Shown piece by piece: positions 1 through 64,000 of a stretch of DNA of 64,000 bases. The notes under the pieces were generated by a model. That model saw only the letters and a list, made by a program, of their open reading frames with translations. It was not told where the DNA came from and ran no database searches. A program made the position numbers and the translations under genes. The stretch covers positions 512,001 through 576,000 of the forward strand of contig CAVSGO010000007.1 in NCBI GenBank assembly GCA_963727525.1. Reading direction: 5' to 3'. The DNA is from an uncultured bacterium. GTDB taxonomy: Bacteria; Krumholzibacteriota; Krumholzibacteriia; LZORAL124-64-63. How positions within the stretch are numbered: position 1 is the stretch's first letter; every line of letters starts with the position of its first letter.

Positions 1-1
1 G

Positions 2-1078
2 GGCTCCCGGCGCGAGTACCAGGCCACGCTCGTGGGCACCGATGCGAGCACCGACGTCGCCCTGTTGCACATCGATCCGGACGGCGCAAGCCTACCCACT
101 CTCAAGTTCGGCGACTCGCAGACGCTGGCCGTGGGCGACTGGGCCATCGCCGTCGGCAACCCCTTCGGCAACCTGGAGGGGACGATGACCGTGGGCATCG
201 TGAGTGCTGAGGGACGCGGCGATCTGGTCATCCAGGGCCTGACGCCGCGGTACCAGGATTTCATCCAGACCGATGCGAGCATCAATTTCGGCAATAGTGG
301 CGGCCCCCTTGTCGACATCGAGGGCCACGTGATCGGCGTGAACACGGCGATCAACGCGGAGGGGCAGGGTATCGGGTTCGCGGTGCCGAGCCGGCTGGTG
401 AAGCGCATCTACGAGCAGCTACGGGATCACGGTCGGGTGATCCGTGGATTCCTGGGTGTGAAGACCATCGATGCCGTGACCGCATTGGAAGCGACAGGTG
501 ACGATGATGGCGCCCGGGTGGAATCGGTGGTCGCCGGGTCGCCGGCGGCCGCGGCCGGGTTGAAGCCGGGCGACGTGATCGTGCAGCTGGGCGACGAGAC
601 CATCGAGTCGCGCCGACAGCTCGATTTCGTGGTCGCCGAAGCGCCGGTCGGGCAGGCCCTACCATGCCGGATCGTGCGAGGCGGCGATCGCCAGGATCTC
701 TCGGTCACCCTCGTGGAACTCGACGCGGCGAGTATGCCGCCGCCGGCCGCGGACGAGACCTGGCTGGGGCTCACGGTCGCCGATCTTGCGGAAACAGACC
801 ATCGCGTCGATCGTATAAAGGAAACACTAGGGATCGAGGCCACCAGAGGAGTGATCGTGGTGGCGGTGGAGAGCGGCCAACCCGCAGCGCAGGCCGGACT
901 GCGCCCGGGCGATATCGTGGTCGCCGTCGAGGGTCAAGAAATTGCCGACCTGGCTGCCTACACGCGAGCGCGTGATGCGCTGCGGAGCCAGCGGGAACCA
1001 TTGACCTTTCTCGTGCGCACGGGAACCCGGGAGAATTTCGTGGAGGTCACTCCCCGGGAATCGGGATCCGTGCAATGA
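2..1078 (+). CDS. HtrA/DegP-family serine protease with two PDZ domains (5'-partial)
   Basis: Frame is open from base 2. Motifs DVALL, AVGNPFG, FIQTDASINFGNSGGPL (catalytic Ser) and two PDZ-like SPAAAAGLKPGDVI / QPAAQAGLRPGDIV segments. Confidence 0.95.
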   Translation, partial: GSRREYQATLVGTDASTDVALLHIDPDGASLPTLKFGDSQTLAVGDWAIAVGNPFGNLEGTMTVGIVSAEGRGDLVIQGLTPRYQDFIQTDASINFGNSGGPLVDIEGHVIGVNTAINAEGQGIGFAVPSRLVKRIYEQLRDHGRVIRGFLGVKTIDAVTALEATGDDDGARVESVVAGSPAAAAGLKPGDVIVQLGDETIESRRQLDFVVAEAPVGQALPCRIVRGGDRQDLSVTLVELDAASMPPPAADETWLGLTVADLAETDHRVDRIKETLGIEATRGVIVVAVESGQPAAQAGLRPGDIVVAVEGQEIADLAAYTRARDALRSQREPLTFLVRTGTRENFVEVTPRESGSVQ

Positions 1079-1118
1079 TGCGGAAGCGCTAGCGCCCCAC
1101 TGAGACGGGAGCACAGTC

Positions 1119-1985
1119 ATGGCCAGTCGACGTAACATCTTTCCGCCGACTCACGAGAAGGGACTCGAGGTCTACTTCCGCGACATCAACCGGTATGCGC
1201 TTCTGACCCGCGAGGATGAGGCTGATCTCGCGCAGCGTATCCGTCAGGGCCAAGAGGATGCTCTGAAGACGCTCGTGCGGGCGAATCTGCGCTTCGTGGT
1301 CTCGGTGGCGAAACGATATACCGGCCAGGGGCTCCAGCTCTCGGACCTGATCAACGAGGGCAATCTCGGTCTCCTGAAGGCGGCGGGTCGTTTCGACGAA
1401 ACTCGCGGATACCGCTTCATCTCTTACGCCGTGTGGTGGATCCGCCAGGCCATCATGCAGGCGTTGCTCGACAAGTCGCGTACGGTGCGGCTCCCGCAGA
1501 ACCAGACGGCGTTGCTGATCAAGATCCATCGCACGCGCGCCGTGCTGCAGGGCGAAGGCGTCTTGAACCCGGATCCCGAACGCATCGCGCAACGTCTCGA
1601 AGTCGCGGTGGAGGACGTGCGGTACGCGCTGGGGGCCGATCGCACGGAACTCTGCTTCGACGATTTCGGCCGCGAGGGCGACGAGCGGCCGCTGCGCGAC
1701 ACATTGCCCGATGATTCGCAGAATCCCCCGGACCGGCAGGTACTCACGCGTGGGCTGCAGGAGGACGTGCAACGCGCGCTGGCCGTGCTCGGCGAGCGCG
1801 AGGCGAGGATCGTGGTCCTCTACTTCGGACTCGGCTTCGAGGAGGCGCTCACCTTGCAAGAAATCGGCGAACGACTCGGGCTGACGCGTGAGCGGATCCG
1901 CCAGATCAAGGAGCGTGCACTCGCCAAGATGCGCGGTACGCTCGGCAAGGAACTGTTGTTCGACTACTATGAGTCGGGACTCTAG
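1119..1985 (+). CDS. Short RpoD/SigA-family RNA polymerase sigma factor (regions 1.2-4, no region 1.1)
   Basis: LVRANLRFVVSVAKRY, DLINEGNLGLLKAAGRFDETRGYRFISYAVWWIRQAI and region 4 TLQEIGERLGLTRERIRQIKERAL. GGGAG SD upstream. Confidence 0.93.
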   Translation: MASRRNIFPPTHEKGLEVYFRDINRYALLTREDEADLAQRIRQGQEDALKTLVRANLRFVVSVAKRYTGQGLQLSDLINEGNLGLLKAAGRFDETRGYRFISYAVWWIRQAIMQALLDKSRTVRLPQNQTALLIKIHRTRAVLQGEGVLNPDPERIAQRLEVAVEDVRYALGADRTELCFDDFGREGDERPLRDTLPDDSQNPPDRQVLTRGLQEDVQRALAVLGEREARIVVLYFGLGFEEALTLQEIGERLGLTRERIRQIKERALAKMRGTLGKELLFDYYESGL

Positions 1986-2084
1986 CACTGGAATCTCTGC
2001 CGTCCGGTCTCCGCTTACCGCGGATCGCCGCTGCGGGGTTTCCAGAGGCCGGACTCGCCATTTTCCGCCGCAATCAGGCAATTT

Positions 2085-2100
2085 CTGGCGTGAATCTTGC
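2085..2100 (+). promoter_or_regulatory. Candidate sigma54 (-24/-12) promoter upstream of the M23 peptidase
   Basis: CTGGCGTGAATCTTGC: GG at 2087-2088, N10, GC at 2099-2100, matching YTGGCACG-N4-TTGC. Confidence 0.6.
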
Positions 2101-2235
2101 CTATGGCCCCGTTGCGACCAGCGGTCGGTACGGGGCGGAATGTCCATGGACGGTTGACACTCGCCCCGGTCCTGACGATTCTGACTGGCCCCCCGTACAC
2201 CATGGAGGGGTCCGGGACCCGAAAGACATGGTCAC

Positions 2236-3162
2236 ATGAGCCTGCATCGACGCTATTCCCTGCTGGTCGTGCCCGAGGACGAAGGGGCCATCCGCCAGGT
2301 CAAGGTTGCGCGCTGGACGCTGCTTGCCGCAGCGCTCGCCGTGGCATTTTGCCTGGCGTTGGCGGGGCTGTATGCCTACGACCTCGTCGCGGGCGTCGCG
2401 TGGCGACCCGGCGGGGCGCCGCTGGCGCGGGAAAACGCCGTGCTGAGGGGCCACGTCGCCGAGTTCGAGACCCAGATGGCTCGGCTGGAGTCGAGCCTCG
2501 GTGATGTTCTGGATCTGCAGGAGCGGGTTGCCCGGGCGGTAGATCTGCCCGTGATGCCCGCCGACGCCCTGGCGGCCGGCGTGGGCGGGCGCGAGCCCCT
2601 TCTCGGGACCGACCCCCGGGCTCCGGAAATCACCGTCGAGACCCGTTCGCTGGCGACCGGCCTCGACCAGCTCGTTCGCCAGGCCCGCTTGCAGCGGCAC
2701 GGCCTGACGGCAATTCTCGACAGCTTGCAGGCGCGGGCCGAGGTCCGCGACCACATGCCGTCGGTACGTCCGTGCGATATCGGCTGGCTCAGCTCCCGAT
2801 TTGGCATGCGTCGCGATCCGTTCACCGGAAGGCAGGCCTTTCACCGGGGTCTCGACTACTGCCTGCCGCTGGGGTCTCCCGTGCGGGTCACCGCGGATGG
2901 GGTGGTGACCACGGTGGAGAAGCAACGCGGCCTGGGGCTCGTCGTGAAGGTGAACCATGGCAACGGCGTCATGACCGTGTACGGCCACCTGAAGAGCGCG
3001 TCCGTCAAGAAGGGGCAGACTGTCAGCCGCGGGGACGTCATCGCGGCATCGGGCAACACCGGCCGGTCCACGGGGCCGCACCTGCACTACGAGGTGCGGG
3101 TGGACGGCCGTTCCGTCAATCCCATCAGCTACATCCTCGATAGGTTCGCCAACGGACGCTGA
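2236..3162 (+). CDS. M23 family metallopeptidase (N-terminal TM, coiled coil, LytM domain)
   Basis: HRGLD (HxxxD), TVYGHL and GNTGRSTGPHLHYEV (HxH). Confidence 0.93.
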   Translation: MSLHRRYSLLVVPEDEGAIRQVKVARWTLLAAALAVAFCLALAGLYAYDLVAGVAWRPGGAPLARENAVLRGHVAEFETQMARLESSLGDVLDLQERVARAVDLPVMPADALAAGVGGREPLLGTDPRAPEITVETRSLATGLDQLVRQARLQRHGLTAILDSLQARAEVRDHMPSVRPCDIGWLSSRFGMRRDPFTGRQAFHRGLDYCLPLGSPVRVTADGVVTTVEKQRGLGLVVKVNHGNGVMTVYGHLKSASVKKGQTVSRGDVIAASGNTGRSTGPHLHYEVRVDGRSVNPISYILDRFANGR

Positions 3163-3182
3163 CGGCAATCTCCTGTCCGTGC

Positions 3183-3211
3183 TTGGCAGTCCGCCCGTGG
3201 TGTGATAGCTT
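3183..3211 (+). promoter_or_regulatory. Candidate sigma70 promoter of the amidase
   Basis: TTGGCA-17 nt-TAGCTT with an extended -10 TG. Confidence 0.55.
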
Positions 3212-3268
3212 GTTCTTCGCACCGCGGTGGACGGATCCCCGCGGCCGTGATGGGAGCGACTCCGGGGC

Positions 3269-4618
3269 ATGAGGCCGACCTTCCGCCATTCTGCGCCGAC
3301 TCTGGCGACAGCTACCCTCGTGCTGGTATGCCTTGCGGTGCCTGCTCGTCAGGCTGCCGCCGGGCGGACTAACACGCCGCAGGTGCTGCGCATACGCCAC
3401 TTCTCCGCGCCCGATCATACCCGCATCGTGCTGGATCTGAGCGCGCCGGCGACCTTCGAGGTCCGCCCGGTGCATGAACCAGAACGTCTCGCGATCAACG
3501 TGCAGGGGGCGGGTTTCGTGGCCGCCGACGCGATCGCGATCAGGGACGGACTGGTCGAGCGCGTGCGTTGCAACCCAGGCCATTCGCGGGCGCAGGTGGT
3601 GCTGGATCTCGCCTACCGGACCCATCACCGGGCATTCAAGCTCGCCGCGGAAGATGGTCTCAACGATCGCATCGTCATCGATATCTTCCGGGCCAGCGGC
3701 GATGCCTCGCAGAAGGAGCCGCAGCCTCCCACGCCACCGGCGCAGGCGATCCGACCCTTCCGCGTGGTCCTCGATCCCGGCCATGGCGGTCTCGATCCGG
3801 GTGCTGTGCGCGCCGGCATCCGCGAGAAGGACATCGCGCTCGCCGTGAGCCTCGAGGTCGCGAAATTCCTGGGCGATCTTCCAGGGTACGAGGTCGTGTT
3901 GACGCGCTCGCGCGACTACTATCCGAGCCTGGGTCGACGCGTGGAGATCGCCCGGGAGCAGAAGGGCGATCTGTTCCTGTCGATCCACTGCAATACCCAT
4001 GCACGCGCCTCGGTGGGGGGCATGGAGGTCTATTTCCTCTCGCTTCAAGGCGCGACCGATCGCGAGGCTCAGGAACTGGCCGATCAGGAGAACGCGGCCG
4101 ACCTCGTGGGCCTCGCCCCCGGGGATGCGCGCGAGGATGCGGTGCTCTCGATCCTGATGGATCTGCGCATGACCCAGGTGCTCCAGCAATCGAGCCGTCT
4201 CGCCGAGAGCATGCTAGGCGCGGCGTCGCGCGCGGGTTTGCCGACGCGCAAGGTGAAGCAGGCGCGGTTCCAGGTGCTGCGCACGCTGGCCATGCCGGCG
4301 GCGCTGGTGGAGATGGCGTACCTCACCAATACCACGGATCGCCGGCTCCTGGCCGGCGCCGACGGACAGCACCGGATGGCCGCGGCGATCGTGGCGGGGG
4401 TGCTCGACTATCGGCGCGATCGCGACACGCTGGCGGGTCTGTTCCCGGCGTCGACCTGGTCGCAGCGCTACCGGGTCCAGCGCGGCGACAATCTCTGGGT
4501 CCTCGCGAAACGTCACGGGACGACGGTGGCGGAGATCACGAAGCACAACAACCTTGCGTCCACGTCGCTGCGCGTGGGGCAGCATCTGCAACTCCCGCAA
4601 GAGCGACCCGCGCCATGA
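3269..4618 (+). CDS. N-acetylmuramoyl-L-alanine amidase (signal peptide, AMIN, Amidase_3, LysM)
   Basis: TRIVLDL AMIN segment, VVLDPGHGGLDPGA, EKDIAL, LFLSIHCN, PAALVEMAYLTN, and C-terminal YRVQRGDNLWVLAKRHG LysM. Confidence 0.93.
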   Translation: MRPTFRHSAPTLATATLVLVCLAVPARQAAAGRTNTPQVLRIRHFSAPDHTRIVLDLSAPATFEVRPVHEPERLAINVQGAGFVAADAIAIRDGLVERVRCNPGHSRAQVVLDLAYRTHHRAFKLAAEDGLNDRIVIDIFRASGDASQKEPQPPTPPAQAIRPFRVVLDPGHGGLDPGAVRAGIREKDIALAVSLEVAKFLGDLPGYEVVLTRSRDYYPSLGRRVEIAREQKGDLFLSIHCNTHARASVGGMEVYFLSLQGATDREAQELADQENAADLVGLAPGDAREDAVLSILMDLRMTQVLQQSSRLAESMLGAASRAGLPTRKVKQARFQVLRTLAMPAALVEMAYLTNTTDRRLLAGADGQHRMAAAIVAGVLDYRRDRDTLAGLFPASTWSQRYRVQRGDNLWVLAKRHGTTVAEITKHNNLASTSLRVGQHLQLPQERPAP

Positions 4619-5559
4619 AGAACCTGGGCCTGAGGATCGCGTGCCTCGTCGCTGCCGTGATCATCTGGGTGCAGGTTGCCTCGACCACGATCATCGAAGC
4701 CGATGTGGCCTTGCCGCTGGAGGTCGCGAACCTTGGTACGGGCCTCACCGTGGCCGGCAATGCCCTACCCGCCCAGGCGGAGGTACGGCTGCGGGCAAGC
4801 AAGCTGCGGGTGTTCGCCCACAAGTATCTGCACCGGCCACTCGGGAGCGTTCAGCTCGATCTGGCGGACCGCCAGCCCGGGCCGCCGTTCCTCTACGAGA
4901 TCCACCCCCGCGACGCGCACACGGAACAGGAGGTCGTGGGCATCCTGGCTCCCATGCGCCTGCCGATCCGACTCGACCACCAGCTCGCCCGTCGCCTCGT
5001 CGTGCAGGTCGCGACGTCGGGGGCCGTGGCAGCGGGGCGGACCCTGCTGGACCAGCCAACCGCCCAGCCCGACTCGGTGACGGTGACCGGACCGGAGCGT
5101 TTCTTCCGCGGTGTGGAGGAGGTGCGCACCGTGGCGCTGTCGCTGAACCAGATCAACGGCCGTGAGACACGAATGCTTGCCCTCGTTCCGCCGCATGCGA
5201 GCCTCGTGCCGGAGGTGAGCAAGGTACAAGTCTCCGTCACCGTGGCCACGCTCGAGGAGCGGATCCTGGCGAACGTGCCGGTCATTCCCCTGGTCGACGC
5301 GGGGCAGGCGGACGTCGCCGTGTCGCCACCGGTGTGCGACGTGCTGGTGGAAGGTCCCGCCGACTCGGTGAAGGCCCTCGTGCCGGCCGATCTGGCGGTG
5401 ACCATCCCGTTGAACGGGCTGGAGCACGGCATGCACAACATCCGTGGCGACGTGGATCATCCGGCATGGGTCACCAAGATCTCCCTCGATCCTGCCACGT
5501 TCCTCGTGATCATCGGCGATGCCGATGCCGCCAACGTGTCCGGGGGCAAGAGAGAATGA
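4615..5559 (+). CDS. YbbR/CdaR-like membrane-anchored protein
   Basis: ATG at 4615 overlaps the amidase stop (ATGA). N-terminal NLGLRIACLVAAVIIW anchor, then three YbbR-like repeats (PDSVTVTGP, PPVCDVLVEGP). Confidence 0.8.
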   Translation: MKNLGLRIACLVAAVIIWVQVASTTIIEADVALPLEVANLGTGLTVAGNALPAQAEVRLRASKLRVFAHKYLHRPLGSVQLDLADRQPGPPFLYEIHPRDAHTEQEVVGILAPMRLPIRLDHQLARRLVVQVATSGAVAAGRTLLDQPTAQPDSVTVTGPERFFRGVEEVRTVALSLNQINGRETRMLALVPPHASLVPEVSKVQVSVTVATLEERILANVPVIPLVDAGQADVAVSPPVCDVLVEGPADSVKALVPADLAVTIPLNGLEHGMHNIRGDVDHPAWVTKISLDPATFLVIIGDADAANVSGGKRE

Positions 5560-6491
5560 CGCAGGCACCTGCTCCGCGGGAGCCGTCGCGGCGCATGCCC
5601 CGGGCGACATCGGCGTTGCTGGCCGCGGCGGCCGTGCTCTTGCTCGCCATCCTGGCCCTGGTCTGGCCGCCGCAAGGGGCCCGGGACGGGGGGACCCTGC
5701 TCGTACTCGACGGTACGGCCGGGCCCCGGCTACGCCAGGTCTACCAGCCGCTGGCGCAGTACTGCGGCGAGTTGCTCGGCGAGGATCTGGACGTTGATGT
5801 GGTGACGACGCGTGACGCATTCGTCACCGCGGCGCCGCGCGCGGTCGTACTCCTGTGTCCCGACGCCGTGGCCTTCGCCGTGAGTGCGGCTCAGTTCGAA
5901 CCACTGGCCGTGGGGCGTCGGCGCGCGCCGCAGAACCTGAGGCCGTGCTCGGTGCTGGTCAGTCGTCGGGCGGCCGGGCTCGTGAAGCAACCCTGGCTCG
6001 CCGCTCCCCGGCGCACCGTCTTCGGCGACTCGCTCTCCCTCGTGTGCCTGGTTCCGCTGTGTGTGGACGGCGGCCGTGCGCGCCTGCCGGCCGGCGTGGT
6101 CTGCGGCGACGACCCTTACGATCATCGTGCCGTCTTGCAGGCGTTGGTCCTTGGCGCCTTCGACTACGCCGTCGTGCGCCAGTGGACGGCGGAGACCTAC
6201 CAGGAGGCCGGGCGCCTGCCGGTGTCCGAGTGGGAGGTGCGCCGCCTCAGCGAGCCGTTGCCCGACATCGTCCTGCTGGCCAATCGCGAGGTGCCGGCCG
6301 GTCGACGGCTGGCGTTGCGGGAGGGGTTGGTGACGCTCGGGCGACGTCCGGGGGAGACAACAGTTGCGGCGCAGGTGGCACGAGCGGCGCTCGTCGGGAT
6401 GGACCTGGACGGCTTCAATCTCCTGATGGAGCCCGACTTCGAGGCCAATCGCCGTCGATTCGGCTCCTGCTGGCCCCGGACCGGCGAATAG
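5556..6491 (+). CDS. PhnD-like (phosphate/phosphonate) substrate-binding-fold protein with N-terminal anchor
   Basis: ATGA overlap with the previous gene. YQPLAQY, FGDSLS, HRAVLQALVLGAFDYAVV and SEPLPDIVLLAN resemble the phosphonate-binding family. Confidence 0.55.
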   Translation: MTQAPAPREPSRRMPRATSALLAAAAVLLLAILALVWPPQGARDGGTLLVLDGTAGPRLRQVYQPLAQYCGELLGEDLDVDVVTTRDAFVTAAPRAVVLLCPDAVAFAVSAAQFEPLAVGRRRAPQNLRPCSVLVSRRAAGLVKQPWLAAPRRTVFGDSLSLVCLVPLCVDGGRARLPAGVVCGDDPYDHRAVLQALVLGAFDYAVVRQWTAETYQEAGRLPVSEWEVRRLSEPLPDIVLLANREVPAGRRLALREGLVTLGRRPGETTVAAQVARAALVGMDLDGFNLLMEPDFEANRRRFGSCWPRTGE

Positions 6492-6503
6492 TCCATATTG
6501 TGC

Positions 6504-6525
6504 GGTCCCGTAGGTCCCGTAGGTC
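6504..6525. repeat. Short tandem repeat (GGTCCCGTA)x2.4 in the intergenic region before hisS
   Basis: GGTCCCGTA GGTCCCGTA GGTC read directly. Confidence 0.8.
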
Positions 6526-6615
6526 GCGCGGTGCTGGGCGGATGGTGGCTCGTCCGCCGCGGTTGTGGTAGGGTGCGGCCGTATGGGAGCGGCTACGCCG
6601 CGAGGAAGGACCGCC

Positions 6616-7890
6616 ATGCAGCTGAAGTACCGCCGGCTCAAGGGAACTCGCGACATCATGCTCGAGGAGGTCGAGCGCTGGCGCTGGTGCGAGGAGCGCT
6701 GGCAGGAAACTCTCTCTCGATACGGATTCGGTGAGATTCGCACGCCGGTGATCGAACCCGTGGATCTGTTCCTGCGGTCCGTGGGTGAGGGCACCGATAT
6801 CGTCGACAAAGAGATGTACGCGTTCGAGACCAAGGGCGGCGAGCAACTCGTGATCCGCCCCGAGATGACGGCCTCTGTGGTGCGGGCGTACCTGGAGAAT
6901 GGATTGACCCGTCAGCCTGGCACGGTGAAGTTCTGGTACATCGCACCGATGTTCCGGCATGATCGACCGCAGGCCGGACGCCTGCGCCAGTTCCACCAGG
7001 TGGGCGTGGAGGCGATCGGTTCGGCGAGTCCGGTCCTGGACGTCGAGGTGATCCAGACGCTGCTGGCGCTCTTCGATGCCGTGGACGCGCCACCGTTGAC
7101 CTTGCTGCTCAACAGCATCGGCTGTCCCGCCTGCCGCCCAGCCTACGTCGACGGACTGCGCAGGTTTCTCGAGGCGCATCTGGCCGAGATCCCGGGCGGG
7201 TTCCAGGCGCGTATCGCGACGAATCCGCTGCGTCTGTACGACGCGAAGGACGATGCGGTGCAGGCCTTGCTGTCGCAGTATCCGCCCATCGTGGCGCACC
7301 TGTGCGATGCCTGCCGCACCCATCACGAGATCGTGAAAGCCACGCTCGCGGGCATGGAGATCGCGTTCGAGGAGGATCCCACCCTGGTACGAGGCCTCGA
7401 TTACTACACGCGCACGACCTTCGAGGTGACGACCCGCACCGACCGCAAGCAGAGCAGCCTCGCTGGCGGCGGACGCTACGACGGCCTCGTCGAGCAATGC
7501 GGGGGGCCGCCCACGCCCGCCATCGGCTTCTCCCTGGGCATCGAGCGCACCCTGCTCTGCCTCGGCGACGAGCCGGTGGACCTGCAACGCAGCCGGCAGT
7601 CGGTGGTGGACGTGTACGTGGCCTGCCATGACGAGGCTGCGCAACGGTACGCCATGGTGGAAGCGGATATCCTGCGCGACATCTGTCGTGTGGAGATCGA
7701 TACGAGTAGCCGCTCGTTGAAGGCGCAGGCCAAGGCTGCGGATCAACGGTGCGCGCGCTTGCTGCTCGTCGCCGGTGAAGCGGAGATCGCGGCCGGCGAG
7801 TTCCAGATGAAGAACCTGGCGACGGGCGAACAGAAGCCCATCGCGAAGGACGAGATCCTGACCGCGGTGCGGGAGGTGCTGGGTCTGTGA
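6616..7890 (+). CDS. hisS: Histidine--tRNA ligase
   Basis: [66 protein letters not shown] before ATG 6616. Confidence 0.98.
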
Positions 7891-7895
7891 CCGGG

Positions 7896-9677
7896 ATGAA
7901 TGAAGCGTCGTTGCGAACCCACCGGTGCGGAGAAATCGCCAAGGGGCACGTCGGGCAGGAGGTGAAGCTGGCCGGCTGGGCGGCGCGGGTGCGCAATCTT
8001 GGCGGTGTGCTCTTCGTGGACCTGCGCGATCGCTGGGGCGAGGTGCAGGTCGTCTTCGAGAGCGGCGAGCCGCTGGAGGCGGGCAAGGACATCAAGCTGG
8101 AAGCGGTGCTGGCGGTCCGCGGCACGGTGAGGCCGCGACCCGAGGGCATGGTGAACACCGACAAGGTGACCGGTGCCGTGGAAGTGGTGGTGCACGAGCT
8201 GACCATCCTGAACACGTGCGCGCCGTTGCCGTTCCAGGTGGACCAGGCCGACCGCGCCGGCGAAGAGCTTCGCCTGCGGTACCGGTACATCCAGCTTCGC
8301 CACCCGACGCTCGCGCACAATTTCCAGGTGCGCCACCGGGCCGCGCAGGCGGCGCGTCGGTTCCTGTCGGGTCGCGATTTCCTGGAAGTGGAAACGCCTC
8401 TGCTGATCAAGACCACGCCGGAAGGGGCGCGCGACTACGTCGTGCCCAGTCGGATCCATCCCGGGCAGTTCTACGCGCTACCGCAGTCACCGCAGCTCTA
8501 CAAGCAGATCCTGATGGCCGGCGGTTTCGATCGCTACTTCCAGCTCGCGCGGTGTCTGCGCGACGAGGACCTGCGCAAGGACCGGCAGCCCGAGCATACC
8601 CAGATCGACCTGGAGATGAGCTTCATCAGCGAGCAGGACGTGTACGGCCTGGTCGAGGAGATGATGGTGGCGATCTTCGCCGAGGCGGCAGGCGTCAATC
8701 TGAGCATCCCGTTCCCACGCATCCGCTACGACGAGGCGATGGACCTCTATGGCTCCGACAAGCCCGACCTGCGCTTCGGGTGCCCGATCGAGAATCTCGA
8801 CGAGCTGGTGCCGGGTTGCGGGTTCGGCGTCTTCGAGAACGCCCTCGCCGGCGGCGGCACGGTGCGCTGCTTGCGCGCAGCGGGTCTCGGCGGTTACAGC
8901 CGCAAGCAGGTGGATGAGCTGGAGGCCTTCGTGAAGGCGCGCGGCCTTGCGGGCCTGGCCCGCACCAAGGCCACGACCGAAGGCTTCGATGGCGGTGTCG
9001 CCAAGTTCTTCAGCGCTGACTTCTCGCGCCGTCTCCACGCGCGCCTCGGGTGCCACGATGGTGATCTGATCCTCTTCGGGGCGGGGCCTGTCGCGGTGGT
9101 GAGATCGGCCCTCGGCGACCTGCGACTCGAACTGGCGCGCCAGGCCGGGTGGATCCCGGCCGGCACCTGGGCTCTGGCCTGGGTGCACGACTTTCCGCTC
9201 TTCGAGCAGGATCCGCAGACGGGCGGCTGGGCGGCCTGCCATCACATGTTCACCATGCCGCAAGCGCAGTACGTGGACGTGCTCGAGAAGGATCCCGGCG
9301 CCGTCCGTGCGCAGCTCTACGACCTGGTCTGCAACGGCGTGGAGCTGGGTTCGGGAAGCATCCGTATCCACCGCCGCGACCTGCAAGAGCGCATCTTCCG
9401 CATCGTGGGCATGGCGGAGAGCGAGTATCTGGCGAAGTTCGGCTTCTTCCTGGAGGCCCTCGGCTACGGCGCGCCGCCTCACGGCGGCATCGCACTCGGT
9501 CTCGATCGCATCATCATGCTGCTGACGGGGGCGCCCAGTCTGCGCGAGGTGATCGCGTTCCCGAAGACCACGCTGGCAGCGTCACCTCTCGATGGTGCGC
9601 CGGGACCGATCAGCGAGGACCAGCTGCGCGAGCTGTCCCTCAAGCTCGACCTGCCACCGGAGGACGGCACGGCATGA
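7896..9677 (+). CDS. aspS: Aspartate--tRNA ligase
   Basis: [72 protein letters not shown]. Alternative GTG start at 7887. Confidence 0.98.
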
Positions 9678-10735
9678 GCCGTTCGGGCGGCGACACTCCC
9701 GGGACCAGCGAGGTGCGTTTCGACCTGCACGGTATCGACCAGCTCCGGCTTTGCGGACCGGGCGATGCGCACCTGCGGTACCTGGAGAACCGATTCGACG
9801 GCACGATCTCGGCGCGAGGCGAGCAACTGCGCATCAGCGGACCCCCGGACCAGGTGGCCCGGATGCGCGACCTCGTGAGCGATCTGATGGAGCGCGTACG
9901 GCGCGGTCAGCGCATCGACGAGGTGACGCTAGACTACCTCTGGGCCAGCCACGCTCGCGGCGGCGCGCGCGACACCGATCTCGAGGCCGAGCCGGAGCCT
10001 CTGTTGTTCACGAGCGAGAGCCGTCGCCCGGTGCGCGTGAAGTCGCCGGGGCAGCGACGTTACGTGCAGGCCGTGCGCGATCATGACGTGGTCTTCGCGA
10101 TCGGGCCCGCCGGGACGGGCAAGACCTATCTGGCCGTCGTCCTGGCGCTGGACTATCTCAAGCGCAACCTCGTCGAGCGCGTCCTGCTGGTGCGGCCGGC
10201 GGTGGAGGCCGGCGAACAGCTCGGCTACTTGCCCGGCGACCTCCAGGAGAAGATCAATCCCTACCTGCGACCGCTCTACGACGCCCTCGCCGACATTCTC
10301 GGACCGACGCGGGTCGCGCGTTACGTGGAGGGCGGCGTGGTCGAGGCGTCGCCGCTGGCGTACATGCGCGGGCGTACGCTCAGCAACGCTTTCGTCATCC
10401 TCGACGAGGCGCAGAACACGACGATCGGTCAGATGAAGATGTTCCTGACGCGTCTTGGCTACCAGTCCAAGGCCGTGATCACCGGCGACGTCACGCAGAT
10501 CGATCTGGCGGATCCCGATCGTTCGGGGCTGGTGCGCGCGCAGGAGATCCTGCGCGAGACCGAGGGCGTGGCCATCGTCCGACTGGGCAGTGCCGACACG
10601 CAGCGGCATCCGCTGGTGCGCCGCATCGTCGACGCCTTCGCCGACGCCGAGCAGGCAGCGAACGGCCGGTCGGCGCATGCCCACACGGCGAACGAGCCGG
10701 CGGCCGAATTGCAGCCGGGCGACGAGAGGACGTGA
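9674..10735 (+). CDS. phoH: PhoH-like ATPase (YbeZ family)
   Basis: [55 protein letters not shown]. Confidence 0.95.
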
Positions 10736-10739
10736 GACC

Positions 10740-13025
10740 ATGAGCTGGTGGCTGCGTGCGGTATCCCAGCCGCGCAAGCGTCGTGCGGGCAAGGGGAGCG
10801 GATTCGTTTTAAGCGCGTCGGCCCTTGTCGGCGCGCTCGAGGCCAATGAGAAGCGCCATCCCTGGCTATGGCCAGTGGTCGCAGCGGTCCTGGTGACGGC
10901 GCTGCACCTCGTGCTGTTCGCGCCCGTACCCCGGGCGACATCGTTCGGGTTCCCGGTGGCCGGCGGGATCGCGGAGGAGGACATCCGCGCACCCTTCCCG
11001 TTCACAGCGCAGCTCCTGCCACGTGACGTCGAGATGGTGCAGATCGAGAAGGTGCTGGTGGAGCCGCCGGTGCTGCGCCGGGTGGAGGGGCCGCGCGACC
11101 AGGGTGCGGCGTCGCGGCTGTCCGTATTCGGTGCGGCCCTGCGATCGGCCGCGGCGTTGCCGGCCACGGACACCAAGGAGAAAGTGAATCTCCTAGCCGC
11201 GCAGTTCCCATACCTCGACGACCGCGACCTCGAACGCGCCCTCGCCACACCGGATATGCCGCGGTTGCTGGCGGCCATGCAACGCACCGTCACGAGGGTC
11301 ATGCAGGACGGCGTGGCCGACATGCTGCCGCCGGGCAAGTACACGCGCGTGGTGGTGGCGGAACCCACGTCGGAAACGCTGCGCGACCTCTCCGAGGTGA
11401 CGCTGCAGAGCAGGCTGGTCGACCTGCTGCCGGCGAAGCTGCGACAGGAGGGGCTGGCGCCGACCGAGGCGGTATGGGCGGCGTCGCTCCTGCGACAGTT
11501 CACCACGCCCAACTTGATCTATGATCCGGACGAGACGCGTGCCAACCAGGAGCGTGCGCGGGCGTCCGTGTCGACGACCCAGGAGTTCGCGCGCGGCGAG
11601 CGCATCGTCAGCCAGGGCGAGCGCGTGACCGAGCAGGAGGCGGTTTTCCTCGACGCGTTGCGCGCCGCGCTCACCGCCAAGGGCGGTACGGCCAGCCTGG
11701 GCGTGCGCGTCCTGCGCGTGGTGAACCGGACGCTCCTGCTGGCGGTGCTGCTGGGGCTCTTCGGCTGGCTCGCGCGTAGTCATTTCCCCGTCACGTTGCT
11801 GCGCCTGCGCTTTCTGACCGCGCTCACGGCGATGCTCGCCGTGTTCCTGCTCGCTGCGGCTTTCGTGCTGGATCGGGCGGGTCTCGGCATCTTCACTGTC
11901 CCCATCGCCTTCCTCGCGCTCATCGCCACTGTCCTGTTCAAGGAGGGGGCGGGATACGGCATGACGCTCCTGGCCGTGGGGCTGCTTGGCCTGGTTCCGG
12001 AAACCGGCGTGCGCGAGTTGCTGGCGCTGTCCTGGCTGGGGTTGGTGACGGTGGTCGCGGTCCGGCGGATCCAAAAACGGAGCCAGTTCTACCAGATCGT
12101 CAGTCTCCTCTCGGTGCTCTCGGTGGTCTTGCTGGTGCTGGTACGCTGGTCGCAGGGCCACGCGCTCCTGCACCTCGGCGGCGAGTTCCTCGCGGCCGTA
12201 TTTACGCCGGGGCTATCGGTAGCCCTCGCGCTCTTCGTCCTGCCGCTGGTGGAACCGCTGGTCGGCGTGTCGAGCGATCTCACACTGCTCGAACTGTCCG
12301 ATCTCAATCACCCGCTGCTGCAGCGCATGGCCCTCGAGGCTCCAGGAACGTACCATCACAGTCAGGTCGTGAGCCAGCTCGCGGAACAGGCGGCCCGTGC
12401 CATCGACGCAAACGCGCTGCAAGTGCGTGTCGGCGCTCTTTTCCACGACATCGGCAAGATGCAGAAGTCCGAGTACTACGTCGAGAACCAGCGGGCCGGA
12501 TCACACAGCAACAAGCACGATGAGCTGAGCCCCAGCATGAGCGCCCTGATCATCGCGTCGCATGTCAAGGACGGCATCGAACTGGCGCGACGCTGGCGGC
12601 TGCCACAGGACGTGATCGACTTCATTCCGCAGCACCACGGGACTCAGGTGATGGAGTACTTCTACCACAAGGCGCTGGAAGGTGACGGCAATGAGACGGT
12701 GAAGGTGGACGATTTCCGCTATCCTGGCCCGAAGCCGCAGCGGCGCGAGACGGCCGTACTCATGCTGGCCGATGCCGTGGAAGCCGCCACGCGCTCGCTG
12801 CCGAAGCCGACGCCGAGTCGGATCAAGGAGATCACCAAGCAACTCTGCGACAAACGCATGCTCAGCGGCGAGCTGGACGAATGCAATCTGACTCTGAGCG
12901 ATCTCGCGCGGATTCGCGAGGCGTTCATCCCGCTACTGACGGGTATCCACCACGCTCGCATCGCCTATCCTGGTCAGAAGGAGAAGGAAGCCGAGCGCAA
13001 GCCGGAGAGGACGGCCGACGCGTGA
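10740..13025 (+). CDS. 7TM-HD (HDIG) phosphohydrolase, PgpH-like
   Basis: N-terminal TM, extracellular domain and a multi-TM block, followed by LLELSDLNHPLL, EAPGTYHHS, FHDIGKM, QHHGT, FRYPGPKPQ and MLADAVEAA. Sits between phoH and ybeY. Confidence 0.92.
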   Translation: MSWWLRAVSQPRKRRAGKGSGFVLSASALVGALEANEKRHPWLWPVVAAVLVTALHLVLFAPVPRATSFGFPVAGGIAEEDIRAPFPFTAQLLPRDVEMVQIEKVLVEPPVLRRVEGPRDQGAASRLSVFGAALRSAAALPATDTKEKVNLLAAQFPYLDDRDLERALATPDMPRLLAAMQRTVTRVMQDGVADMLPPGKYTRVVVAEPTSETLRDLSEVTLQSRLVDLLPAKLRQEGLAPTEAVWAASLLRQFTTPNLIYDPDETRANQERARASVSTTQEFARGERIVSQGERVTEQEAVFLDALRAALTAKGGTASLGVRVLRVVNRTLLLAVLLGLFGWLARSHFPVTLLRLRFLTALTAMLAVFLLAAAFVLDRAGLGIFTVPIAFLALIATVLFKEGAGYGMTLLAVGLLGLVPETGVRELLALSWLGLVTVVAVRRIQKRSQFYQIVSLLSVLSVVLLVLVRWSQGHALLHLGGEFLAAVFTPGLSVALALFVLPLVEPLVGVSSDLTLLELSDLNHPLLQRMALEAPGTYHHSQVVSQLAEQAARAIDANALQVRVGALFHDIGKMQKSEYYVENQRAGSHSNKHDELSPSMSALIIASHVKDGIELARRWRLPQDVIDFIPQHHGTQVMEYFYHKALEGDGNETVKVDDFRYPGPKPQRRETAVLMLADAVEAATRSLPKPTPSRIKEITKQLCDKRMLSGELDECNLTLSDLARIREAFIPLLTGIHHARIAYPGQKEKEAERKPERTADA

Positions 13026-13537
13026 AGTTGCGCCTCGTGGATCGCCGACAGGTCGTGACACCGCCGCCCGTGACCGTGGCACTGCTTGCGGATCTCGTGG
13101 CGCCGACGGGACGCGCGCAGTGGTGGCTCGACCTCGTGCTCGTCGACGACGAGGCGATGGTCGCGCTGAATCGCGAGTACTACGGCGGCGAGGGGCCGAC
13201 CGACGTGCTTTCGTTCAGCTACCTCGAAGCCGTGCTGCCCGACTCGGCGGCGCTGCGGCGAGGCGAAGGCGAGGCGGCCGTCGACCTGGATCTCGGCGAC
13301 GACGCCACGCTGCTGCTCGCGGGCGAGGTCGTCCTGGCCCCGCGTTACATTGCCGAACGCTGCGCGGAGATGGGCTGGGACCTGCCGCGGGAATGGGGGC
13401 TGCTCTTGGTGCACGGCGCTCTGCATGTGCTCGGCTGGGATCACGACGACGACGACGCGCGGGCGCGCATGCGCGCCCGGGAAGCCGCGCTGCTGGCCCG
13501 GCAGGGACTGCCGCACCCGCTGGCGGCGGAGGCATGA
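13022..13537 (+). CDS. ybeY: rRNA maturation endoribonuclease YbeY
   Basis: LNREY, PTDVLSF and HGALHVLGWDH (HxxxHxxGxDH). GTG start overlaps the upstream stop. Confidence 0.93.
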   Translation: MKLRLVDRRQVVTPPPVTVALLADLVAPTGRAQWWLDLVLVDDEAMVALNREYYGGEGPTDVLSFSYLEAVLPDSAALRRGEGEAAVDLDLGDDATLLLAGEVVLAPRYIAERCAEMGWDLPREWGLLLVHGALHVLGWDHDDDDARARMRAREAALLARQGLPHPLAAEA

Positions 13538-14889
13538 CGATCATACCGGCGAACCTGGCAGAAGCGACGAACCTGGCAACCCCGACGAGCCTGGGTACGG
13601 TGGGGCTGGCGGTGGGCGCCTACATCGGCGCAATGCTCATGGCGGGGTTGCTGACGGCCTATTTCCGCGTCAACGGTCTGCACCACAACGGCCTGCTCGA
13701 GGAGGAGCGGCTCGGCAAGGTGTTGCGGGAGTACCTGACGATCTCGCGGCGGTTCCAGATCACCGTTGCGAGCCTCTATCTCCTGTTCACGGTGCTCGGA
13801 CTGCAGGCGGCCGGTCGACTCTACGCCGCGGCCTGGGACGGGCCGTCGGGCTGGCGTTACTACGCGGTGTTCACGCTGCTGGCTCTGGTGGCCTGGACCT
13901 TCGGCGGCGTGCTCTTCAAGCTCATGGCGGCGGGAGTCGCGCTCGGCTACGCCAAGCTCGTCGGCGCGCTGATCTTTCCGCTCACCTGGCTGCTGCGGCC
14001 ATGGGCGGCGTTACTCCTGGGCGTGATGGACCGTCTCGACGACACGCTGTGGGTCGGCGAGGCACAACCGATGCTCTCCGAAGGCGAGATCCGCAGCCTC
14101 ATGCGCCGGGACGAGAACACGGTGGATCTCGATCCGGAAGAGCGCGAGATGATCCACAGCATCTTCGCGTTCCACGATACGGCGGTGCGCGAGATCATGG
14201 TGCCGCGTATCGATGTGGTCGTCTGCGACGTCACCACGCCGCTGGGCGACATCGTCGCCACCGTGAACGACTGTCAGCACTCGCGTATCCCGGTGTACGA
14301 GGGCAGCGTGGACCGCGTGGTCGGCATCCTCTATGCCAAGGATCTCCTCAGCCTCGTCCACGACGGACGCCTCGATCCTGCCGGGCGGACCCTGGCGGAC
14401 CTCGTCCGACCCGCCTATTTCGTACCCGAGAGCAAGAAGATCGACGAGGTGCTCGACGAGTTCCGGTCCAAGCGCATCCACATGGCCGTGGTGATCGACG
14501 AGTACGGCGGCACGGCCGGCCTGGTGACGCTAGAGGACGTGATCGAGGAGATCGTCGGGGAGATCGAGGACGAGTTCGACGAGGAGGAGCGCCTCTACGA
14601 GTGGCTCGATGCGCAGCGGTTGCGCGTGGACGCCAAGATCGACCTCGAGGATCTCGCCGACGTGCTCGGCCTACCGTTGAGCGAGGAAGACGACGAGATC
14701 GCGGAGACGCTCGGCGGCCTCATCTACGAGGCCGCCGGCAACGTGCCGGAACCCGGCGACCGCATCGATCTCGGGCATCTGCAGGTCACAGTGGAATCGG
14801 TGGCCGAGAACCGGATCCGCCAGGTCGTGCTCGAGGCAGCCGCGCCGCTGCCGGGGTACGCGCGACGGACCGAGGCCGGGGGCGATTGA
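13534..14889 (+). CDS. Hemolysin/CorC-family protein (DUF21 TM region, CBS pair, CorC_HlyC)
   Basis: TM N-terminus, VREIMVPRID, HSRIPVY, AYFVPESKK, AVVIDEYGGTAGLVTLEDVIEEIVGEIEDE. Confidence 0.92.
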   Translation: MTIIPANLAEATNLATPTSLGTVGLAVGAYIGAMLMAGLLTAYFRVNGLHHNGLLEEERLGKVLREYLTISRRFQITVASLYLLFTVLGLQAAGRLYAAAWDGPSGWRYYAVFTLLALVAWTFGGVLFKLMAAGVALGYAKLVGALIFPLTWLLRPWAALLLGVMDRLDDTLWVGEAQPMLSEGEIRSLMRRDENTVDLDPEEREMIHSIFAFHDTAVREIMVPRIDVVVCDVTTPLGDIVATVNDCQHSRIPVYEGSVDRVVGILYAKDLLSLVHDGRLDPAGRTLADLVRPAYFVPESKKIDEVLDEFRSKRIHMAVVIDEYGGTAGLVTLEDVIEEIVGEIEDEFDEEERLYEWLDAQRLRVDAKIDLEDLADVLGLPLSEEDDEIAETLGGLIYEAAGNVPEPGDRIDLGHLQVTVESVAENRIRQVVLEAAAPLPGYARRTEAGGD

Positions 14890-14892
14890 GCC

Positions 14893-15549
14893 ATGTGGAA
14901 GCGCCTGCAACGTCATTTCTTCACCGGCCTGCTCGCCCTGTCGCCGCTGGCCATCACGCTGTGGATCCTGGTCAAGTTCTACGAGCAGATCGACAACACG
15001 ATGCGCCCCTGGTTGCAGCGCATCCCGCACCTCACGGATATGTATCCGGACTTCTTCCTGACGATCATCGCCTTCTTCTGTTTTCTCGGGCTGATCGTCG
15101 CCGTCGGCATGCTGGCGCGCAACGTGGCCGGGCGCGCGTTCTTCTCGGCCGTCGAACAGGCCATGAATCGCATCCCCGTGGTCAAGAGCGTGTTCGCGGC
15201 GATCAAGCAGATCGCCGAGGTCTTCCTGTCGGATCGCCGCTCGGCGTTCCAGGAGGTCGTTCTCTTCGAGTATCCCCGGCCTGGCATCTACTCGCTGGGC
15301 TTCGTGACGCGTGACGATCCGGGGACGGAGCTTCTAAACGTCTTCCTGCCCACCACGCCGAATCCGACGAGCGGCTACCTGCTGATGATTCCGCGCCACC
15401 AGGCCGCGATCCTGTCGCTGACCGTGGAAGAGGGGATCCGACTCATCATCTCCGGTGGTTCGGTCATGAGTCCCACGCAGGCGCAGCTGGTCGGTCGCGA
15501 GGCCGGCGAGCTTCTGGGCGCCCCGCGCGCCTCGAAGGAGGTGCCGTGA
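14893..15549 (+). CDS. DUF502 family membrane protein
   Basis: FFTGLL, RIPVVKSVF..KQI, VLFEYPRPG, VFLPTTPNPTSGYL, IISGG. Confidence 0.9.
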   Translation: MWKRLQRHFFTGLLALSPLAITLWILVKFYEQIDNTMRPWLQRIPHLTDMYPDFFLTIIAFFCFLGLIVAVGMLARNVAGRAFFSAVEQAMNRIPVVKSVFAAIKQIAEVFLSDRRSAFQEVVLFEYPRPGIYSLGFVTRDDPGTELLNVFLPTTPNPTSGYLLMIPRHQAAILSLTVEEGIRLIISGGSVMSPTQAQLVGREAGELLGAPRASKEVP

Positions 15550-16997
15550 ACGAGAACACGCGCGACGAGAACGACCGAGACGGGAACGCGGCCGCGCGGG
15601 AGCCCGAACGGGTACTGGATCCGTCGAACCTCGAGGTCGAGCGGTATGTGGTGGCGCAGCAGTTCCAGGAGTACCTGGAGCATGCCGACGAGCCGGCCAT
15701 CGCCGAGCTGGCTCGCCGGCTGCAGCCGGGCGATCTGGCCGAGGTCCTGCGTCCGCTCACCGTCGAGGACACGGTGAAGATCCTGCGCCAGCTGACACCC
15801 GAACCGTTGGCCGAGGTGCTCAGCGAGATCGACAACCGGAGCCAGGCTGCCCTGTTCACCCTGCTCGATCATGACGAGATCGCGGACATCCTCGAGGAGA
15901 TGCCCTCCGATGACGCCACCGACCTGCTGGCCGAGATGGATAATGATCAGCAACGCCTCGTGCTCGCGGCCATGGAGGCCGACGAGCGTGACGACGTCGA
16001 GGAATTGCTGCGCTACGGTCCGGAGACGGCCGGCGGCATCATGGCCAAGGAGGTGCTCACCTGCCGCGAAGACCAGACCTGCGGCGAGGCCGTGGAGGTA
16101 CTGCGCACCTGGGAAGAGGACGAGCTGGAGGAGATGCACTTCGTCTTCGTGGTGGACGATCGGGAGCATCTCGTCGGCCGTCTGCCGCTGTTCCGGCTAC
16201 TCCTCGCCAAGCCGACCACGCTGGTGCGCCAGGCGATGGAGGTGGACCCGCTCTACGTCGATGTCGATCTCGACCAGGAAGAGGTCGCCCAGTACATCAT
16301 GACGCACGACCTGGTCAGCTTGCCGGTCGTGGATCATCGGCATCGCCTCGTGGGGCGCATCTCGGTGGATGACGTCATGGACGTCGTCGAGGAGGAGGCG
16401 ACCGAGGACATCTCGCGGATGGCCGGTGTCAGCGTGCAGGAATTCGGGGAGCAGTCGTCGCTGCGCATCGCGCGGTCGCGCATCCCGTGGCTCCTGGGTG
16501 CGCTGGCGGGCGAGATGGGGAGTATACTCGTGCTGCGCGGGTTCACGCATAGCCTCGAGGCGATGGTCGCACTCTCGTTCTTCATTCCCGCGATCATGGC
16601 GATGGGTGGCAACACCGGTATCCAGACCTCGAGCGTCGTGGTGCGAGGCCTGGCCACGGGCGAGGTGGGGTTCTATCAATTCGGACGCCATATCCTGAGG
16701 GAATTGCTCACTGCGCTGGTGACGGGTGCCTGTCTGGCGCTCTGTGTTGCGGGCATCTGCTGGGTGGTGGTCGGGAATCTCCACCTGGCGGCCGTACTGG
16801 CGCTGGCCATGATGTCGGTGGTCCTCATCGCCGCGCTCGTGGGGACGGGCATGCCGCTGCTGTTGCACCGTGCCGGCGTCGATCCCGCCGTGGCCACGGG
16901 GCCGTTCATCACCACGTTCAACGACGTGATCGGATTGCTCATCTATCTCAGCCTGGCGATGCTGCTCCTTGGCCTCGGTCACCAGGGTGCCGGATGA
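15546..16997 (+). CDS. mgtE: Magnesium transporter MgtE
   Basis: Acidic N domain, ETAGGIM, CBS pair, RIPWLL, FFIPAIMAMGGNTGIQ, DPAVATGPFITTFNDV. Confidence 0.96.
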   Translation: MNENTRDENDRDGNAAAREPERVLDPSNLEVERYVVAQQFQEYLEHADEPAIAELARRLQPGDLAEVLRPLTVEDTVKILRQLTPEPLAEVLSEIDNRSQAALFTLLDHDEIADILEEMPSDDATDLLAEMDNDQQRLVLAAMEADERDDVEELLRYGPETAGGIMAKEVLTCREDQTCGEAVEVLRTWEEDELEEMHFVFVVDDREHLVGRLPLFRLLLAKPTTLVRQAMEVDPLYVDVDLDQEEVAQYIMTHDLVSLPVVDHRHRLVGRISVDDVMDVVEEEATEDISRMAGVSVQEFGEQSSLRIARSRIPWLLGALAGEMGSILVLRGFTHSLEAMVALSFFIPAIMAMGGNTGIQTSSVVVRGLATGEVGFYQFGRHILRELLTALVTGACLALCVAGICWVVVGNLHLAAVLALAMMSVVLIAALVGTGMPLLLHRAGVDPAVATGPFITTFNDVIGLLIYLSLAMLLLGLGHQGAG

Positions 16998-17832
16998 GCC
17001 TGTTGCCGCAGCCTGCCGGAAGTGGGCGGGCTCTCGTCCTGCGCGCCTTCCCCACGGGTGAGACCAGCGTGATCGCCTCGCTCCTGACCGCCGAACACGG
17101 TCCGTTGCGGGTGGTGGCCAAGGGGGCCCGCCTGGGACGTTCGCGTCTGCAACCTCTCGTGCAGCCGGGGCGGCTGGTCGACATCGAATTTACGCTCACG
17201 CCCGGTCGCGAATTGCAGTACCTGCGCGCCGGCGATGTGCGGTTGGACCCGCTGGGCCTGGGCGCGACACTGGAACGGTCGGCCTATCTCCTGGCCGCGC
17301 TCGAGATCGTGGATCGGTGTCGTCCGGGGGAGATCCACGAGGCGGGGCTGTTCCAGCTTTGCGCCGAGTACGTGACGGTATTATCCTGCGCCGACGCGGG
17401 GCGGGAGGCGGCGCTGTTCTTCGCCTTCGAGCTGGCGCTGCTCGATCTGCACGGCATACGGCCCCATCTGGACGCGTGCGTCGAGTGCGGGGTATCGCGC
17501 GTGGCTGCCGGCGACGGCCCGACCTGGCTCGATTCCGCGGCCGGCGGGATGCTCTGCGGGGCGTGTCGCTCATGTGGCCATGGTGGTGGCAACCGGCTGC
17601 TGACGGAGGCGATGCTCGCTGCGTGGGCCGAACTCGGTGCGGCGCCGCAGCAATGGCCGTCGGCACTATCGCGGCCAGTGGCGCGGGAGTGGGGCATCGT
17701 ATTGCACCGATTCCTCGAGTACCACCTGCCGGGTTACCGGTTGCCTGCGGCGCTCGATCTCCTGAGAGCGGGCGCCGCCAGCGGGCGGTCGCCGCGAGAT
17801 CCGGATGATCCGGATGAGGAGGACCGGAGTTG

Positions 17833-17833
<1 letters not shown>
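16994..17833 (+). CDS. recO: DNA repair protein RecO
   Basis: [22 protein letters not shown], Zn-finger CVECG / CGAC, and the recO-glyQ gene order. Confidence 0.9.
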
Positions 17834-18709
<876 letters not shown>

Positions 18710-18723
<14 letters not shown>

Positions 18724-20902
18724 GCCCACCGCCGCGCGGGTGCCTCTGTTGCTGGAGATCGGATCGGAGGAGATCCCGGCCCGCTTCGTGCCCGACGCCA
18801 TGGCGTTCGTGGCGGAGCGCTGCGAGACGTTGCTCAACGAGGTCTATCTGGACCACGCCCCGTTGCGGGTGGTGGCCACGCCTCGGCGCCTTGCCGTGAT
18901 CTGCGACGCTGTGGCGACGTGCCAGCCGGACCGCGAGGTGGAACTGAAGGGGCCGCCGGTGAGTGTGGCCTTCGCGGCGAATGGCGCGCCGACCCGGGCG
19001 GGGGAGGCGTTCGCCAGCAAGGCGGGCATCCCTCTCGCCGATTGCGAGCGTGCCGTCGACAAGCGGGGCGAGTATCTCGTCGCGCGCATGCGTGTGGCGG
19101 GGCGTTCGACCGCGGAGGTGCTCGCGGAGGCGCTGCCGGGGGTGATCCTGGCGATCCCCTTCCGCAAGGTGATGCGCTGGGGTACCGGGACCATCGAGTA
19201 CGCCCGGCCCCTTCAGTGGATCGTGTGCCTGCTCGGGACCGCAGTCGTGGACTTCACCGTCGGCGACCTGGCCACCGGACGCGAGACACGCGGCCACCGG
19301 ACGCTTACCAGAGATCGGCGACGCGCCCTGGGCGCCGCGAGCGAGTATCTGCCGGCCATGGCCGAGCTCTCCGTGATCGTCGATCCCGCGGAGCGCCGCG
19401 GTCTGATCGAGGCTCAAGCGTCGGCGGCGATGGCCGCCCTTCCGGGGCCGGCGACCTGGCGGGCGGACGCCGAACTCATCGCTGAGGTCGTGCAACTCTG
19501 CGAGCATCCGACGGTATTCCGCGGCGATTACGCCGAGCACTACTTCGCCTTGCCGCGCGAGGTGATCGTGACCGCTCTCAAGGCGCACCAGCGATACTTC
19601 GCGGTGGAGGGGGCCGACGGATCGGCGCTGTTGCCGCACTTCCTGGCCGTGCGCGACGGAGGTGGCGAGCATCTGGACAAGGTCGTGGCCGGCAACGAGC
19701 GCGTGCTGCGCGCCCGCCTCGACGACGCCCTGTTCTACTGGCGTTTCGACCAGCAGAAGTCGCCGGACGAGCACACGCAGGGCCTGGCCACGGTCACGTG
19801 GCTCGAGGGTTTCGGCTCGGTGCTCGACAAGACGCACCGGGTGACGGACCTCGTCGCTTATCTCTGGGAGCGTGGTCTGGGCGATGGCGCGGCGGTGCCT
19901 GCAGCGCTGACGCGGGCGGCGACAATCGCCAAGTTCGACCTGGTCACCGAGATGATCAAGGACGGCAAGGAGTTCACGAAGCTCGAAGGTGTGATGGCCG
20001 CGCGGTACGCGGCGAAGGCGGGCGAGGATGCCGCCGTATGCCGGACCATCGAACGCTTCTATCTGCCAAGAGGGGCAGAGGGCGAACTCCCGGGCGACGG
20101 CCTCAGCAGCACCCTGTCCATCGCGGATCGTCTGGACACGCTGGCAGGATGCTGGCTAGCCGGGTTCGTGCCGACCGGCGCCAAGGATCCCTACGCTCTG
20201 CGGCGGCACACGCTCGCCATCATCCGCACGCTCCTGGACCGCGAGGCCCGGATCGATCTGCCCGCCGCGATCGCACGGGCACTGGCGCCCTATGCGTCTT
20301 TCGGGCCGAAGCGCGGGCTGGAAGAGGCGGCCGGGGAGATCGTGGATTTCGTCCGAGTGCGCCTCGAGGGTTTCGTCACGGAATCCCTGGGGGCGAATGC
20401 CCAGGTCGCGCGCGCGGTGCTGGGGGCCCGCCGTCTCGATCCCACGGACATCGCGGCCTGGATCCGCGCGCTGGAACGATTCCGTAACCGTGATGATTTT
20501 TTACTTCTGGCTACTGGCTTCAAGCGGTGCACGAACATCCTCGAGGGCCAGGCGTGGCCGCCGCACCTGCGGGCGGAGAGCCTCGAACGGTGGCGTGACG
20601 GCGGGCGGACGCCCGACGGTGGGGACTTCTCTGACCTGCCGGAACCGGAGGAGCGAGCGCTTACCGAGGCTGTGGCGGCGGCGGCAGCCGCGGTCGCAAC
20701 TGCCGAGACGGAAGGCGATTACGTGGCTGTGTTCGAACTGCTTTCGAGTCTCGGGCCGGCCATCGATCGCTTCTTCGAGAGCGTGCGAGTGAATGTCGAC
20801 GACGCGGTTCTGCGCGGGCGTCGCCACGATTTCCTGCGGGAGATCCATGCCGTTTTTTCGCGTTTCGCCGATTTTTCGTGGGTCGCGCCGGGAGAAGATT
20901 GA
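18710..20902 (+). CDS. glyS: Glycine--tRNA ligase beta subunit
   Basis: [58 protein letters not shown]. Confidence 0.97.
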
Positions 20903-20958
20903 CGTCACGGCCGTTCCTCTTGAGATCGGTTCGACATACTTTTTTTTCAGATATGGTA

Positions 20959-20987
20959 TTGACTCGCTCTGGCCCCTACTGTAAGGT
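20959..20987 (+). promoter_or_regulatory. Candidate sigma70 promoter for the large secreted protein
   Basis: TTGACT-17 nt-TAAGGT preceded by a T-rich UP-like tract around 20940-20947. Confidence 0.55.
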
Positions 20988-20993
20988 AATCCT

Positions 20994-21280
20994 GCGACTC
21001 ACTGGGCAAAGAGTTCCCGATCCTGTGAGTTACGCGGTCCTAACTTTCCGCTCGTTCGTGCCAATCACTTGACACCTAGTGCACACGACAAATGTGGTCC
21101 GCGAAATAACCATAAGGAGGTCTCTTCCGCGATTCGCGCCGTGGCCCCAGCCACCAAGCCCAAAGCCGGGAACGCTTTGTCTGACCATGACTCTAACCGA
21201 GGCTTGTCTTCGGGGGCTACGTAGCGGCGCGGGGAGAGTACGCCTAAAAACCATGTGTTGGCCCTTGGTCAACGATGGGG
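20994..21280 (+). ncRNA. Candidate structured 5' leader or ncRNA (family not recognised)
   Basis: Nested complementary segments: 21122-31/21228-38, 21140-48/21213-21, 21155-60/21201-06 and 21161-66/21174-79. Flanking hairpins at 20997-21030 and 21251-21278. Confidence 0.4.
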
Positions 21281-21288
21281 GGAAAAGC

Positions 21289-24200
21289 ATGAAGCGATTT
21301 GTTCTGTTCGCCACGCTGTCCCTGGCTCTTGTGTTTGCGATGAGCGCCATGGCCGATACCAACCATCACCAGGCGGTGAAGGGTGGATACGGGATGATCT
21401 ATGGTGCCCCCGCAAACACGGCCAAGGCCGTGGGAGATACCACGTACTTGCTGGGTGGGCCCGGTTCCTTCAATGGCCGGTTCGAGGATGCCTCTGGCAA
21501 CCCCGACTGGCAGGGCTGGACTCACGACGATATCACCTTCGCAGGTATTCAGCGCTGGAACGTGTCCACGTACAACGTACCCACCGGCGGCGGCACCTAT
21601 GCGGCCTGGTGCGGTGCGGTGTTCGCGAACGCCTGCGCTGAGGGTTATGGCAACGACTGGAACGAGAACCTCGTGTATGCGTACACGGTTCCCAATCCCG
21701 GCGTTTCCACGATCGTGAACCTGTCCTGCGTCTTCAATTCCGACTCCGAGCCGGGCTTCGACTACTTCATGGTGCAGTACAACCGCGGTGGCGTTTGGCA
21801 GACCGTGGGCGTGCCGTACGATGGGGCCAACGTCGACGTCGCGTTCTCGGCGCCGATCTCCTTCACCCCTGCCGACTACGTCGGTTCCGGCGGCAACCAG
21901 CTGCAGATTCGCTTCCACAGCGACTCTGACGGCGCTTGGTCCGATGAGGACTGCCTCTGGGACACCAGTGGTCACGCGCAGGTTGACAACATCGTGTTCG
22001 CCATCACCGGTGTTCCGTCCGTCACGTTCAACTTCGAGGACGGCAACACGAATACGTTCGATGACGGAGACCTGACCAACCTCGAGCAGGTGTTCGATGT
22101 CGGCGTGGGCGACTTCAGCAAGATCTGGGTCGGCCTCAATGACATCGACGTGTGCCGCACGAACTACTCCGCTCAGGTCGCCTTCATCGACGACGGCGAC
22201 GTCGTGCCGGGCACCGGCGGCTACCAGTGCACCACCTGGTGCTATGGCCCTGGCGGTTACATCGTGAACCCCGAGGGTGGTCTGGCCGGTCCCGACCAGC
22301 ACATCAACAACCTGCTCATCTCGCCGGTCCTGACCTGGCCGGCCGGTGCCGATGCCGCGTACCTGGAGTACGAGGCCTACCGTCACGAGACGCGCATCGC
22401 CTCGATGAGCGGTATTTTCTACCAGTGGCATGTCCGGTCGACCACCGGCGATGCGCAGGACCTCGCCGCGTCCGCGTGGCAGGACCGCAACTTCGTGTAC
22501 TACGGTGGTCCGGACTACCTGCGTGATCATCAGGTCGTAACCGATCTCCTCGAGCCGGGTCGCGCGCTCGTGCAGATGTCTCTGCGCTGCATCGAGTACG
22601 GCTGGGTCTGGGGCGAGGTTGGAGTCGACGGCACGCCGGCTCCGTACTTCGACAACGTTGCGTTCGTGGCCTTCCCGTACGCGGGTCCTGGCATCACGGC
22701 GCGCGAAATCGACATCGCGCAGGACAGCTTCCCCGAGCGCGGTGTGCTCGATACCGGCACCCTTGCCAACAACTGGATCCGTTTCGACATGGCACGGAGC
22801 ATCTCTCCGAGCGCCGACCTGCGAAACGATCCGGGCGACTCGCTGCTCTTCGACATCGGCTTGCCGCGTGCGAATTCGACGCTCAACCAGATGCCGAAGA
22901 TCGTCGTGAAGATGAAGGCCAACCCGCTGTTCGACACGGCTCGCGTCCTGCCGCCGAACTTCACCCAGACCGGCGACGTGGTCGACGGTTGGGCGTATGG
23001 CGACTCGACGTTCCAGTCGAATGGCACCGTGGTGGAGAACCGGTACAACTTCGACCTGCCGGACTCCAACCTCTTCTTCCCCGGCGACGTGATTCACTAC
23101 TACATCGAGGCCGAGGACAACGTTCCTGGTGGCAACCCGGTCGTCGGAACGTCGACGATCCCTGCCGACCTCACTGGCTTCGATAACTTCACCACCCCGC
23201 TCGCGTACAACAGCAGCTTCGTGGTTCATGGCCTGCCGACGATGTTCGATGTGGCGGGCAATCAGCCGCGGATCCTGTTCTGGAACGACTTCGCGAACCG
23301 TGGTGGCGAGAACGAGTGGTTGCTGTCCCTGAACAACCTGGGCTACAACGAGGGCAACGACTACGACCAGTACTACACCAACGGTCCGAGCTCGGGCGTT
23401 GGCGACGGTCTGGGTGGCCGTGCCACGACGGCCGTCATCGACGGATACGACGTGTTGCTCTACACCGCTGGCGACCTGTCGGTCGAGACGATCTCCAACG
23501 GTGACTTCAACGACGATCCGGGCAACGATGTCGGCCTGCTCGATCTCTGGTTCCAGCAGGGTGGCAAGAAAGCCTTCTTCACCGGCGACAACCTGGTCTA
23601 CAGCATGACCCAGGCTGGCGGCTCGACGCAGGCCTTCTTTGCCAACTACTTCGGCGTGCAGTTCATCCAGAAGGATCTGTCCGGCCTGATCGGCAACCAG
23701 ATCGCTCCGCACGTCCACACCATCCAGAACAACAGCGTGTTCTCGTCCATCGACGAGTGGATCGCGTTTGGTGGCTGCCTTGGCATCAATCAGTTCGATG
23801 CCGTCCAGACCATCGGCGCGACCGAGCGTGTGGCCGAGTTCCTGAGCCCGTCCGGTACGGGGGGCCAGTATCCGTATGCGGCGACCACGCGCAAGACGGC
23901 CACCGCAGACGTGATCACGATGCCCTACGACCTCATGTTCATCTACAACGCGCCAGGCTACGTGCCGCCGACGCCCGCGTTGCCGGCTCGCGCGGCTGTC
24001 CTCCAGGACATCCTCGTCGAGTTCGGTGTCGCGCCGACGGGCTCGATCATCGGTGTGCCCGACAACGGTGTGTTCGCGGTGAGCAACTACCCGAACCCGT
24101 TCAACCCGCAGACGACCATCAAGCTGAACCTCCCGAAGGCGGGGCATGTCAGCCTGAAGGTCTTCAACGTCCGCGGTGAACTGGTCAAGACCCTCGTGAA

Positions 24201-24342
24201 CGGCAATCTGGAAGCTGGCGAGCAGTCCATCGTCTGGGACGGCTCCAACGACCAGGGCGCCAAGGTTGCCTCGGGTGTCTACTTCTACGAGACCCGTGCC
24301 AACGGCGAGGTGAAGGTCAACAAGATGGCGCTGGTGAAGTAA
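21289..24342 (+). CDS. Large secreted protein (1017 aa) with C-terminal FlgD-Ig/T9SS-type sorting domain
   Basis: Sec signal MKRFVLFATLSLALVFAMSAMA. Asn/Asp/Gly/Thr/Tyr-rich body. C-terminus NYPNPFNPQTTIKL..VFNVRGELVKTL..WDG..VASGVYFY..KMALVK. Confidence 0.9.
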   Translation: MKRFVLFATLSLALVFAMSAMADTNHHQAVKGGYGMIYGAPANTAKAVGDTTYLLGGPGSFNGRFEDASGNPDWQGWTHDDITFAGIQRWNVSTYNVPTGGGTYAAWCGAVFANACAEGYGNDWNENLVYAYTVPNPGVSTIVNLSCVFNSDSEPGFDYFMVQYNRGGVWQTVGVPYDGANVDVAFSAPISFTPADYVGSGGNQLQIRFHSDSDGAWSDEDCLWDTSGHAQVDNIVFAITGVPSVTFNFEDGNTNTFDDGDLTNLEQVFDVGVGDFSKIWVGLNDIDVCRTNYSAQVAFIDDGDVVPGTGGYQCTTWCYGPGGYIVNPEGGLAGPDQHINNLLISPVLTWPAGADAAYLEYEAYRHETRIASMSGIFYQWHVRSTTGDAQDLAASAWQDRNFVYYGGPDYLRDHQVVTDLLEPGRALVQMSLRCIEYGWVWGEVGVDGTPAPYFDNVAFVAFPYAGPGITAREIDIAQDSFPERGVLDTGTLANNWIRFDMARSISPSADLRNDPGDSLLFDIGLPRANSTLNQMPKIVVKMKANPLFDTARVLPPNFTQTGDVVDGWAYGDSTFQSNGTVVENRYNFDLPDSNLFFPGDVIHYYIEAEDNVPGGNPVVGTSTIPADLTGFDNFTTPLAYNSSFVVHGLPTMFDVAGNQPRILFWNDFANRGGENEWLLSLNNLGYNEGNDYDQYYTNGPSSGVGDGLGGRATTAVIDGYDVLLYTAGDLSVETISNGDFNDDPGNDVGLLDLWFQQGGKKAFFTGDNLVYSMTQAGGSTQAFFANYFGVQFIQKDLSGLIGNQIAPHVHTIQNNSVFSSIDEWIAFGGCLGINQFDAVQTIGATERVAEFLSPSGTGGQYPYAATTRKTATADVITMPYDLMFIYNAPGYVPPTPALPARAAVLQDILVEFGVAPTGSIIGVPDNGVFAVSNYPNPFNPQTTIKLNLPKAGHVSLKVFNVRGELVKTLVNGNLEAGEQSIVWDGSNDQGAKVASGVYFYETRANGEVKVNKMALVK

Positions 24343-24362
24343 TTCACCGTTTCGTCTGACCT

Positions 24363-24395
24363 GGCAGCGGCCCCCCCGGGGGCCGCTGCTGCTTT
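24363..24395 (+). terminator. Intrinsic terminator-like hairpin
   Basis: GCAGCGGCCCC / GGGGCCGCTGC 11-bp stem followed by TGCTTT, about 20 nt after the stop. Confidence 0.7.
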
Positions 24396-24450
24396 ATGAG
24401 CGGGAGATTTCCCCCGAGTGGGCCGGGCGAAGCCATCCGGGATGCGGAAG

Positions 24451-24480
24451 TTGACACGGCACGGGCGTAATCCCTATATT
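24451..24480 (+). promoter_or_regulatory. Near-consensus sigma70 promoter for the lipoprotein pair
   Basis: TTGACA-18 nt-TATATT. Confidence 0.7.
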
Positions 24481-24555
24481 TCACTTGGTTTCTCGGGATC
24501 TAGCCCCGCCGCCCGAGTTTTGGGACTCATGCGCGAATAGGGAGTACGGACCGAC

Positions 24556-26991
24556 ATGTGGAGTCCTCGGCATGCAATCGTCAGCTTCTTCCTGGCCGTC
24601 CTCGCCGCCACGGTGCTCTTCGGCTGCCGTGCCTTCCAGCCGGAGGCGGTGATCGTCAATCGTCCGCCGGAGACCTACATCATCGGATCGCCGGCGGAGA
24701 CGTCGGGCGCTTACTTCCATTTCCACGTGTACTGGTACGGTACCGACTCGGATGGATTCGTCGAGCGGTACGTGTGGGCACTGACGGATACGTCGATCCA
24801 GAAACCTGAAACCGACACGGACGAGGAAGACCAGAACTTCAATCCGGCCACCAATATCGGAACCCTGGCCATCGGGCGCTACACGACGAAGACCGACTCG
24901 ATCTTCGACTTCCAGATCAACCAGGGTTCGAATCTGAGCTACGACATGACGCTGCACATGGTGGCGATCGATGACCGCGGCGATTTCGACCGCACGCCGG
25001 CGCGGCTGCACTTCTTCAGCAATGCGCTCGGGCAGCCCGACATCACGTTCTATCGCAACGATATCGCGCCCGATCACGTGTTCGCCTATAGCGACACGAT
25101 CGCATACGGCGAGCCCCTGGTCCTGCGCTGGGCTGGTTCCACGCCCAACACCGCCTATTACGAGCCCGACCTGCTCGCGATGCGCGATACCGTACCCGAA
25201 GTGCTGCCGCCCGGACAGGCGCCCGACGGGCTGCTGGGCTTCAAGTGGTTCGTCGTGGGCGAGGGCGACTGCGACCCCTCGACCGCGGATTGCTGGAATC
25301 CCCGGCGCCTGAACGAAGCGACGGGCGATAGCTTCAGCGTTTTTGGCGACGTCAATCGGCTCGTGTTCCTGAACGACGGCTCGGCAAGCGGCGTCTTCGG
25401 ACGCAAGCTCAGGAGCGGCGTGCTCCAGGTGATGGTCAACACCATCGACATCGCCGGCGTCCAGGTGCCTCTCACCAGCCAGACGCTGAACATCGTCGTG
25501 AACTACGATCCCGATACCTACATGCTGCGCGGCGAGATGGATCCGGCATACAACGATACCTCGGTCTACCCCTACTACGTCGTGTTCCACGGCAACGATG
25601 CCGGCCGGCACATCGCCTTCGCGGAAGGGGATACGGTGCCGGACAATGCGTACGTCGTCTTCAAGGCGCTCGGCTGGGATGATCGCCGCGACGAGCGGGT
25701 GAGCGCGCAGAACCTCCTCAGCTTCCAGGGTCTCTACGAGGCCGTCGGGCTGTTCAACGGCACGAGCCCGTTCCCCTTCTCGGCGACCGCGAGCGATACG
25801 CACCGAACGCAGGAATGGACGGCCGCGGATCCCACGGAAGTCTCCTCGGACACCATCGGCTTCCTCGTTGGCCCCTTCGAGTACTCGATGATCATGCGTT
25901 CGGTCGACGAGCATGGACGCCGCGACGGCACCCCCGATACGCTCAGATTCGTCGGCAACTACCCGCCGTGCGTGCAGTGTATCGAGCTCTCGAATACGGC
26001 GAACCGGCCCACGTTCCAGTACCAGGGCGATTGCTACGATCATGCCTGCCTCGACCAGGAGACGGTGCTGCACGTCTATTTCGCGCCGAACACGACCGAT
26101 CCGACCCAGCTGACCAGGTCGGACAACCTGAGCAAGGTGTACTGGAACCGGGACACGGGAGACGTCACCTTCAATTCGCCGAGCGTGCCGGCTGGCTATG
26201 ATTCCACGCTGGCCTACAAGTATACCTACCGGGTCTACCTGCATGGCAAGGATCCGGAGCAGGAGCACTGGGCGCCCGGGCAGGCCATTCGCCGGATCGG
26301 CTCCTGGCGTTACCGGATCGACTACGCCGCGGACACCGGCAATGCCATCTCCGACGGCAGTGGCGGCGCTTCCGACAACCTCGATGCGCTCTCAGGGTTC
26401 AACCTCGCGGGAAATGACACCACGGCGGCCAGCGACCTGTTCATCTACCCGTCGACGGGAGTCTGGGGTGTGCGGGTGGCGGTGGGCGTGCCGTCCAGTC
26501 TGCTGTTCTCGGGGCCGGCCGGCTTGTGGGCGACCTTGCTGGACACGGCCAACGCGCCCGTCCCCGCCGGGACGACCCACGCGGATACCCTGGCCTGGCA
26601 GGCGCTGCCGGAGGTGCAGGATGCCTACGTATCCTGGCATCTCACGACGATGCAGTTCTCGCCGGGTACCGTTCGGGCCGTGGCCAACGATGCCGCGGTG
26701 ACGTGTGCGTACCGCCCGTCGTGGAACATGTATCACTATTTCGCGGGCGTGCGCCCGCCGGCGAACCATGGTCGGGCCTGCACCCGAGGTGTTTACGATC
26801 AACCCGGCGGCATCGTCGAGGACGGCGCGTTCGACCTCAAGGTCTTCGCTGCCGAAAGCAACCGGGGGGAACCGGTGGGCAAGCCGTTCCAGATCGTGGT
26901 CCACACCGGGGCGGGCGACTTCGTGGGAGGCGGCGATCCGCCGGGCTGGATTCCCGACGGCAAGTCTTCGGGGCGAGTCGCCTGGCGCTGA
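24556..26991 (+). CDS. Large hypothetical lipoprotein with repeated Ig-like beta modules
   Basis: GGGAG SD and lipobox LFGC. Modules NRPPETYI..YWYGTDSDG..AIDDRGDFDRTPA and RSVDEHGRRDGTPD. Confidence 0.8.
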   Translation: MWSPRHAIVSFFLAVLAATVLFGCRAFQPEAVIVNRPPETYIIGSPAETSGAYFHFHVYWYGTDSDGFVERYVWALTDTSIQKPETDTDEEDQNFNPATNIGTLAIGRYTTKTDSIFDFQINQGSNLSYDMTLHMVAIDDRGDFDRTPARLHFFSNALGQPDITFYRNDIAPDHVFAYSDTIAYGEPLVLRWAGSTPNTAYYEPDLLAMRDTVPEVLPPGQAPDGLLGFKWFVVGEGDCDPSTADCWNPRRLNEATGDSFSVFGDVNRLVFLNDGSASGVFGRKLRSGVLQVMVNTIDIAGVQVPLTSQTLNIVVNYDPDTYMLRGEMDPAYNDTSVYPYYVVFHGNDAGRHIAFAEGDTVPDNAYVVFKALGWDDRRDERVSAQNLLSFQGLYEAVGLFNGTSPFPFSATASDTHRTQEWTAADPTEVSSDTIGFLVGPFEYSMIMRSVDEHGRRDGTPDTLRFVGNYPPCVQCIELSNTANRPTFQYQGDCYDHACLDQETVLHVYFAPNTTDPTQLTRSDNLSKVYWNRDTGDVTFNSPSVPAGYDSTLAYKYTYRVYLHGKDPEQEHWAPGQAIRRIGSWRYRIDYAADTGNAISDGSGGASDNLDALSGFNLAGNDTTAASDLFIYPSTGVWGVRVAVGVPSSLLFSGPAGLWATLLDTANAPVPAGTTHADTLAWQALPEVQDAYVSWHLTTMQFSPGTVRAVANDAAVTCAYRPSWNMYHYFAGVRPPANHGRACTRGVYDQPGGIVEDGAFDLKVFAAESNRGEPVGKPFQIVVHTGAGDFVGGGDPPGWIPDGKSSGRVAWR

Positions 26992-27081
26992 TGGTGTCGA
27001 CCACCGAGTCACGAGACGAATTTACGATGCGATAGACACGTCCGGATCCGCGTGAGAGCGGGTGCGGGAAGGAGCGAGGGG

Positions 27082-29604
27082 ATGAGCAAGCGAATCTTGG
27101 CCGGCAGCCTGGTGATCGCACTGGGAAGTCTGGGATTGCTATCCGTGGGGTGTAGCCCCGACTCCAATCTCGGTGGCGCGCCGGTGCCCAACGTGTCGCC
27201 CGATACGCAGATCACGGCGCGTCCGCCGGACCTGCTTGAGGGCTCATACTTGGTCGAGTTCTTCTGGACGGGATACGATCCCGAGGGCCGGGTCAAGGGA
27301 TACCAGTGGAAGCTGAGCACTAACGGCACCGACGGGATCAGCGTCCAGGATACGCTGACCTTCGATCCGGTCACAGGGGACACCCTCAATCCCTGGCACT
27401 TCACGGTGGCCACGGATACCACGTTGCTGGTGTCGGCGGACATCAACGATCTCCCGAGCGACGAGGACGGTCTGCACCGCGGTTACCAGACGCACACCTT
27501 CTTCGTGCGCGCGCTGGATGATCGGGGCGCCGTCGACAGTACTCCGGCCTACGTGAGCTTCACGGCGACGACGCTTCTGCCGCAGGTCACGATCGACGGG
27601 CCGACCGTCCTCGTCGACCAGGGCGAACCGAAGTTGCTCCCGCGGACGGTGACCATCTCCTACACTGGATCGGATCCTGATTTCAGCCTCGGGATCCCGA
27701 CGAAGATCCGGTTCCTGTGGAAGAAGGCGCTCCTGCCGAACGGAAGCTATGCCCAGGGCAGAGTCCAGGTGCAGGAGAACATCGACTATCTTGCATCCTT
27801 CGACGATTCGCTCTGGTCGAACTGGGAGCCGTTCCCGCGGATCGAGGACAATCGCCAGCATTCGTGGCCCGGCCAGGTTCGATTGGACGGTTTGGACATC
27901 ATCCGCTACATCATGGTGGCTCAAGTCCAGGACACGGCCGGCGCCGTCAGTATCGACCGCAGCTACGGCATCAACGTCGCCCATATCCAGATCAAAGACG
28001 ATTTCTCTCCTGCCCTGACGATCCAGGAGACGTATCTGCCGTCGATCATCGCGACGGGTCTCGATTTCCGACGCGACTTCGATATCGCCGCGGGGCAGCC
28101 CGTGACGTTCGAGTGGGGTGCGTCGGCGGAAGACTACCTTGGCAGGATCGTGTCTTACCGCTATGGCTGGGACCTCACCGACCCTGATGACCCGGACGAC
28201 CCGGGGTGGGCCGTGCTGCCCGGCAACGCGCCTCAGCATCGCCGGGCGCCGACGCGTGCGTTCGCCAGTGGCACGCACTCGCTGACCGTTCAGGTGAAGG
28301 ACAACTCGGATCAGACCACGCGGGCCACGATCAACCTGATTGTGGTTCCGGTGCCGGACCCGGCGTCCCAGAACCCGCTGCTACTGATCGACGATGTGTA
28401 CGACAAGGATTCCGGTAGCTGGCCGGGCCACGAGTCGCCTCCGATCCCGTATGACAACGACACGTACCGCGACCAGTTCTGGCTGCAGGCGCTGGACGGT
28501 CACGTGACGAACTTCGATCACCAGCGCGACATCTTCGATCTCGAAGAAGTCGGCCTCGCTTACCGGGACGTCGTGAAGTACAAGACGATCATCTGGGCGA
28601 GCAAGACGAACAGCACCAATTACGTCGTCCAGAATTTTCGTCCGTCGTCCTGGAACCAGGATCGCTTCAACTGGCTCACCTCTTACCAGGATCGCGTGGG
28701 CAACCTGCTCATTTGCGGCGCGCGCTCGATGATGAACTTCTTCTACGGCGTGGGCTCGGGCGCCTATGCGTTGCCCGTCATCTTCGAGTCCCGCGAGGGC
28801 TCGCCCGATGGTGGCTACACCGGGGCGGCGCCGGGTTATCGGGTCGGCTGGGGCCAGAAGGAACAGCCCGACGGCACGTTCATCCAGATCGGGCCGACAA
28901 GGTACGGAGCTGCGACGTGGGGCCTGAGTGTGGTCGACGTGATGGCGCCCTCGACGACGGACGTGATCTACGGTACGGATCCCCTCACGATCGCGAGGAT
29001 CGGCCGCAAGACGGCGTGCGTGGGGATCAAGGCGCTGGTGCTGGATCCGGACTTCAAGGCGCGCCACATGCCCGAGGGCGTGAACTTCCCCGACACGATC
29101 CCCACGGAGCCGTTGATCGACTGGCGCGACCTCGATCCCGCGTACTACAACAATCTCGTGCGTCCGTACAACTGGGGTGACGAGGAGTTCTACGATTCGA
29201 ACGTCGCGATCGCCCGGTCGACGTACTACCAGCTCCAGCAGTGCGAGAACAGCGAGATCGACTCGACGAAATTCTGCGTCGAACCCATGTTCCGGGGCCT
29301 GGCGCGGATCGACTGGATCCGTAAGAAGCACCTCGATGTCGATCCCAACGACACCTGGCCCCAGGGTTACTACTCGACGCCGATGGACGAGCTGTGCGGA
29401 CGGTACGCGCTCAACGACGTGAAGAACTCGGCGCGCACGAACAATCAGCCGATCGGCTTCCTGTCATACAAGACGTCCGTCAACAAGCCCAGCCAGGTTC
29501 CCGACATCTGCTGGGGCTTCGACCCCCACAGGTACGAACACACGGAGATGGCGAAGGCGATCCGGTGGGTGCTGGGTAGCCACTTCCGCCTCCAGGTGAA
29601 CTAG
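27082..29604 (+). CDS. Large hypothetical lipoprotein, N-terminally paralogous to 24556
   Basis: GGAG/GAGG SD and lipobox SVGC. NVSPDTQI..FFWTGYDPEG..VRALDDRGAVDSTPA, then a C-terminal alpha/beta domain starting PLLLIDD. Confidence 0.8.
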   Translation: MSKRILAGSLVIALGSLGLLSVGCSPDSNLGGAPVPNVSPDTQITARPPDLLEGSYLVEFFWTGYDPEGRVKGYQWKLSTNGTDGISVQDTLTFDPVTGDTLNPWHFTVATDTTLLVSADINDLPSDEDGLHRGYQTHTFFVRALDDRGAVDSTPAYVSFTATTLLPQVTIDGPTVLVDQGEPKLLPRTVTISYTGSDPDFSLGIPTKIRFLWKKALLPNGSYAQGRVQVQENIDYLASFDDSLWSNWEPFPRIEDNRQHSWPGQVRLDGLDIIRYIMVAQVQDTAGAVSIDRSYGINVAHIQIKDDFSPALTIQETYLPSIIATGLDFRRDFDIAAGQPVTFEWGASAEDYLGRIVSYRYGWDLTDPDDPDDPGWAVLPGNAPQHRRAPTRAFASGTHSLTVQVKDNSDQTTRATINLIVVPVPDPASQNPLLLIDDVYDKDSGSWPGHESPPIPYDNDTYRDQFWLQALDGHVTNFDHQRDIFDLEEVGLAYRDVVKYKTIIWASKTNSTNYVVQNFRPSSWNQDRFNWLTSYQDRVGNLLICGARSMMNFFYGVGSGAYALPVIFESREGSPDGGYTGAAPGYRVGWGQKEQPDGTFIQIGPTRYGAATWGLSVVDVMAPSTTDVIYGTDPLTIARIGRKTACVGIKALVLDPDFKARHMPEGVNFPDTIPTEPLIDWRDLDPAYYNNLVRPYNWGDEEFYDSNVAIARSTYYQLQQCENSEIDSTKFCVEPMFRGLARIDWIRKKHLDVDPNDTWPQGYYSTPMDELCGRYALNDVKNSARTNNQPIGFLSYKTSVNKPSQVPDICWGFDPHRYEHTEMAKAIRWVLGSHFRLQVN

Positions 29605-29617
29605 TCGTATGCAGGCA

Positions 29618-29652
29618 GGGTGCCGCGATCGCTCGGGCTGATCGCGGCACCC
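29618..29652 (+). terminator. Perfect 13-bp GC hairpin without a U-tract (terminator or 3' stabiliser)
   Basis: GGGTGCCGCGATC-9 nt-GATCGCGGCACCC, 13 nt after the stop. Confidence 0.55.
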
Positions 29653-29670
29653 GTCGGACCGCCGCAACCC

Positions 29671-29699
29671 TTGACCCTCGTGACGTCAAAAGGTAGGCT
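29671..29699 (+). promoter_or_regulatory. Candidate sigma70 promoter positioned for a leaderless transcript
   Basis: TTGACC-17 nt-TAGGCT. ATG at 29705 follows after 5 nt, with no SD. Confidence 0.6.
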
Positions 29700-29704
29700 C
29701 TAGC

Positions 29705-32044
29705 ATGGTTTTCGGGATCTCAGGCAACCGGAGTATGGTGGGGTTTCTCGTGGCGTTGGGCTTGCTGGTGGCGGTTCCCGCAGCCGCGCAGGTCGATACT
29801 CTGTGCACCCTGCCGATGCCCGTTCCCCCGGCGAGCGACGTGTCGATCCAGCTGACCAACGGCCACAACGGCATGGGGGCCGTGCTCACGTGGCCGAACC
29901 TGCCGGACAATGCGTCCACCTGCGTGTCCGTGCTCGGCGTGGATTCCCTCGACATCGAGGTGACGGTGACGGGCGACTACGCGGATGAATTCGATCGTAT
30001 GCTCCAGTTCTCGTTCATGAATACGGGCGAGATCGGGTCGACGACGAATAACCGGGTCATTTGCAGGTGGCTGAACGTCAACTCCTCGCTCTCGGGACAT
30101 GTGGGCGGTGAGGTCAATCTCAGCAATACCGGCGGGCTCTGGCGCCGCGATCACGTGACCGGCGATTGGTCGCGGTTGGACGCCGGCTTCCCGCAGTACT
30201 TTGCCTATTTCAACATGGATGCCTTCGCGATGCTTCCGGACGGTTCGCGGCTGGCCGCGCTGAGCGCCGGCACGAATCCCGGAGTTTTCCCCAGGGGCCT
30301 GTACCGCGCCGTCGGCGACGGTGGCTGGCAGCCGATCGGGGCGAGCGTGTTCGGGCGCGCGCGGACGATCACGGCCGTGGCATTCGGCCCCGGAAGCAGC
30401 GACGCGATCGCCGTCGGCACGCAGAACTCGGGTCTGTTCATCTCGACGGATGGCGGCCAGACCTTCATCCAGTATCGCCGGGAACTCGCCCCCGGGTCGA
30501 CGGATTTCCCGCAGAACGGAGTCTACCGCATCCCAACGTTGACCTGGGAGGGGAACCGGCTGTGGGTCGCGGTAACCGCGTGGGACCTCTTCAGCACTGG
30601 CGACATGGGGCAGACCTGGACCCGCCATAGCGCACTGCGCGTGATCAGCGATCTCGAGGCGAATCCGCCGGTGACGGTTTTCCCATCGGTGAATCGGATC
30701 ACCGTCGATCCCGAGGACGCCTCGCACGTCTACGTGGGCCTCGAAAATCATGGTGTCTACGAGAGCGCCGACGGTGGCACGAGCTGGACTTCGCTGGGCG
30801 GCGACTGGATTGTCGTGGATCCCGATAATCCCGGAAGCTGGCGGCACAGCGTGCAGACGATCGCCGTGGATCCTGCAGACAGCCAGCATCTGGTGGTCGG
30901 AACCAAGCAGCAGGGGATCTGGTACACCCAAGACGGTGCGGCGCACTGGGCGCTGGCCACGACACCCGTGGACTCGTTGCGAGGCGCGGTGGTGAAGGTC
31001 GCCCGGCTTTCCGACGGCACCTACCGCGCCTTGAGGAACGGCGCTTACTTGGTGCGATCGGATGATGGTGGCGCCTCCTGGACGCAGATATCGACCCAGC
31101 TCGCCGACCGCAATGCTCTCGCCATGATCGTCGATGCCAGCGACAATCTGTTCGTGCCCACCTACGGCGCCGGCATCTACGCTTCGAACACGCCGATCGA
31201 GATCAGCAAGTCGATCCTTTCGACGGAAACGGATGCGGATCTGCTCGACCTCGATCTGGGGCTCTTCATCGCATTCGGCCCCGGACTGGTCCAGGGTCCC
31301 ACCGCGACGTCGCCGGGCCAGGATTTCCGCGTCAACGCCCAGGACTACCAGGGCTGGATCGTATGGCGGGCCAACGGCGGCGATCCCGACCGCATGGAGA
31401 TGATCGGTCGATACGACAAGACGAACCCCGAAACCTGCATCGTCGGATACTGCGGCGACGATAACTACTACCTCGAGCCGAATTGCTTCGCCGAACGCCG
31501 CGCCGCGTGTTTCGATTTCTCGCACCCGGGTACCGTGTCGTTCTATGACGGGGACGTCTTCAATGGCTTCTCGTATTACTACGCCGTCACGCCGTTCGAC
31601 TACGGGGACGTGTCGATGGTCTTCGACCCCGTGTCGATCAGCTCGCCGCTGCTGTTCCCTTCGCGCTTCCCGAACGATCCGTATGCCAGCGTCGCCGGCG
31701 ATGGTAACCGAAAGAGTTTGCAGGTGAACGCAACCGCGGCATTGCCCACGGAAGGCGGCGAGATCTACGTGTATCCGAATCCGCTACGGCGCAGCGCGGG
31801 CATCGCGGGATCCGAGGGTGAGGAGGTCGTCTGGACCAACCTGCCGCCTGATTCCCATATCGAGGTCTTCACGCTCGCGGGCGACCGCGTCGTGGATCTG
31901 CTGGGCGAGGCGCAGGTGGCCGGCAACATGTACTGGAACACCCGCAACGATACGGGCGAACTGATCGCATCGGGCGTCTACATGTGGCGATGCATCATGC
32001 CCGAGCGCGGCGATTTCTGGGGAAAACTGGTCGTCATCCGCTGA
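29705..32044 (+). CDS. Secreted BNR/Asp-box beta-propeller protein with FlgD/T9SS-like C-terminal domain
   Basis: Signal peptide ending VPAAA. Asp-boxes STDGGQTF, STGDMGQTW, SADGGTSW, TQDGAAHW, SDDGGASW. C-terminus IYVYPNP..TNLP..FTLAGDRV..WNTRNDTGELIASGVY..GKLVVIR. Confidence 0.85.
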   Translation: MVFGISGNRSMVGFLVALGLLVAVPAAAQVDTLCTLPMPVPPASDVSIQLTNGHNGMGAVLTWPNLPDNASTCVSVLGVDSLDIEVTVTGDYADEFDRMLQFSFMNTGEIGSTTNNRVICRWLNVNSSLSGHVGGEVNLSNTGGLWRRDHVTGDWSRLDAGFPQYFAYFNMDAFAMLPDGSRLAALSAGTNPGVFPRGLYRAVGDGGWQPIGASVFGRARTITAVAFGPGSSDAIAVGTQNSGLFISTDGGQTFIQYRRELAPGSTDFPQNGVYRIPTLTWEGNRLWVAVTAWDLFSTGDMGQTWTRHSALRVISDLEANPPVTVFPSVNRITVDPEDASHVYVGLENHGVYESADGGTSWTSLGGDWIVVDPDNPGSWRHSVQTIAVDPADSQHLVVGTKQQGIWYTQDGAAHWALATTPVDSLRGAVVKVARLSDGTYRALRNGAYLVRSDDGGASWTQISTQLADRNALAMIVDASDNLFVPTYGAGIYASNTPIEISKSILSTETDADLLDLDLGLFIAFGPGLVQGPTATSPGQDFRVNAQDYQGWIVWRANGGDPDRMEMIGRYDKTNPETCIVGYCGDDNYYLEPNCFAERRAACFDFSHPGTVSFYDGDVFNGFSYYYAVTPFDYGDVSMVFDPVSISSPLLFPSRFPNDPYASVAGDGNRKSLQVNATAALPTEGGEIYVYPNPLRRSAGIAGSEGEEVVWTNLPPDSHIEVFTLAGDRVVDLLGEAQVAGNMYWNTRNDTGELIASGVYMWRCIMPERGDFWGKLVVIR

Positions 32045-32057
32045 ACGACCGGATCTC

Positions 32058-32088
32058 GCGGCGGTACCGGTCCTCCCGGTGCCGCCGC
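32058..32088 (+). terminator. 13-bp GC hairpin without a U-tract
   Basis: GCGGCGGTACCGG-TCCTC-CCGGTGCCGCCGC (one G-U pair). Confidence 0.5.
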
Positions 32089-32110
32089 TCCATGTGGACG
32101 GGGCCAGGGC

Positions 32111-32138
32111 TTGTCCTTCTGGGGCCTCGCCTTATACT
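32111..32138 (+). promoter_or_regulatory. Candidate sigma70 promoter of ppdK
   Basis: TTGTCC-16 nt-TATACT. Confidence 0.55.
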
Positions 32139-32255
32139 GAACATCGAGTGGATCAGGCCAGGTACTCCCAGGGCACTCCGCGGTGAGCGGCGCGTGCGGC
32201 GGGATGGCCGGGAGGTGTCATGAGTGAGAGAGGCGACTCGAGCGAGAGGGGCGAA

Positions 32256-34934
32256 ATGAGCGACAAGAGGGTCTATTCGTTCGGAGATGGCAAGGCGGAC
32301 GGCAAGGCGGACCTGCGCGACCTCCTCGGCGGCAAGGGCGCCAACCTCGCCGAGATGACGCGACTCGGTGTGCCGGTGCCTCCGGGATTCACGATCACGA
32401 CCGCCGAATGCGCTGCGTTCCAGAAGACCGATCGACTGAGCGACGAGTTGCAGAGCGAGGTGCGCGAAGCCCTGGCGCAGGTCGAGGCGATCATGGGGAA
32501 GAAGTTCGCCGATGCTGCCGATCCGCTGCTCTTCTCCGTGCGGTCCGGCGCGCGCGTGTCGATGCCCGGTATGATGGATACCGTCCTCAACCTCGGCCTC
32601 AACGACGAGAATGTGCAGGGGCTGGTCAGCCGCAGCGGCAGCGAGCGCTTCGCCTACGATAGCTATCGCCGGCTGGTGCAGATGTACGGCGACGTGGTGA
32701 TGGGCGTGGCGAGCGAGCGTTTCGAGGACGCCATCGACACCCTCAAGGATCAGCGCAAGGTCAAGCTGGATACGGACCTGACGGCGGACGACCTCAAGGA
32801 CCTCATCGCGAGCTTCAAGCGCATCGTGCGCGAGCAGACCGGCCACGACTTCCCGACCGACCCCTGGGACCAGCTCTGGGGCGGAATCCGGGCCGTGTTC
32901 GAGAGCTGGAAGACGCCGCGCGCCGTGGAATACCGGCGTATCCATCGCATCCCCGAGGACTGGGGCACGGCCGTCAACGTGCAGACGATGGTGTTCGGCA
33001 ACCTGGGCGAGACGAGCGCCACGGGCGTGGCCTTCACACGCGATCCCTCGACTGGAGAGAACCGCTTCTACGGCGAGTTCCTCATCAACGCCCAGGGTGA
33101 GGACGTGGTGGCCGGTACCCGGACGCCACAGCAGATCAACCTCGTGGGGCGCGACTCTCTCCCCCGTGGCAACGAAGCGCGCGACCTGCCGACGCTCGAG
33201 GAAGTGATGCCCGAGCTCTACAAGGAACTGGTGGATGTGCGCCAGCGCCTCGAACAGCATTACCGCAACATGCAGGACGTCGAGTTCACGATCCAGGAAG
33301 GCCGCCTCTGGATGCTCCAGACCCGAAACGGCAAGCGTACCGGCACCGCGGCCATCCGTGTCGCGGTGGACATGCATCGTGAGGGTCTGGTGACCGAGCG
33401 TGAAGCCCTGATGCTCGTCGAGCCCGACCATCTCGACCAGCTCCTGCACGAGCAGATCGATCCCAAGGCCGAACTCGAGGTCATCGCCAGCGGATTGCCG
33501 GCCTCGCCGGGCGCCGCGCAGGGAACCATCACGTTCACGGCCGAGGCGGCCGTGGAGGCGGCGGACCGCGGCGAGAGCGTGATCCTGGTGAGGCGCGAGA
33601 CGAGTCCCGAGGACATCGCCGGCATGTACAAGGCGAAGGGCATCCTCACCAGCCGCGGCGGCATGACGAGCCATGCGGCCGTGGTGGCGCGAGGCATGGG
33701 CAAGCCGTGCGTCGCGGGTTGCGGCGACGCCTTCGTCAGCCATGAGCGCAAGGAGCTGGTGATTGGCGGGCGGACATTCCACGAGGGCGATCAGCTCACG
33801 ATTAATGGCACCAACGGCAATGTCATCGCCGGCGCGCCGGCGCTCATCCCGCCGCGCCTCGACGACCCCGGCCTCAAGCAGGTGATGACCTGGGCGGACA
33901 GGGTGCGTCGCCTCAAGGTGCGCACCAACGCGGATACGCCGCACGACGCGATCCAGGCGCGCGAATTCGGTGCCGAGGGCATCGGGCTCTGCCGCACCGA
34001 GCACATGTTCTTCGGCGAGGACCGCATCCGGCGCATGCGCCAGATGATCCTCGCCGGAGACGAGAACAGTCGCCGCCACGCGCTCGAGTCCATCCGACCG
34101 CTGCAGCAGGAGGACTTCGAGGGCATCTTCGTCGCCATGGACGGTCTGCCCGTCACCGTGCGCCTGCTCGATCCGCCTCTGCACGAGTTCCTGCCCACGG
34201 GCGAGCGGGAGATCGAGGAGCTGGCAGGCGATCTCGGCGTGACGGCCGAGGCTATCCGCCGCAAGATCGACGAGCTGCACGAGATGAACCCCATGCTCGG
34301 CCACCGGGGCTGCCGTCTCGGGCTCACATACCCGGAGATCTACGAGACCCAGGTGGAGGCGATCATCGGTGCGGCGCTCGCGGTGAAGGGGCGCGGCGGC
34401 GACGTGCGGCCGGAGATCATGATCCCCTTGGTGGGGATGCTTCGCGAGCTGGCCGACCTGCGCGCGCTATGCGTGGCCACCGCGGAGCGCGTGATGACCG
34501 CGGCGAAGGCGCATATCGACTACCTCGTCGGCACGATGATCGAGGTCCCGCGCGCGGCGCTCACGGCCGACGAGATCGCCACCCAGGCCGACTTCTTCAG
34601 CTTTGGGACCAACGACCTCACGCAGATGACCTTCGGTTTCAGCCGCGACGATATCGCGAAGTTCCTGCCGGAATACCTGACCAAGGGATTGCTGCCGAGC
34701 GACCCGTTCCAGCAGCTCGACCAGACTGGTGTGGGTCAGCTCGTGGAGATGGCGGCGCGTAAGGGCCGCCAAACCAACCCCGATCTCCATGTGGGCATCT
34801 GTGGCGAGCACGGTGGGGATCCCAGCTCGATCGCCTTCTGCCACCGGGTGGGGCTCGACTACGTGAGTTGCTCCCCCTTCCGCGTACCCATCGCGCGGCT
34901 CGCCGCGGCCCAGGTGGCCATTCGCGAGAAGTAG
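32256..34934 (+). CDS. ppdK: Pyruvate, phosphate dikinase
   Basis: LLGGKGANLAEM, SVRSGARVSMPGMMDTVLNLG, GGMTSHAAVVARG (phospho-His), GIGLCRTEHMFF, FSFGTNDLTQ, GICGEHGGDP. Alternative ATG at 32220. Confidence 0.98.
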   Translation: MSDKRVYSFGDGKADGKADLRDLLGGKGANLAEMTRLGVPVPPGFTITTAECAAFQKTDRLSDELQSEVREALAQVEAIMGKKFADAADPLLFSVRSGARVSMPGMMDTVLNLGLNDENVQGLVSRSGSERFAYDSYRRLVQMYGDVVMGVASERFEDAIDTLKDQRKVKLDTDLTADDLKDLIASFKRIVREQTGHDFPTDPWDQLWGGIRAVFESWKTPRAVEYRRIHRIPEDWGTAVNVQTMVFGNLGETSATGVAFTRDPSTGENRFYGEFLINAQGEDVVAGTRTPQQINLVGRDSLPRGNEARDLPTLEEVMPELYKELVDVRQRLEQHYRNMQDVEFTIQEGRLWMLQTRNGKRTGTAAIRVAVDMHREGLVTEREALMLVEPDHLDQLLHEQIDPKAELEVIASGLPASPGAAQGTITFTAEAAVEAADRGESVILVRRETSPEDIAGMYKAKGILTSRGGMTSHAAVVARGMGKPCVAGCGDAFVSHERKELVIGGRTFHEGDQLTINGTNGNVIAGAPALIPPRLDDPGLKQVMTWADRVRRLKVRTNADTPHDAIQAREFGAEGIGLCRTEHMFFGEDRIRRMRQMILAGDENSRRHALESIRPLQQEDFEGIFVAMDGLPVTVRLLDPPLHEFLPTGEREIEELAGDLGVTAEAIRRKIDELHEMNPMLGHRGCRLGLTYPEIYETQVEAIIGAALAVKGRGGDVRPEIMIPLVGMLRELADLRALCVATAERVMTAAKAHIDYLVGTMIEVPRAALTADEIATQADFFSFGTNDLTQMTFGFSRDDIAKFLPEYLTKGLLPSDPFQQLDQTGVGQLVEMAARKGRQTNPDLHVGICGEHGGDPSSIAFCHRVGLDYVSCSPFRVPIARLAAAQVAIREK

Positions 34935-34948
34935 CCTGTCCGATCGGT

Positions 34949-34982
34949 GACCGCGGCGGTGCCTGGCCTCGCCGCCGCGGTC
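34949..34982 (+). terminator. 13-bp GC hairpin without a U-tract after ppdK
   Basis: GACCGCGGCGGTG-8 nt-CGCCGCCGCGGTC (one G-U pair). Confidence 0.5.
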
Positions 34983-35021
34983 CGCTCCTCGCAATCGCTG
35001 GACGGCCGGAGGTGACGACGG

Positions 35022-37292
35022 ATGCACGTGCAGTGGTTGTTCCCTGCGTGGGCCTGGCCGCTGCTGGGACTCGTCGCCTTCGGGGTCTGGATCGTCGTGC
35101 GGCTGTTCTATCGCCAGACGATCCCGGCGCCGACGCAGGGGACGCGACGCCTGCTCGTGGGGCTGCGCACCGCTGCGCTCGCACTGCTCCTGCTCGCCCT
35201 TGCGCAACCGGTGCTGCTGCGTCTCCTCTCGCGCGAGGAGAGTGCTGTGGTCGCCGTGGTCGTGGAGGACTCCGGGAGCGAGGCATTGACCGACGCCGGG
35301 CCGGGCGGTGCCGCGCTCAGTCGCTGGGATGCGGCCTGGTCGCTCGCGGCCGCGGTCGACTCCGTTCTGTCACAACGCGCGGATGCGCCCGCCATCGTCA
35401 TGATGCAAGGCAACGGGTTGCGCCCCGCCGAACTCGCGGATCCGACGGTCGTCACGCGGCGCACGCCTCGCGCGGTCGGGACCGACCTGCGCGCGCTACT
35501 GGCGCAGGTCGAGCAGCGGTTGCTCGGCCGGCATCTGCGCGCCGTCGTGCTGATGGCCGATGGCAACGTCACCGCCGACGACACCGATACGGCTCCGGTG
35601 CCGACGCCCGGGATCGCGGCGACGTGGCTGGTGGGACTCGGCGATCCGGTCGGTCCTGCCGATCGACTCCTCACCGATCTGAGATTTCCCGAGATGGTGT
35701 TTCGCGGCGAGGCGGCGACCGTAGAGGTCACCGTCGCCGATCGGTTCCGCACAGAGCCTGGCGGCAGCGATTCCGTGCGCGTCACGCTGCGGCGCGGCGA
35801 CACCGTGCTCGCGACGCAGAGCCGCGCGTCGATCGACGACGTGCATACCTTCCTCCTGACCTACACGCCGGCGAGCATCGGACTGCAAGTACTGACCGTG
35901 GAAGTGTCGCCACTCGCCAACGAGCGTTTCCTGGCCAACAACCAGGCGACGCTCGTGATTGACGTACGCAAGGATCGTGCACGCCTGCTCCTGCTCACGG
36001 CACGGCCCGACTGGGACGTCCGTTTCCTCGCTCAGGCCGCCAGCAGCGAACCGCGCCTGGCGCTGTCTGTGGTCTACCCCGGACCGGACGGTCTGGTTCT
36101 TGCCGACAGTCTCGGCGCGTTCACGCTGCCGACGACGGTGGACGGCTGGCGCGAATGGGATGGCGTGGTACTCGACGGTGCACCCGGAAAGCTTCTGAGC
36201 GATGGGGGCCAGTCGCTGGCGTCGGCAGTCGGCGAGGGAGTCGGGCTGCTGGTGCTCGCGGCGGACGAGCCCGTCGGCAATGGTGGCGGCGCCACCTGGT
36301 CGCCCGCCCTGACCGGAGTGTTCCCGGTCACGCTGCGTGGTCAGGGGGCCCAGTCGGTCACGGCCTTCGTGGCGCCCACGCCCGACGCGCCGCGTCACCC
36401 CGTGCTGGCCGGCGTCACGTATGGGGACGGGGACGCGGGCGCGCTGGCGAGCTTGCCTCCCCTGCGCGCGCTCACGCCGGCCGAGGTGCGCGAGGGCGCT
36501 CAGGTCCTGCTCGAGGCGACGGTCGGGCGGGGCGAGGCTGCGGGGCGTCCGCTGCTGGTGGTCTCGGCGCCCGGCCGCGATCGCGTCCTGTGGTTCGGTG
36601 GGCGGCGGCTGTGGGAGCTGGCGTTCTGGGAGAACCCTGGCGAACCGGAGGCGGCGACCACGCAACCGGTCCGGCAGCTGCTGCGCAACCTGCTCGTCTG
36701 GACGGCTCTCGGCGGACAGGAAGGGGGCCTGGCCCTGCTCGGACACAAGGTCGCGTATCAGGAGGGCCAGCCGGTTCATGTGGAGGCGCAGTGGCTCGAT
36801 GTGCGCGGTCAGCCGGTGAGCGACCGGACGGTGTCGCTCGTGGTGGCGCCGGAAGCGGGCGATGATGCCGCGCCGGAACGGACGTACGCGATGCGAGCCG
36901 AACTCGATCGGCCGGGCGTGACCAGCGTTGACCTGCCGCCGCTGCCGCCGGGGCGCTACACGCTGACGCCGCGAGCCGAAGGTGGGCCCGCGGACGCCGG
37001 TGCCTCCCGGCCGCTGGTCATCACGCCGGCCACGGTCGAGCAGACGCAGGTGCGCCAGGATAGGCGCCAGCTCCGCCAGCTCGCGGCCCGCGTGCACGCC
37101 ACCCTGCTCGATGGCGCTGATGCCGGCGATCGCGCGCAGCTGCTGGCGAGCCTCGGCCAGCTCGATCTGAGTCCGCAGCCCCGGAGCCTGCGTCGGCGCT
37201 GGGACATCTGGGCGAGCTGGCCGTACCTGACGCTCGTGGTGCTGCTGCTCGGGGTGGAGTGGCTCGTACGGCGCCGCCACGGCATGCTCTGA
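35022..37292 (+). CDS. Membrane protein with VWA-like and glutamine-amidotransferase-like domains
   Basis: GGAGG SD. Two N-terminal TMs (LVGLRTAALALLLLALAQP), VVVEDSGS MIDAS-like, VVLMADG, ERFLANN, and C-terminal LLLGVEWLVRRRHGML typical of this family. Confidence 0.75.
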   Translation: MHVQWLFPAWAWPLLGLVAFGVWIVVRLFYRQTIPAPTQGTRRLLVGLRTAALALLLLALAQPVLLRLLSREESAVVAVVVEDSGSEALTDAGPGGAALSRWDAAWSLAAAVDSVLSQRADAPAIVMMQGNGLRPAELADPTVVTRRTPRAVGTDLRALLAQVEQRLLGRHLRAVVLMADGNVTADDTDTAPVPTPGIAATWLVGLGDPVGPADRLLTDLRFPEMVFRGEAATVEVTVADRFRTEPGGSDSVRVTLRRGDTVLATQSRASIDDVHTFLLTYTPASIGLQVLTVEVSPLANERFLANNQATLVIDVRKDRARLLLLTARPDWDVRFLAQAASSEPRLALSVVYPGPDGLVLADSLGAFTLPTTVDGWREWDGVVLDGAPGKLLSDGGQSLASAVGEGVGLLVLAADEPVGNGGGATWSPALTGVFPVTLRGQGAQSVTAFVAPTPDAPRHPVLAGVTYGDGDAGALASLPPLRALTPAEVREGAQVLLEATVGRGEAAGRPLLVVSAPGRDRVLWFGGRRLWELAFWENPGEPEAATTQPVRQLLRNLLVWTALGGQEGGLALLGHKVAYQEGQPVHVEAQWLDVRGQPVSDRTVSLVVAPEAGDDAAPERTYAMRAELDRPGVTSVDLPPLPPGRYTLTPRAEGGPADAGASRPLVITPATVEQTQVRQDRRQLRQLAARVHATLLDGADAGDRAQLLASLGQLDLSPQPRSLRRRWDIWASWPYLTLVVLLLGVEWLVRRRHGML

Positions 37293-37335
37293 TCCTCCCT
37301 CACTCAACTACCCTCCCGGTAAGCGAGCGTTCGCC

Positions 37336-39057
37336 ATGCGAGCGATGGATTGGCGGGCGTACGTCCGCGTCGTGGCGGGCACGCTCGCTGCGGGGACGGC
37401 GTGCGGTCAGGTCGTCATCAACGAGATCTGCTACGATCCGGAGGGTGCGGATAGCGGCGGCGAGTATGTCGAGCTGTATCACGCCGGGCCCGACAGCCTC
37501 GACTTGACCGGCGCGCGCCTCGAATTCGCCAACGGCGCGGACGGGCCGACATGGCGGGTGCAATGGACGGCGGCGCCCGGCGCGCACATCGGCCCCGGCG
37601 GCGTGTTCCTCGTCGCCGATACGGGGTGGAGTGGACCGCCCGATCCCGATGCCATCAGCGACCTCTCGCTGCAGAACGGCCCGGACGCCGTGCGCCTCGT
37701 GCTGTCCGACGGCGCGATCGATCTGGTCGGGTACGGCGATGCGGGCTTCCCCGAGCTGAGCGAGGGCGCGCCGTGTGCCGATGCGCCGGCCGGGGCCGTG
37801 ATCGCACGACGACCGGACGGCCAGGATACCGGCGACAACGCCGCCGACCTCGTCGTGACCGCGCCGACTCCCGGCGCTCTGAACTTCCCCCGGCAGGCCC
37901 CTCGGCTCGTGCGGCTGACCTGCGAGCCACCATCCCTCATCCAGCCGCTGGACACCGTGCGCGTGTCGGTGACGCTGGCCAACCGGGGTGTGGAGACGCT
38001 CGTCGCACCCACCGTGCATGTCGTTCTCGGGGACGCAATGGTCACACTCGCCACGCCCGACGTGCGACCCGATTCGCTGCGCACGCTCTGCGCCGTTCTC
38101 GTGCCCGGCGCGAGCGGGAGATTGCCGCTGGTCCTCGACGTGGAGTCGCCGTCGCCCGGGTCGCCCTGGCCGCTCGGAGCGATGGCTTACCAGGTAGGTC
38201 CCGCCTGGCTCGTGCTCACGGAGGTCATGGCGGCACCACCGGGTGGTGGCGAGTGGCTCGAGCTGCGCAATCTGGACGAGGTCCCCCGGAGTCTCGCCGG
38301 CCTGCTGCTACGCGACGAGGACGGAGCCTGGCGCGAGCTGCCCGACCTGGCGCTCGCTCCGGGGGACCGGGCGCTGCTCGTGGAAGACGTCGCCGCGTTC
38401 GCTGCCTGGTGGCAGGACCGCGCGGCAGCCGGCGCCGATCTCGGTTGCGGACGCGGTTTCCCCAGCGAACGCATCGCCGCTGTGCCCGGCGGCTGGCCCA
38501 GCCTCAACGACACGCCTCCGGAGACGCGCGACTACGCCGATCGGGTCGTACTCGCGACGGCCGACACCGTGACGCTCGATCACATGACTCTGCGCGAGGG
38601 GGCCGCGCCGCAGCGTCGATCGTGGGAGCGTGTGGGGGTGACGTGGTCGGGGCCGCTGTCGGCAGGCTGGCGTCCCGCCACGGCCCCGGCGGGCAGCACG
38701 CCCGCCTGCCCGAACAGTGTAGCGACGGCACCACCGGAGTCGGCGGCCCTCGCGGTCGAGCCCAATCCGTTCGACCCGGCCACCGGCGACGGCGCCGCTC
38801 ACCTGCGCTTCGTCGTGCCGGTGTCGGCCGGTGGCTGGGAACTGCGCATCTTTGACCTCTGGGGCCACCTCGTGCGCGACCTGGGCGGCGACGACCTCGG
38901 CGCCGGACCGCGGGACCTCGTGTGGGACGGACGCGACGACGCGCTCCAGCCGTTGCCGGCCGGCGGCTACGTGGCGGCCTTGAGGCTGCGCGCGGCCGGA
39001 GGTGCCCTCATCGCCGGAGGGCGCCGACTCGTGGTGTTGCGGCCGGAGGCACGATGA
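37336..39057 (+). CDS. Lamin-tail-domain (x2) secreted protein with FlgD/CHU_C-like C-terminal domain
   Basis: QVVINEICYDPEGADSGGEYVELY..LQNGPD..DLVGYG..PTPG, a second LVLTEVMAAP..EWLELRN, and C-terminal PNPFDP..LRIFDLWGHLVRDL..WDGRD..GGYV. Confidence 0.8.
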   Translation: MRAMDWRAYVRVVAGTLAAGTACGQVVINEICYDPEGADSGGEYVELYHAGPDSLDLTGARLEFANGADGPTWRVQWTAAPGAHIGPGGVFLVADTGWSGPPDPDAISDLSLQNGPDAVRLVLSDGAIDLVGYGDAGFPELSEGAPCADAPAGAVIARRPDGQDTGDNAADLVVTAPTPGALNFPRQAPRLVRLTCEPPSLIQPLDTVRVSVTLANRGVETLVAPTVHVVLGDAMVTLATPDVRPDSLRTLCAVLVPGASGRLPLVLDVESPSPGSPWPLGAMAYQVGPAWLVLTEVMAAPPGGGEWLELRNLDEVPRSLAGLLLRDEDGAWRELPDLALAPGDRALLVEDVAAFAAWWQDRAAAGADLGCGRGFPSERIAAVPGGWPSLNDTPPETRDYADRVVLATADTVTLDHMTLREGAAPQRRSWERVGVTWSGPLSAGWRPATAPAGSTPACPNSVATAPPESAALAVEPNPFDPATGDGAAHLRFVVPVSAGGWELRIFDLWGHLVRDLGGDDLGAGPRDLVWDGRDDALQPLPAGGYVAALRLRAAGGALIAGGRRLVVLRPEAR

Positions 39058-39833
39058 CGAGCCATCGCCGCGCCCTGCTGGGCGCGTGCGTCGTGGCAGG
39101 CCTCACGGTGACCGCAGGCGCCGGCGGGATTCGCGATCTTGCCGATGCCTGGCTCGTGCCGCCATCCGTGCTCGCGCAGGCCTGGGAGCCTGGCGCCGGG
39201 GCGCCGGCCCGGTGGCGCGTCGAGGTCGCGACGGGGCGCCTGCATGGTCTCGCCGAACTCCCGCAGTCCGGCATCGCCGTGTCTCGGCGCCAGGCGACCT
39301 GGTCCTGGCATGCGGGCTGGGAGCGCCTTGGCGGAACCCTGCTCGAAGAAGATGCCGTACGCCTCGCCGTGATGCTGGGCCGAGGCGAGGCACTGGGCGT
39401 GGAGGCCGGCTGGGACCGCCTGCGGACCGAAGGCGGCGCGACGATGCGGCAGCCCGCGCTGGCGGTGCGCGTGGGGGGCGATCTCGTTGCTGGTCTGCAC
39501 GGCGAGATTTGGCTGCATCTGCGCCGCGCACCCGCATGGTTCGGTGCGACGGGGCTGCGGCGCTGGGCGCGCGTGACCTGGAGCGACGCTGGCTGGGCGG
39601 CCGCGGCGGTTCTCGACCGCGCCGGCGATGGGCGGCCGGAAGTGCAGGTCGAGGCGATACTCGCCGTCGCGCCCGGGGCCGCCCTCGGGCTGCGTCTCGC
39701 GCCCGCAACCGGGTGCCTCGGTCTCTGCACGGCGTGGCGCCGCGGCGCGCTCGTACTGAGGACGGCGCATCTCGTGCATCCCGAGCTGGGTACGACGCAC
39801 CGCGTAGCGCTGGCCGTGGAGGTCGGCCGATGA
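39054..39833 (+). CDS. Hypothetical protein, probable small outer-membrane beta-barrel
   Basis: ATGA overlap, signal-like N-terminus, alternating amphipathic strands, GRLHGLAEL and terminal HPELGTTHRVALAVEV. Confidence 0.55.
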   Translation: MTSHRRALLGACVVAGLTVTAGAGGIRDLADAWLVPPSVLAQAWEPGAGAPARWRVEVATGRLHGLAELPQSGIAVSRRQATWSWHAGWERLGGTLLEEDAVRLAVMLGRGEALGVEAGWDRLRTEGGATMRQPALAVRVGGDLVAGLHGEIWLHLRRAPAWFGATGLRRWARVTWSDAGWAAAAVLDRAGDGRPEVQVEAILAVAPGAALGLRLAPATGCLGLCTAWRRGALVLRTAHLVHPELGTTHRVALAVEVGR

Positions 39834-41427
39834 TGGCGGCGCGGTGGACGTTGACGCTCGTCGTCCTCTCTCTCGTCGCGGCCGCGTCCGCGCGGGCACT
39901 ACCGGCCGATCCGTCTGCCGACGTCCCGTGGCTCGACCCCGAGGAGGCGGCTGCGATGCTGGAGGAACTCGTGGACGGAGGGCTCGTCCCCACGCGACTC
40001 GATCTCGAGGCGCTCGGCCTGGACGAGACGCACGACGCGACAGCATCCATCGCGTCGGCCGCGGAGAGCGCCCGGACCGGGCTCGCGCAGTGGGAGACCA
40101 CGCGGCGCGAGAGCGGCGCCTTGCAGGCCTCTCTGCGCCTTGATCGCGTGCTGGGCGCCGCGTCGATCCACCTGCGTGCGCGCCGCACGGGCGGGGCGCC
40201 GACGACCGTCGGCGGCAGCGTTCGTTACCGCGATGGCGGCTGGACGCTGGCGGCCGGCGGTGTGGCCCTGGCGCACGGGTACGGCATGCTGAGCTCAGCG
40301 CCGGGCCGCCGGCGCAGTGCCACGGCGCAGACCTCGCTCATGGCATCACCCCGCGGCGTACGCACGTGGAGCAGCGCGGCGGCCACAACGGGGCTGCTCG
40401 GCGTCGCGGTGGCCGCCGATCGGGGGCCGCTGGGTGTCGTGGTCCTGGCGGCGCGTCCTGTGGGTGGAGATCCGCAGCCCGTCCGCGCGGTGGGGGTGAC
40501 GGTGGCATTCCCTGCGCTGGAACTCGCCTGCCTCGCCGTGTCCGCTGGCTTGCAACGTGGAGGAAGCCTCGATATGCGCTGGGAGGCGGGCGTGGGACGA
40601 TGTCAGGTCGAAGCCGCCGCGTGGCGGTCGCCTGCGGCCGGCGGCTGGTCGCGCGCCGTGGTCGGGACGGCTGGCGTGCAGACGCGTACGAGCCGACTCG
40701 AGATCCAGGCCGGAACGGCGGTCGCCACGGAAGCGCCAGCCCTTGGCAACCGTCCGGCGTGCCTCGCGGGCTGGGACGGCGCCGGCTGGTGTGGGCGAGC
40801 GCGGCACCGCTTCCAGGCCGTGACGGCCGCGATCCTGGTCACTGGCAGCACGCACGCGCCGACGCAGACGACGGCCCGGGATCGGGAGAACCGGCGCGGG
40901 CTCGAGGTCGCGGCCAGCGGCAAGTGGGGGCCCCAGCGCACCTGGGAATTGCGCTGGCGGCGCACGGCGTGGTGGCGCCGGGCGCACGACGATACGGCGC
41001 CCTGGCTGGGGCCTGCCGAGACCGGGAGCGATGCCACCGAGCAACTCGTCACCGAGGCTGGTGCACCCCTCGGCGTGGGGCGGATCACCGGCACGTTGCG
41101 CACCCTCGTCAGACCGGTGGGCACATCGACGGGGCGACGCACCCTTGCCACCATGACGTGGCGTGTGGATCGCCGGGCCATCCGTTGGTCCGTCGGCGGC
41201 GGCTGGGCGTGGGGAGATCCGCTGGCCATGACGACCGCGATCGTGCCGGTGTCCGGTCTCGTGGTGCCTCACGCCTGGGGTGCCTGGGCGAGCGGGGTCA
41301 CGGTGGGATGCGAGGGGCGTCGCGGCGCTCTGCGCTGGCAACTCGCCGCGGCCCGCTGGGACGCCGTGGATTCGGGGCGGACCCGGGCCGTTGGCAGCTC
41401 TGGTGCCGCCTGCGCACGGGCTGGTGA
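39830..41427 (+). pseudogene. Probable large outer-membrane beta-barrel gene carrying an apparent 1-nt deletion near 41374-41377
   Basis: Signal peptide and amphipathic strands. As given, the frame runs on to 41734, overlapping the next gene by more than 200 nt. Adding one G to GGGG gives ..DSGADPGRWQLWCRLRTGW* ending at 41427. Confidence 0.55.
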
Positions 41428-41433
41428 CGCTGC

Positions 41434-41460
41434 TCAATCTCTGGCGCTGCCGGCCGATCA
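41434..41460 (+). promoter_or_regulatory. Candidate sigma28 (FliA/WhiG-type) promoter
   Basis: TCAA-15 nt-GCCGATCA versus consensus TAAA-N15-GCCGATAA, 50 nt upstream of ATG 41511. Confidence 0.5.
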
Positions 41461-41510
41461 TCCGGGGAGACGGCCGAAGCGGTGGACTCCAACCCCCATG
41501 CGATCAGACC

Positions 41511-43166
41511 ATGATCATTGCGACCGACATCCATCCTCTGCTCGCCGGCTGCCCGACGTCGCCGGAATCGGGGCATCCAGAGACGTTGCGCGACGAGCTG
41601 ACCGAGCTGGCGGCCGTGTACGACACCCTGTCGGTACGTTCGCGCATTCTCTTCGAGCAGCTCCGGAAGATGCTGGGACAGGAGAGGTTGCAGGAATGTC
41701 TGCTCGGGGTGCAGTCGCTCGCTGTCGCCGGTGAGCCGGCCGGCGCGCGCTTGCTCGCCGCATTCGTCGACGCCAACACGCCTGGTTCCCAGCTCGTGCC
41801 GCGGATCCAGCCCTTCGCGTCCACGGGACGGCTGCTCGCGCACCTGCGTCGCGGTGCTCCCGCGGCCGCCGGCAGCGAGCTGGCAGACTGGCAAGATCGC
41901 GCGCAAGCGGTAGTCGCCGCCTGTGCGCCGTACCAGACGCAGCGCCCCGGAGCCGGCGCAGGCCGTCTCCGCGCACGTGACGTGGAGCCGCTGCCGCGAT
42001 TGCGCCACGCCATGCAGGCTCTCGTGCCGCGCGAACGCTCGGCCGTGAACCCGGACAATCTGGGCTTGCTCGCGGAACTCGTGCGCCTGGAGGCCGACGC
42101 GTATCAGGAGCGCGTGAGTCAGCTCGCAGGATCGATCGATCCCTTCCGCGTCACGATCGTCGTGCGGGCCTTGCCGCTGCTGGGTCGGGCCGACGCCGAG
42201 ATCCGCGATCTCGGCCAGCTCGTGGCCTGGCTAGAGGCGGGAAACGTCGACGCCGCGTTCCGTCAGCGCGTGCCGCGTTTCCACGAGGTGCTCGACGGTC
42301 CCGAGCGGCCGCGTCTGACCGCGGCCTTGCACGCCGATCCGCGCCTCGCGCCCCTGGCCGCGGTGCACGACGCGCAGCGAGCAAATCCGCTCGCGATCCG
42401 TCAGCTCGCGGGTCCGGTGGCGCAGCTACTCGCGGTTGGACGGCAACTCGCGCACGCGGGCGTGCGCCGCCTCGACCTCGATCTCGTCAACGCTACCGCC
42501 ATCGCCCTCGCGCATTGCCCGGGTGGTCGTCTACGCCTGCCCTTGACGCCGGAACTCCAGTCATCGGTGGGCGCGATCCTCGTGGCACCGTCGTCGTGCG
42601 ATCCCTGGTCGGCGCCGCTGGTCGGAGGGCTGGCGCTCGAGAATGGCTATCTGATCGCGCGCGAGTCGCGTCAGGGGCTGAGCGATCGTATCTGGCGCCA
42701 CGACCTGCCCACCCCCGCCGAGCTCGCGACGAGCCAGGACCCGCTGGCAATCATCGTCGTGCCGGAGACGATCCCGGAGGACGAGGTGGTGGATCAGTCG
42801 ACGTTCGCCGTGAAGCAGATGGTGCTGGCCAATCTCGGGTGCGTGAGCATCGTGCTCGGCTTCCTGCGCAATCCCAAGGTGACGGCGATCCCCGGCCTGG
42901 TGGGCGAGATCGCGCGCCGGTCGCGGAGCGCGCGGGTGATCGAGGTCATCGCCACGGATCGCACGCTCCATGATGGCTTCGCCAACAAGGACGTGCCGCG
43001 CGCCTTGCTCGAGACTCCGGTGAACGTCTCGGTGAAGGCGCTGCGCAAGTTCGTGCACGTGAAGTACGTGTCGAAGACCGACCTCAAGCGCATGGCCGCC
43101 GACAAGGCGCGCCTTCGCAAAGACGTCATCTCCGAGATCAAGCACTACCTCGACTCGCTCGTCTGA
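41511..43166 (+). CDS. Hypothetical alpha-helical protein with a conserved-looking basic C-terminal domain
   Basis: 551-codon ORF with coding-like codon use. C-terminus LGFLRNPKV..IEVIATDR..VPRALLETP..TDLKRMAADK. The start is uncertain. Confidence 0.7.
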   Translation: MIIATDIHPLLAGCPTSPESGHPETLRDELTELAAVYDTLSVRSRILFEQLRKMLGQERLQECLLGVQSLAVAGEPAGARLLAAFVDANTPGSQLVPRIQPFASTGRLLAHLRRGAPAAAGSELADWQDRAQAVVAACAPYQTQRPGAGAGRLRARDVEPLPRLRHAMQALVPRERSAVNPDNLGLLAELVRLEADAYQERVSQLAGSIDPFRVTIVVRALPLLGRADAEIRDLGQLVAWLEAGNVDAAFRQRVPRFHEVLDGPERPRLTAALHADPRLAPLAAVHDAQRANPLAIRQLAGPVAQLLAVGRQLAHAGVRRLDLDLVNATAIALAHCPGGRLRLPLTPELQSSVGAILVAPSSCDPWSAPLVGGLALENGYLIARESRQGLSDRIWRHDLPTPAELATSQDPLAIIVVPETIPEDEVVDQSTFAVKQMVLANLGCVSIVLGFLRNPKVTAIPGLVGEIARRSRSARVIEVIATDRTLHDGFANKDVPRALLETPVNVSVKALRKFVHVKYVSKTDLKRMAADKARLRKDVISEIKHYLDSLV

Positions 43167-43285
43167 TGTCTCTAACATCCTGTCCGGTAACGAGATCTCG
43201 CAAACAGCGCTCTTGACTTGCACCCGCGTCGGCGTTTTCTTTGGCGTTTCCTCGCGGAGGCAGGGCTGCGGCCCAGGAGGGACGG

Positions 43286-44263
43286 ATGCGCCAGCCCGAT
43301 AGGCCCGGACATCGACGCTTCGTCATTGCCCTCGGCGGCAACGCCATCCTGCCTGCCGGCACGCGTGGCACGTACGAGGAGCAGGCGGGGGTCACGCGGC
43401 AGACAATGGACCAGGTCGCGCAGCTCGTGACGGCAGGCCACGAGATCGTGCTGACCCACGGCAACGGCCCGGTGGTCGGCAATATCGTGCTGCGGGGCGA
43501 CGCGGGCGAGCAGGTCCACGGCATCCCCGCCATGCCGATGTTCGTGTGTGGAGCCGAGAGCGAGGGCGGACTCGGGTTCCTGATCCAGCAGGCGCTGCAC
43601 AATGCACTGCGCGCCGCCGGTGTCGATCGGGCCGTGGCCACGGTGGTCACGCAGGTCACCGTCGACCCGCAGGATCCCGCTTTCGCGAAACCCGCCAAGC
43701 CGATCGGTCCGTTCTACAGCGAGGAACAGGCGCGCGTGCTCGCACGCGAGAACGGCTGGACCGTCGTGCAAGATTCCGGGCGAGGCTGGCGTCGCGTCGT
43801 GCCGAGTCCCCGGCCGCGCGAGGTCGTCGAGTGGCGGGCGATCAAGGCTCTGCTCGACGCGGGGATCGTCACGGTGGCCGTGGGCGGCGGCGGCATTCCC
43901 GTCGTCCAGGCGCGCGACGGCAGCCTCAGCGGCGTCGATGCCGTGATCGACAAGGACCGCGCGAGCGAGTTGCTCGGCAGACTCGTGGGCGCGGATACCC
44001 TGCTGATCATCACGCAGATCGACAAGGTGTACTTGCGTTACGGTCAGGCCGACGCCGAACCGGTCGATGTGCTGCCGGCCGCCCGCGCGGCGCGCTTGCT
44101 CGCCGCGGGGGAATTCCCGCCGGGGAGCATGGGGCCCAAGATCGAGGCTGCGCTCGGTTTCCTCGCGCACGGCGGGCACGAGGTGATCATCACCGATCCC
44201 GACTCCATCCTCGACGCAGTTGCCGGCCGGGCAGGTACCCGGATCTTGCCGGATCTCGCCTAA
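43286..44263 (+). CDS. arcC: Carbamate kinase
   Basis: VIALGGNAI, THGNGPVVG, DPAFAKPAKPIGPFY, GWRRVVPSP, GGGGIPV, AVIDKD, GSMGPKIEAA. AGGAGG SD. Confidence 0.96.
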   Translation: MRQPDRPGHRRFVIALGGNAILPAGTRGTYEEQAGVTRQTMDQVAQLVTAGHEIVLTHGNGPVVGNIVLRGDAGEQVHGIPAMPMFVCGAESEGGLGFLIQQALHNALRAAGVDRAVATVVTQVTVDPQDPAFAKPAKPIGPFYSEEQARVLARENGWTVVQDSGRGWRRVVPSPRPREVVEWRAIKALLDAGIVTVAVGGGGIPVVQARDGSLSGVDAVIDKDRASELLGRLVGADTLLIITQIDKVYLRYGQADAEPVDVLPAARAARLLAAGEFPPGSMGPKIEAALGFLAHGGHEVIITDPDSILDAVAGRAGTRILPDLA

Positions 44264-44366
44264 GTCCCTGCCGGACAGCAGGTCAACCCGGTCGAGCGCG
44301 CACGGGTTTTTGGGTGTGCGCGGCCGCCCGCCTGCGGTACATTGGTCAGGACAAGGAGGACGACCC

Positions 44367-45674
44367 ATGGCACGCAAGGTTCTGGTCATCGGCAGCGGGG
44401 GACGCGAACACGCGCTCCTGCGGCAACTCGCGGCTTCGCCGCGCAACCCTGAGCTCTTCGCGGCGCCGGGCAATCCCGGTACGTCGACCCTCGCCACGAA
44501 CCTCGCCATCGCACCCTCCGATCACGACACCATCGAACGCGCGTGTGCGGACCACGGCATCGATCTCGTGATCATCGGACCCGAGGACCCGCTCATCGCA
44601 GGCCTCGCCGACCAGTTGCGCCGTGCGGGCATCGACGTCTTCGGCCCCGGCCGGCTCGGCGCTCGGCTCGAAGGCGACAAGGAGTTCGCCAAGGAGCTCA
44701 TGGCGTCGGCGGGCGTGCCCACGGCGCGCTTTCACGCATTCAGCAACCTCGAGACGGCGCTGGCGCATCTGGAGACGGCGACGATGCCGGTGGTCGTGAA
44801 GGCCTGTGGTGCCGCCCAGGGCAAAGGGGTCGCCGTCTGCGACTCGCGTGCGGAAGCGGCCGCGCACATCCGCCTCTGTCTGGAGACCCAGCAGTTCGGC
44901 GATGCGGGGCTGCGGGTGCTGCTCGAGGAATGTCTCTTCGGTCCGGAGCTCTCGCTGCTCATCGTCACCGACGGCCAGGACTACGCGCTGCTGGCGCCCA
45001 GCCGCGATCACAAGCGCGTGGGCGAGGGGGGCAGCGGACCCAACACCGGTGGCATGGGGGCGTTTGCACCGGTGCCCCTGGACGAGGCGACCTGCCTGGC
45101 GATCGACGCGAACATCGTGACGCCCACGCTCGCGGAGCTGCGTCGTCGCGATATCCCGTATCGCGGTGTGCTGTACGCCGGCCTCATGCTCACGTCCGAT
45201 GGACCGCGCGTCCTCGAATTCAACTGCCGCTTCGGCGACCCCGAGGCGCAGGTTGTGCTGCCGCTCATCCAGGGGGATTTTCTCGAGCTTGCCCACGCCA
45301 CCGCGCGCGGTGCCCTCGGCGACTTCCTCCAGGGGTTGCCTGATGCCGAGGCGTCCGGCCCGAGCGTCTGGCCGGGACACGGCCTCACCGACTGGGGTCG
45401 ACACTGCGTCGTCGTCGTGGGTGCGAGCAAGGGCTACCCGGGACGGTACGCCAAGGGCGCGCCCCTCGCGCTGCCGGACGACGCACCTGATCGCTGGCTC
45501 ATCCAGGCCGGTACCGCCATCCGCGACGGCGAGCTGGTGACGGCCGGGGGCCGTGTGCTTGGCGCGGTGGCCGAGGCGCACAGCCTGGCCACGGCGCGGC
45601 GCGCCGCCTACGCGTGCATCGACGGGGTCCGCTGCGACCAGATTTTCTTCCGACGCGATATCGCGCAAGCCTGA
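44367..45674 (+). CDS. purD: Phosphoribosylamine--glycine ligase
   Basis: VLVIGSGGREHAL, APGNPG, GPEDPL, DHKR, GPNTGGMGAF, EFNCRFGDPEAQ, TAGGRVL. AAGGAGG SD. Confidence 0.97.
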   Translation: MARKVLVIGSGGREHALLRQLAASPRNPELFAAPGNPGTSTLATNLAIAPSDHDTIERACADHGIDLVIIGPEDPLIAGLADQLRRAGIDVFGPGRLGARLEGDKEFAKELMASAGVPTARFHAFSNLETALAHLETATMPVVVKACGAAQGKGVAVCDSRAEAAAHIRLCLETQQFGDAGLRVLLEECLFGPELSLLIVTDGQDYALLAPSRDHKRVGEGGSGPNTGGMGAFAPVPLDEATCLAIDANIVTPTLAELRRRDIPYRGVLYAGLMLTSDGPRVLEFNCRFGDPEAQVVLPLIQGDFLELAHATARGALGDFLQGLPDAEASGPSVWPGHGLTDWGRHCVVVVGASKGYPGRYAKGAPLALPDDAPDRWLIQAGTAIRDGELVTAGGRVLGAVAEAHSLATARRAAYACIDGVRCDQIFFRRDIAQA

Positions 45675-45692
45675 GAGAAAGAAGCGGAATCG

Positions 45693-46187
45693 ATGACCGC
45701 GCCGAACCTGAATACATCCGCCCAGCCCCGTATCCTCGTGGTGCTGGGCAGTGCCTCGGACCTGCCCGTGGTCGAGGGCATGGCTCCGCTATGCGAACGC
45801 CTCGGCTTGAATTACCGCGTGGAGGTGGCGTCGGCCCACCGCCAGCCCGAGCGTCTGCGCGAGCTGATCGCCGCCGCCGAGGCGGGCGGCACCGAGATTT
45901 TCGTCGCCGTGGCCGGCATGGCCGCGCACCTGCCGGGCGTGATCGCGTCGCTCACCGGCAAGCCCGTCATCGGCGTGCCCGTGGCCGGTGGCGCGCTCGG
46001 TGGCATGGACGCGCTGCTGTCGATCGTGCAGATGCCGCCGGGCGTGCCGGTGGCCGCGGTGGCCATCGGCAGCGCCGGTGCGAAGAACGCCGTCGTGCTG
46101 GCGGCGCGCATCCTCGCCCTCAAGGACGCCGATGTGGCGGTGCGCCTGGATACCTACCGCGGCGAGCTGGCAGAAGGGAAGAAGTGA
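45693..46187 (+). CDS. purE: N5-CAIR mutase PurE
   Basis: GSASD, SAHRQP, AGMAAHLPGVIA, PVIGVP, DALLSIVQMPPGVPVA. Confidence 0.97.
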   Translation: MTAPNLNTSAQPRILVVLGSASDLPVVEGMAPLCERLGLNYRVEVASAHRQPERLRELIAAAEAGGTEIFVAVAGMAAHLPGVIASLTGKPVIGVPVAGGALGGMDALLSIVQMPPGVPVAAVAIGSAGAKNAVVLAARILALKDADVAVRLDTYRGELAEGKK

Positions 46188-46200
46188 AGCGAGGGGCGAC

Positions 46201-46803
46201 GTGACCGTGCACCTTCCCGACATCGCCGCTGCGGCGTCGGCCCTGGCGCGCGGCGAGGTCGTGCTCATGCCCACGGACACGCTTCCGGGGCTGCATGCGC
46301 GGGTCGATCGGCCCGGAGCGCTGGCGCTTCTCAACGCCCTCAAGGGTCGCGGTCCGGCGCGTCCCCTGCTCGTGCTCGCCTCCTCGGCCGCGCAGGCGGC
46401 GGACGTGGCGGTGCTGCCGACCGGCACGGCCGCGGCCCTGGTCGCGCGCTGCTGGCCGGGCCCGTTCTCGTTCATCCTGCAGGCGCGGGATACGGTCGAC
46501 GCCCTGGTGACGGCCGGCACGGACACCGTCGCCGTGCGTGTGCCCGGTGTTGCCTGGCTGCGCGAACTGGTGGAGCAGGCCGGACGCCCCGTGGCCTCGA
46601 CCAGTGTGAACCGTAGCGGCGAGACGCCAGCCATCGATCTGGACGGGGCGTGCGCGTTCGCGCCGGATGTGGCTGTCTTCCGGGGACCGCGGCAGCCATC
46701 GGCGCCGGATCGGGCGTCGGCCGTGGTGGACCTCTTGGTCTGGCCACCGCGCGTGCTGCGCGATGGTCCGGTCGCCCTGCCCGACGTCGAATCGCTTGCG
46801 TAG
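46201..46803 (+). CDS. tsaC: L-threonylcarbamoyladenylate synthase (YrdC/TsaC, single domain)
   Basis: MPTDTLPGL, LKGR..PL, WPGPFS, VAVRVP, STSVNRSG, SAVVDL, LRDG. Confidence 0.88.
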   Translation: MTVHLPDIAAAASALARGEVVLMPTDTLPGLHARVDRPGALALLNALKGRGPARPLLVLASSAAQAADVAVLPTGTAAALVARCWPGPFSFILQARDTVDALVTAGTDTVAVRVPGVAWLRELVEQAGRPVASTSVNRSGETPAIDLDGACAFAPDVAVFRGPRQPSAPDRASAVVDLLVWPPRVLRDGPVALPDVESLA

Positions 46804-46838
46804 CGTCCATGCTGACAGGCCATTACGCCGCCGCCGCC

Positions 46839-46867
46839 TTGACTGGGTCCAGGACGGGGTCTAATCT
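46839..46867 (+). promoter_or_regulatory. Candidate sigma70 promoter of the phosphatase-rpiB-glyA-nrdR unit
   Basis: TTGACT-17 nt-TAATCT. Confidence 0.65.
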
Positions 46868-46890
46868 TTGCCGCAAAGGGAGCCCCGGGC

Positions 46891-47391
46891 GTGAACCAGC
46901 GAACCATCGTGTTTATCTGCAGCGGGAACACCTGCCGCAGCCCCCTTGTCCAGGCCCTCGCGGCGCGCCGCTGGGGTAACCGCGCCGTGGTTCTCTCGGC
47001 GGGCTTGCAGGCGACGACGGGCCAGCCGGCGAGCGAGGGTGCCCTGGCCGTGGCGGCCGAGCGTGGTGCGGACCTCGCGGACCATCGCTCGCAACCCGTG
47101 AACGTGGCGCTGCTCGCGAAGGCCGACTGGATCATCGGCATGACGCGCGCCCATGTCGCCATGTTGAAGGCGCGCTACGGGGGCGCGATCGCCGGGAGCG
47201 TGGGGCTGCTCGGCGCGCCGGGCCAGGATCTGTGCGCCATCGCGGCGACGCCCGCGGTCGAGGAACTGCGCGATCCCTTCGGGGGTCCGCTCGATACGTA
47301 TCGCGGTATCGCGGACCAGGTCGAGCGTTTGCTCGCTGCCTGGGATCCCATCGTGACGCCGGACGACCCCAACGGGAGGGGAGATGCATGA
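46891..47391 (+). CDS. Low-molecular-weight protein phosphatase, YwlE (phosphoarginine phosphatase)-like
   Basis: P-loop FICSGNTCRSP, SAGL, HRSQP, RDPFGG. Lies between tsaC and rpiB. Confidence 0.88.
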   Translation: MNQRTIVFICSGNTCRSPLVQALAARRWGNRAVVLSAGLQATTGQPASEGALAVAAERGADLADHRSQPVNVALLAKADWIIGMTRAHVAMLKARYGGAIAGSVGLLGAPGQDLCAIAATPAVEELRDPFGGPLDTYRGIADQVERLLAAWDPIVTPDDPNGRGDA

Positions 47392-47858
47392 CGATCGCCA
47401 TCGGTTCGGATCACCGCGGTTACCTGCACAAGACGCGCCTGATCGCGGAGCTCGCCGCGCGCGGCCACACCGTGCGCGACTGCGGTTGCGCCGGCCTCGA
47501 ATCGGCAGATTATCCCGATGCCGCTTTCGCTGTCGCCACGCTCGTGGCCGAGGGCGACGCCGGCGCGGGCATCCTCATCTGCGGCTCGGGCATCGGCATG
47601 AGCATTGCCGCCAACAAGGTGGCCGGCGTGCGCGCCTCGCTGTGCTGCGACGAGGAGGCGGCCCGCACCACGCGCGAGCACAACGATAGCAACATCCTCT
47701 GCCTAGGCGGCGACCGCACGTCGGTCGACGACTCCGTACGCTTCGCGAACGCCTATCTGGGCGCCAGCTTCGCCGGCGGTCGCCATGCGCGCCGTGTGAC
47801 CAAGATCACGACCTGGGAATCCGAGCACGCTCCCGAGAGAGGGGATCGCCATGTATGA
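47388..47858 (+). CDS. rpiB: Ribose 5-phosphate isomerase B
   Basis: [45 protein letters not shown]. Confidence 0.96.
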
Positions 47859-49095
47859 TGCCGTCCGCGAGACCGACCCCGAGCTCGCCACCATCCTGCA
47901 GTCCGAACTGGTGCGGCAGCGTGGTCAGCTCGAGATGATCGCCAGCGAGAACTTCACGAGCCGCGCCGTGCTCGAGGCGGTCGGCAGCGTGCTGACGAAC
48001 AAGTACGCGGAGGGCTATCCCAACAAGCGCTACTATGGTGGTTGCGTGCACGTCGACGAGGCGGAGACGCTGGCCAAGAAGCGCGCCTGTGAGCTCTTCG
48101 GCGCCGAGCGCGCCAACGTGCAGCCGCACAGCGGTTCCACGGCGAACCTGACGGCGTACCTTGCCTTCTGCAAACCGGGCGACAAGATCCTCGGTCTCAG
48201 CCTCAGCCATGGGGGCCATCTCACGCACGGCCACCCCGTGAACTTCTCCGGCCTCATCTTCGAGGCGCTGCACTACGAGGTGGCCCGCGATACGGAGCTG
48301 ATCGACTACGACGCGATGCGCGACATCGCGTTGCGGGAACGTCCGAGCCTCATCGTCGGCGGTGCCAGCGCGTATCCGCGCACGTGGGATTACGCGGCGA
48401 TGCGGCAGATCGCCGACGAGGCGGGAGCCGTATTCATCTTCGACATGGCCCATATCGCCGGCCTGGTGGCCGGCAAGGTGCATCCGAGCCCGGTGCCGCA
48501 CGCCGACGTCGTCACCTCCACGACGCACAAGACGCTGCGCGGGCCGCGCGGGGGGCTGATCCTCTGCAAGCAGGAGCGTCTGAAGGACATCAACAAGATG
48601 AACTTCCCGGGCATCCAGGGGGGGCCGTTGATGCACGTGATCGCCGGCAAGGCGGTGTGCCTGCACGAGTGCCTGCAGCCGTCCTTCGCGCAGTACGCGC
48701 AGCAAGTGGTGGACAACGCGCAGGCGCTGGCCAAGGCGCTCCTGGGCCGCGGGTTTCGCCTCGTGAGCGGCGGCACCGACAATCACCTTCTGCTCGTCAA
48801 TTGCAAGCCGAAGGGCATGACCGGCAAGGAGATGGAGGCACTGCTGGAGAATGTGGGCATCACCTGCAACAAGAACACGGTGCCGTTCGACGAGGAGAGC
48901 CCGTTCGTCACGAGCGGCATCCGGCTCGGCACCCCGGCGTTGACCACGCGCGGCATGGGTACGGTGGAGATGACGCGCATCGCCGACATCATCGACCGTG
49001 CCGTCGCGCAGCGCGCCGACGAGGCGGCGCTGGCGCGGCTACGTCACGAGAGCGAGGAACTCGCCGGCGCGTTCCCGCTCTACCCGGAGCTGTAG
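47851..49095 (+). CDS. glyA: Serine hydroxymethyltransferase
   Basis: [56 protein letters not shown]. Confidence 0.98.
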
Positions 49096-49113
49096 CGTGG
49101 CAGGAGCGCGATC

Positions 49114-49581
49114 GTGAAGTGTCCGAAGTGCGGCATGGAGAATGACAAGGTCGTCGATTCGCGCCTCGTGCGCGAGGGGCGGGCCGTGCGTCGTCGGCGC
49201 GAGTGCGCCGATTGCGGCGAACGCTATACGACGTACGAGTCACAGGAGACGCGGCCGGTGCTCGTCCTCAAGCGCGACGGGCGCCGGGTGTCCTACGATC
49301 GATCGAAGGTCGTGGTCGGCATCGCCAAGGCTTGCGAGAAGCGACCCGTGAATCTCGAACAGATCGAGATCATCGTCGACAACATCGAACAGGATCTCGT
49401 GCGCTCGGGCCGGCGCGAGGTGCCGACGGAGATGATCGGCCAGATGGCGATGGCGCGCCTGCGCGAGGTCGACGATGTCGCCTACGTGCGCTTCGCCTCG
49501 GTGTATCGGAGCTTCCAGAGCGTGGACGAGTTCCTCGCGGTCCTGCGCAGCCTGCAGGCCGGCAAGGATGAGGGCGCGTGA
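49114..49581 (+). CDS. nrdR: Transcriptional repressor NrdR
   Basis: KCPKC..KVVDSR..RRRRECADC..YTTYE zinc ribbon, ATP cone, VAYVRFASVY. Confidence 0.97.
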   Translation: MKCPKCGMENDKVVDSRLVREGRAVRRRRECADCGERYTTYESQETRPVLVLKRDGRRVSYDRSKVVVGIAKACEKRPVNLEQIEIIVDNIEQDLVRSGRREVPTEMIGQMAMARLREVDDVAYVRFASVYRSFQSVDEFLAVLRSLQAGKDEGA

Positions 49582-50501
49582 GCGACGACCGGGAACAGCC
49601 GCGTCCGCCCGCCGAGGGCCCAGTGCCGCGCGGTCGGGCCGTGCCGCCACCGCCGGAGGTTCCGGAGCCCGATCCGGCACCCATGGGCGACGCGGAACCG
49701 CCCGAGCCTGCAAACACCGCGGACGACATTGCCTCGATGTCGCTGATCGATCACCTCGACGAGCTGCGGGCGGTCCTCATCCAGACCGCGGTGGCGGCGT
49801 TTCTCGCCACGATCATCGCCTGGTTCTTTTCCGGCCCCTTGCTCGACTTCATGGTGCAGCCTCTCAAGGAATTCGGGATCTTCTTCACCTCCCCGTACGA
49901 GGCTTTCGTCACCCGGATGAAACTGGCCGCGATGGTGGGGTTGCTGGTGATCGTGCCCTTCATTCTCTTCAAATTCTATGGCTTCGTGCTGCCAGGGCTG
50001 TACCGCAAGGAGCGCCGCGTCGTCACACCGCTGCTGGTGGCGTCCACCCTGCTTTTCTACGTCGGTGCGGCCTTCGCCTACCTCGTCGTGATCCCGACGG
50101 TGGTGCGGTTCCTCCTCGGCTTCGGCACCGATCTGATGAGACCGATGATCACGGTCGGCCACTACTTCGCGTTCGTGGCCAGGCTCTGCCTGGGATTCGG
50201 ACTCATCTTCGAGCTGCCGGTCGTGGTGTTCTTCTTCTCCATCCTGGGGTTCGTGGATCCCCGGTGGCTGCTGCGGGGCTGGCGCTACGCCCTCGTGATC
50301 ATCGCCACGATGTCGGCGATCCTGACGCCGCCGGATGTCTTCAGCCAGCTCGCCATGGCCGTCCCGGTGAGCCTGTTGTATATCTCGTCGGTTCTCGTGT
50401 CGATGGTGGCCACCCGCGGACGCACCCGCCGCCGCTGGCGCTGGGGCGCCGACACCGACGTCGACGCCCCGTCCGACGAGGACGCGAGCCGAGACCGCTG
50501 A
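49578..50501 (+). CDS. tatC: Twin-arginine translocase subunit TatC (Pro-rich N-terminal extension)
   Basis: MSLIDHLDELR, SPYEAF, FVLPGLYRKE, GLIFELP, AILTPPDVFSQ. Confidence 0.95.
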   Translation: MSDDREQPRPPAEGPVPRGRAVPPPPEVPEPDPAPMGDAEPPEPANTADDIASMSLIDHLDELRAVLIQTAVAAFLATIIAWFFSGPLLDFMVQPLKEFGIFFTSPYEAFVTRMKLAAMVGLLVIVPFILFKFYGFVLPGLYRKERRVVTPLLVASTLLFYVGAAFAYLVVIPTVVRFLLGFGTDLMRPMITVGHYFAFVARLCLGFGLIFELPVVVFFFSILGFVDPRWLLRGWRYALVIIATMSAILTPPDVFSQLAMAVPVSLLYISSVLVSMVATRGRTRRRWRWGADTDVDAPSDEDASRDR

Positions 50502-50546
50502 CAAGGCCGGTACGTTCCGGCCCGAACCCGAATCCTGGTGGCCTGC

Positions 50547-51551
50547 ATGCAACTGCCCGATCATGAGCGCATCAAGCTGGTGATGCTCCAGCGCAAGATC
50601 CAGTCGCCTCTCGCCCAGATGGAGGCGGCGTACGCGCGGCTACTCGATTCGGACAGCCCGCTCACCCGTGCCGTGTGCGACCACGTGCGTCGTGGCAAGA
50701 GCAAGCTCTTCCGCCCGACGCTCCTGCTCCTCTGCGCCATGGACCGCAAGGGCGTGGCGCCGCCGGCCGTGGAAGCGGCGGCTGCCGTGGAACTGGTGCA
50801 CACCGCCACGCTCGTGCACGATGATTTCATCGACGGTGCCGAGACTCGCCGCGGCCAGCCGTCGGTGAACGTGGCCTTCGGGCCCGAGGTGGCCCTCATC
50901 ATGGGCGACCTGCTCTACACCAAGGCCCTCAATCACCTGGGGCAACTCGATCTCGACTTCGCGTACAAGCTGCTCACGCGCACGGCGGTGCTGATGAGCG
51001 AAGCCGAGATGATGCAGGTGGAGAACCGCTTCCGGCTCGACGTCCCCGAGGACACGTACCTGCGCATCATCTACCAGAAGACGGCGTCCCTCATCGAGTG
51101 CGCGTGCCGGATCGGCTCGTCGCTCCACCCGGATGGTGCGGGCCGCGATGCGGTCTTCGAGGTCTTCGGAGGCAAGACGGGGCTGGTGTTCCAGATCACG
51201 GATGATATCTTCGACTACCTCGGCGATCCGCGCCGCCTGGGCAAGCCCACGGGGGCCGACTGGGAGGAAGGGCGCATCACGTTGCCGCTCATCGCGGCCT
51301 GGCGACGGGCCGATGCCGAGCAACGACAGCGACTTTCCGTCGTGGCGCAGGAACGCGATCCGCGGACCCGTGCGGCGGCGTGGCCACAGGTGCAGGGTTT
51401 CGTGGCGGATCACGAGGGAGTCGACTATGCCTACGAGAAGGCGCGCGCCTTCGCCGCCGAGGCCAAGCTGGCTCTCAATCAGCTCCCGTCAGGTACCCAG
51501 CGCGATCTGCTGCAGGTGGCCGTCGAATACGTCGTCAATCGTCTACACTAA
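50547..51551 (+). CDS. Long-chain polyprenyl diphosphate synthase (IspB/HepT family)
   Basis: KLFRP, ELVHTATLVHDDFIDGAETRRG (first Asp-rich motif), KTASL, FQITDDIFD, GKPTGADWEEG. Confidence 0.93.
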   Translation: MQLPDHERIKLVMLQRKIQSPLAQMEAAYARLLDSDSPLTRAVCDHVRRGKSKLFRPTLLLLCAMDRKGVAPPAVEAAAAVELVHTATLVHDDFIDGAETRRGQPSVNVAFGPEVALIMGDLLYTKALNHLGQLDLDFAYKLLTRTAVLMSEAEMMQVENRFRLDVPEDTYLRIIYQKTASLIECACRIGSSLHPDGAGRDAVFEVFGGKTGLVFQITDDIFDYLGDPRRLGKPTGADWEEGRITLPLIAAWRRADAEQRQRLSVVAQERDPRTRAAAWPQVQGFVADHEGVDYAYEKARAFAAEAKLALNQLPSGTQRDLLQVAVEYVVNRLH

Positions 51552-52123
51552 TGGACAGTCAGGATCCGATACCCATGCCCCATGATCACGAGTCCACCGG
51601 ACCCGAAACCACGGGTTCCGCGTCGACCGAATCCTCGCCCGAGGAAACCGGTATCACACCGGTCTCCACGCATTTGCCGGATGCCAGTGAAGGGTTCCGC
51701 GTCGCCGAGCGCGCCGCTGCCCTCGCCATCGACAAGAAGGCCGACGATGTCGTCATCGTCGACCTGCGTGGGCTCTCTGACGTATGCGATTTCTTCGTGA
51801 TTGCCACCGGCCAGGCCGACGTCCAGGTGCGCGCCATCGCGGGCGCAGTGGAGGACGGCCTGCGCAAGATCGGACAGAGGCCGGTCGGCGTGGAGGGCAC
51901 GAACGAGGGGCGCTGGGTGCTGATCGACTTCTTCGACGTGGTCGTGCACGTCTTCCGGTACGAGGCGCGCGACTACTACCAGCTCGAACGCCTCTGGGCC
52001 GACGCGCCGGTCCTGGTGGTCGACGCGGACCACCTGAGCAGCGACGGATTCAGGGAGCGGCAGCCCGAGCTCATCACGCCGCCGGCAGCCGGCCGCGCAG
52101 GCGAAGCGACGGAAGCACCATGA
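51551..52123 (+). CDS. rsfS: Ribosome silencing factor RsfS
   Basis: DKKADDVVIVDL, DFFVIATG, WVLIDFFDVVVHVF, RDYYQLERLWADA. Start uncertain (51551 or 51575). Confidence 0.93.
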   Translation: MDSQDPIPMPHDHESTGPETTGSASTESSPEETGITPVSTHLPDASEGFRVAERAAALAIDKKADDVVIVDLRGLSDVCDFFVIATGQADVQVRAIAGAVEDGLRKIGQRPVGVEGTNEGRWVLIDFFDVVVHVFRYEARDYYQLERLWADAPVLVVDADHLSSDGFRERQPELITPPAAGRAGEATEAP

Positions 52124-53856
52124 TCGAGACCATCATCGGCGACGCGCTGCGCCGGGCGCTGGAGAAGCTCGGTATCTACGAGGACGATGTCGAGATCGCG
52201 CTGGAGAAGCCGCGCGACCGCGGACACGGCGATCTGAGCACGAATCTCGCGCTCGCCCTGGCCAAGCGCCTCGGGCGCAAACCGCGGGAACTGGCCGGCG
52301 AGCTGGCCGCGGCCCTGGCGATCGACCGTGATGAGATCGAGTCGGTGGAGATCGCGGGTCCCGGATTCATCAATTTCAGGATCGCGCGCCCCTTTCACGT
52401 CGCGCGGCTGCTCGAGCTGCTGGACGGCCGCGCGCTGGAGGCCATCAAGACCGGCGGCGACAAACGCATCAACGTGGAATTCATCAGCGCCAATCCCACC
52501 GGTCCGCTCAATGTGGTCTCGGCGCGGGCCGGCGCCTTCGGCATGACGCTATGCCGCCTCCTCGACGCCGTGGGCTTCGATGCCCATAGCGAGTACTACG
52601 TCAACGATGCCGGTCGCCAGGTGAGCCTGCTCGGCGCGTCGCTGCGAGCCCACTATCTGCAGCTTCGCGGTCGTCCGGTGGAGTTTCCGGAGAACGGCTA
52701 CCAGGGGCGGTACCTCGAGATCATGGCTTCGGAGCTTCTCGAACAGGATAGCGGCGCCATCCAGAAGGCGACGTCGGCATTCAACGACGAGAGCTTCCAG
52801 CGCGTGCGCGCACCGGAGGGCAACGCCGAGGACTGGTGCAAGAAGCCGGTCGACGACTCGATCCGCAGTTTCGCGAAGTACGCCCTGATGAAGATCCTGA
52901 GCTGGCAGCGTGATACCTGCCGCCGCTTCGGCTTGCGCTTCGAGACCTGGTACTTCGAGTCGGAGCTGCACGAAACCAAACGCGTCGAGCGCGCGCTCGA
53001 CCGGCTCAAGCGCTCCGGCATGACCTTCGAGCAGGACGACGCGCTCTGGTTCCGTTCCACCGATTTCGGTGACGAGAAGGATCGCGTCCTGATGCGCGCC
53101 GACGGGGCGCCCACGTATTTCCTGGCGGACATCGCCTACCATTACCACAAGTTCCAGCGTGGGTTCGAGCATGCGATCGACTTCTGGGGTCCCGACCATC
53201 ACGGCTACATCCCGCGCATGCAGGGAGCGATGCGCGCCCTCGGCGTGGAGGACGACTGGCTCGAGGTGCAGATCCTTCAGCACGTCACATTCCTCGAAGA
53301 TGGCAAGCCCATCAACATGTCGAAGCGCAAGGGCCATTTCGTCACCATGGATGCGTTGATCGACGAGGTGGGCGCCGACGTCGCCAAGTTCATCTTCCTG
53401 ACGCGCAAGCCCAACTCGCACCTGGAATTCGACCTCGACCTCGCCAAGACGCAGTCGAACGAGAATCCGGTGTACTATGTGAAATACGCACACGCTCGGA
53501 TCTGCTCGGTGCTGCGCCAGGCGGCCGAGGCCGGGGTAGCCGTGCTCGCGCCGGATGCCGAGGGTCTCATGGCGCTGGAGCACGACGCGGCCTGGGCTCT
53601 CGTGCGCGAGCTGATCCGGCTGCCGCAGGTCATCGTGTCGGCTGCCGAGGCCCGCGAGCCCCATCGTCTCACCGGGTACATCGGCGACGTCGCCGCGCTC
53701 TTCCACACGTTCTATCATCAGTGCCGCATCCTCGGCGAGGATCCGGCGAGCACCAGCGCGCGCCTCATGCTCTGCCAGATCACACGGCAGGTGGTGGCGC
53801 ATGTCCTCGATCTCATCGGCGTGGATGCGCCCGAGGTCATGGGCGAGAAGGAGTGA
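52120..53856 (+). CDS. argS: Arginine--tRNA ligase
   Basis: HGDLSTN, IAGPGFINF, EFISANPTGPL, EYYVNDAGRQ, TYFLADIAYH, MSKRKG, NPVYYVKYAHAR. Confidence 0.97.
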   Translation: MIETIIGDALRRALEKLGIYEDDVEIALEKPRDRGHGDLSTNLALALAKRLGRKPRELAGELAAALAIDRDEIESVEIAGPGFINFRIARPFHVARLLELLDGRALEAIKTGGDKRINVEFISANPTGPLNVVSARAGAFGMTLCRLLDAVGFDAHSEYYVNDAGRQVSLLGASLRAHYLQLRGRPVEFPENGYQGRYLEIMASELLEQDSGAIQKATSAFNDESFQRVRAPEGNAEDWCKKPVDDSIRSFAKYALMKILSWQRDTCRRFGLRFETWYFESELHETKRVERALDRLKRSGMTFEQDDALWFRSTDFGDEKDRVLMRADGAPTYFLADIAYHYHKFQRGFEHAIDFWGPDHHGYIPRMQGAMRALGVEDDWLEVQILQHVTFLEDGKPINMSKRKGHFVTMDALIDEVGADVAKFIFLTRKPNSHLEFDLDLAKTQSNENPVYYVKYAHARICSVLRQAAEAGVAVLAPDAEGLMALEHDAAWALVRELIRLPQVIVSAAEAREPHRLTGYIGDVAALFHTFYHQCRILGEDPASTSARLMLCQITRQVVAHVLDLIGVDAPEVMGEKE

Positions 53857-53859
53857 TCC

Positions 53860-54768
53860 GTGGCGATCCTGGTCGTGGGTTCAGTGGCATACGATACGGT
53901 GGAGACCCCGCGTGAAAAGCGCGAACGGCAGCTCGGCGGCAGTGCGAGTTTTTTCAGCCTCGCGGCGGGTGCCGACGCAGGCGTGCGAGTGGTGGCCGTG
54001 GTCGGTGACGACTTCCGCGAGGAGCATCTCGCGTTGCTGCGCGACCACGGCGTGGATATCGCCGGGATCGCCCGCGCTCACGGCCCCAGCTTCCACTGGT
54101 CGGGCCGCTACCACCTCGACTTCATCGAGCGCGACACGTTGCTCACCGAGCTCGGCGTGTTCGCAGGATTCAAGCCGGAGATCCCCGCTGCCTGGCGCGA
54201 GTCCGAGTACCTCTTCCTCGCCAACATCCATCCGACACTCCAGGCGGAGGTGCTCGCCGGGGTGGCCCCGCCGCGCCTCGTGGTGCTGGACACGATGAAC
54301 CTCTGGATCGAAACGACACGCACCGAACTGCTCGACGTATTGCGCAAGGTCGACGTGCTGCTGGTCAACGACTCCGAGGCCAAGCTGCTCACCGGGGAGG
54401 CGAGCCTCGTGCGCGCTGCCGCGGCGATTCGCGATCTCGGTCCCGCGCGGGTCGTGATCAAGAAGGGAGAGCACGGTGCTCTCTACTTCGGCGGAACGTC
54501 ACGCCTCGCGGTGCCGGCTCTGCTCCTGCCCGAGGTCGTCGACCCCACCGGCGCCGGCGACAGCTTTGCCGGCGGGTTCGTGGCCAGCCTCGCCGCGAGG
54601 GGTGTCGGTCGCGAAGCCAGTGACGACGCCTTCCGGCAGGCGATGATCGACGGGACCGTGGCTGCCAGCTTCTGTCCGGAGGCATTCAGTGTCGACGGAC
54701 TGCTGCGCCGCACCCCGAGCGACGTGGCCGGGCGCCGCGAGTGCTTGCTGAATATGATGGTTCCTTAG
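53860..54768 (+). CDS. PfkB-family carbohydrate/nucleoside kinase
   Basis: VVGSVAYDTVETP, LGGSA, DTMNLWI, VNDSEA, KKGEHG, DPTGAGDSFAGG. Confidence 0.93.
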   Translation: MAILVVGSVAYDTVETPREKRERQLGGSASFFSLAAGADAGVRVVAVVGDDFREEHLALLRDHGVDIAGIARAHGPSFHWSGRYHLDFIERDTLLTELGVFAGFKPEIPAAWRESEYLFLANIHPTLQAEVLAGVAPPRLVVLDTMNLWIETTRTELLDVLRKVDVLLVNDSEAKLLTGEASLVRAAAAIRDLGPARVVIKKGEHGALYFGGTSRLAVPALLLPEVVDPTGAGDSFAGGFVASLAARGVGREASDDAFRQAMIDGTVAASFCPEAFSVDGLLRRTPSDVAGRRECLLNMMVP

Positions 54769-54893
54769 TTCGGGAGACGACGAATTTTCATTTTCCATCT
54801 CATCTCATAAGCGTTTATAATAAAGCATCTTATCCTTCTTGTGTTGTCCCGTATGTCGGAGTATGCTTTGTCCGTACTCCGGACTGATCGGCA

Positions 54894-54909
54894 TGGCGCG
54901 AGGCTCGCT
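54894..54909 (+). promoter_or_regulatory. Candidate sigma54 promoter with upstream AT-rich tract and inverted repeat
   Basis: TGGCGCGAGGCTCGCT: GG 54895-96, N10, GC 54907-08. AT-rich 54783-54840. GGAGTA..TACTCC inverted repeat at 54858-54880. Confidence 0.55.
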
Positions 54910-54932
54910 ATCGGCACGAAGGAGACCCACCC

Positions 54933-55742
54933 TTGGAATGGCAACCCGACGAAAGCTCCGACTGGATCCACGACGCGGAACGTTGGATCGCGAAGATCAA
55001 GGATGTACTGCAGTGCAAGGTCGAGGTCGATCGTGATGGCGAGATCCAGGGCGTTCACGTTGTGGCCCGCCAGGGCCGTGACCCACGTCTCATCGTCCGC
55101 GACGTCGAGGGGCTCCTGAAGGCCCGGCTCGGTATCGCGGTGTTCTACAAGAAGATCGGCGTGGTGCAGGTCGTGGAGACCGACGCGCCGCAACCGGCCA
55201 GCCCCCAGACGCCCGAGGCGCCTGCCGCTGTGGCGGCCGAGCCGGACGTGGTGGAACCCGATGTGGCCGAGGACGACGACGACGATGACGTCCAGGACTT
55301 CGAGACCGACGCCATTCTCCTGGCGGAGGAACTCGCTCCCCGCATCAAGTGTGTCGGGGTGGGGTTGATGAGCACCGAGTCCGTGATTCGCGCCGAGGTG
55401 CAACTTCAGGCTGCCGGCGCGGACGCGCGCGGGACCTGCGAGGGGCCGAATCGCAGCGCGAACGACATCGAACTGATCGCCACAGCGGCCCTCGACGCCG
55501 TGGGGCAGCTATTGGACGAATCCGTGAGCCTTAACCTCGCGGAGGTCAGGGTGGCGCCGCTCGGAGGCCACGACGTGGTTTTCGCGGCGGTCGAGTTGAT
55601 CGAGGGGCGACGCGCCGAGCGCCTGTTCGGCACTTGCCAGCCCCAGCAGAATCTGCATCAGGCGGTGGTCTTCGCCGTCCTTGATGCGCTCAATCGTCGG
55701 CTGGCTCTCATGGCCTTCAAGTCGCGAGAGGCCACTGGCTGA
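54933..55742 (+). CDS. Hypothetical protein; C-terminal domain resembles the LeuA (isopropylmalate synthase) allosteric fold
   Basis: AAGGAG SD and TTG start. N-domain (GVHVVA..PRLIVRDVEGLL), acidic linker, and C-domain AEVQL..GTCEG..ATAALDAV..LFGTC..AVVFAVLDALNRRL. Confidence 0.75.
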   Translation: MEWQPDESSDWIHDAERWIAKIKDVLQCKVEVDRDGEIQGVHVVARQGRDPRLIVRDVEGLLKARLGIAVFYKKIGVVQVVETDAPQPASPQTPEAPAAVAAEPDVVEPDVAEDDDDDDVQDFETDAILLAEELAPRIKCVGVGLMSTESVIRAEVQLQAAGADARGTCEGPNRSANDIELIATAALDAVGQLLDESVSLNLAEVRVAPLGGHDVVFAAVELIEGRRAERLFGTCQPQQNLHQAVVFAVLDALNRRLALMAFKSREATG

Positions 55743-55751
55743 AACGGAGAC

Positions 55752-55938
55752 GGGAACCGGGACCGGGTGTCGATTACCACAGAGCGGAGTTGATGAGTGG
55801 AGCGGCCTTCTGCTGTCTAAGATCGCCCAAGATAGCAAGATCTAGTGCGACAGGAGGTGCCACGATGATCGAGTGGGTGCTGGATATGCTCACGAAGTGG
55901 GAGTGGTAATTTGACATCTCAGGTTCCGGTTCCCTTTT
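55752..55938 (+). other. Long-range inverted repeat (29 bp including G-U pairs) enclosing the small ORF and followed by TTTT
   Basis: GGGAACCGGGACC-GGGTGTCGA-TTACCAC (55752-55780) pairs with GTGGTAA-t-TTGACATCT-ca-GGTTCCGGTTCCC (55903-55934). Confidence 0.75.
55865..55909 (+). CDS. Small 14-aa Trp-rich peptide MIEWVLDMLTKWEW
   Basis: Near-perfect SD AGGAGGT at 55852-55858, 6 nt before ATG. ATG ATC GAG TGG GTG CTG GAT ATG CTC ACG AAG TGG GAG TGG TAA. Every sense codon ends in G/C except one. Confidence 0.65.
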   Translation: MIEWVLDMLTKWEW

Positions 55939-56063
55939 GTGATGTTCTCGCCTAAGTTGTATCCAAGAATGCGGTGCATGGGGATCAAGATAACTCAAGT
56001 CTTGTGGCCCGGCGGGCGATACTCTTCCTAGGGGCAGCCGACCATGGCGGGAAGGGCGGACAG

Positions 56064-57398
56064 GTGACCACGACGCGTCAAGCACGGCGCTGGCTTTTCG
56101 CTCCCACCTACTGGGTTTTCGTGCTTGGTGGCGCGCTTTTCCTCGTCTACTTGATTCAGCACCACGCACCCCCGCATCCGCAGTGGGGCGCGATCCTCGC
56201 GCTCTTCGCCTTCCTACTCGCAGCCGATACCAAGCTAGCGGCCTCCCAGGTCTCGGGCGGCCGCGTCATGTCGTCCAAGTGCATCGTGCTCGCAGTGATT
56301 GCGCTCTTCGGCCCCGCGGCGGCGGCGTGCATGGAGGCGGTGTCGGCCCTGTTGCGAGGGCTCATCCAGCGACGTACGACCCCCCGCAAGGCCATATTCA
56401 ATTCTGCGATGCTCGCGTCGGCGGCAGGGGCGGCCGGTCTGGTCTATGGCATCCTGCCGTTCAGCGACAACTACGCGTCGCCGCTCATCGTGCTGCCGCT
56501 CGCCGGCGCCATGGTCGTGCATTCCGTGGTGAATTCGGCCATGCTGGGCGTGATCATCAGCCTCGACGCCGACATGCCCTTGCAACGCGTCTACCGGAAC
56601 AGCTTCTTCACGGCCAAGCTGCGCGTACTGCTGGACCTGCCATTCGCCGTGATGATCGCACTGCTGTATCTCCAGGGCGGAGCCTGGACGCTGGTGCTCT
56701 TCCTTTTCCCGGTGCTTGCGCTCTACCAGAGCGACCGCCTCTACCAGCGCAACAAGGAAGCCCACATCAACAGCATTGCCGCACTGACCACGGCCCTCGA
56801 GGCAGACGAACCCTACACGCATGGACACAGCTACCGGGTGGCGAAGTTGGCGGTGACCATCGGCGGTTCCATGAACATGAACGACCGCGACCTCGAGACG
56901 CTCGAGTACGGTGGTCTGCTGCACGACATTGGCAAGATCGCGATCAGCAACGAGATCATCTGCAAGCCGGGCCGCTTGACGGAGAGCGAGTTCGAGGTCA
57001 TCAAGACCCACGCCACGATCGGCGCCGACATCGTCGAGCAGATCAAGTTCCTGGCCAAGGCCACCGACCTGATCCGCCACCATCACGAGCGCCCGGATGG
57101 CCGCGGCTACCCGCACGGGCTCAAACGCGACGAGATCTCGCTGGGCTGCGCCATCCTCAACGTCTGCGACGCCTTCGATGCCATGACCACGGACCGGCCC
57201 TACCGCAAGGCCCTGAGCGTCGAGAAGGCCATGGAGGAACTCGTACGGCACAAGGGCTCGCAGTTCGACGATAGGGTTGTCGACATCATGCTCAAGCTCT
57301 ATCATCAGGGCGAGTTCGACGACATGCGAGAGATGCGGACCAAGGATATGCCCTTTCCGACGGACGTGACGCGGACGCCGCAACGGCTGGTCTCCTGA
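56064..57398 (+). CDS. Membrane-anchored HD-GYP cyclic-dinucleotide phosphodiesterase
   Basis: About 6-7 hydrophobic segments, then PYTHGHSYRVA, LLHDIGKI, KPGRLT, HHHERPDGRGYPHGL, DAFDAMTTDRPYR. GTG start at 56064 is preferred over 55974. Confidence 0.92.
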   Translation: MTTTRQARRWLFAPTYWVFVLGGALFLVYLIQHHAPPHPQWGAILALFAFLLAADTKLAASQVSGGRVMSSKCIVLAVIALFGPAAAACMEAVSALLRGLIQRRTTPRKAIFNSAMLASAAGAAGLVYGILPFSDNYASPLIVLPLAGAMVVHSVVNSAMLGVIISLDADMPLQRVYRNSFFTAKLRVLLDLPFAVMIALLYLQGGAWTLVLFLFPVLALYQSDRLYQRNKEAHINSIAALTTALEADEPYTHGHSYRVAKLAVTIGGSMNMNDRDLETLEYGGLLHDIGKIAISNEIICKPGRLTESEFEVIKTHATIGADIVEQIKFLAKATDLIRHHHERPDGRGYPHGLKRDEISLGCAILNVCDAFDAMTTDRPYRKALSVEKAMEELVRHKGSQFDDRVVDIMLKLYHQGEFDDMREMRTKDMPFPTDVTRTPQRLVS

Positions 57399-57477
57399 CC
57401 GTTGCCGGCCGAACCGCCCCCGACCCCGATTCGCGATGAACCCGGACGAACGAGGATCCGATGCAAGCGGTGAACCG

Positions 57478-58491
57478 ATGAAGTATGCCGAGAGCGGTGT
57501 GAACATCGACGTCGCGACGCGCGCGCTGGCGCGTGCGAAGTCGGCTATTCGCAGCACGTGGGATCCGCGGGTCAAGAGCGACGTGGGAGCTTTCGGCGGG
57601 CTCTACCAGCCGGCTCCCGGTGAACCGTATCTCGTGGCCAGCGTGGACGGCGTGGGCACCAAGGTGAAGATCGCGGCGCAGGTCGGACGCTATGACACGG
57701 TGGGGCAGGACCTGGTGAATCACTGTGTCGACGATATCCTCGTGCAGGGTGCGGAGCCGCTCTTCTTCCTCGATTACTTCGCCGCCGGCGTCCTCGAGGA
57801 GGACGTGCTACCGGCGGTGATCGAGGGCCTGGCCGCCGCCTGCCGCGAGAATGGATGCGCGCTCCTGGGCGGTGAGACCGCGGAGATGCCCGGCGTGTAC
57901 GCGCGCGGCGACTTCGACCTCGCCGGCGCCATCCTGGGCCGCGTTCAGCCGCAGGACGTGCTCGACGGATCTCGGTTGCGGGCCGGTGATCGTATCTGGG
58001 GCATGGCGTCCACCGGACTGCACACCAATGGCTACTCGCTCGCCCGCCGCGTGCTGCTGGAGCGAGCCGGGCTGGCGCTCGATGCCACCCCGGCGGGCCT
58101 GGATGGGTCCCTGGCCGACGCGCTCCTCGCCGTGCACCGCAGCTACCTGCAACCGGTGCGGGCTCTCTGGGACACCGCGGGCCGCGAGGCCGTGCATGGC
58201 CTCGCCCATATCACGGGCGGCGGGTTCTACGATAATGTGCCGCGCATCGTCCCCGACGGGCTCTGCGCGGTCATCGACACCACCGCCTGGTCGGTGCCGC
58301 CGCTCTTCCGCCTCATTGCCGACCTTGGCGAGGTGCCGCCACAAGAGATGTACCGCGTGCTCAACATGGGCGTGGGACTGTGCATGGTGCTCCCGCCCAC
58401 CGTTGATCCGGCCGAGGCCGGCGTGATCGCCTGGCCAATCGGCGAGGTCGTCGCGGGCGACGAGAAGGTCCGCGTGATTCTCGGGCGGTGA
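57478..58491 (+). CDS. purM: Phosphoribosylformylglycinamidine cyclo-ligase
   Basis: YAESGVNID, GAFGGL, DGVGTK, GAEPLFFLDY, GGETAEMPG, STGLHTNGYSL, AHITGGG, LNMGVG. Confidence 0.97.
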   Translation: MKYAESGVNIDVATRALARAKSAIRSTWDPRVKSDVGAFGGLYQPAPGEPYLVASVDGVGTKVKIAAQVGRYDTVGQDLVNHCVDDILVQGAEPLFFLDYFAAGVLEEDVLPAVIEGLAAACRENGCALLGGETAEMPGVYARGDFDLAGAILGRVQPQDVLDGSRLRAGDRIWGMASTGLHTNGYSLARRVLLERAGLALDATPAGLDGSLADALLAVHRSYLQPVRALWDTAGREAVHGLAHITGGGFYDNVPRIVPDGLCAVIDTTAWSVPPLFRLIADLGEVPPQEMYRVLNMGVGLCMVLPPTVDPAEAGVIAWPIGEVVAGDEKVRVILGR

Positions 58492-58529
58492 GCGGGGCCG
58501 CCGGACCGTCAGATTTTATAATTCGAATC

Positions 58530-58558
58530 TTGTCCTGTATTAATGGCATCTGTATAAT
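58530..58558 (+). promoter_or_regulatory. Strong candidate sigma70 promoter
   Basis: TTGTCC-17 nt-TATAAT with an AT-rich upstream element (ATTTTATAATT). Confidence 0.65.
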
Positions 58559-58626
58559 CTCGGCACCACCGCGACCGGAGCCGAGGTGAGCCGCACCTTC
58601 ACACCTGCCTGGCATCCCACCTCAAA

Positions 58627-58643
58627 TTGGCCCTAGTTTTGCT
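58627..58643 (+). promoter_or_regulatory. Candidate sigma54 promoter upstream of the lipoprotein
   Basis: TTGGCCCTAGTTTTGCT: GG 58629-30, N10, GC 58641-42. Confidence 0.6.
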
Positions 58644-58691
58644 GAAATATCAGATAATTCGCCATTGCGTGAACTCTGAAGGGGTGTCTCC

Positions 58692-60386
58692 ATGTCGGTC
58701 CCGCAAAATGCCTGTATCCGTTCGCGCTCGTTCGCGACTTTTGCCCTCCTCGTTTTCTTGGCGCTCGGATTGACGCTGGCCGCCTGCAGCGTCCAGGACA
58801 GTGCCCAGGATGCCCTCACCGGCCCGGAACGGATCCTGCCTGCCGGCGTGGCGATCACCGTGGCCGACGTCACCGCCCGCGGCCAGTACCCGGGGTTGGT
58901 GGCGAGTTGGAACCACGAGGGTGAGCGCTTCGACGCCCAGATCCAGTACCGGTGGATACCCTCGCCATCGAGTCCCGGTCATTCCGTTGGCTGGACCGTG
59001 GCGCGCGAGTTCAGCGGCGTTTACCAGGAGATCGGCAGCCTGGTGACGTCCGTGCCGTATATGGCGTTTCCCGGCGACCGCGTCGAGGCGCGGCTCTACC
59101 TGAAACAGCCCGGTGGCGAGGCGTTTCTCGCGGTGGAGTCGACCTATGACGTACCAGGTCTGCCGCCACTGCAGACGTCCGCCATGGCGCCGCCAGGCGA
59201 CGATGGCGCCCTCAGCTTCAACATGTCTTGCTACTGGTTCAACGACACCAGCGCGCCTCTACCACCTGCGAGCGACTTCGCCGGCATGGGGACCGCGATG
59301 GCGATGCACAACGTCGGTGACCACGCGTACTCCATCACGTCGTCCGGCGAGTTCGCAAACCTGCTGCAGGACGTGCGTGGTGGCGGCACCCCGCTCGTCT
59401 GGCTGCAATACATGATGTATCACGGCATCCTCAAGAGTGCCGACCAGGCTCCGGTGAACTCGATCCCGCACCGGCTCTATCTGGCCATGTGCGGCTCCGA
59501 TGGCACGGAGACGTTTCCGATGATCGCCAAGGACACGGCGGGCCAGCCGCTCGACGGTTGCCCCTCGTTCTGTCAGGAATGGGAAGCGAATCCCCTGGCG
59601 CCGGGCTTCATCGACACCATGGTCACGGTCTACGCGGAGGAACACGTGCGCGGCGGTCTGGCCACTTTCCCGTACGTCGGCGTGCTGGTCGACTACCTCG
59701 AGGCGAACTGGTACGGCTGGCGCTGTGCCGATGGTCACTGCGACGAAGTCGTCGACCTCGACCAGGACGGCATCCCCTTCGTGGACGACCCCGACGAGGC
59801 CGATGCCTTGCAGGAAGCTCACCACGTATTTCTGCGCCGATTGCGGGAGGTGATGGACCACGTCCGTGGCGACGACACCTTCATCATCGTCGGCAACGGC
59901 GACATGGCGCGCCATGCCGGCGGCGCCGAGTACCTGGATGGCGAACTGGTCGAGCGCATGGATCACTACGGCTGGTACGAGCGCAGCTGGATCGGCCTCA
60001 AGAGGGCGTTGCTCGACATGTCCGGACAGTTCGTCAACGCGAGGTTGCCGTACGGGCTGATCTTTGCCGGCGTCGACGCATACAACGACATGCGCCAAGT
60101 GCTGGCGATCATCGGCGGCGGCGGCCGCGGTCGCGCCTGCTATCCCGACGACGACAACTGGCTCGACCATCCCAATGTATGTCCCGACCCATCGAGCGTC
60201 GATCTGGGCGCCGTCCTCGACGTTGCTGTGGACGAGGCCACGACGACTATCACCGCCACGTGCGAGAACGGGTGGGCGGCGCTGGAGTGGGACGCCAGCT
60301 ATCCGTGGGCCTACATCGCGGTGCAGACGAACCGGGCGAGGCCCGACACGGTGCTCATCGGTGGCGGCTGGGCGCGGCAAGATTGA
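58692..60386 (+). CDS. Lipoprotein with a putative glycoside-hydrolase-like TIM-barrel domain
   Basis: Lipobox LAAC. GVLVDY..VDLDQDG..FLRRLRE..IIVGNG..LDGELVE pattern is reminiscent of hypothetical GH (GHL15-like) proteins. Family assignment is tentative. Confidence 0.6.
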   Translation: MSVPQNACIRSRSFATFALLVFLALGLTLAACSVQDSAQDALTGPERILPAGVAITVADVTARGQYPGLVASWNHEGERFDAQIQYRWIPSPSSPGHSVGWTVAREFSGVYQEIGSLVTSVPYMAFPGDRVEARLYLKQPGGEAFLAVESTYDVPGLPPLQTSAMAPPGDDGALSFNMSCYWFNDTSAPLPPASDFAGMGTAMAMHNVGDHAYSITSSGEFANLLQDVRGGGTPLVWLQYMMYHGILKSADQAPVNSIPHRLYLAMCGSDGTETFPMIAKDTAGQPLDGCPSFCQEWEANPLAPGFIDTMVTVYAEEHVRGGLATFPYVGVLVDYLEANWYGWRCADGHCDEVVDLDQDGIPFVDDPDEADALQEAHHVFLRRLREVMDHVRGDDTFIIVGNGDMARHAGGAEYLDGELVERMDHYGWYERSWIGLKRALLDMSGQFVNARLPYGLIFAGVDAYNDMRQVLAIIGGGGRGRACYPDDDNWLDHPNVCPDPSSVDLGAVLDVAVDEATTTITATCENGWAALEWDASYPWAYIAVQTNRARPDTVLIGGGWARQD

Positions 60387-60633
60387 GCGTGCGTCCGGCG
60401 TCCGACCACCGGGTCCATTTGGTGACAACCGGTATCTGACGTCATCATAATCGTTTACGGCCGCAACCTGACGAAAGGATGCGGCCGTTGCCGTCAACAC
60501 TCCTTGCGGACAGCACGTCCGGATCTCGGGACCGCGCCGGAACCTCCCACCGAATAGTCGATTACGCGCCTGCCTCCACGCGCGTCCATTCCGGAATCGA
60601 AACTGCAAGACCGGGTCAAGGGAGGTCGTTATC

Positions 60634-62187
60634 ATGGCGCACTGGCGAATCTGGGAAGAGGAACTCCGGAGTTTTCCACACGGCGGCCGTCGCGCCGCAC
60701 TGTGGATCGTCCGGTGCGAAGGCGTGGGGGAGTCGGCGCCGCTGCGATTGATGTGCGGCTGGTCGGCATCGGGACAGGCGGCGCCTTTGCCGCTATCGCA
60801 GATGCATCGGACGGTACGCGCCGGCGTTCCGGTCGAGGTCCGCAGCGAGGCGCGCGTCGGTGGCACGACCGCGTGCCTCGCGTGGCCCCTGAACGATGGC
60901 GAGCGCGTCGCGGGCGTTCTGGCCGTGGCCTTCGATCCGGAGCCGCCGTGGTCCGACGCCGCGCGCGCCTGGACGGAGACCGCTGCGGCCCGACTCGGTC
61001 CGCTCGTGCACCACCTCGCGCCGTGGCCCGGCACCTGGATCGGCACCGTTCCCGAGATGCCGCCGTGGCAGCCGTCGCTATTCCCGCCGGACGTGCTGGC
61101 CGCCACGCGTGGCCGACGCGGTCCCCACACACGCGAGGGCATCCCGCTGCCGCGCCCTGCCTTCGTCCCGGGCCTTCCGGGCGTGGTGGGGACCAGTCAG
61201 GATATGCGCCGCCTCGGCGACCGCCTGCGCACCGTCGCCGCCAGCGAGGTGAACGTGCTGCTGCACGGCGAGAGCGGCACCGGCAAGGAACTCGTGGCCC
61301 GCGCCATCCACCTCGGCAGCGTGCGGCGCGACGGGCCTCTCGTGGGGCTGAACTGTGCGGCCTTGCCGGAATCATTGTTCGAGTCCGAGCTGTTCGGCCA
61401 CAAGGCCGGGGCGTTCACCGGTGCGGGCCGCGACAAGCCGGGGCTGCTCGAGTCGGCACATGGCGGCACGTTTTTCCTCGACGAGATCGGCGACATGCCG
61501 CTCGCGTTGCAGATCAAGCTCCTGCGCGTGATGCAGGAGCGGCAGGTGCGGCGCGTGGGGGAACTGGACAGCCGGCTGGTGTCGATCCGTTTTGTCGCGG
61601 CCACGCACAAGGACCTCGACCGCGAGATCGCCGCCGGCGCCTTTCGCCTCGACCTCTACTACCGCCTCAAGGTCGTGAACCTCGAGATCCCGCCGCTGCG
61701 CAACCGGCCCGAGGACATCCTTGTGCTCTTCGGTCACTTCCTGCGGCGCGCCGGCCGCGACCCCGGTGCGGTGCGCATCACGGAGGCGGCAGTGCGGTCG
61801 CTGCTGCGTTGGCGCTGGCCGGGCAACGTACGCGAACTGGAGAACGAGGCGGCGCGCTTCGCCGCGCTGCACCCGCGCGAGGACGTGGTGCGCCTCGAGC
61901 ATCTGAGCTGGGACGTGCAGTCGGGTGGCGCCCCGACACTCGACGCGCATGATCTCGGCACGCTCCGGCGCCTGGAAGAGGCCAGCGAACTGCTCGAACG
62001 CTACCTCATCCGCAAGGCCATTGCCGCCAGCGACGGCCGCAAGGCTACCGCGGCGCGCCGTCTTGGCCTCTCTCGCCAGGGTCTCTACAAGAAGATCCAG
62101 CGTCTTTTCACCGACACCGAGCGGCGCGAGATCCTCGGTATCGCCGAGAGCAACAAGGCATTGGAGGTGGTGTCGGAAGTGACGTAG
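60634..62187 (+). CDS. Sigma54-dependent enhancer-binding transcriptional activator (AAA+ and Fis HTH)
   Basis: [74 protein letters not shown]. Confidence 0.95.
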
Positions 62188-62338
62188 CACTGACGTGAAG
62201 GCACTCGCCCGATGACGGTAGTGGTGCCCCCTTGCCGGCCTCCACGTCCCCTCCGTGGCTGCCCGCCCGGCTGACGATCATGGTGCCGACACCACGATCC
62301 GGACTTCCGTGCTCATCATTGCCGCCATAAACCCTCGC

Positions 62339-62367
62339 TCGACACCTCCGCACGGTCGGGCTACCTT
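62339..62367 (+). promoter_or_regulatory. Candidate sigma70 promoter positioned for leaderless lnt
   Basis: TCGACA-17 nt-TACCTT. ATG 62375 follows after 7 nt, with no SD. Confidence 0.5.
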
Positions 62368-62374
62368 GCCGGGC

Positions 62375-63973
62375 ATGAATCGCGTCCAGACGCTGCCGCC
62401 GGAGCGCAAGGTGTTCTGGCCCGGGTCCGTGACCTGGGCCGCGATCGCATCGGGTGTGATGCTGACCACGGCGTTGCCACCGATGCGGCACACGGCGCTG
62501 CTGGCGCCCGTGGCGCTGGCGATGCTCTTCCACCTGGTGCGGGTGTCTCCTTGTCCGGGTCGCACGGCCTGGTTCTTCGGACTGGCCCACCAGGCGACGT
62601 TGCTCTACTGGTTGTTCTTCCTCGATCCCGCCAAGTCCATCCCCACGCGCGCGCTCGTGCCGATCCAGGCGCTGGCCGCCATCGCCTACTGTGCGCTGTA
62701 TGCGTTGCTGTTCGGCGTGGTGGCCGGCCAGGTGCGCCGGCGTCTCGGCGTCGCGGCGATGCTGGTGGCGCTGCCACCCCTGTGGACGGCAGTGGAACTT
62801 CTGCGCGGTGCGGGCGAGCTGGGTTTTCCCTGGTGCCTCGTCGGCAGCGCGTGGCTCGACACGCCGCTCATGCCGCTGTACGCGAGCAGCGGGGAGATCG
62901 GCGTGGGGGCCGCCACGGCGCTCACTGCGGCGTCCTGCGTGGCGGTGTTCGATCTCTGGCGCCGTCGCCCTGCCGTGAACCAGGCCGTGCGCTGGGGGCT
63001 CGTGGGCGCGGCCGTCGTCGCCTGGGGCGGGCTGACCATCGGGGCCCACTGGCGCGGCGATGAGCCCGTGCCTGCGTCGTGGCGCAGCGAACCGCTCGAC
63101 GTGGGGGTGGTGCAGGCCAACGTGGCCCTGGCCGACAAGTGGGCCGACGCTGCCATCGACTCCACCAGGCTTCCGTACACCCGCCTCACGGAGGCCGCCG
63201 CGGCGCACGGGGCCGGGCTCGTGGTCTGGGCCGAAACGGCGGTGCCCGCATACCTGCGCTACGAACGGGACCTCATGGTCTGGGTGCGCGATCTCGCGCG
63301 AGAGAACCGGGTGCCCATCTTCGCCGGCTTCCCCGACGCCACTCGCACCGAGGAAGGGAAGATTCTCCGCTACAATTCGAGCGGCTACTTCAGCGCCTAC
63401 GGTACCCTGCTCCTGCAGTACGCGAAGCACCACCTCCTGCCCATCGGCGAGACCATGCCCTTCGAACGCTACCTGCCCTTCCTCGCGCACGTCGACGTGG
63501 GCCAGGCCGAATGGACGCCGGGCAACCCGCCGGGGCCGTTGCCGATGCAGACGGTGCACGGGGAATTTCCCTTCGCCTGCCTCATCTGCTATGAGGCCAT
63601 CTTCAGCGACCTGGCGCGCGGGGCGGTGCGGCGTGGTGCGGGTTGTCTGGTGAACATCACGAACGACGGCTGGTTCGGCCGCACGTCCGGCCCGCTGCAG
63701 CACAGCGATCTCTCGCGCATCCGCGCCGCCGAGTGCGATGTCCCCGTGGTGCGCTGCGCCAACAACGGTGTGAGTTACATCAGCGGGCCAGACGGCCGCG
63801 TGCGGGCCGAACTCGGCCTGCAGGAGCGCGGCTATCTGCTCGAACCCGTGAGTCTGCACCGAGGCGATACCTTCTACGTGAAGGCGGGCATCTGGCCGGT
63901 GGTGGGTTACCTTCTGGTGTGGCTCGCGTTCGGCCTGGTGCTGGCGCGCCGCGAACCGGAGGTAGACCGTTGA
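62375..63973 (+). CDS. lnt: Apolipoprotein N-acyltransferase
   Basis: Multiple TMs, GFPW, VVQANV, VVWAETA (Glu), YAKHHLLPIGE (Lys), LICYEAIF (Cys), NITNDGWFG, RCANNGVS. Confidence 0.96.
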   Translation: MNRVQTLPPERKVFWPGSVTWAAIASGVMLTTALPPMRHTALLAPVALAMLFHLVRVSPCPGRTAWFFGLAHQATLLYWLFFLDPAKSIPTRALVPIQALAAIAYCALYALLFGVVAGQVRRRLGVAAMLVALPPLWTAVELLRGAGELGFPWCLVGSAWLDTPLMPLYASSGEIGVGAATALTAASCVAVFDLWRRRPAVNQAVRWGLVGAAVVAWGGLTIGAHWRGDEPVPASWRSEPLDVGVVQANVALADKWADAAIDSTRLPYTRLTEAAAAHGAGLVVWAETAVPAYLRYERDLMVWVRDLARENRVPIFAGFPDATRTEEGKILRYNSSGYFSAYGTLLLQYAKHHLLPIGETMPFERYLPFLAHVDVGQAEWTPGNPPGPLPMQTVHGEFPFACLICYEAIFSDLARGAVRRGAGCLVNITNDGWFGRTSGPLQHSDLSRIRAAECDVPVVRCANNGVSYISGPDGRVRAELGLQERGYLLEPVSLHRGDTFYVKAGIWPVVGYLLVWLAFGLVLARREPEVDR

Positions 63974-64000
63974 GTCCGCTCGATCCCCTCGGCAAGGCCT
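63970..64000 (+). CDS. Start of the next gene (3'-truncated by the window), MSPLDPLGKA
   Basis: GGAGGT SD at 63958-63963 and TTG overlapping the lnt stop. Too short to identify. Confidence 0.35.
   Translation, partial: MSPLDPLGKA

Follow-up and report, generated by a model that had tools for sequence, protein, structure and literature searches.

Between pfkB and purM of an uncultured member of the Krumholzibacteriota, within the stretch of 64 000 nt that we analyzed (the window), lies a unit of three genes, all on the forward strand: orf1, an open reading frame of 14 codons (the mini-ORF) and a gene for a multi-helix HD-GYP protein (Table 1). This unit had been outlined in an earlier sequence-only reading, and the gene calls agree with it; the same reading spoke of an AT-rich regulatory region, and indeed the spacer upstream of orf1 (54769–54932) has 49% G+C versus 67% in the window. 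The mini-ORF appears to be a genuine, conserved and previously undescribed gene, carried in a folded RNA in front of a predicted membrane enzyme of c-di-GMP degradation; it may be an input of the enzyme’s sensor or a part of its control. Literature searches covering HD-GYP leader peptides, small proteins and sORFs related to c-di-GMP, Krumholzibacteriota and MASE9 brought up no description of this module.

Table 1. Features of the pfkB–purM interval and its borders (window coordinates)
Feature	Coordinates	Strand	Remarks
pfkB	53860–54768	+	upstream border of the unit
Candidate sigma-70-like promoter of orf1, TTGTGT-N17-TATGCT	54839–54867	+	read by eye
orf1, 269 aa, two-domain	54933–55742	+	AlphaFold2 model; without Pfam or NCBIfam family
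P1, 5′ arm (long-range stem)	55752–55780	+	MFE fold, z = −4.79
Tandem GAGCGG-type purine repeats	55782–55805	+	conserved columns in alignments A1 and A3
Anti-SD strand	55806–55819	+	pairs with 55850–55861 (mini-ORF SD region) in MFE
SD of mini-ORF, AGGAGGT	55852–55858	+	GGAGGT invariant in 36/36 aligned elements
Mini-ORF, 14 codons, end Lys-Trp-Glu-Trp-TAA	55865–55909	+	one copy in genome
P1, 3′ arm	55903–55934	+	spans last two codons and stop codon; followed by TTTTGTG
Predicted MASE9-like membrane domain	56064–56789	+	sub-cut-off profile match and structure model
HD-GYP catalytic domain	56790–57398	+	HD_5 (PF13487), E 1.7e-36
purM	57436–58491	+	downstream border of the unit

One element of the earlier reading, a −24/−12 sigma-54 promoter upstream of orf1 (TGGCGCGAGGCTCGCT, 54894–54909, forward strand), found no support. 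The site agrees with the consensus TGGCACG-N4-TTGCW at 10 of 12 positions, which is chance level: the window contains 11 matches with two or fewer mismatches, with 9.8 ± 3.2 expected. Neither is it conserved, as no comparable site was present at the corresponding place in the pfkB–orf1 spacers of 27 relatives’ loci (the best ones, scattered, had 4–9 of the 12 positions). The genome does encode rpoN. For orf1 we infer a promoter at the sigma-70-like hexamers listed in Table 1; hexamers of the type TTGTCA-N17-TATnAT recur in the pfkB–orf1 spacers of several relatives (as seen by eye, with no statistics), and an automatic promoter scan picked a different site, 54792–54821.

The guess that orf1 is LeuA-fold-like was upheld by the fold search. 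In the AlphaFold2 model (mean pLDDT 85) an N-terminal alpha-beta-beta-alpha-beta domain is followed by an acidic disordered linker and by a C-terminal domain (residues 139–257) with the topology (beta-beta-beta-alpha)x2, i.e. the fold of the LeuA allosteric domain. Foldseek ranked LeuA of M. tuberculosis (E 2e-4 over about 126 columns) and the regulatory domain of LiCMS highest; matches to the LeuA/LiCMS regulatory domains had E from 2e-4 to 4.5e-3 and probability 1.00. The best PDB entries were 3fig, 1sr9, 3f6g and 3f6h, and sequence identity was 11–18%. A profile search with PF08502, the allosteric (dimerization) domain of LeuA and citramalate synthase, gave no match in the window’s orf1 and sub-cut-off matches (E 0.08 and 0.15) in two of five homologues from another phylum. 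One Atlas neighbour cluster bears the automatically assigned name of LeuA allosteric domain. The protein orf1 shares the fold with LeuA and citramalate synthase and lacks a catalytic TIM barrel. It was present in 39 of 41 related genomes; in one phylum, 170 of the 401 genomes sampled have a member of its family. Co-folding of orf1 with the HD-GYP protein gave a score of 0.00 (controls not folded).

The HD-GYP gene most likely starts at the GTG at 56064, giving a protein of 444 aa, as in the database protein P0121. Its catalytic domain scores 126 bits with the HD_5 profile (cut-off 27.2), and the intact HD and GYP motifs noticed earlier are in place (HD at residue 287, HHE at 340, GYP at 348), with HD and HHExxDGxGYP invariant in alignment A4; we annotate the protein as a putative c-di-GMP (or cGAMP) phosphodiesterase. 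The MASE9 profile (PF20972) gave 16.8 bits for the window protein (cut-off 24.3) and 37.8 bits for one homologue from another phylum; 16 of 40 homologues carry a database annotation of PF20972. The structure model has about eight helices in residues 2–245, two of them short (modelled helical segments 2–34, 41–63, 72–82, 84–102, 107–130, 140–169, 173–188, 191–205 and 208–245), a hydropathy scan agrees with it, and the count fits the description of MASE9 (about eight segments, two short) in the accessible text of bioRxiv 10.1101/2021.11.05.467447. We take this part of the protein to be a divergent MASE9-like sensor domain. According to the same accessible text, T. maritima TM1467-type proteins and S. 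venezuelae HdgA have this architecture as well, a polytopic MASE9-like domain joined to HD-GYP, and ligand binding within the membrane is proposed for MASE9; that text makes no mention of an upstream micro-ORF, a leader RNA or a LeuA-fold partner for MASE9–HD-GYP enzymes (bioRxiv 10.1101/2021.11.05.467447).

The tiny ORF with a strong SD, which the sequence-only reading had picked out, is present and conserved far above chance. In 35 distinct DNA versions it always had 14 codons and no indels, with flanks rich in indels; entropies at the three codon positions were 0.72, 0.57 and 1.23, so the third positions had about twice the variability of the first two, and amino acid replacements were conservative. 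Across 58 Krumholzibacteriota genomes the Trp-stop end was invariant, with peptide length (11–20 aa) changing on the N-terminal side and the C-terminus kept. The window peptide has about eight consecutive hydrophobic residues within its 14 aa, too short for a membrane-spanning helix. A Pfam search of the peptides gave zero matches at E up to 1; with no such match, and with the N-terminus of the HD-GYP protein not being short, we rejected the idea that the peptide is a split-off first helix of MASE9. Longer peptide versions with upstream starts, seen in two loci, looked artificial and were set aside.

The mini-ORF turned out to be tied to the HD-GYP gene. Within the family it was present in all 39 testable genomes carrying this gene: matches to the strict pattern had the HD-GYP gene downstream in 27 of 28 cases (the 28th ends at a contig edge), and each of the 12 other HD-GYP genomes whose upstream DNA was available had a variant of it. 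Conversely, none of the eight family loci devoid of the HD-GYP gene had the mini-ORF, nor did any examined locus or genome without that gene. A covariance model of the RNA matched in 41 of 151 genomes of the class, once per genome except for one genome with two matches (G006); every listed match adjoined the HD-GYP match of that genome, where one was listed. On the other hand, in five families of the Krumholzibacteriota both orf1 and the HD-GYP gene are retained but mini-ORF and RNA element are absent; the enzyme can therefore work without the mini-ORF.

The sequence-only reading had proposed to look among homologues for the gene pairing and for a conserved SD with a short Trp-ended ORF; we saw these in relatives and in another phylum. 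The trio of orf1, mini-ORF and MASE9–HD-GYP gene also occurs in Krumholzibacteriota families f5 and f6 (mini-ORFs of 11–20 codons, all with Trp-stop; homologous mini-ORFs in 10 of 11 fetched loci of f5 and in all nine of f6) and in the phylum to which a Thermincola genome belongs, with peptides of 23–31 aa that have a single helix. Among the 30 best-scoring MASE9 loci of the latter phylum, 27 had an SD-led peptide of this type 10–80 nt upstream and 27 had orf1 upstream; among loci centred on orf1, 18 of the 19 that have MASE9/HD-GYP further downstream had the peptide, versus none of the 10 that do not. Peptides of this phylum start with a basic N-terminus and go on to a hydrophobic helix of about 16 residues, as single-pass micro-proteins do, and 11 of 44 distinct peptides have tails with no Trp; hence Trp is not universal. 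In Armatimonadota we observed the same gene order and GAGCGG-type repeats, with small ORFs of other peptide types. We characterized the peptide family (11–31 aa) by a hydrophobic stretch, Gly or Gly-Gly, Lys/Arg and, usually, Trp at or near the C-terminus; its gene is always located 10–250 nt upstream of a MASE9-type HD-GYP gene.

Furthermore, the mini-ORF lies within a conserved fold of the RNA, in which its SD is masked; the sequence-only reading had overlooked this fold, which makes a cis-regulatory role a serious rival to a role of the peptide itself. The long-range stem P1 encloses the GAGCGG repeats, the masked SD and the mini-ORF. In the 12-pair core of P1 we saw both-side changes in nine pairs, with 95% of cells paired; the core starts 14–22 nt past the stop codon in 38 of 39 scored elements (in the remaining one the anchor is misplaced). 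At least four of the five GGAGG bases are paired in the MFE fold of 34 of 39 family elements. A further feature is a hairpin whose loop contains AGCGG. As only 13 of 36 distinct elements have a U-rich tail after P1, its role as an intrinsic terminator was set aside.

Rfam 15 covariance models gave no matches on 54700–56200 at E up to 10, and in nine loci of other phyla they matched cspA only, at other places of these loci. Our covariance model R1, built on one family, found none of the other-phylum elements and, in f6, only that of G059; it had two additional weak matches (E 0.048 and 0.91), both outside elements. Alignment of ten other-phylum elements (MAFFT/RNAalifold) was poor and gave no structure, and RNA in other phyla was judged from single folds and from a weak duplex-versus-shuffle test (z from −0.1 to −5.3). 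In eight loci of other phyla the corresponding spacers are enriched in the GAGCGG motif (16 observed, 1.6 expected). CsrA is encoded in the source genome, and the leader repeats contain GGA. CsrA is not required as a reader of the repeats: genus g32 has the RNA element in three of five genomes and CsrA in none of the five. A TRAP- or HutP-like protein would be another conceivable reader of the GAG repeats. A role of orf1 as the RNA-binding factor is weakened by the five families having orf1 with no RNA element.

The most likely reading, to which we give a probability of about one half, is that the mini-ORF encodes a true micropeptide that acts as a partner of the MASE9 sensor, and that the leader RNA carrying the ORF gates its translation. 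The 14-codon ORF would be a translated micro-gene, a shortened Krumholzibacteriota form of the 11–31-aa peptide family, whose product most likely acts within the membrane or at its interface as a subunit or modulator of the MASE9 domain and would thereby tune c-di-GMP hydrolysis. In its ground state the leader RNA would hide SD and start codon, with P1 closed over the stop codon; upon some opening signal, translating ribosomes would have to open both the masked SD region and P1. In many cases the LeuA-fold orf1 would join as third member and might sense amino acids in the cytoplasm. This reading is favoured by the coding signature, the strict linkage to the enzyme, the cross-phylum homologues, the helix-like relatives, the proposal of a MASE9 ligand within the membrane, and the covarying P1 with the masked SD. 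Against it, the 14-aa peptides (11-aa in one genus of f6) have neither a basic N-terminus nor a spanning helix; they have only the C-terminal part in common with the 24–25-aa forms, as a cis mechanism acting through the nascent chain would need; and the elaborate RNA structure around the ORF would suit a regulatory leader.

Among known systems, the partner reading is closest to MgrB–PhoQ and SafA–PhoQ, where a very small hydrophobic protein has a genetic link to a membrane sensor, whose membrane domain is its proposed target; in the accessible text of PMC8404706 and PMC2789325, MgrB is a membrane protein of 47 aa that inhibits PhoQ. The partner of MgrB and SafA, however, is a kinase, whereas here it is a predicted c-di-GMP phosphodiesterase. 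The peptide has 11–31 aa and is encoded directly upstream, within a conserved fold of an mRNA that it probably shares with the enzyme gene; a spanning helix of the MgrB type is lacking in the window 14-mer and present in the 23–31-aa relatives, and binding to the partner is putative.

The best surviving rival, one that we take seriously and yet hold to be rather unlikely, is a leader acting in cis only. Ribosomes translating the mini-ORF, and perhaps pausing or arresting at Trp-stop, would open P1 and the masked region and so set transcriptional read-through into the HD-GYP gene or its translation, and the released peptide would have no function. The geometry suits such a device, since stop and last codons lie within P1, with the core starting 14–22 nt past the stop in 38 of 39 elements, and SD and AUG are masked. 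So does the position of the HD-GYP start, 10–80 nt past the mini-ORF stop in f5, f6 and the other phylum, with no SD visible by eye before it in six f6 loci; in the window, however, the gap is 154 nt, and in one clade sigma-70-like hexamers lie between the two genes (by eye). The U-rich tails after P1 in 13 of 36 elements count for this rival, and the 23 tails that are not U-rich count against it. In its favour, sister families have another control device, a sigma-54-type promoter, in the same spacer. The invariant Trp-stop end, with length changes confined to the N-terminal side, also speaks for the nascent chain; yet the 24–25-aa relatives have retained a positively charged N-terminus and a core resembling a membrane helix, needless for a leader that stays in the tunnel.

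Very short upstream ORFs of this kind are known in TnaC, a stop-codon arrest peptide with a UGA stop, and in PepNL. The mini-ORF differs from both: the 35 distinct versions stop at TAA (20) or TAG (15) and none at TGA, even though TGA is the commonest stop genome-wide (59%, with TAA at 5.5%, in 2193 long ORFs), its own SD is masked, and its relatives are membrane-helix-like. PepNL, in the accessible text of PMC11890864, is a 14-aa upstream ORF whose sequence matters; it can arrest termination in E. coli, and the ribosome at its UGA stop, read by RF2, controls the downstream gene.

An exported signal seems improbable. The 24–25-aa forms would be precursors with a short C-terminal tail that, once released outside, MASE9 would perceive as a quorum or autocrine signal, and they do have a basic N-terminus, a hydrophobic core, small residues (Ala-Gly-Gly-Ala) and a tail of 3–8 residues; a weak likeness to the signal-bearing peptides NprX (E 0.069) and LptM (E 0.11) was seen in NCBIfam. 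These matches are far below the cut-offs, though, the Krumholzibacteriota forms (11–20 aa) have no signal-like N-terminus, and no conserved exporter or processing gene stands beside the module in the loci examined.

Very improbable is a type I toxin-like element, in which the mRNA of a small, hydrophobic and toxic peptide would be kept locked: a long-range stem enclosing a small hydrophobic ORF with a strong but paired SD does resemble hok and aapA1 mRNAs, which are locked by long-range 5′–3′ pairing with SD masked, but the element here is single-copy, keeps one syntenic slot across family- and phylum-level divergence and is strictly tied to one signalling enzyme gene, and its 11–14-aa peptides are, to our knowledge, shorter than any type I toxin. 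We give as little credit to an untranslated ORF arising by accident within a structured non-coding RNA (a riboswitch or protein-binding leader); across phyla, P1, the GAGCGG repeats and the AGCGG-loop hairpin are no less conserved than the peptide, but such an RNA would not explain the codon-position pattern, the fixed frame and length, the conservative replacements, the invariant SD at the right distance, or peptide homology across phyla despite divergence of the DNA.

Returning to the micropeptide partner, one may think of a bolder version, which we regard as doubtful: a new sensor RNA (riboswitch-like, or the target of an unknown protein at the GAGCGG repeats) would determine when the micropeptide is produced, the micropeptide would bind MASE9 within the membrane as its allosteric ligand, and the LeuA-fold protein would feed an amino acid signal to the enzyme. 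If true, this would be a self-contained c-di-GMP module with three inputs, old enough to be common to at least three phyla, in which a single ORF would act in cis on P1, which it opens, and in trans on the sensor.

Enzymes of c-di-GMP turnover commonly receive their input through MASE-type membrane domains, and no ligand for MASE9 is named in the accessible text of bioRxiv 10.1101/2021.11.05.467447. A peptide strictly tied to the enzyme gene is a concrete, testable candidate for the MASE9 input. To this the locus adds a large structured RNA absent from Rfam 15 and a widespread stand-alone family with the LeuA-allosteric fold and no curated model; and it indicates that ORFs of 11–31 codons, under the limits of gene calling, can stay conserved across phyla.

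Between orf1 and the gene of a membrane HD-GYP enzyme (Table) lies a conserved, coding-like micro-ORF (mini-ORF), 14 codons long in the window, which is strictly tied to this one enzyme gene in two phyla and is embedded in an RNA whose covarying fold masks the start of the ORF and covers its stop codon. Going by the source names of homologues, the window's organism belongs to Candidatus Krumholzibacteriia. The HD-GYP protein matched HD_5 with E 1.7e-36, with HD, HHE and GYP motifs all present. About eight helices were predicted by the structure model in its N-terminal 245 residues; the match of this region to MASE9 was weak (16.8 bits versus a cut-off of 24.3), and PF20972 (MASE9) was recorded for 16 of 40 homologues. 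A 564-aa ORF after purM (58692-60386, forward strand) gave no Pfam match with E of 0.01 or lower.

Features of the orf1/HD-GYP locus, with positions in the window
Feature	Position	Strand	Remark
pfkB	53860-54768	+	first gene of the locus
orf1, 269 aa	54933-55742	+	after pfkB
P1, long-range stem around the mini-ORF	55752-55780 paired with 55903-55934	+	MFE fold
mini-ORF, 14 codons	55865-55909	+	between orf1 and HD-GYP gene
HD-GYP gene	best start GTG 56064, end 57398	+	HD_5 match
purM	57436-58491	+	after HD-GYP gene

In 12 of 20 loci from related genomes, orf1 is followed by an HD-GYP gene, and each of these carried a 14-codon ORF with a GGAGGT Shine-Dalgarno (SD) sequence; the ORF was absent from all eight loci where purM directly succeeds orf1. 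A search with a strict DNA pattern yielded 28 mini-ORF copies in 27 of 208 genomes of the class, every one in f1, the family of the window's element (the reversed pattern, used as a control, had 0 matches). The HD-GYP gene was located downstream of 27 of the 28 copies, the remaining one being truncated by a contig end. The membrane domain of the HD-GYP protein was found in 41 of 91 f1 genomes, 14 of which were missed by the strict pattern; two of these, at contig ends, were not counted as testable, and the 12 with upstream DNA all had a variant mini-ORF. The SD-led short ORF claimed in the sequence-only reading is real: it was present in 39 of 39 testable f1 genomes having the HD-GYP gene, its 35 distinct DNA versions were free of indels, with Glu13 and Trp14 invariant, and entropy at codon positions 1, 2 and 3 (0.72, 0.57 and 1.23) had a coding signature.

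Stop codons of the 35 versions were TAA (20) and TAG (15), never TGA; in the genome background of 2193 long ORFs, TGA made up 59% and TAA 5.5%. We also saw that 16 Trp-ended long ORFs of genome G000 had 11 TAG, 4 TGA and 1 TAA, with TGA at 59% overall; stop usage after a Trp codon may reflect there a general avoidance of UGG-UGA. At one locus (L027, G009:C4:123124-126182) the HD-GYP match fell into three pieces in differing frames (query residues 9-72, 74-171 and 165-441) downstream of an intact mini-ORF; either the gene is frameshifted or there are assembly errors. Another locus (L025, G006:C8:92706-94293) is a second copy of mini-ORF and HD-GYP gene within a single genome; it lies at a contig end, which leaves the gene upstream of the mini-ORF out of view.

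The fold of window 55740-55945 had an energy of -84.2 kcal/mol (z = -4.79). The 3′ strand of P1 covers the last two mini-ORF codons and the stop; enclosed by P1 are tandem GAGCGG-type repeats, hairpins and the anti-SD strand. In 36 aligned elements, 9 of 12 pairs of the P1 core had changes on both sides. Paired cells of P1 made up 94.8% versus 89.8 ± 0.5 in shuffles (0 of 500 as high), and dropped to 30-50% once the partner was slid as a control. MFE folds formed P1 in 39 of 39 elements, with GGAGG paired in 34. The leader RNA had no match in Rfam 15. A covariance model of the element matched in 41 of 151 class genomes: 31 of 66 in f1 plus the window's own genome, 7 of 10 in f6 and 2 of 11 in f5, with 0 of 63 in the remaining families of the class. 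Matches were single per genome, except for two in G006, and among the matches listed all adjoined the HD-GYP match of the genome wherever one was listed as well.

A stretch between P1 and the HD-GYP start (55957-56021) has an equivalent in relatives. By eye, one clade keeps there a sigma-70-like TTGCWT-N17-TARTCT pair, and a CTCAAG ... GCCGAT(A) box is retained by the majority of f1 loci.

The order orf1, HD-GYP gene is the norm in this class (orf1 upstream in 20 of 20 loci fetched from families beyond f1), with the HD-GYP membrane domain in 128 of 181 genomes; the spacer content varies with family. Homologous mini-ORFs of 11, 15, 19 or 20 codons, all with a Trp-stop end, occurred in 10 of 11 loci of f5 and 9 of 9 of f6, only 18-72 nt upstream of the HD-GYP start. 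Spacers of f3, f7 and f8 carried, on the forward strand only, a sigma-54-type TGGCAT-N5-NTGCW in six of eight loci (L093, L099, L102, L105, L107 and L111), ∼100-150 nt upstream of the HD-GYP start; in these families the same enzyme gene seems to be driven by a sigma-54 promoter in place of the mini-ORF leader. The element was found in 0 of 12 spacers of f4, f5, f6 and f9. Five fetched spacers of f4 and f9 (<100 nt in three, ∼270 nt in two, G200 and G207) had neither mini-ORF nor sigma-54-type element. The sigma-54 site that the sequence-only reading had placed at the window's own locus turned out to be a chance-level match lacking conservation; rpoN was found in the window's genome.

Scanning species genomes revealed eight loci (record titles Thermincola, Firmicutes, Eubacteriales and Armatimonadota) at which orf1 lies upstream of a full-length MASE9-HD-GYP gene, with a small ORF in between at all eight; GAGCGG/AGCGRA motifs were enriched in these spacers (16 observed versus 1.6 expected). 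Among 401 sampled genomes of the Thermincola genome's phylum, 170 had orf1 and 131 the MASE9 domain. The best 30 MASE9 loci of this phylum had an SD-led ORF 10-80 nt upstream in 27 and orf1 upstream in 27. Of 19 orf1-centred loci followed by MASE9/HD-GYP, 18 had the peptide, compared with 0 of 10 loci lacking MASE9/HD-GYP there; three of these ten are cut off 160-400 nt past orf1.

The 44 distinct peptides of this phylum (23-31 aa, mainly 24-25) have a basic N-terminus, a ∼16-residue hydrophobic helix up to Leu-Ala-Gly-Gly-Ala and a short tail, where Trp is last in 18, among the last three in 15 and missing in 11. The Krumholzibacteriota peptides resemble N-terminally truncated forms of these that retain the Gly ... 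Lys/Arg ... Trp end. In single folds, 10 of 11 loci had the ORF enclosed by a long-range stem, with a weak shuffle test.

Armatimonadota small ORFs are of types other than this peptide. Such ORFs occupy the slot between orf1 and MASE9-HD-GYP gene at L162, L163, L182, L186 and L196; one type is signal-peptide-like (44-45 aa), a second (25-29 aa) has an Asn/Ser-Gly-Cys ... His-Phe-Phe-Pro type motif, and all have GAGCGG-type repeats upstream.

Folds of the neighbouring proteins were shown by predicted models. Matching no Pfam or NCBIfam family, orf1 had an AlphaFold2 model (mean pLDDT 85) in which a disordered acidic linker joins an N-terminal alpha-beta-beta-alpha-beta domain to a C-terminal (beta-beta-beta-alpha)x2 domain. 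The earlier guess of a LeuA-like fold agrees with the latter domain, as the PDB structures ranked highest by the fold search were the LeuA regulatory domain of M. tuberculosis (E 2e-4) and that of LiCMS; LeuA_dimer matches of orf1 homologues in the Thermincola genome's phylum were sub-threshold. The N-terminal domain resembles, loosely, ring-building motifs and dsRBDs. At three loci of the Thermincola genome's phylum (L225, L230 and L239) secA takes the place of the module after orf1. In the same phylum a cold-shock protein gene lies upstream of orf1 at L207, L220 and L236, as indicated by Rfam cspA thermoregulator matches (45-67 bits, under the gathering score).

No published description of an orf1/mini-ORF/MASE9-HD-GYP module was found in the literature searched. 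The two closest known kinds fit incompletely: one is the small membrane proteins that modulate sensors, with MgrB-PhoQ as an example (PMC8404706, PMC2789325), the other the leader peptides acting at the termination stage, for instance PepNL, also of 14 aa (PMC11890864).

One could suppose that the ORF acts only in cis, as a leader that opens P1 when it is translated; its embedding in RNA, the short gaps to the HD-GYP start and the retained C-terminus of the peptide argue for this reading, which we consider the less likely of two. The helix-like relatives favor the mini-ORF peptide as a putative partner of the MASE9 domain, to which we assign a probability of about one half. Both could be true: the peptide may partner the MASE9 domain while its ORF serves as a cis-acting leader.

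Follow-up and report, generated by a model that had tools for sequence, protein, structure and literature searches.

Between two genes on the same strand of an uncultured Krumholzibacteriota genome lies a reading frame of only 14 codons behind a strong ribosome-binding site, and the locus raises two questions: is so short a frame a gene at all, and if it is, what does it do beside the membrane-bound enzyme that is encoded after it? The window that we analysed is a stretch of 64,000 nucleotides of assembly GCA_963727525.1 (contig CAVSGO010000007.1, positions 512,001 to 576,000 of the forward strand), and all positions below are counted from its first letter. An earlier note, made from the letters of this DNA, had marked the frame as an unannotated micropeptide and offered three readings of it: a signalling peptide, a membrane-active small protein resembling a type I toxin, or a leader peptide that senses tryptophan.

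The reading frame and its neighbours

The short open reading frame (sORF) lies in the 321-nt gap between two plus-strand genes, up269 and a gene for a membrane HD-GYP protein. The genes and signals concerned are as follows:

54933 to 55742, plus strand: up269, the upstream gene, 269 amino acids, which forms a phylum-wide pair with the HD-GYP gene
55852 to 55858, plus strand: Shine-Dalgarno (SD) sequence AGGAGGT of the sORF, with GGAGGTG invariant in the 25 loci of the window's family that were aligned
55865 to 55909, plus strand: sORF, 14 codons and TAA, read from the window sequence, peptide MIEWVLDMLTKWEW
56064 to 57398, plus strand: gene for a membrane HD-GYP (HD_5) phosphodiesterase, with an HD_5 match at E 1.7e-36 and a translation that reads HHERPDGRGYP

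The neighbours at this locus are a pfkB-family gene, up269, the HD-GYP gene and an AIR-synthase-like (purM-like) gene. The product of up269 matches nothing in Pfam, its only two NCBIfam matches fall far under their cut-offs, and the C-terminal domain of its model resembles the regulatory domain of LeuA. The HD-GYP protein has a multi-pass N-terminal membrane part. Its frame is open from 55974, and we infer that it starts at the GTG at 56064, behind GGGAAGGG, because relatives have a GGRAA/GAGG site before the start codon at that place.

Read closely, the sORF largely matches its first description. AGGAGG at 55852-55857 is followed by a spacer of seven nucleotides (TGCCACG), the ATG at 55865 and finally the TAA at 55907-55909, so the strong SD holds while the spacing, given before as 6 nt, measures 7 nt. 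Thirteen of the 14 third codon positions are G or C, as had been noted from the letters, and there are indeed three Trp among the 14 residues, with W-E-W at the C-terminus. The spacing of residues had been called compatible with an amphipathic helix, and we judge the amphipathic pattern to be real.

Considered by itself, without comparative data, the sORF is close to chance, because the host genome (4.66 Mb, 66.8% GC) has 1069 sites of the form GGAGG-N5-9-ATG on its two strands, 94 of which open frames of 8-20 codons; at least three Trp occur in only two of them. It is conservation that raises this frame above chance.

Conservation of the frame

We refer to the sORF-bearing family of this window as f1, and to the sister families that have an sORF as f5 and f6. 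Plain sequence search goes only a short way. With the ORF-bearing intergenic gap, as a 308-nt sequence, for a blastn query against 40 relatives, matches spanning the sORF came from four genomes (G016, G015, G004 and G006), all at E <= 0.005, and each of the four has a 14-codon ORF of the same type after a GGAGG site. Other matches of similar E, on contigs G015:C21 (query 85-110) and G028:C5 (query 258-286), were short and lay outside the sORF. The search thus gave just four homologues, and the rest required a codon pattern and synteny. A degenerate codon pattern found a 14-codon ORF with the same GGAGGTG site in 39 of the 91 genomes of the family, spread over 16 of its 28 genera, with one copy per genome and two in G006; a reversed control pattern gave no match across all 91. 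When the pattern was run against 185,579 species genomes (one genome each), 64 places matched. Thirty-seven of these had GGAGGTG and the family consensus, and all 37 come from metagenome-assembled genomes labelled Candidatus Krumholzibacteriia/-ota, Latescibacterota, 'Fibrobacteraceae' or plain 'bacterium'. The other 27, which lack the GGAGGTG site, contain internal stops or lie in low-GC genomes, are taken as chance.

The 35 distinct nucleotide versions of the sORF in f1 translate to 31 peptides, whose consensus is M-[LIF]-x-[WFY]-[LIVF]-x-x-[LIMF]-[LFM]-x-[KR]-[WFY]-E-W. In all 31, positions 2, 5, 8 and 9 are hydrophobic, 4 and 12 aromatic and 11 basic, and the last residue is Trp. The pN/pS ratio is 0.49 in frame, against 1.15 and 1.51 in the other two frames; internal stops among the 35 sequences number 0 in frame, against 12 and 15 in the other frames; frameshifts are absent; and the column entropy at codon positions 1, 2 and 3 is 0.62, 0.49 and 1.05. 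The earlier note had made its proposal depend on a start codon and frame kept in close relatives, and both SD and ATG are found in 25 of 25 f1 loci and 19 of 19 loci in f5 and f6, at a fixed distance from each other in all 44 leaders.

These data demonstrate a coding signature and its conservation: the residues are under purifying selection while synonymous sites turn over, and conservation at the level of residues is strongest beside the stop. By comparative sequence analysis, then, the sORF is a real, evolutionarily conserved mini-gene. Purifying selection combined with synonymous turnover is to be expected equally of a functional free peptide and of an arrest peptide.

Association with the membrane phosphodiesterase

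up269 was found in 84 of the 91 family genomes, and we fetched 30 loci around it in f1. The sORF lies just downstream of up269 in 25 of these, and the HD-GYP gene follows the sORF in 24 of the 25, the remaining locus ending at a contig end. At the other five loci the purM-like gene comes directly next, with neither sORF nor HD-GYP gene. The N-terminal membrane domain of the HD-GYP protein occurs in 41 of the 91 family genomes, and these include all 39 that have the sORF; in the two extra genomes, G003 and G054, the HD-GYP gene is cut by a contig end. This co-occurrence establishes the linkage of the two and leads us to conclude that the mini-gene and the enzyme gene were gained and lost together.

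The enzyme gene has a wider distribution than the mini-gene. The membrane HD-GYP is present in 146 of 208 genomes across the phylum and follows the C-terminal end of up269 in all 20 loci examined from other families; judged by this distribution, it is an old gene of the phylum.

RNA structure around the frame

Apart from the ORF, the alignment of 25 f1 gaps contains five conserved blocks: CGGAACCGGCAC, close behind the stop of up269; its complement GUGCCGGUUCCG, beyond that of the sORF; a pair of AGCGGAGC repeats; a block of CCUC type right after the second repeat; and the invariant GGAGGUG. In the window, the RNA elements to which these belong are:

55746 to 55939, plus strand: the whole structured RNA, as matched by covariance model R1 (the single match in its own genome, 142 bits, E 3e-28)
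55752 to 55764, plus strand: 5' arm of the long-range helix P1, GGGAACCGGGACC, beginning 10 nt past the up269 stop
55783 to 55803, plus strand: two conserved GGAG-containing repeats, AGCGGAG (55783-55789) and AGTGGAGC (55796-55803)
55804 to 55809, plus strand: predicted anti-SD GGCCTT, which pairs with the SD of the sORF in minimum-energy folds
55810 to 55848, plus strand: predicted internal hairpin region between anti-SD and SD, from single-sequence folds of 25 f1 leaders
55922 to 55934, plus strand: 3' arm of P1, GGTTCCGGTTCCC, beginning 12 nt past the sORF stop

With RNAalifold the two outer blocks come together as the 13-bp long-range helix P1. On the 25-locus alignment 92.6% of its cells are paired and compensatory change is seen in 10 of the 13 pairs, values that none of 500 shuffles reached, and slid controls were 26-49% paired. 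Wobble cells number 23 for G-U/U-G as against 4 for A-C/C-A, an imbalance which favours a helix of plus-strand RNA over a DNA palindrome. The covariation of P1 is demonstrated by the alignment. The helix is also present in 25 of 25 single-sequence minimum-energy folds of f1 leaders, and a search for the longest helix returned it in 23 of 25 f1 loci, at 10-16 bp. A model-fitted alignment of 34 rows, which leans towards the model and includes one reverse-strand row, has compensatory change in all 13 pairs. In 23 of 25 f1 loci the 3' arm begins 9-17 nt past the sORF stop, a geometry that, going by the modelled helix, would fit a structure dependent on the ribosome.

For structural claims other than the covariation of P1, energy folding is the sole basis. 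Minimum-energy folding leaves no base of the SD core unpaired in 30 of the 44 leaders, the partner being mostly an upstream (G/A)CCUC 36-61 nt away, and in the other 14 masking is absent or partial; the anti-SD is therefore predicted, from these folds, to mask the ribosome site of the sORF. Covariation within 55810 to 55848 was not counted because MAFFT aligns that part poorly. Rfam 15 gave no match at E up to 10 between positions 54500 and 57000, and a search of seven loci drawn from three families, with E allowed up to 1, likewise gave none. The GGAG repeats are conserved in f1 as AGCGGAGC...AGCGGAGCG and in both f5 and f6 as AGCG[AG]AGC, twice. The genome has a csrA gene, and binding of CsrA to the GGAG repeats is an idea only.

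Sister families

Between up269 and the HD-GYP gene there is almost no gap in families f4 and f9, and in f3, f7 and f8 the genes are ~200 nt apart, with a sigma-54-like TTGGCAT-N5-CTGC box in between and the sORF missing. The architecture of f1 recurs in f5 and f6, with a closing helix of different sequence, the two AGCG[AG]AGC repeats, GAGGUG, which folding likewise predicts to be masked, and the sORF. In f5 the sORF is present in 11 of 12 genomes and has 19-20 codons (for example MFKFIIDLFFGDLLLTKTWW); in f6 it is present in all 8 genomes examined, of 10, and has 11-19 codons (for example MFWVLGSKVKW). GAGGTG stands upstream of 19 of the 19 sORFs examined in these two families, and all 19 loci end in Trp and a stop; with the 35 distinct f1 sequences included, no homologue seen has any other final codon. 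The 3' arm of P1 begins 2-18 nt past the sORF stop in 15 of the 19 loci, and the HD-GYP start codon follows 29-63 nt past that stop. In f6 this start is an ATG 8-12 nt beyond P1 that lacks its own SD, and f5 has a GGAG-type site ~10-14 nt after P1. All 11 f5 loci have TTGACA-N16-18-nAnnnT ~30 nt before P1, ending a few bases short of the 5' arm, a placement from which the transcript would begin with P1. In five other families the HD-GYP orthologues have no peptide.

The covariance model, which was built from the f1 alignment only, separates these groups. It matches 25 of 25 sORF loci and 0 of 5 loci without the sORF in its own family, and elsewhere 19 of 19 sORF loci of f5 and f6, against 0 of 14 loci of the sORF-less families. 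In a scan of 151 sampled genomes of the phylum it matched in 34, always at the up269/HD-GYP locus; the stricter whole-genome filters of that scan missed f5 (0 of 10). That one RNA model recognises three families despite their differing peptides could be taken to mean that the RNA is everything, a riboswitch-like or protein-binding leader whose ORF is untranslated or whose product is irrelevant, and the covarying closing helix, the conserved GGAG repeats and the predicted masking of the SD would all agree with this. We think it very improbable, given that substitution is codon-periodic, that pN/pS is low in frame only, that neither stops nor frameshifts occur in 35 distinct sequences, that a strong SD is held at a fixed distance from the ATG in 44 leaders, and that an ORF ending in Trp is retained in three families.

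The same comparison bears on whether the peptide acts in trans. As a short amphipathic helix anchored by Trp, it would bind the membrane domain of HD-GYP or the adjacent membrane surface and modulate the activity, stability or sensing of the enzyme, and the RNA fold would merely regulate or stabilise the shared mRNA. The strict co-occurrence of the sORF with the membrane HD-GYP gene and their joint loss speak for such a role, as do the hydrophobic, aromatic and basic pattern with terminal Trp that is constant across 31 distinct peptides, the purifying selection on residues, and the position of the sORF in f5 and f6, 29-63 nt before HD-GYP, like that of small operon-encoded subunits. Yet with its 11-20 residues the peptide could not span a bilayer; its length and sequence diverge strongly between families, with the terminal Trp as the sole constant; HD-GYP has orthologues without it in five families; and the helix after the stop, the predicted masked SD and the avoidance of UGA would be left unexplained. 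Small membrane-protein partners such as KdpF, CydX, MgrB and AcrZ have ~29-49 residues, and we know of none (KdpF, CydX and MgrB included) as short as 11-20. The sORF resembles them in encoding a hydrophobic product beside a putative membrane partner with which it is lost, and differs in that its peptide has no full transmembrane span and is encoded inside an elaborate regulatory RNA. On balance a trans-acting micropeptide seems possible and is the chief competitor of the reading that we favour, though we lean away from it; the existence of HD-GYP orthologues in five families without the peptide is better suited by a regulatory add-on than by an obligatory subunit.

Promoters, terminators and the spacer to HD-GYP

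In this window the sORF ends 154 nt before the probable HD-GYP start, which lies ~130 nt past P1; in f1 overall the start lies 100-400 nt beyond P1 and has its own SD. The f1 spacer contains a GCCGAT box, conserved in its position, which might serve as a separate promoter. A consensus promoter scan of 55400-56400 on both strands gave no promoter-like site, and no promoter upstream of P1 was recognisable by eye in 17 f1 loci. A terminator scan of 55400-56400 gave two terminator-like sites, both within the HD-GYP coding region, and none in the spacer between sORF and HD-GYP. A Rho-type, C-rich tract after P1 was considered as a general output mechanism and is not supported, as C exceeds G in only 16 of 25 loci; the post-P1 medians of C and G are 0.30 and 0.29 in these 25, and in this window C is not above G.

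These scans touch two of the readings first offered for the frame. A small hydrophobic product encoded within a long 5'-3' helix with a predicted masked SD recalls the type I toxin mRNAs hok and aapA1, in which a 5'-3' fold-back is likewise combined with a masked SD; there, as here, the beginning of the RNA pairs over a long distance with the stretch that follows the ORF, and the ribosome site is covered by an anti-SD, predicted in our case. The sORF departs from them in being single-copy and syntenic in three families, in having no evident antisense gene, and in encoding peptides too short for a pore. One syntenic copy per genome and homologous ORFs down to 11 codons speak against a membrane peptide of the type I toxin kind. 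An exported signalling or modified peptide fares no better against this fixed synteny, the 11-12-residue homologues and the lack of a promoter-like site on either strand of 55400-56400, and no transporter, protease or maturase gene adjoins the sORF. We regard this whole group of readings, toxin and exported peptide alike, as extremely improbable. A RiPP or signalling peptide was separately rejected from the neighbours, which are the pfkB-family gene, up269, HD-GYP and the AIR-synthase-like gene, with no maturase, protease or exporter among them; the HD-domain RiPP SmaX belongs to a different HD subfamily (PMC12186529).

The other reading, a leader peptide sensing tryptophan, divides in two. 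A leader peptide fits best of the three, given the same-strand, conserved structured leader and the sORF standing 29-63 nt before the gene in f5 and f6; Trp sensing is not supported, since W, F and Y all occur at positions 4 and 12, Trp is constant at the last residue alone, and what follows is a gene for an HD-GYP phosphodiesterase and not a Trp gene. In a classical attenuator responding to Trp supply, a shortage of charged tRNA-Trp would make ribosomes pause at Trp codons, and the pause would switch the leader structure. Three Trp codons in 14 in this copy, a last codon that is Trp in all 35 distinct f1 sequences and 19 f5/f6 loci, and the reach of a ribosome halted at the end of the frame, which would extend to the 3' arm of P1, are in keeping with this, and like trpL-type leaders the sORF is a 14-codon leader with Trp codons within an alternative RNA structure. 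It differs from those leaders in that its non-terminal Trp residues are interchangeable with Phe or Tyr, no Trp genes lie downstream, and the spacer between sORF and HD-GYP, when scanned, showed no terminator hairpin with a U-tract. Moreover, f1 has no tandem run of Trp and W14 alone is constant, the gene to be regulated encodes a c-di-GMP phosphodiesterase and has pfkB-family and purM-like genes around it, no terminator-like site stands between the sORF and the HD-GYP start, and conservation extends to [KR]11, E13 and the hydrophobic positions, which attenuation through codons does not call for. Such an attenuator is accordingly very unlikely in our estimation.

Stop codons and termination

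The stop codons of the sORF are unusual for this genome, in which TGA ends 60% of long ORFs. Among the 35 distinct f1 sequences TAA occurs 20 times, TAG 15 times and TGA not at all, and among the 19 f5/f6 loci the counts are TAG 16, TAA 3 and TGA 0; as the sequences are related, these counts are given with no formal test. TAA and TAG swap repeatedly among homologues, and TGA never appears. Together with the conserved [KR]-aromatic-E-W before the stop, this avoidance of UGA suggests, from the pattern of sequences, that selection acts on the termination event of the sORF.

Leader peptides that arrest at the termination stage are known, TnaC being one that stalls at UGA with RF2. The sORF shows no likeness of sequence by eye to TnaC or to PepNL and, unlike both, never uses UGA. 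PepNL of E. coli is a 14-residue leader peptide that blocks release at its stop codon, UGA, where it stalls with RF2 (PMC11890864). The sORF is like PepNL in its 14 residues and its place upstream of a gene, and where PepNL acts at the stop, conservation of the sORF is strongest beside the stop. A more specific proposal is that the nascent peptide ending in Trp is a new sensory arrest peptide, which would hold the ribosome at a non-UGA stop on a cellular signal. The signal would be a nucleotide related to c-di-GMP or an aromatic metabolite, and the stalled ribosome would keep the P1 clamp open and so keep synthesis of the membrane c-di-GMP phosphodiesterase on. We put this forward as a rather unlikely proposal.

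A proposed translated leader of the HD-GYP gene

The reading that we favour, at about an even chance, is that the sORF is a cis-acting leader mini-ORF of the membrane HD-GYP gene, whose translation remodels the leader. It would be a translated mini-gene inside a structured RNA of ~195 nt that belongs to the downstream c-di-GMP phosphodiesterase gene. In the resting fold the GC-rich P1 would clamp the RNA shut, from just past up269 to 2-17 nt beyond the sORF stop, and the upstream CCUC-type anti-SD would cover the ribosome site of the sORF. Some signal would free the SD, and a ribosome would translate the mini-gene; at the last codons and the stop this ribosome would have to melt the 3' arm of P1, by which the leader would be remodelled and the level of HD-GYP set. 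In f5 and f6 direct translational coupling or unmasking may follow, because the HD-GYP start is 8-14 nt beyond P1. In f1, and so in this window, the effect would have to be exerted across ~130 nt. The nascent chain itself may tune termination or stalling, to which the C-terminal [KR]-aromatic-E-W and the non-UGA stop point. Within this scheme the masking of the SD, the effect on HD-GYP, the stalling and the signal are what we infer.

A leader mini-ORF of this kind explains the RNA clamp, the masked SD, the spacing from stop to helix, the non-UGA stops and the tight coupling in f5 and f6. It also has precedents. In ermC and cat leaders and in translationally coupled leaders, translation of the leader ORF opens a structure that controls the next gene. 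The sORF is like the ermC/cat type in being a short, SD-led ORF in a 5' leader on the same strand, and in having a helix placed where a translating or terminating ribosome must melt it, with the next start 8-14 nt beyond in f5 and f6. It differs in that its RNA is a long-range clamp of ~190 nt around the whole ORF and not a local hairpin, its own SD is predicted to be masked, it has no known antibiotic link, and in f1 the next start is ~130 nt away.

Several observations weigh against the leader model. The f1 start is far from P1 and has its own SD, and a separate promoter at the GCCGAT box is conceivable. The spacer showed no terminator-like site, and the Rho-type tract is not general. A hydrophobic, amphipathic peptide encoded before a membrane sensor has the look of a trans-acting partner too, and tight spacing to the next gene also occurs with small operon-encoded subunits. 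As to earlier descriptions, a survey at the level of search results, covering the literature on HD-GYP leader peptides and upstream ORFs, on small proteins of c-di-GMP phosphodiesterases and on Krumholzibacteriota, gave no account of the element among the results listed.

Implications

Genes of 11-20 codons escape standard annotation, and few have comparative support as strong as that for the sORF described here, which, in three families of an uncultured phylum, connects a membrane enzyme that degrades c-di-GMP with a conserved peptide and with a structured RNA not described before. Whichever reading holds, RNA databases have in the ~195-nt RNA a candidate for a new family. Action inside the ribosome tunnel would make the peptide an arrest peptide of the termination stage with UAA or UAG as its stop, and action in trans would rank it with the shortest modulators of a membrane sensor that are encoded by a gene. 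Should the sensory arrest reading be true, the locus would hold a combined RNA-plus-peptide switch of an undescribed kind that governs second-messenger turnover. For the biology of the phylum, the mini-gene provides a testable handle on how the turnover of this second messenger is controlled.

Partner genes and the protein encoded upstream

The 269-aa upstream gene (up269; 54933-55742 on the forward strand) and the gene for the membrane HD-GYP phosphodiesterase form a pair at all 20 of the examined loci from other families of the phylum (L133-L152). The predicted structure of the up269 protein (mean pLDDT 80.5) has an N-terminal domain with an alpha-beta-beta-alpha-beta fold, followed by an acidic disordered linker and a C-terminal domain. 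The C-terminal domain is similar in fold to the regulatory domain that binds leucine in LeuA and citramalate synthase (Foldseek E 2e-4, query TM 0.30). On this modeled likeness, the protein may be a regulator that binds small molecules.

Near the C-terminus of up269, a conserved L-N-R-R is encoded by GAACCGGCG in L012, L018, and other loci, and the 5' arm of P1, the long-range helix enclosing the mini-gene, is nearly identical to this stretch. These codons could serve as an alternative pairing partner for the P1 3' arm, or could hint at the origin of the P1 arm itself.

The mini-gene and its leader

None of the 35 distinct mini-gene sequences in the window's own family (f1), and none of the 19 loci in the sister families f5 and f6, ends in TGA, whereas TGA is the commonest stop in the window's genome, closing 60% of long ORFs. 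GGA or GGAG occurs in both conserved repeats (55783-55803) and in the SD of the mini-gene, and a gene for CsrA is present in the genome (G000:C7:1012664-1012816; 82 bits); judged from these motifs, control by CsrA is conceivable.

In f5, a perfectly conserved TTGACA is separated by 16-18 nt from an nAnnnT hexamer at 11 of 11 loci.

Promoter-like element in f5 (L149, L150, L153-L160, L165)
~30 nt upstream of the P1 5' arm: TTGACA-N16-18-nAnnnT

Because this element lies about 30 nt before P1, the f5 leader RNA would begin at P1. In f1 loci, a box of the form YTG[CT]CGA[TA]A holds a conserved position 3' of P1, 45-60 nt past the mini-gene stop, or 100-170 nt past it in the clade nearest the window; a looser GCCGAT-type pattern occurs in 23 of 25 f1 spacers vs. 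11 of 25 upstream control stretches. The box may represent a -10-like promoter element, or it may belong to the RNA.

One MAG (G006) has two copies of the module, on contigs C19 (33994-34051) and C8 (94206-94263), each followed by an HD-GYP gene; they differ at residue 12 (F vs. W) and in the stop codon, reflecting either true duplication or two strains binned together. At L029 (G009:C4:124834-125624), the mini-gene and RNA are intact upstream of an HD-GYP membrane domain that is matched as three pieces in different frames, which is either a decaying gene or the product of indel errors in long-read assembly.

Families without the mini-gene

In families f3 and f8, which lack the mini-gene, a sigma-54-like box (TTGGCAT-N5-CTGC[AT]) was recognized by eye in the gap between up269 and HD-GYP (L137-L141 and L145), approximately 100-150 nt upstream of the HD-GYP start; no such box was evident by eye in the stretch read at L152, from f7, also without the mini-gene. 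As read from its motif, the box in f3 and f8 would mean that these families use another form of regulation in this same gap.

Follow-up and report, generated by a model that had tools for sequence, protein, structure and literature searches.

Within the window, by which we mean the whole stretch of 64,000 nucleotides that was analyzed, a gene of 269 codons (UP269) is followed on the same strand by a micro-ORF (sORF) of 14 codons, enclosed in a long-range helix, and by a gene encoding a c-di-GMP phosphodiesterase of the MASE9-HD-GYP type. The features of this region are as follows:

54792..54821, + strand: sigma-70-like promoter TTTCCA-18-TATAAT before UP269; no other promoter-like site was found 5' of the element
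54933..55742, + strand: UP269, 269 aa, not assigned to a Pfam family, with its stop codon 10 nt ahead of the helix
55752..55780, + strand: 5' strand of the helix, with the P1 core at 55753-55762; the inner 9+7 bp are lineage-specific
55782..55789, + strand: motif 1, GAGCGGAG, first copy of the twin AGCGGAGC motif
55795..55803, + strand: motif 2, GAGTGGAGC, second copy of AGCGGAGC, directly 5' of the anti-SD
55806..55812, + strand: anti-SD CCTTCTG, predicted to pair with CAGGAGG at 55851-55857
55811..55837, + strand: internal hairpin P3, TGCTGTCT / AGATAGCA, followed by a conserved GCAAG
55853..55859, + strand: extended Shine-Dalgarno (SD) sequence GGAGGTG, predicted to be paired
55865..55909, + strand: sORF MIEWVLDMLTKWEW, ATG start, 14 codons and TAA
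55903..55934, + strand: 3' strand of the helix, with the P1 core at 55924-55933, beginning within the final codons and the stop of the sORF
55935..55938, + strand: TTTT following the helix, without conservation across the family
55994..56022, + strand: sigma-28 (FliA)-type promoter-like site, CTCAAG, 15 nt, GGCGATAC
56064..57398, + strand: MASE9-HD-GYP gene, GTG start, 444 aa, co-inherited with the element

The preliminary description of this DNA had paired positions 55752-55780 with 55903-55934 in three blocks of 13, 9 and 7 bp with two bulges, and on re-reading this proved exact. Read directly, the first block joins 55752-55764 (GGGAACCGGGACC) to 55922-55934 (GGTTCCGGTTCCC) in 13 bp, one of them G-U, the second joins 55765-55773 (GGGTGTCGA) to 55911-55919 (TTGACATCT) in 9 bp, three of them G-U, and the third joins 55774-55780 (TTACCAC) to 55903-55909 (GTGGTAA) in 7 bp, with T55910 and CA55920-55921 as the bulges; the outer 13-nt arms were also recovered by a repeat search. 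Likewise, the 3' strand does cover the end of the sORF, spanning the last base of the Glu13 codon, the Trp14 codon (55904-55906) and the TAA stop (55907-55909). The minimum free energy (MFE) structure of the + strand between 55745 and 55945 holds the entire helix, at -84.2 kcal/mol versus -64.6 +/- 4.1 (z = -4.75; 0 of 200 shuffles as good), and the corresponding value for the - strand is -60.9 (z = -2.85; 1 of 200 shuffles as good). The helix exceeds chance, with a stronger z-score on the + strand than on the - strand, and closes an RNA of ~190 nt as a stem made up of P1 and an inner extension. All four of its non-Watson-Crick pairs are G-U on the + strand, and the selection at the RNA level that had been suspected on that account is borne out by a G-U excess and by compensatory changes in P1. 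A mobile element or MITE with terminal inverted repeats was discarded, the stretch being single-copy within its genome and the G-U asymmetry indicating RNA.

The element is present in three families (f1, f5 and f6) of Candidatus Krumholzibacteriia, and across 32 homologues P1 contains 20 G-U cells versus 3 A-C or C-A cells. In f1, 96.8% of the P1 cells are paired and compensatory (double) changes are found at 7 of 10 pairs, a level matched by none of 500 shuffles, with slid controls pairing 23-52% of cells. The 13-bp P1 of f5 displays double changes at 7 pairs, that of f6 has yet another sequence, and the covariation in f5 and in f6 is independent. In 13 of 26 cross-family tests the cognate P1 arm outranked every other partner, and L158, the closest relative, retains the long helix despite altered bases. 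The covariation across homologues that had been called for is thus present, and P1 is, judging from compensatory changes beyond those of the controls, an RNA helix under selection. For the inner helix, the test for the cognate partner within f1 was weak, the cognate strand being the best partner in 5 of 36 cases. A cmscan search of Rfam 15 with positions 54500-57000 on both strands returned no match at E-values up to 10, and identity with a described RNA family (including GEMM-I/II, leaders and sRNAs) was accordingly rejected.

A helix of this kind might serve processing or stability, the 25-40 interrupted base pairs acting as an RNase III-type stalk similar to the stems that flank rRNAs, or else as a 5'-3' clamp that cuts an RNA of ~190 nt out of the UP269 transcript, or protects it, and shields the sigma-28 promoter against transcription arriving from upstream. 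In the clade of the window the helix reaches ~40 bp once an outer extension is counted, and in f1 the UP269 stop lies 8-27 nt before P1 with no promoter found between them; in 36 f1 sequences, the 150 nt upstream of P1 contained no sigma-70 site and one marginal sigma-28 site. In f5, where TTGACA is located ~40 nt before P1 in 11 of 11 elements (by eye), transcription is predicted to start at the first bases of P1, and therefore the 5' end of the transcript would be base-paired. Nevertheless, several clades conserve a helix of just 13-16 bp, which is short for RNase III, and such a role leaves unexplained the twin motifs, the SD sequestration and the selected peptide; both versions taken together seem to us rather improbable.

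The helix encloses the two AGCGGAGC motifs, the anti-SD/SD helix, one or two hairpins and the micro-ORF. The SD, a very strong one, is predicted to be paired with a mean probability of 0.84, in 28 of 36 sequences its partner follows motif 2 within 9 nt, and f6 keeps a GCCUCAC/GUGAGGU helix. Outside the coding frame, nothing in the element is better conserved than the twin motif, which is also confined to it: among 31 exact matches in 91 genomes 26 are located at the module, compared with 13 matches for the control. Three further candidates in this region were put aside: a genome-wide enrichment of GAGCGGAGC, for which 47 matches were obtained versus 206 for the reversed control; the pairings between motif and sORF proposed by RNAalifold, in which the motif side is invariant and several cells are mismatched; and an alternative pairing of the P1 arms with the GUUCC/GGAAC hairpin that precedes the SD, for which no consistent covariation across clades was seen by eye.

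The conservation of the twin motif would also suit a riboregulator, in which (GAGCG)2 constitutes the site of a multimeric protein, such as a flagellar CsrA, or part of an aptamer, and the RNA functions as a sponge or as a riboswitch with the sORF as its expression platform. The motif abuts the anti-SD, the genome carries a flgL-fliW-csrA operon together with FliA (268.8 bits, above the cut-off), and the HD-GYP gene has a flagellar-type promoter-like site. CsrA targets carry several hairpin-loop A(N)GGA motifs, one of which covers the SD, and here GGA does occur in both motifs and in the SD. However, the context GCGGAGC is unlike the ACGGA/AGGGA sites of the flagellin leaders of the same genome, and the motifs, with pairing probabilities of 0.66-0.72, are not predicted to be placed in hairpin loops. 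In addition, Rfam contains no matching riboswitch, and TRAP, which binds GAG repeats and was considered for GAG-NN-GAG, was excluded because no TRAP gene was found. We regard a riboregulator of this type as quite improbable.

The coding part of the element is equally constrained. Across 33 distinct f1 ORFs, which encode 29 distinct peptides, the entropy by codon position is 8.66, 6.83 and 15.65; E13 and W14 are invariant and all 33 frames close with TAA or TAG, some of the sequences added later having been retrieved by a pattern that fixes codons 11-15. Of 71 loci found via the neighboring gene alone, the 31 that bear the HD-GYP gene all present an intact 14-codon frame and GGAGGTG, with no indels, and the extended SD is invariant in 32 aligned f1 sequences. 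Across the families the ORF varies between 11 and 20 codons and always ends in Trp-stop; the peptide differs strongly in length and sequence from one family to another while the RNA architecture is retained, and within f5 a 20-mer is nearly invariant across genera. On these comparative grounds, namely the open frame, the maintenance of start and SD and the excess of third-position variation, the sORF is a genuine, selected coding frame, and the entire peptide, not the C-terminus alone, is under purifying selection.

In the preliminary description, a ribosome at the W-E-W-stop codons was proposed to block the helix, and this is partly sustained. Of 32 evaluable f1 sequences, 24 have a helix whose 3' strand extends into the last codons or the stop, as do all 19 sequences of f5 and f6, and for that reason the inner helix and a terminating ribosome are mutually exclusive; the outer P1, in contrast, remains formed in silico when a ribosome is placed on the sORF stop, and in f1 13-21 nt separate that stop from the conserved 3' arm of P1. 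In the same simulations, covering 17 loci, the pairing of the HD-GYP initiation region stayed at 0.35-0.75, unchanged with or without the ribosome. The role assigned to several Trp codons fares worse: residue 4 is W in 17 of the 33 distinct ORFs, F in 15 and Y in one, and residue 12 is W in 24, F in 8 and Y in one, so that only the last Trp is invariant. Given that residues 4 and 12 are exchangeable for F or Y, multi-Trp-codon sensing is unlikely.

The same results bear on the most familiar explanation for a short Trp-rich ORF followed by a helix, a Rho-independent attenuator in which a ribosome slowed at W-E-W prevents formation of the terminator helix and U-run and polymerase enters the HD-GYP gene. 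The peptide is indeed rich in Trp, its final Trp codon never varies in f1, f5 or f6, and the helix of the window ends in TTTT(G)T. The TTTT reported after the helix is therefore real, at 55935-55938, but it is not a family trait, since a T-run of at least 4 within 12 nt past the helix is found in 12 of 59 distinct homologues, and of at least 5 in 8, and G012 has T7; the other 47, L158 included, have no U-run. A Rho-independent attenuator thus cannot be the conserved mechanism of the family. Moreover, the putative terminator loop would be a structured stretch of 120-160 nt, a terminator scan restricted to loops of 3-8 nt listed none after the helix of the window, an alternative antiterminator pairing was not found, and HD-GYP lies outside the Trp pathway. 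With a sigma-28 promoter predicted downstream of the helix as well, we consider attenuation of this type very unlikely.

That promoter also affects the proposed coupling to read-through into the HD-GYP gene, a claim that could not be upheld as stated: a sigma-28-like site located between the helix and HD-GYP passes the score in 21 of 36 f1 loci, the window among them, and consequently transcription of HD-GYP at those loci would need no read-through. The sigma-28 consensus comprises a TAAA-type -35, about 15 nt and a GCCGATAA-type -10; the -10 of the window matches at 6 of 8 positions, and two flagellin genes of G000 carry CTCAAGT-13-GTCGATCA and CTAAAGT-13-GCCGACAA. The site before HD-GYP is a predicted sigma-28-type promoter, of a type shared with the flagellin genes of its own genome. 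A candidate sigma-70 promoter, TTGAGT-18-TATATT over the 3' arm, was rejected because it passes the score in only 3 of 36 loci; the A/T-rich stretch that follows P1 makes better sense as the -35 of the sigma-28 site.

The element is tied to its downstream gene. The sORF pattern was detected in 38 of 208 genomes of the phylum, every one of family f1, with no control matches, and the HD-GYP sensor domain in 41 of 91 f1 genomes, which are those with the sORF pattern plus three, one of them with an SD spacing of 8 and two with the locus at contig ends. Both sORF and HD-GYP are absent from 33 of 71 syntenic loci. Metagenome matches reproduced the same context in 30 of 30 cases: UP269 precedes the element in 29 and HD-GYP follows it in 22, the contigs of the other 8 ending first. 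In f5 and f6 the element stands directly before HD-GYP in 11 of 12 and 8 of 8 loci, respectively, and the HD-GYP start lies 29-63 nt past the sORF stop, or 29-70 nt when the f1 genus g22 is included. In f6, stop-codon read-through into HD-GYP was ruled out, given that the distances of 29, 32 and 33 nt differ in frame. As far as these genomes indicate, the element is locked to one MASE9-HD-GYP gene, which it always precedes.

Strict linkage of this kind weighs against another resemblance pointed out earlier, that to type I toxin mRNAs, in which folding back of the 5' and 3' ends inhibits translation of a small hydrophobic toxic peptide. The sequestered SD and the paired 5' and 3' ends of the present RNA have counterparts in the hok and tisB mRNAs, and its peptide is hydrophobic. 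The likeness is nevertheless weak. Type I systems combine a toxic membrane peptide with an antisense RNA and are often multicopy or mobile; this element exists in one copy, keeps strict synteny and passes vertically along with HD-GYP, 11-14 residues are too short for spanning a membrane, and a promoter scan of 54700-57600 on both strands revealed no site on the - strand. We find a toxin hardly credible.

A more serious alternative is that the product matters in trans, as a hydrophobic, aromatic, Lys-containing and Trp-ended micropeptide of 11-20 aa that modulates or partners the MASE9 domain of the co-inherited HD-GYP, in which case P1, the SD sequestration and the twin motifs would merely stabilize a tiny mRNA and time its translation. 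Selection acting on the entire peptide, the near invariance of the f5 20-mer and the invariant extended SD are all in line with it, as is co-inheritance of the peptide gene with HD-GYP even across an intervening sigma-28 promoter. At the loci separated by that promoter, cis control would reach read-through transcripts only and the element is fully conserved all the same, which fits a trans-acting product better. Small membrane proteins encoded beside their partners are an established kind, and small membrane proteins tied to c-di-GMP riboswitches have been reported in C. difficile (PMC13724677). On the other hand, 11 residues are extremely few for a stable partner, the peptide differs much between families while the RNA architecture stays, and no form fused to HD-GYP was found at the 8 N-termini of HD-GYP homologues inspected. 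A trans-acting micropeptide is a possible though somewhat doubtful explanation, and one that is compatible with a leader function and may add to it.

The reading that we favor, tentatively and at slightly less than even confidence, is that of a translation-gated leader or micro-cistron, a structured RNA of ~190 nt with a micro-ORF, dedicated to the MASE9-HD-GYP phosphodiesterase. We hypothesize that the SD would be sequestered by default, and that a signal acting at the junction of twin motif and anti-SD would free it; a ribosome translating the micro-ORF would then melt the inner helix and probably linger on the stop codon, as ribosomes do with arrest peptides, since the entire peptide is selected and Trp is always last. 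Remodeling of the leader would in turn set the amount of HD-GYP made from leader-containing transcripts. In f5, f6 and genus g22 of f1 the output would be translational coupling, because the HD-GYP start lies within 29-70 nt of the sORF stop. In the window, the leader is probably transcribed from the UP269 promoter, the helix and TTTT would stop or pass that transcription, and the downstream sigma-28 promoter would provide a second, leader-independent route to HD-GYP. The peptide may also act in trans on the membrane domain of HD-GYP. Several observations point away from the leader, besides the sigma-28 promoter that intervenes at many f1 loci: in silico, a ribosome on the stop spares the outer P1 and does not alter pairing at the HD-GYP initiation region; and in f1 there is the gap between stop and P1, together with the weak cognate test of the inner helix. 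A fuller version, which we think unlikely, would be a two-stage riboregulator of a new class: the junction of the twin AGCGGAGC motif and anti-SD would sense a ligand or protein and gate the micro-ORF, the Trp-ended 11-20-aa peptide would arrest the ribosome at its stop codon, within the closing helix, and the arrest would set the level of a phosphodiesterase of the flagellar regulon, the peptide possibly being also the smallest subunit or ligand known for a MASE9 sensor.

Several known systems share some of these traits. SecM-secA, MifM-yidC2 and ErmCL-ermC rely on a ribosome held on a leader ORF, which melts a helix and alters expression of the next gene, and here too a helix overlaps the ribosome footprint at the end of the ORF; unlike in those systems, the helix is long-range and encloses the entire ORF, no force or drug sensor is evident, and in silico a ribosome placed on the stop neither opens the outer helix nor releases the initiation region downstream. 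The mgtA leader combines a riboswitch with the proline-rich sORF mgtL, and is similarly a structured leader in which a sensing RNA domain is joined to a translated micro-ORF, but there is no homology and the peptide described here is conserved as a sequence rather than as a codon class. From trpL-type attenuators, which likewise have a 14-codon ORF with Trp codons and, in the case of the window, a comparable helix and T-run, the element departs in its unconserved Trp codons 4 and 12, its sporadic T-run, the lack of an identified antiterminator and a downstream gene unrelated to Trp. Dual-function small RNAs, of which SgrS/SgrT, RNAIII/hld and Spot 42/SpfP are examples, also are short structured RNAs with conserved non-coding motifs and a very small coding frame; this element, in contrast, is fixed beside one gene and in f5 and f6 is part of the 5' leader of HD-GYP. 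GEMM-I/II c-di-GMP riboswitches are similar in being structured 5' elements before genes for c-di-GMP enzymes, with a P1 that adjoins the expression platform, yet they leave no Rfam match here and the present ORF is embedded within the structure.

The closest parallels in arrangement are TnaC of the tna operon and PepNL, upstream of pepN, the latter a 14-aa peptide reported to arrest the ribosome at the stop codon of its own upstream ORF (PMC11890864). These systems share with the element a very short upstream ORF (14 codons in PepNL), conservation of the peptide sequence and not of the codons alone, a proposed action at the stop codon and a position just 5' of the putative target gene. They differ from it in that no sequence likeness is found, the ORF described here lies inside a domain closed by P1 with its own sequestered SD, and the downstream gene encodes a c-di-GMP phosphodiesterase; furthermore, PepNL needs UGA (PMC11890864), and all 33 f1 ORFs end in TAA or TAG. 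The peptide bears no resemblance to known arrest peptides, and the signs of arrest here are indirect, consisting of the conservation of the peptide, the unvarying Trp-stop and a helix that covers the stop codon.

Both the RNA family and the micropeptide family are previously undescribed, in that no match was found in Rfam or in the literature; at the level of listings and abstracts, the literature on HD-GYP with small proteins or upstream ORFs, and on Krumholzibacteriota, yielded nothing on this element. What it presents is a translated micro-ORF linked to how a c-di-GMP phosphodiesterase is controlled or works, here within a predicted flagellar sigma-28 regulon. The phylum is, to our knowledge, known solely from metagenomes, and we know of no signal for MASE9 sensor domains; a strictly co-inherited peptide and leader offers a concrete handle on MASE9. 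Some loci have HD-GYP joined to the leader, others have a promoter between the two and others lack the leader; together they form a natural series with which the evolution of leader ORFs between cis and trans roles can be tested. As to the upstream gene, UP269 is a conserved neighbor of HD-GYP across the class; it was dismissed as an RNA-binding partner, with TM values of just 0.13-0.19 against dsRBD and its presence also in genomes without the element, and its structural model displays a ring-building-motif-like N-domain and a LeuA-regulatory-like C-domain.

Direct reading of the window confirmed the long-range helix of the preliminary description, in which three blocks (13, 9 and 7 bp, four G-U pairs) are set apart by two small bulges, one of 1 base and one of 2 bases, both in the 3' strand. 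The helix and the features around it lie as follows:

54933..55742, + strand: UP269, conserved 269-aa protein, upstream neighbour
55752-55764 with 55922-55934, + strand: helix block 1, 13 bp, one G-U
55765-55773 with 55911-55919, + strand: helix block 2, 9 bp, three G-U
55774-55780 with 55903-55909, + strand: helix block 3, 7 bp
55753-55762 with 55924-55933, + strand: P1, consensus closing helix from the alignment of 32 distinct elements
55853-55859, + strand: GGAGGTG, SD of the micro-ORF (sORF)
55865..55909, + strand: sORF, from ATG, MIEWVLDMLTKWEW
55935-55938, + strand: TTTT run directly after the helix
55994-55999 and 56015-56022: CTCAAG and GGCGATAC, sigma-28-type site (consensus match)
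56064..57398, + strand: HD-GYP gene, from GTG, 444 aa, HD_5/HD domains

The 3' strand of the helix starts on the final base of codon 13 and continues across Trp14 and the sORF's TAA stop, and the sequence at 55903-55938 bears out the claim of a 3' arm that covers the last Trp codon and the stop and is followed by TTTT. Structure predictions throughout are thermodynamic, and the whole helix is part of the minimum-energy structure obtained with RNAfold for 55745-55945 of the + strand, a check that the same description had proposed, at -84.2 kcal/mol versus -64.6 +/- 4.1 in 200 dinucleotide shuffles (z = -4.75, 0/200 equal); the opposite strand folds much more poorly (-60.9, z = -2.85). The stretch holding the element is single in its 4.66-Mb genome, and an Rfam search with it returned no family at E up to 10.

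A DNA search of 61 related genomes matched the sORF region in several genera, and at 6 loci a 14-codon ORF patterned like the sORF follows GGGAGGTG, each inside a long-range helix; with UP269 as bait, 71 loci were obtained, under record titles of Candidatus Krumholzibacteriota/Krumholzibacteriia. All genomes used here are related metagenome assemblies, so that counts across them are not independent. In the alignment of 32 distinct elements from f1, the family of the window, 96.8% of the P1 cells are paired and 7 of the 10 pairs show compensatory changes, the covariation that had been sought, with none of 500 shuffles reaching any of the four measures and sliding by 1-3 columns leaving just 23-52% of cells paired. 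Since G-U cells outnumber A-C/C-A cells in P1 by 20 to 3, selection acts on the + strand RNA, which upholds the earlier claim made from the G-U bias. The helix portion inside P1 is lineage-specific. A test of cognate against non-cognate duplexes of the non-coding inner arms was weak within f1 (cognate best in 5/36), and L158, the closest relative of the window locus (HD-GYP 75% identical), retains the long helix with changed bases.

The layout inside the clamp was taken from a segment-anchored alignment of 36 distinct f1 sequences. From 5' to 3', the first arm of P1 is followed by a variable strand pairing with the region past, and often over, the sORF end, and by (G)AGCGGAGC twice, the copies 3-30 nt apart, with a CCUC-type anti-SD immediately 3' of the second; hairpin P3, which shows covariation, and a conserved GCAAG come next, ahead of the GGAGGUG SD of the sORF, which does not vary across the 32-sequence alignment (a pattern fixing the SD and codons 11-15 was used to collect part of the sequence set), and the 3' arm of P1 lies 13-21 nt past the sORF stop. 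A YTGAC/YTGAG box (in the window TTGACA, 55910-55916) stands 2-8 nt past this stop in most f1 sequences, in constant phase relative to it, and is kept whether paired or unpaired. In partition-function folds the SD has a mean paired probability of 0.84, and its partner lies at most 9 nt after the second motif in 28/36 sequences. The exact twin motif has 26 of its 31 matches in 91 genomes at the module, with 13 control matches. Predicted folds and sequence comparison together establish a P1-clamped RNA domain with a sequestered SD and a selected micro-ORF that ends in the inner helix.

We regard this sORF, on the evidence of its codons, as a gene. The 33 distinct f1 ORF sequences encode 29 distinct peptides of the consensus M-[LIF]-x-[WFY]-[ILVF]-x-x-[LIMF]-[FLM]-x-[KR]-[WFY]-E-W, with summed column entropies of 8.66, 6.83 and 15.65 at codon positions 1, 2 and 3 and an invariant T at the second position of codons 2, 5, 8 and 9; the 14-codon frame is intact in all 31 sORF-bearing loci that UP269 alone retrieved among the 71, a set independent of the pattern later used for searching. 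Glu13 and Trp14 are without exception in the 33 ORFs, and F or Y replaces Trp4 in 16 and Trp12 in 9. Sensing by several Trp codons was not borne out, and a Trp-codon leader was rejected, Trp4 and Trp12 being exchangeable. Since the last Trp is the sole invariant Trp of the sORF, in f1, f5 and f6 alike, it points to a role of the C-terminal residue, or of the peptidyl-tRNA at termination, and not to Trp-codon counting. One genome, G006, has two module copies (C8:94206-94264 and C19:33993-34051) with W versus F at peptide position 12, probably a strain mixture.

The HD-GYP translation contains a visible HHExxDGxGYP motif behind an N-terminal multi-pass domain, annotated as MASE9 in most homologues. 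On comparative grounds the element is strictly linked to MASE9-HD-GYP, with a leader position in families f5 and f6 and in g22, a genus of f1. The 71 syntenic loci divide into 31 with both sORF and HD-GYP, 33 with neither and 7 incomplete, and in these 33 a CTTGAAC-17-TATCAT promoter and an AIR-synthase (purM-like) gene come immediately after UP269. In the window, the purM-like gene promoter (TTGTCG-17-TATCAT, 57277-57305) falls inside the HD-GYP gene, at its 3' end. The strict SD and sORF pattern matched 38 of 208 phylum genomes, all f1 and with one copy each except in one MAG, and its reversed control gave no match in the 208. Among 91 f1 genomes, 41 contain the MASE9 domain of this HD-GYP, namely those with the sORF pattern and three others, one with an SD-ATG spacing outside the pattern and two at contig ends. 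The 30 loci recovered from 241 million metagenome records have an identical context, UP269 being upstream in 29 and HD-GYP downstream in 22, and the remaining 8 contigs stop within a few hundred bases downstream. At L146 (G009:C4:124834-125543) the HD-GYP sensor domain lies in three frames behind an intact sORF, owing either to gene frameshifts or to indel errors of long-read assembly.

An orthologue of MASE9-HD-GYP, 32-39% identical, occurs in one copy in almost every other family of the class.

Genomes with the MASE9-HD-GYP orthologue, by family
f1: 18/34
f2: 0/7
f3: 27/28
f4: 21/22
f5: 12/12
f6: 9/10
f7: 5/5
f8: 11/11
f9: 1/1

Upstream DNA was inspected at 33 orthologue loci outside f1, and the architecture recurs at 11/12 f5 and 8/8 f6 loci with its long-range helix, its twin AGCG(G/A)AGC motifs, the anti-SD, a strong SD and the sORF closing with Trp-stop. 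The f6 peptides range from MFWVLGSKVKW (11 aa) up to MTFLEMMLDFFSLAGVIKW, and those of f5 are MFKFIFDLFFGDLLLTKTWW (20 aa) or MWFIILDWFFGDVDTKVWW. The helix arms (GGAACCGGC / GCCGGUUCC in f1, CCGGUGCGAUG / CAUCGCACCGG in f5 and, among others, GGCCGGUUGAGGGGAG / CUCCUCUCAACCGGCC in f6) covary within each of the three families separately, and across families 13 of 26 sequences have their cognate arm as the sole best duplex partner (chance about 1). The HD-GYP start codon of f5/f6 lies 29-63 nt past the sORF stop, that is 8-40 nt past P1, and about 40 nt ahead of P1 all 11 f5 elements have a TTGACA box and a -10-like hexamer, read by eye, which would place the f5 transcription start at the first bases of P1. 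The 8 loci of f3, f7 and f9 have no element in their upstream DNA, and 7 of them (L177, L178, L182-L184, L190 and L195, the exception being L188) have a sigma-54-type TGGCAT-N5-TTGC box; in f4/f8 (5 loci, including L181, L185, L187 and L196) HD-GYP starts no more than a few bases away from where UP269 stops. The twin motif was found in 0/14 of the f3, f4, f7, f8 and f9 loci and the element-free f5 locus. From the comparison of f1, f5 and f6 with the element-free loci of other families, UP269 and HD-GYP are an old gene pair and the leader with its micro-ORF an insert common to these three families, older than f1 and elsewhere a true 5' leader. Depending on the family, the pair would thus be under one of three sigma factors or modes of coupling. 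In the lone f5 genome lacking the sORF (G050, L192) the HD-GYP protein begins MLDFLRGFRWPF, resembling the f1 peptide MLDFILGLFYKWEW, a weak hint that the micro-ORF may have originated by duplication of the HD-GYP 5' end.

Promoter calls are consensus matches. The sORF stop and HD-GYP start of f1 are 65-214 nt apart (155 nt in the window, from coordinates), and this gap holds a CTCAAG-14/15-GCCGATAA-type site in 21/36 distinct loci. Sites of this type also belong to two flagellin genes of the window's genome (CTCAAGT-13-GTCGATCA and CTAAAGT-13-GCCGACAA), and this genome encodes FliA (268.8 bits) and a flgL-fliW-csrA operon; the HD-GYP gene of the window therefore most likely belongs to the late flagellar (sigma-28) genes and has a promoter to itself. 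The flagellar cluster (C7:1011164-1014316, L138, and C7:1006948-1009440) comprises fliD, fliS, csrA, fliW, flgL and three tandem flagellin genes, whose leaders have putative CsrA sites of the ACGGA/AGGGAGGA type. Genus g22 is without a good sigma-28 site, and its HD-GYP starts about 65-70 nt past the sORF stop, as in f5/f6. Since no P1-proximal promoter-like site was found upstream of P1 in f1, the UP269 stop is 8-27 nt before P1 and TTTCCA-18-TATAAT at 54792 is the sole promoter-like site that the window has upstream of the element, the f1 element is probably transcribed together with UP269. The U-run of the preliminary description is present in the window as TTTT, but within 12 nt past P1 a T-run of at least 4 is found in only 12 of 59 distinct f1 homologues (at least 5 in 8/59) and none in L158; it may well contribute locally to termination, yet lies outside what the family conserves. 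An intrinsic attenuator was rejected on the same count.

We hypothesize that the junction of twin motifs and anti-SD would gate translation of the micro-ORF, and that a translating ribosome, probably dwelling at Trp-stop, would open the inner helix and remodel the leader, and consequently set the level of HD-GYP from leader-containing transcripts. Arrest at a stop codon by a peptide of 14 residues has a precedent in PepNL (PMC11890864). The idea of a ribosome at the sORF end blocking the helix stands as far as the ORF ends in the inner helix, but with a ribosome placed in silico over the sORF stop of 17 f5/f6 leaders the outer P1 stays formed and the HD-GYP initiation region keeps its predicted pairing, which counts against a simple unfolding model. 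Translation-gated control of HD-GYP by the leader is, in our view, a tentative reading with slightly less than an even chance. A micropeptide acting purely in trans is given a somewhat lower chance. The element is fully conserved even at f1 loci with a promoter between it and HD-GYP, an argument for an additional action of the peptide, or of the RNA, in trans on HD-GYP. Leader control and a trans-acting micropeptide can hold together.

The peptide-bearing regulatory leaders tnaC, pepNL, secM, mifM and mgtL are closest in working, and dual-function small RNAs bear some resemblance, the element being a member of neither group. The likeness to type I toxins, also offered at the outset, was not borne out, the element being single-copy and strictly syntenic and a promoter scan of 54700-57600 listing no site on the - strand. 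Literature searches on HD-GYP with small proteins or upstream ORFs and on Krumholzibacteriota showed no such element among the records and abstracts listed, and we rate it as a new RNA family and a new micropeptide family.

UP269 has no Pfam family and is the fixed upstream neighbour of MASE9-HD-GYP across the class. Its AF2 model (pLDDT 85.7) has an N-terminal alpha-beta-beta-alpha-beta domain matching EscJ/PrgK ring-building motifs, a disordered acidic/Pro linker, and a C-terminal double beta-beta-beta-alpha fold that resembles the LeuA/citramalate synthase allosteric domain, and the protein may serve the HD-GYP system as a partner that binds small molecules. In its longest ORF (51784-53856), the arginyl-tRNA synthetase gene has an Arg/Gly/Pro-rich N-terminus of about 110 residues before Arg_tRNA_synt_N, and its real start is probably an internal ATG near 52117.
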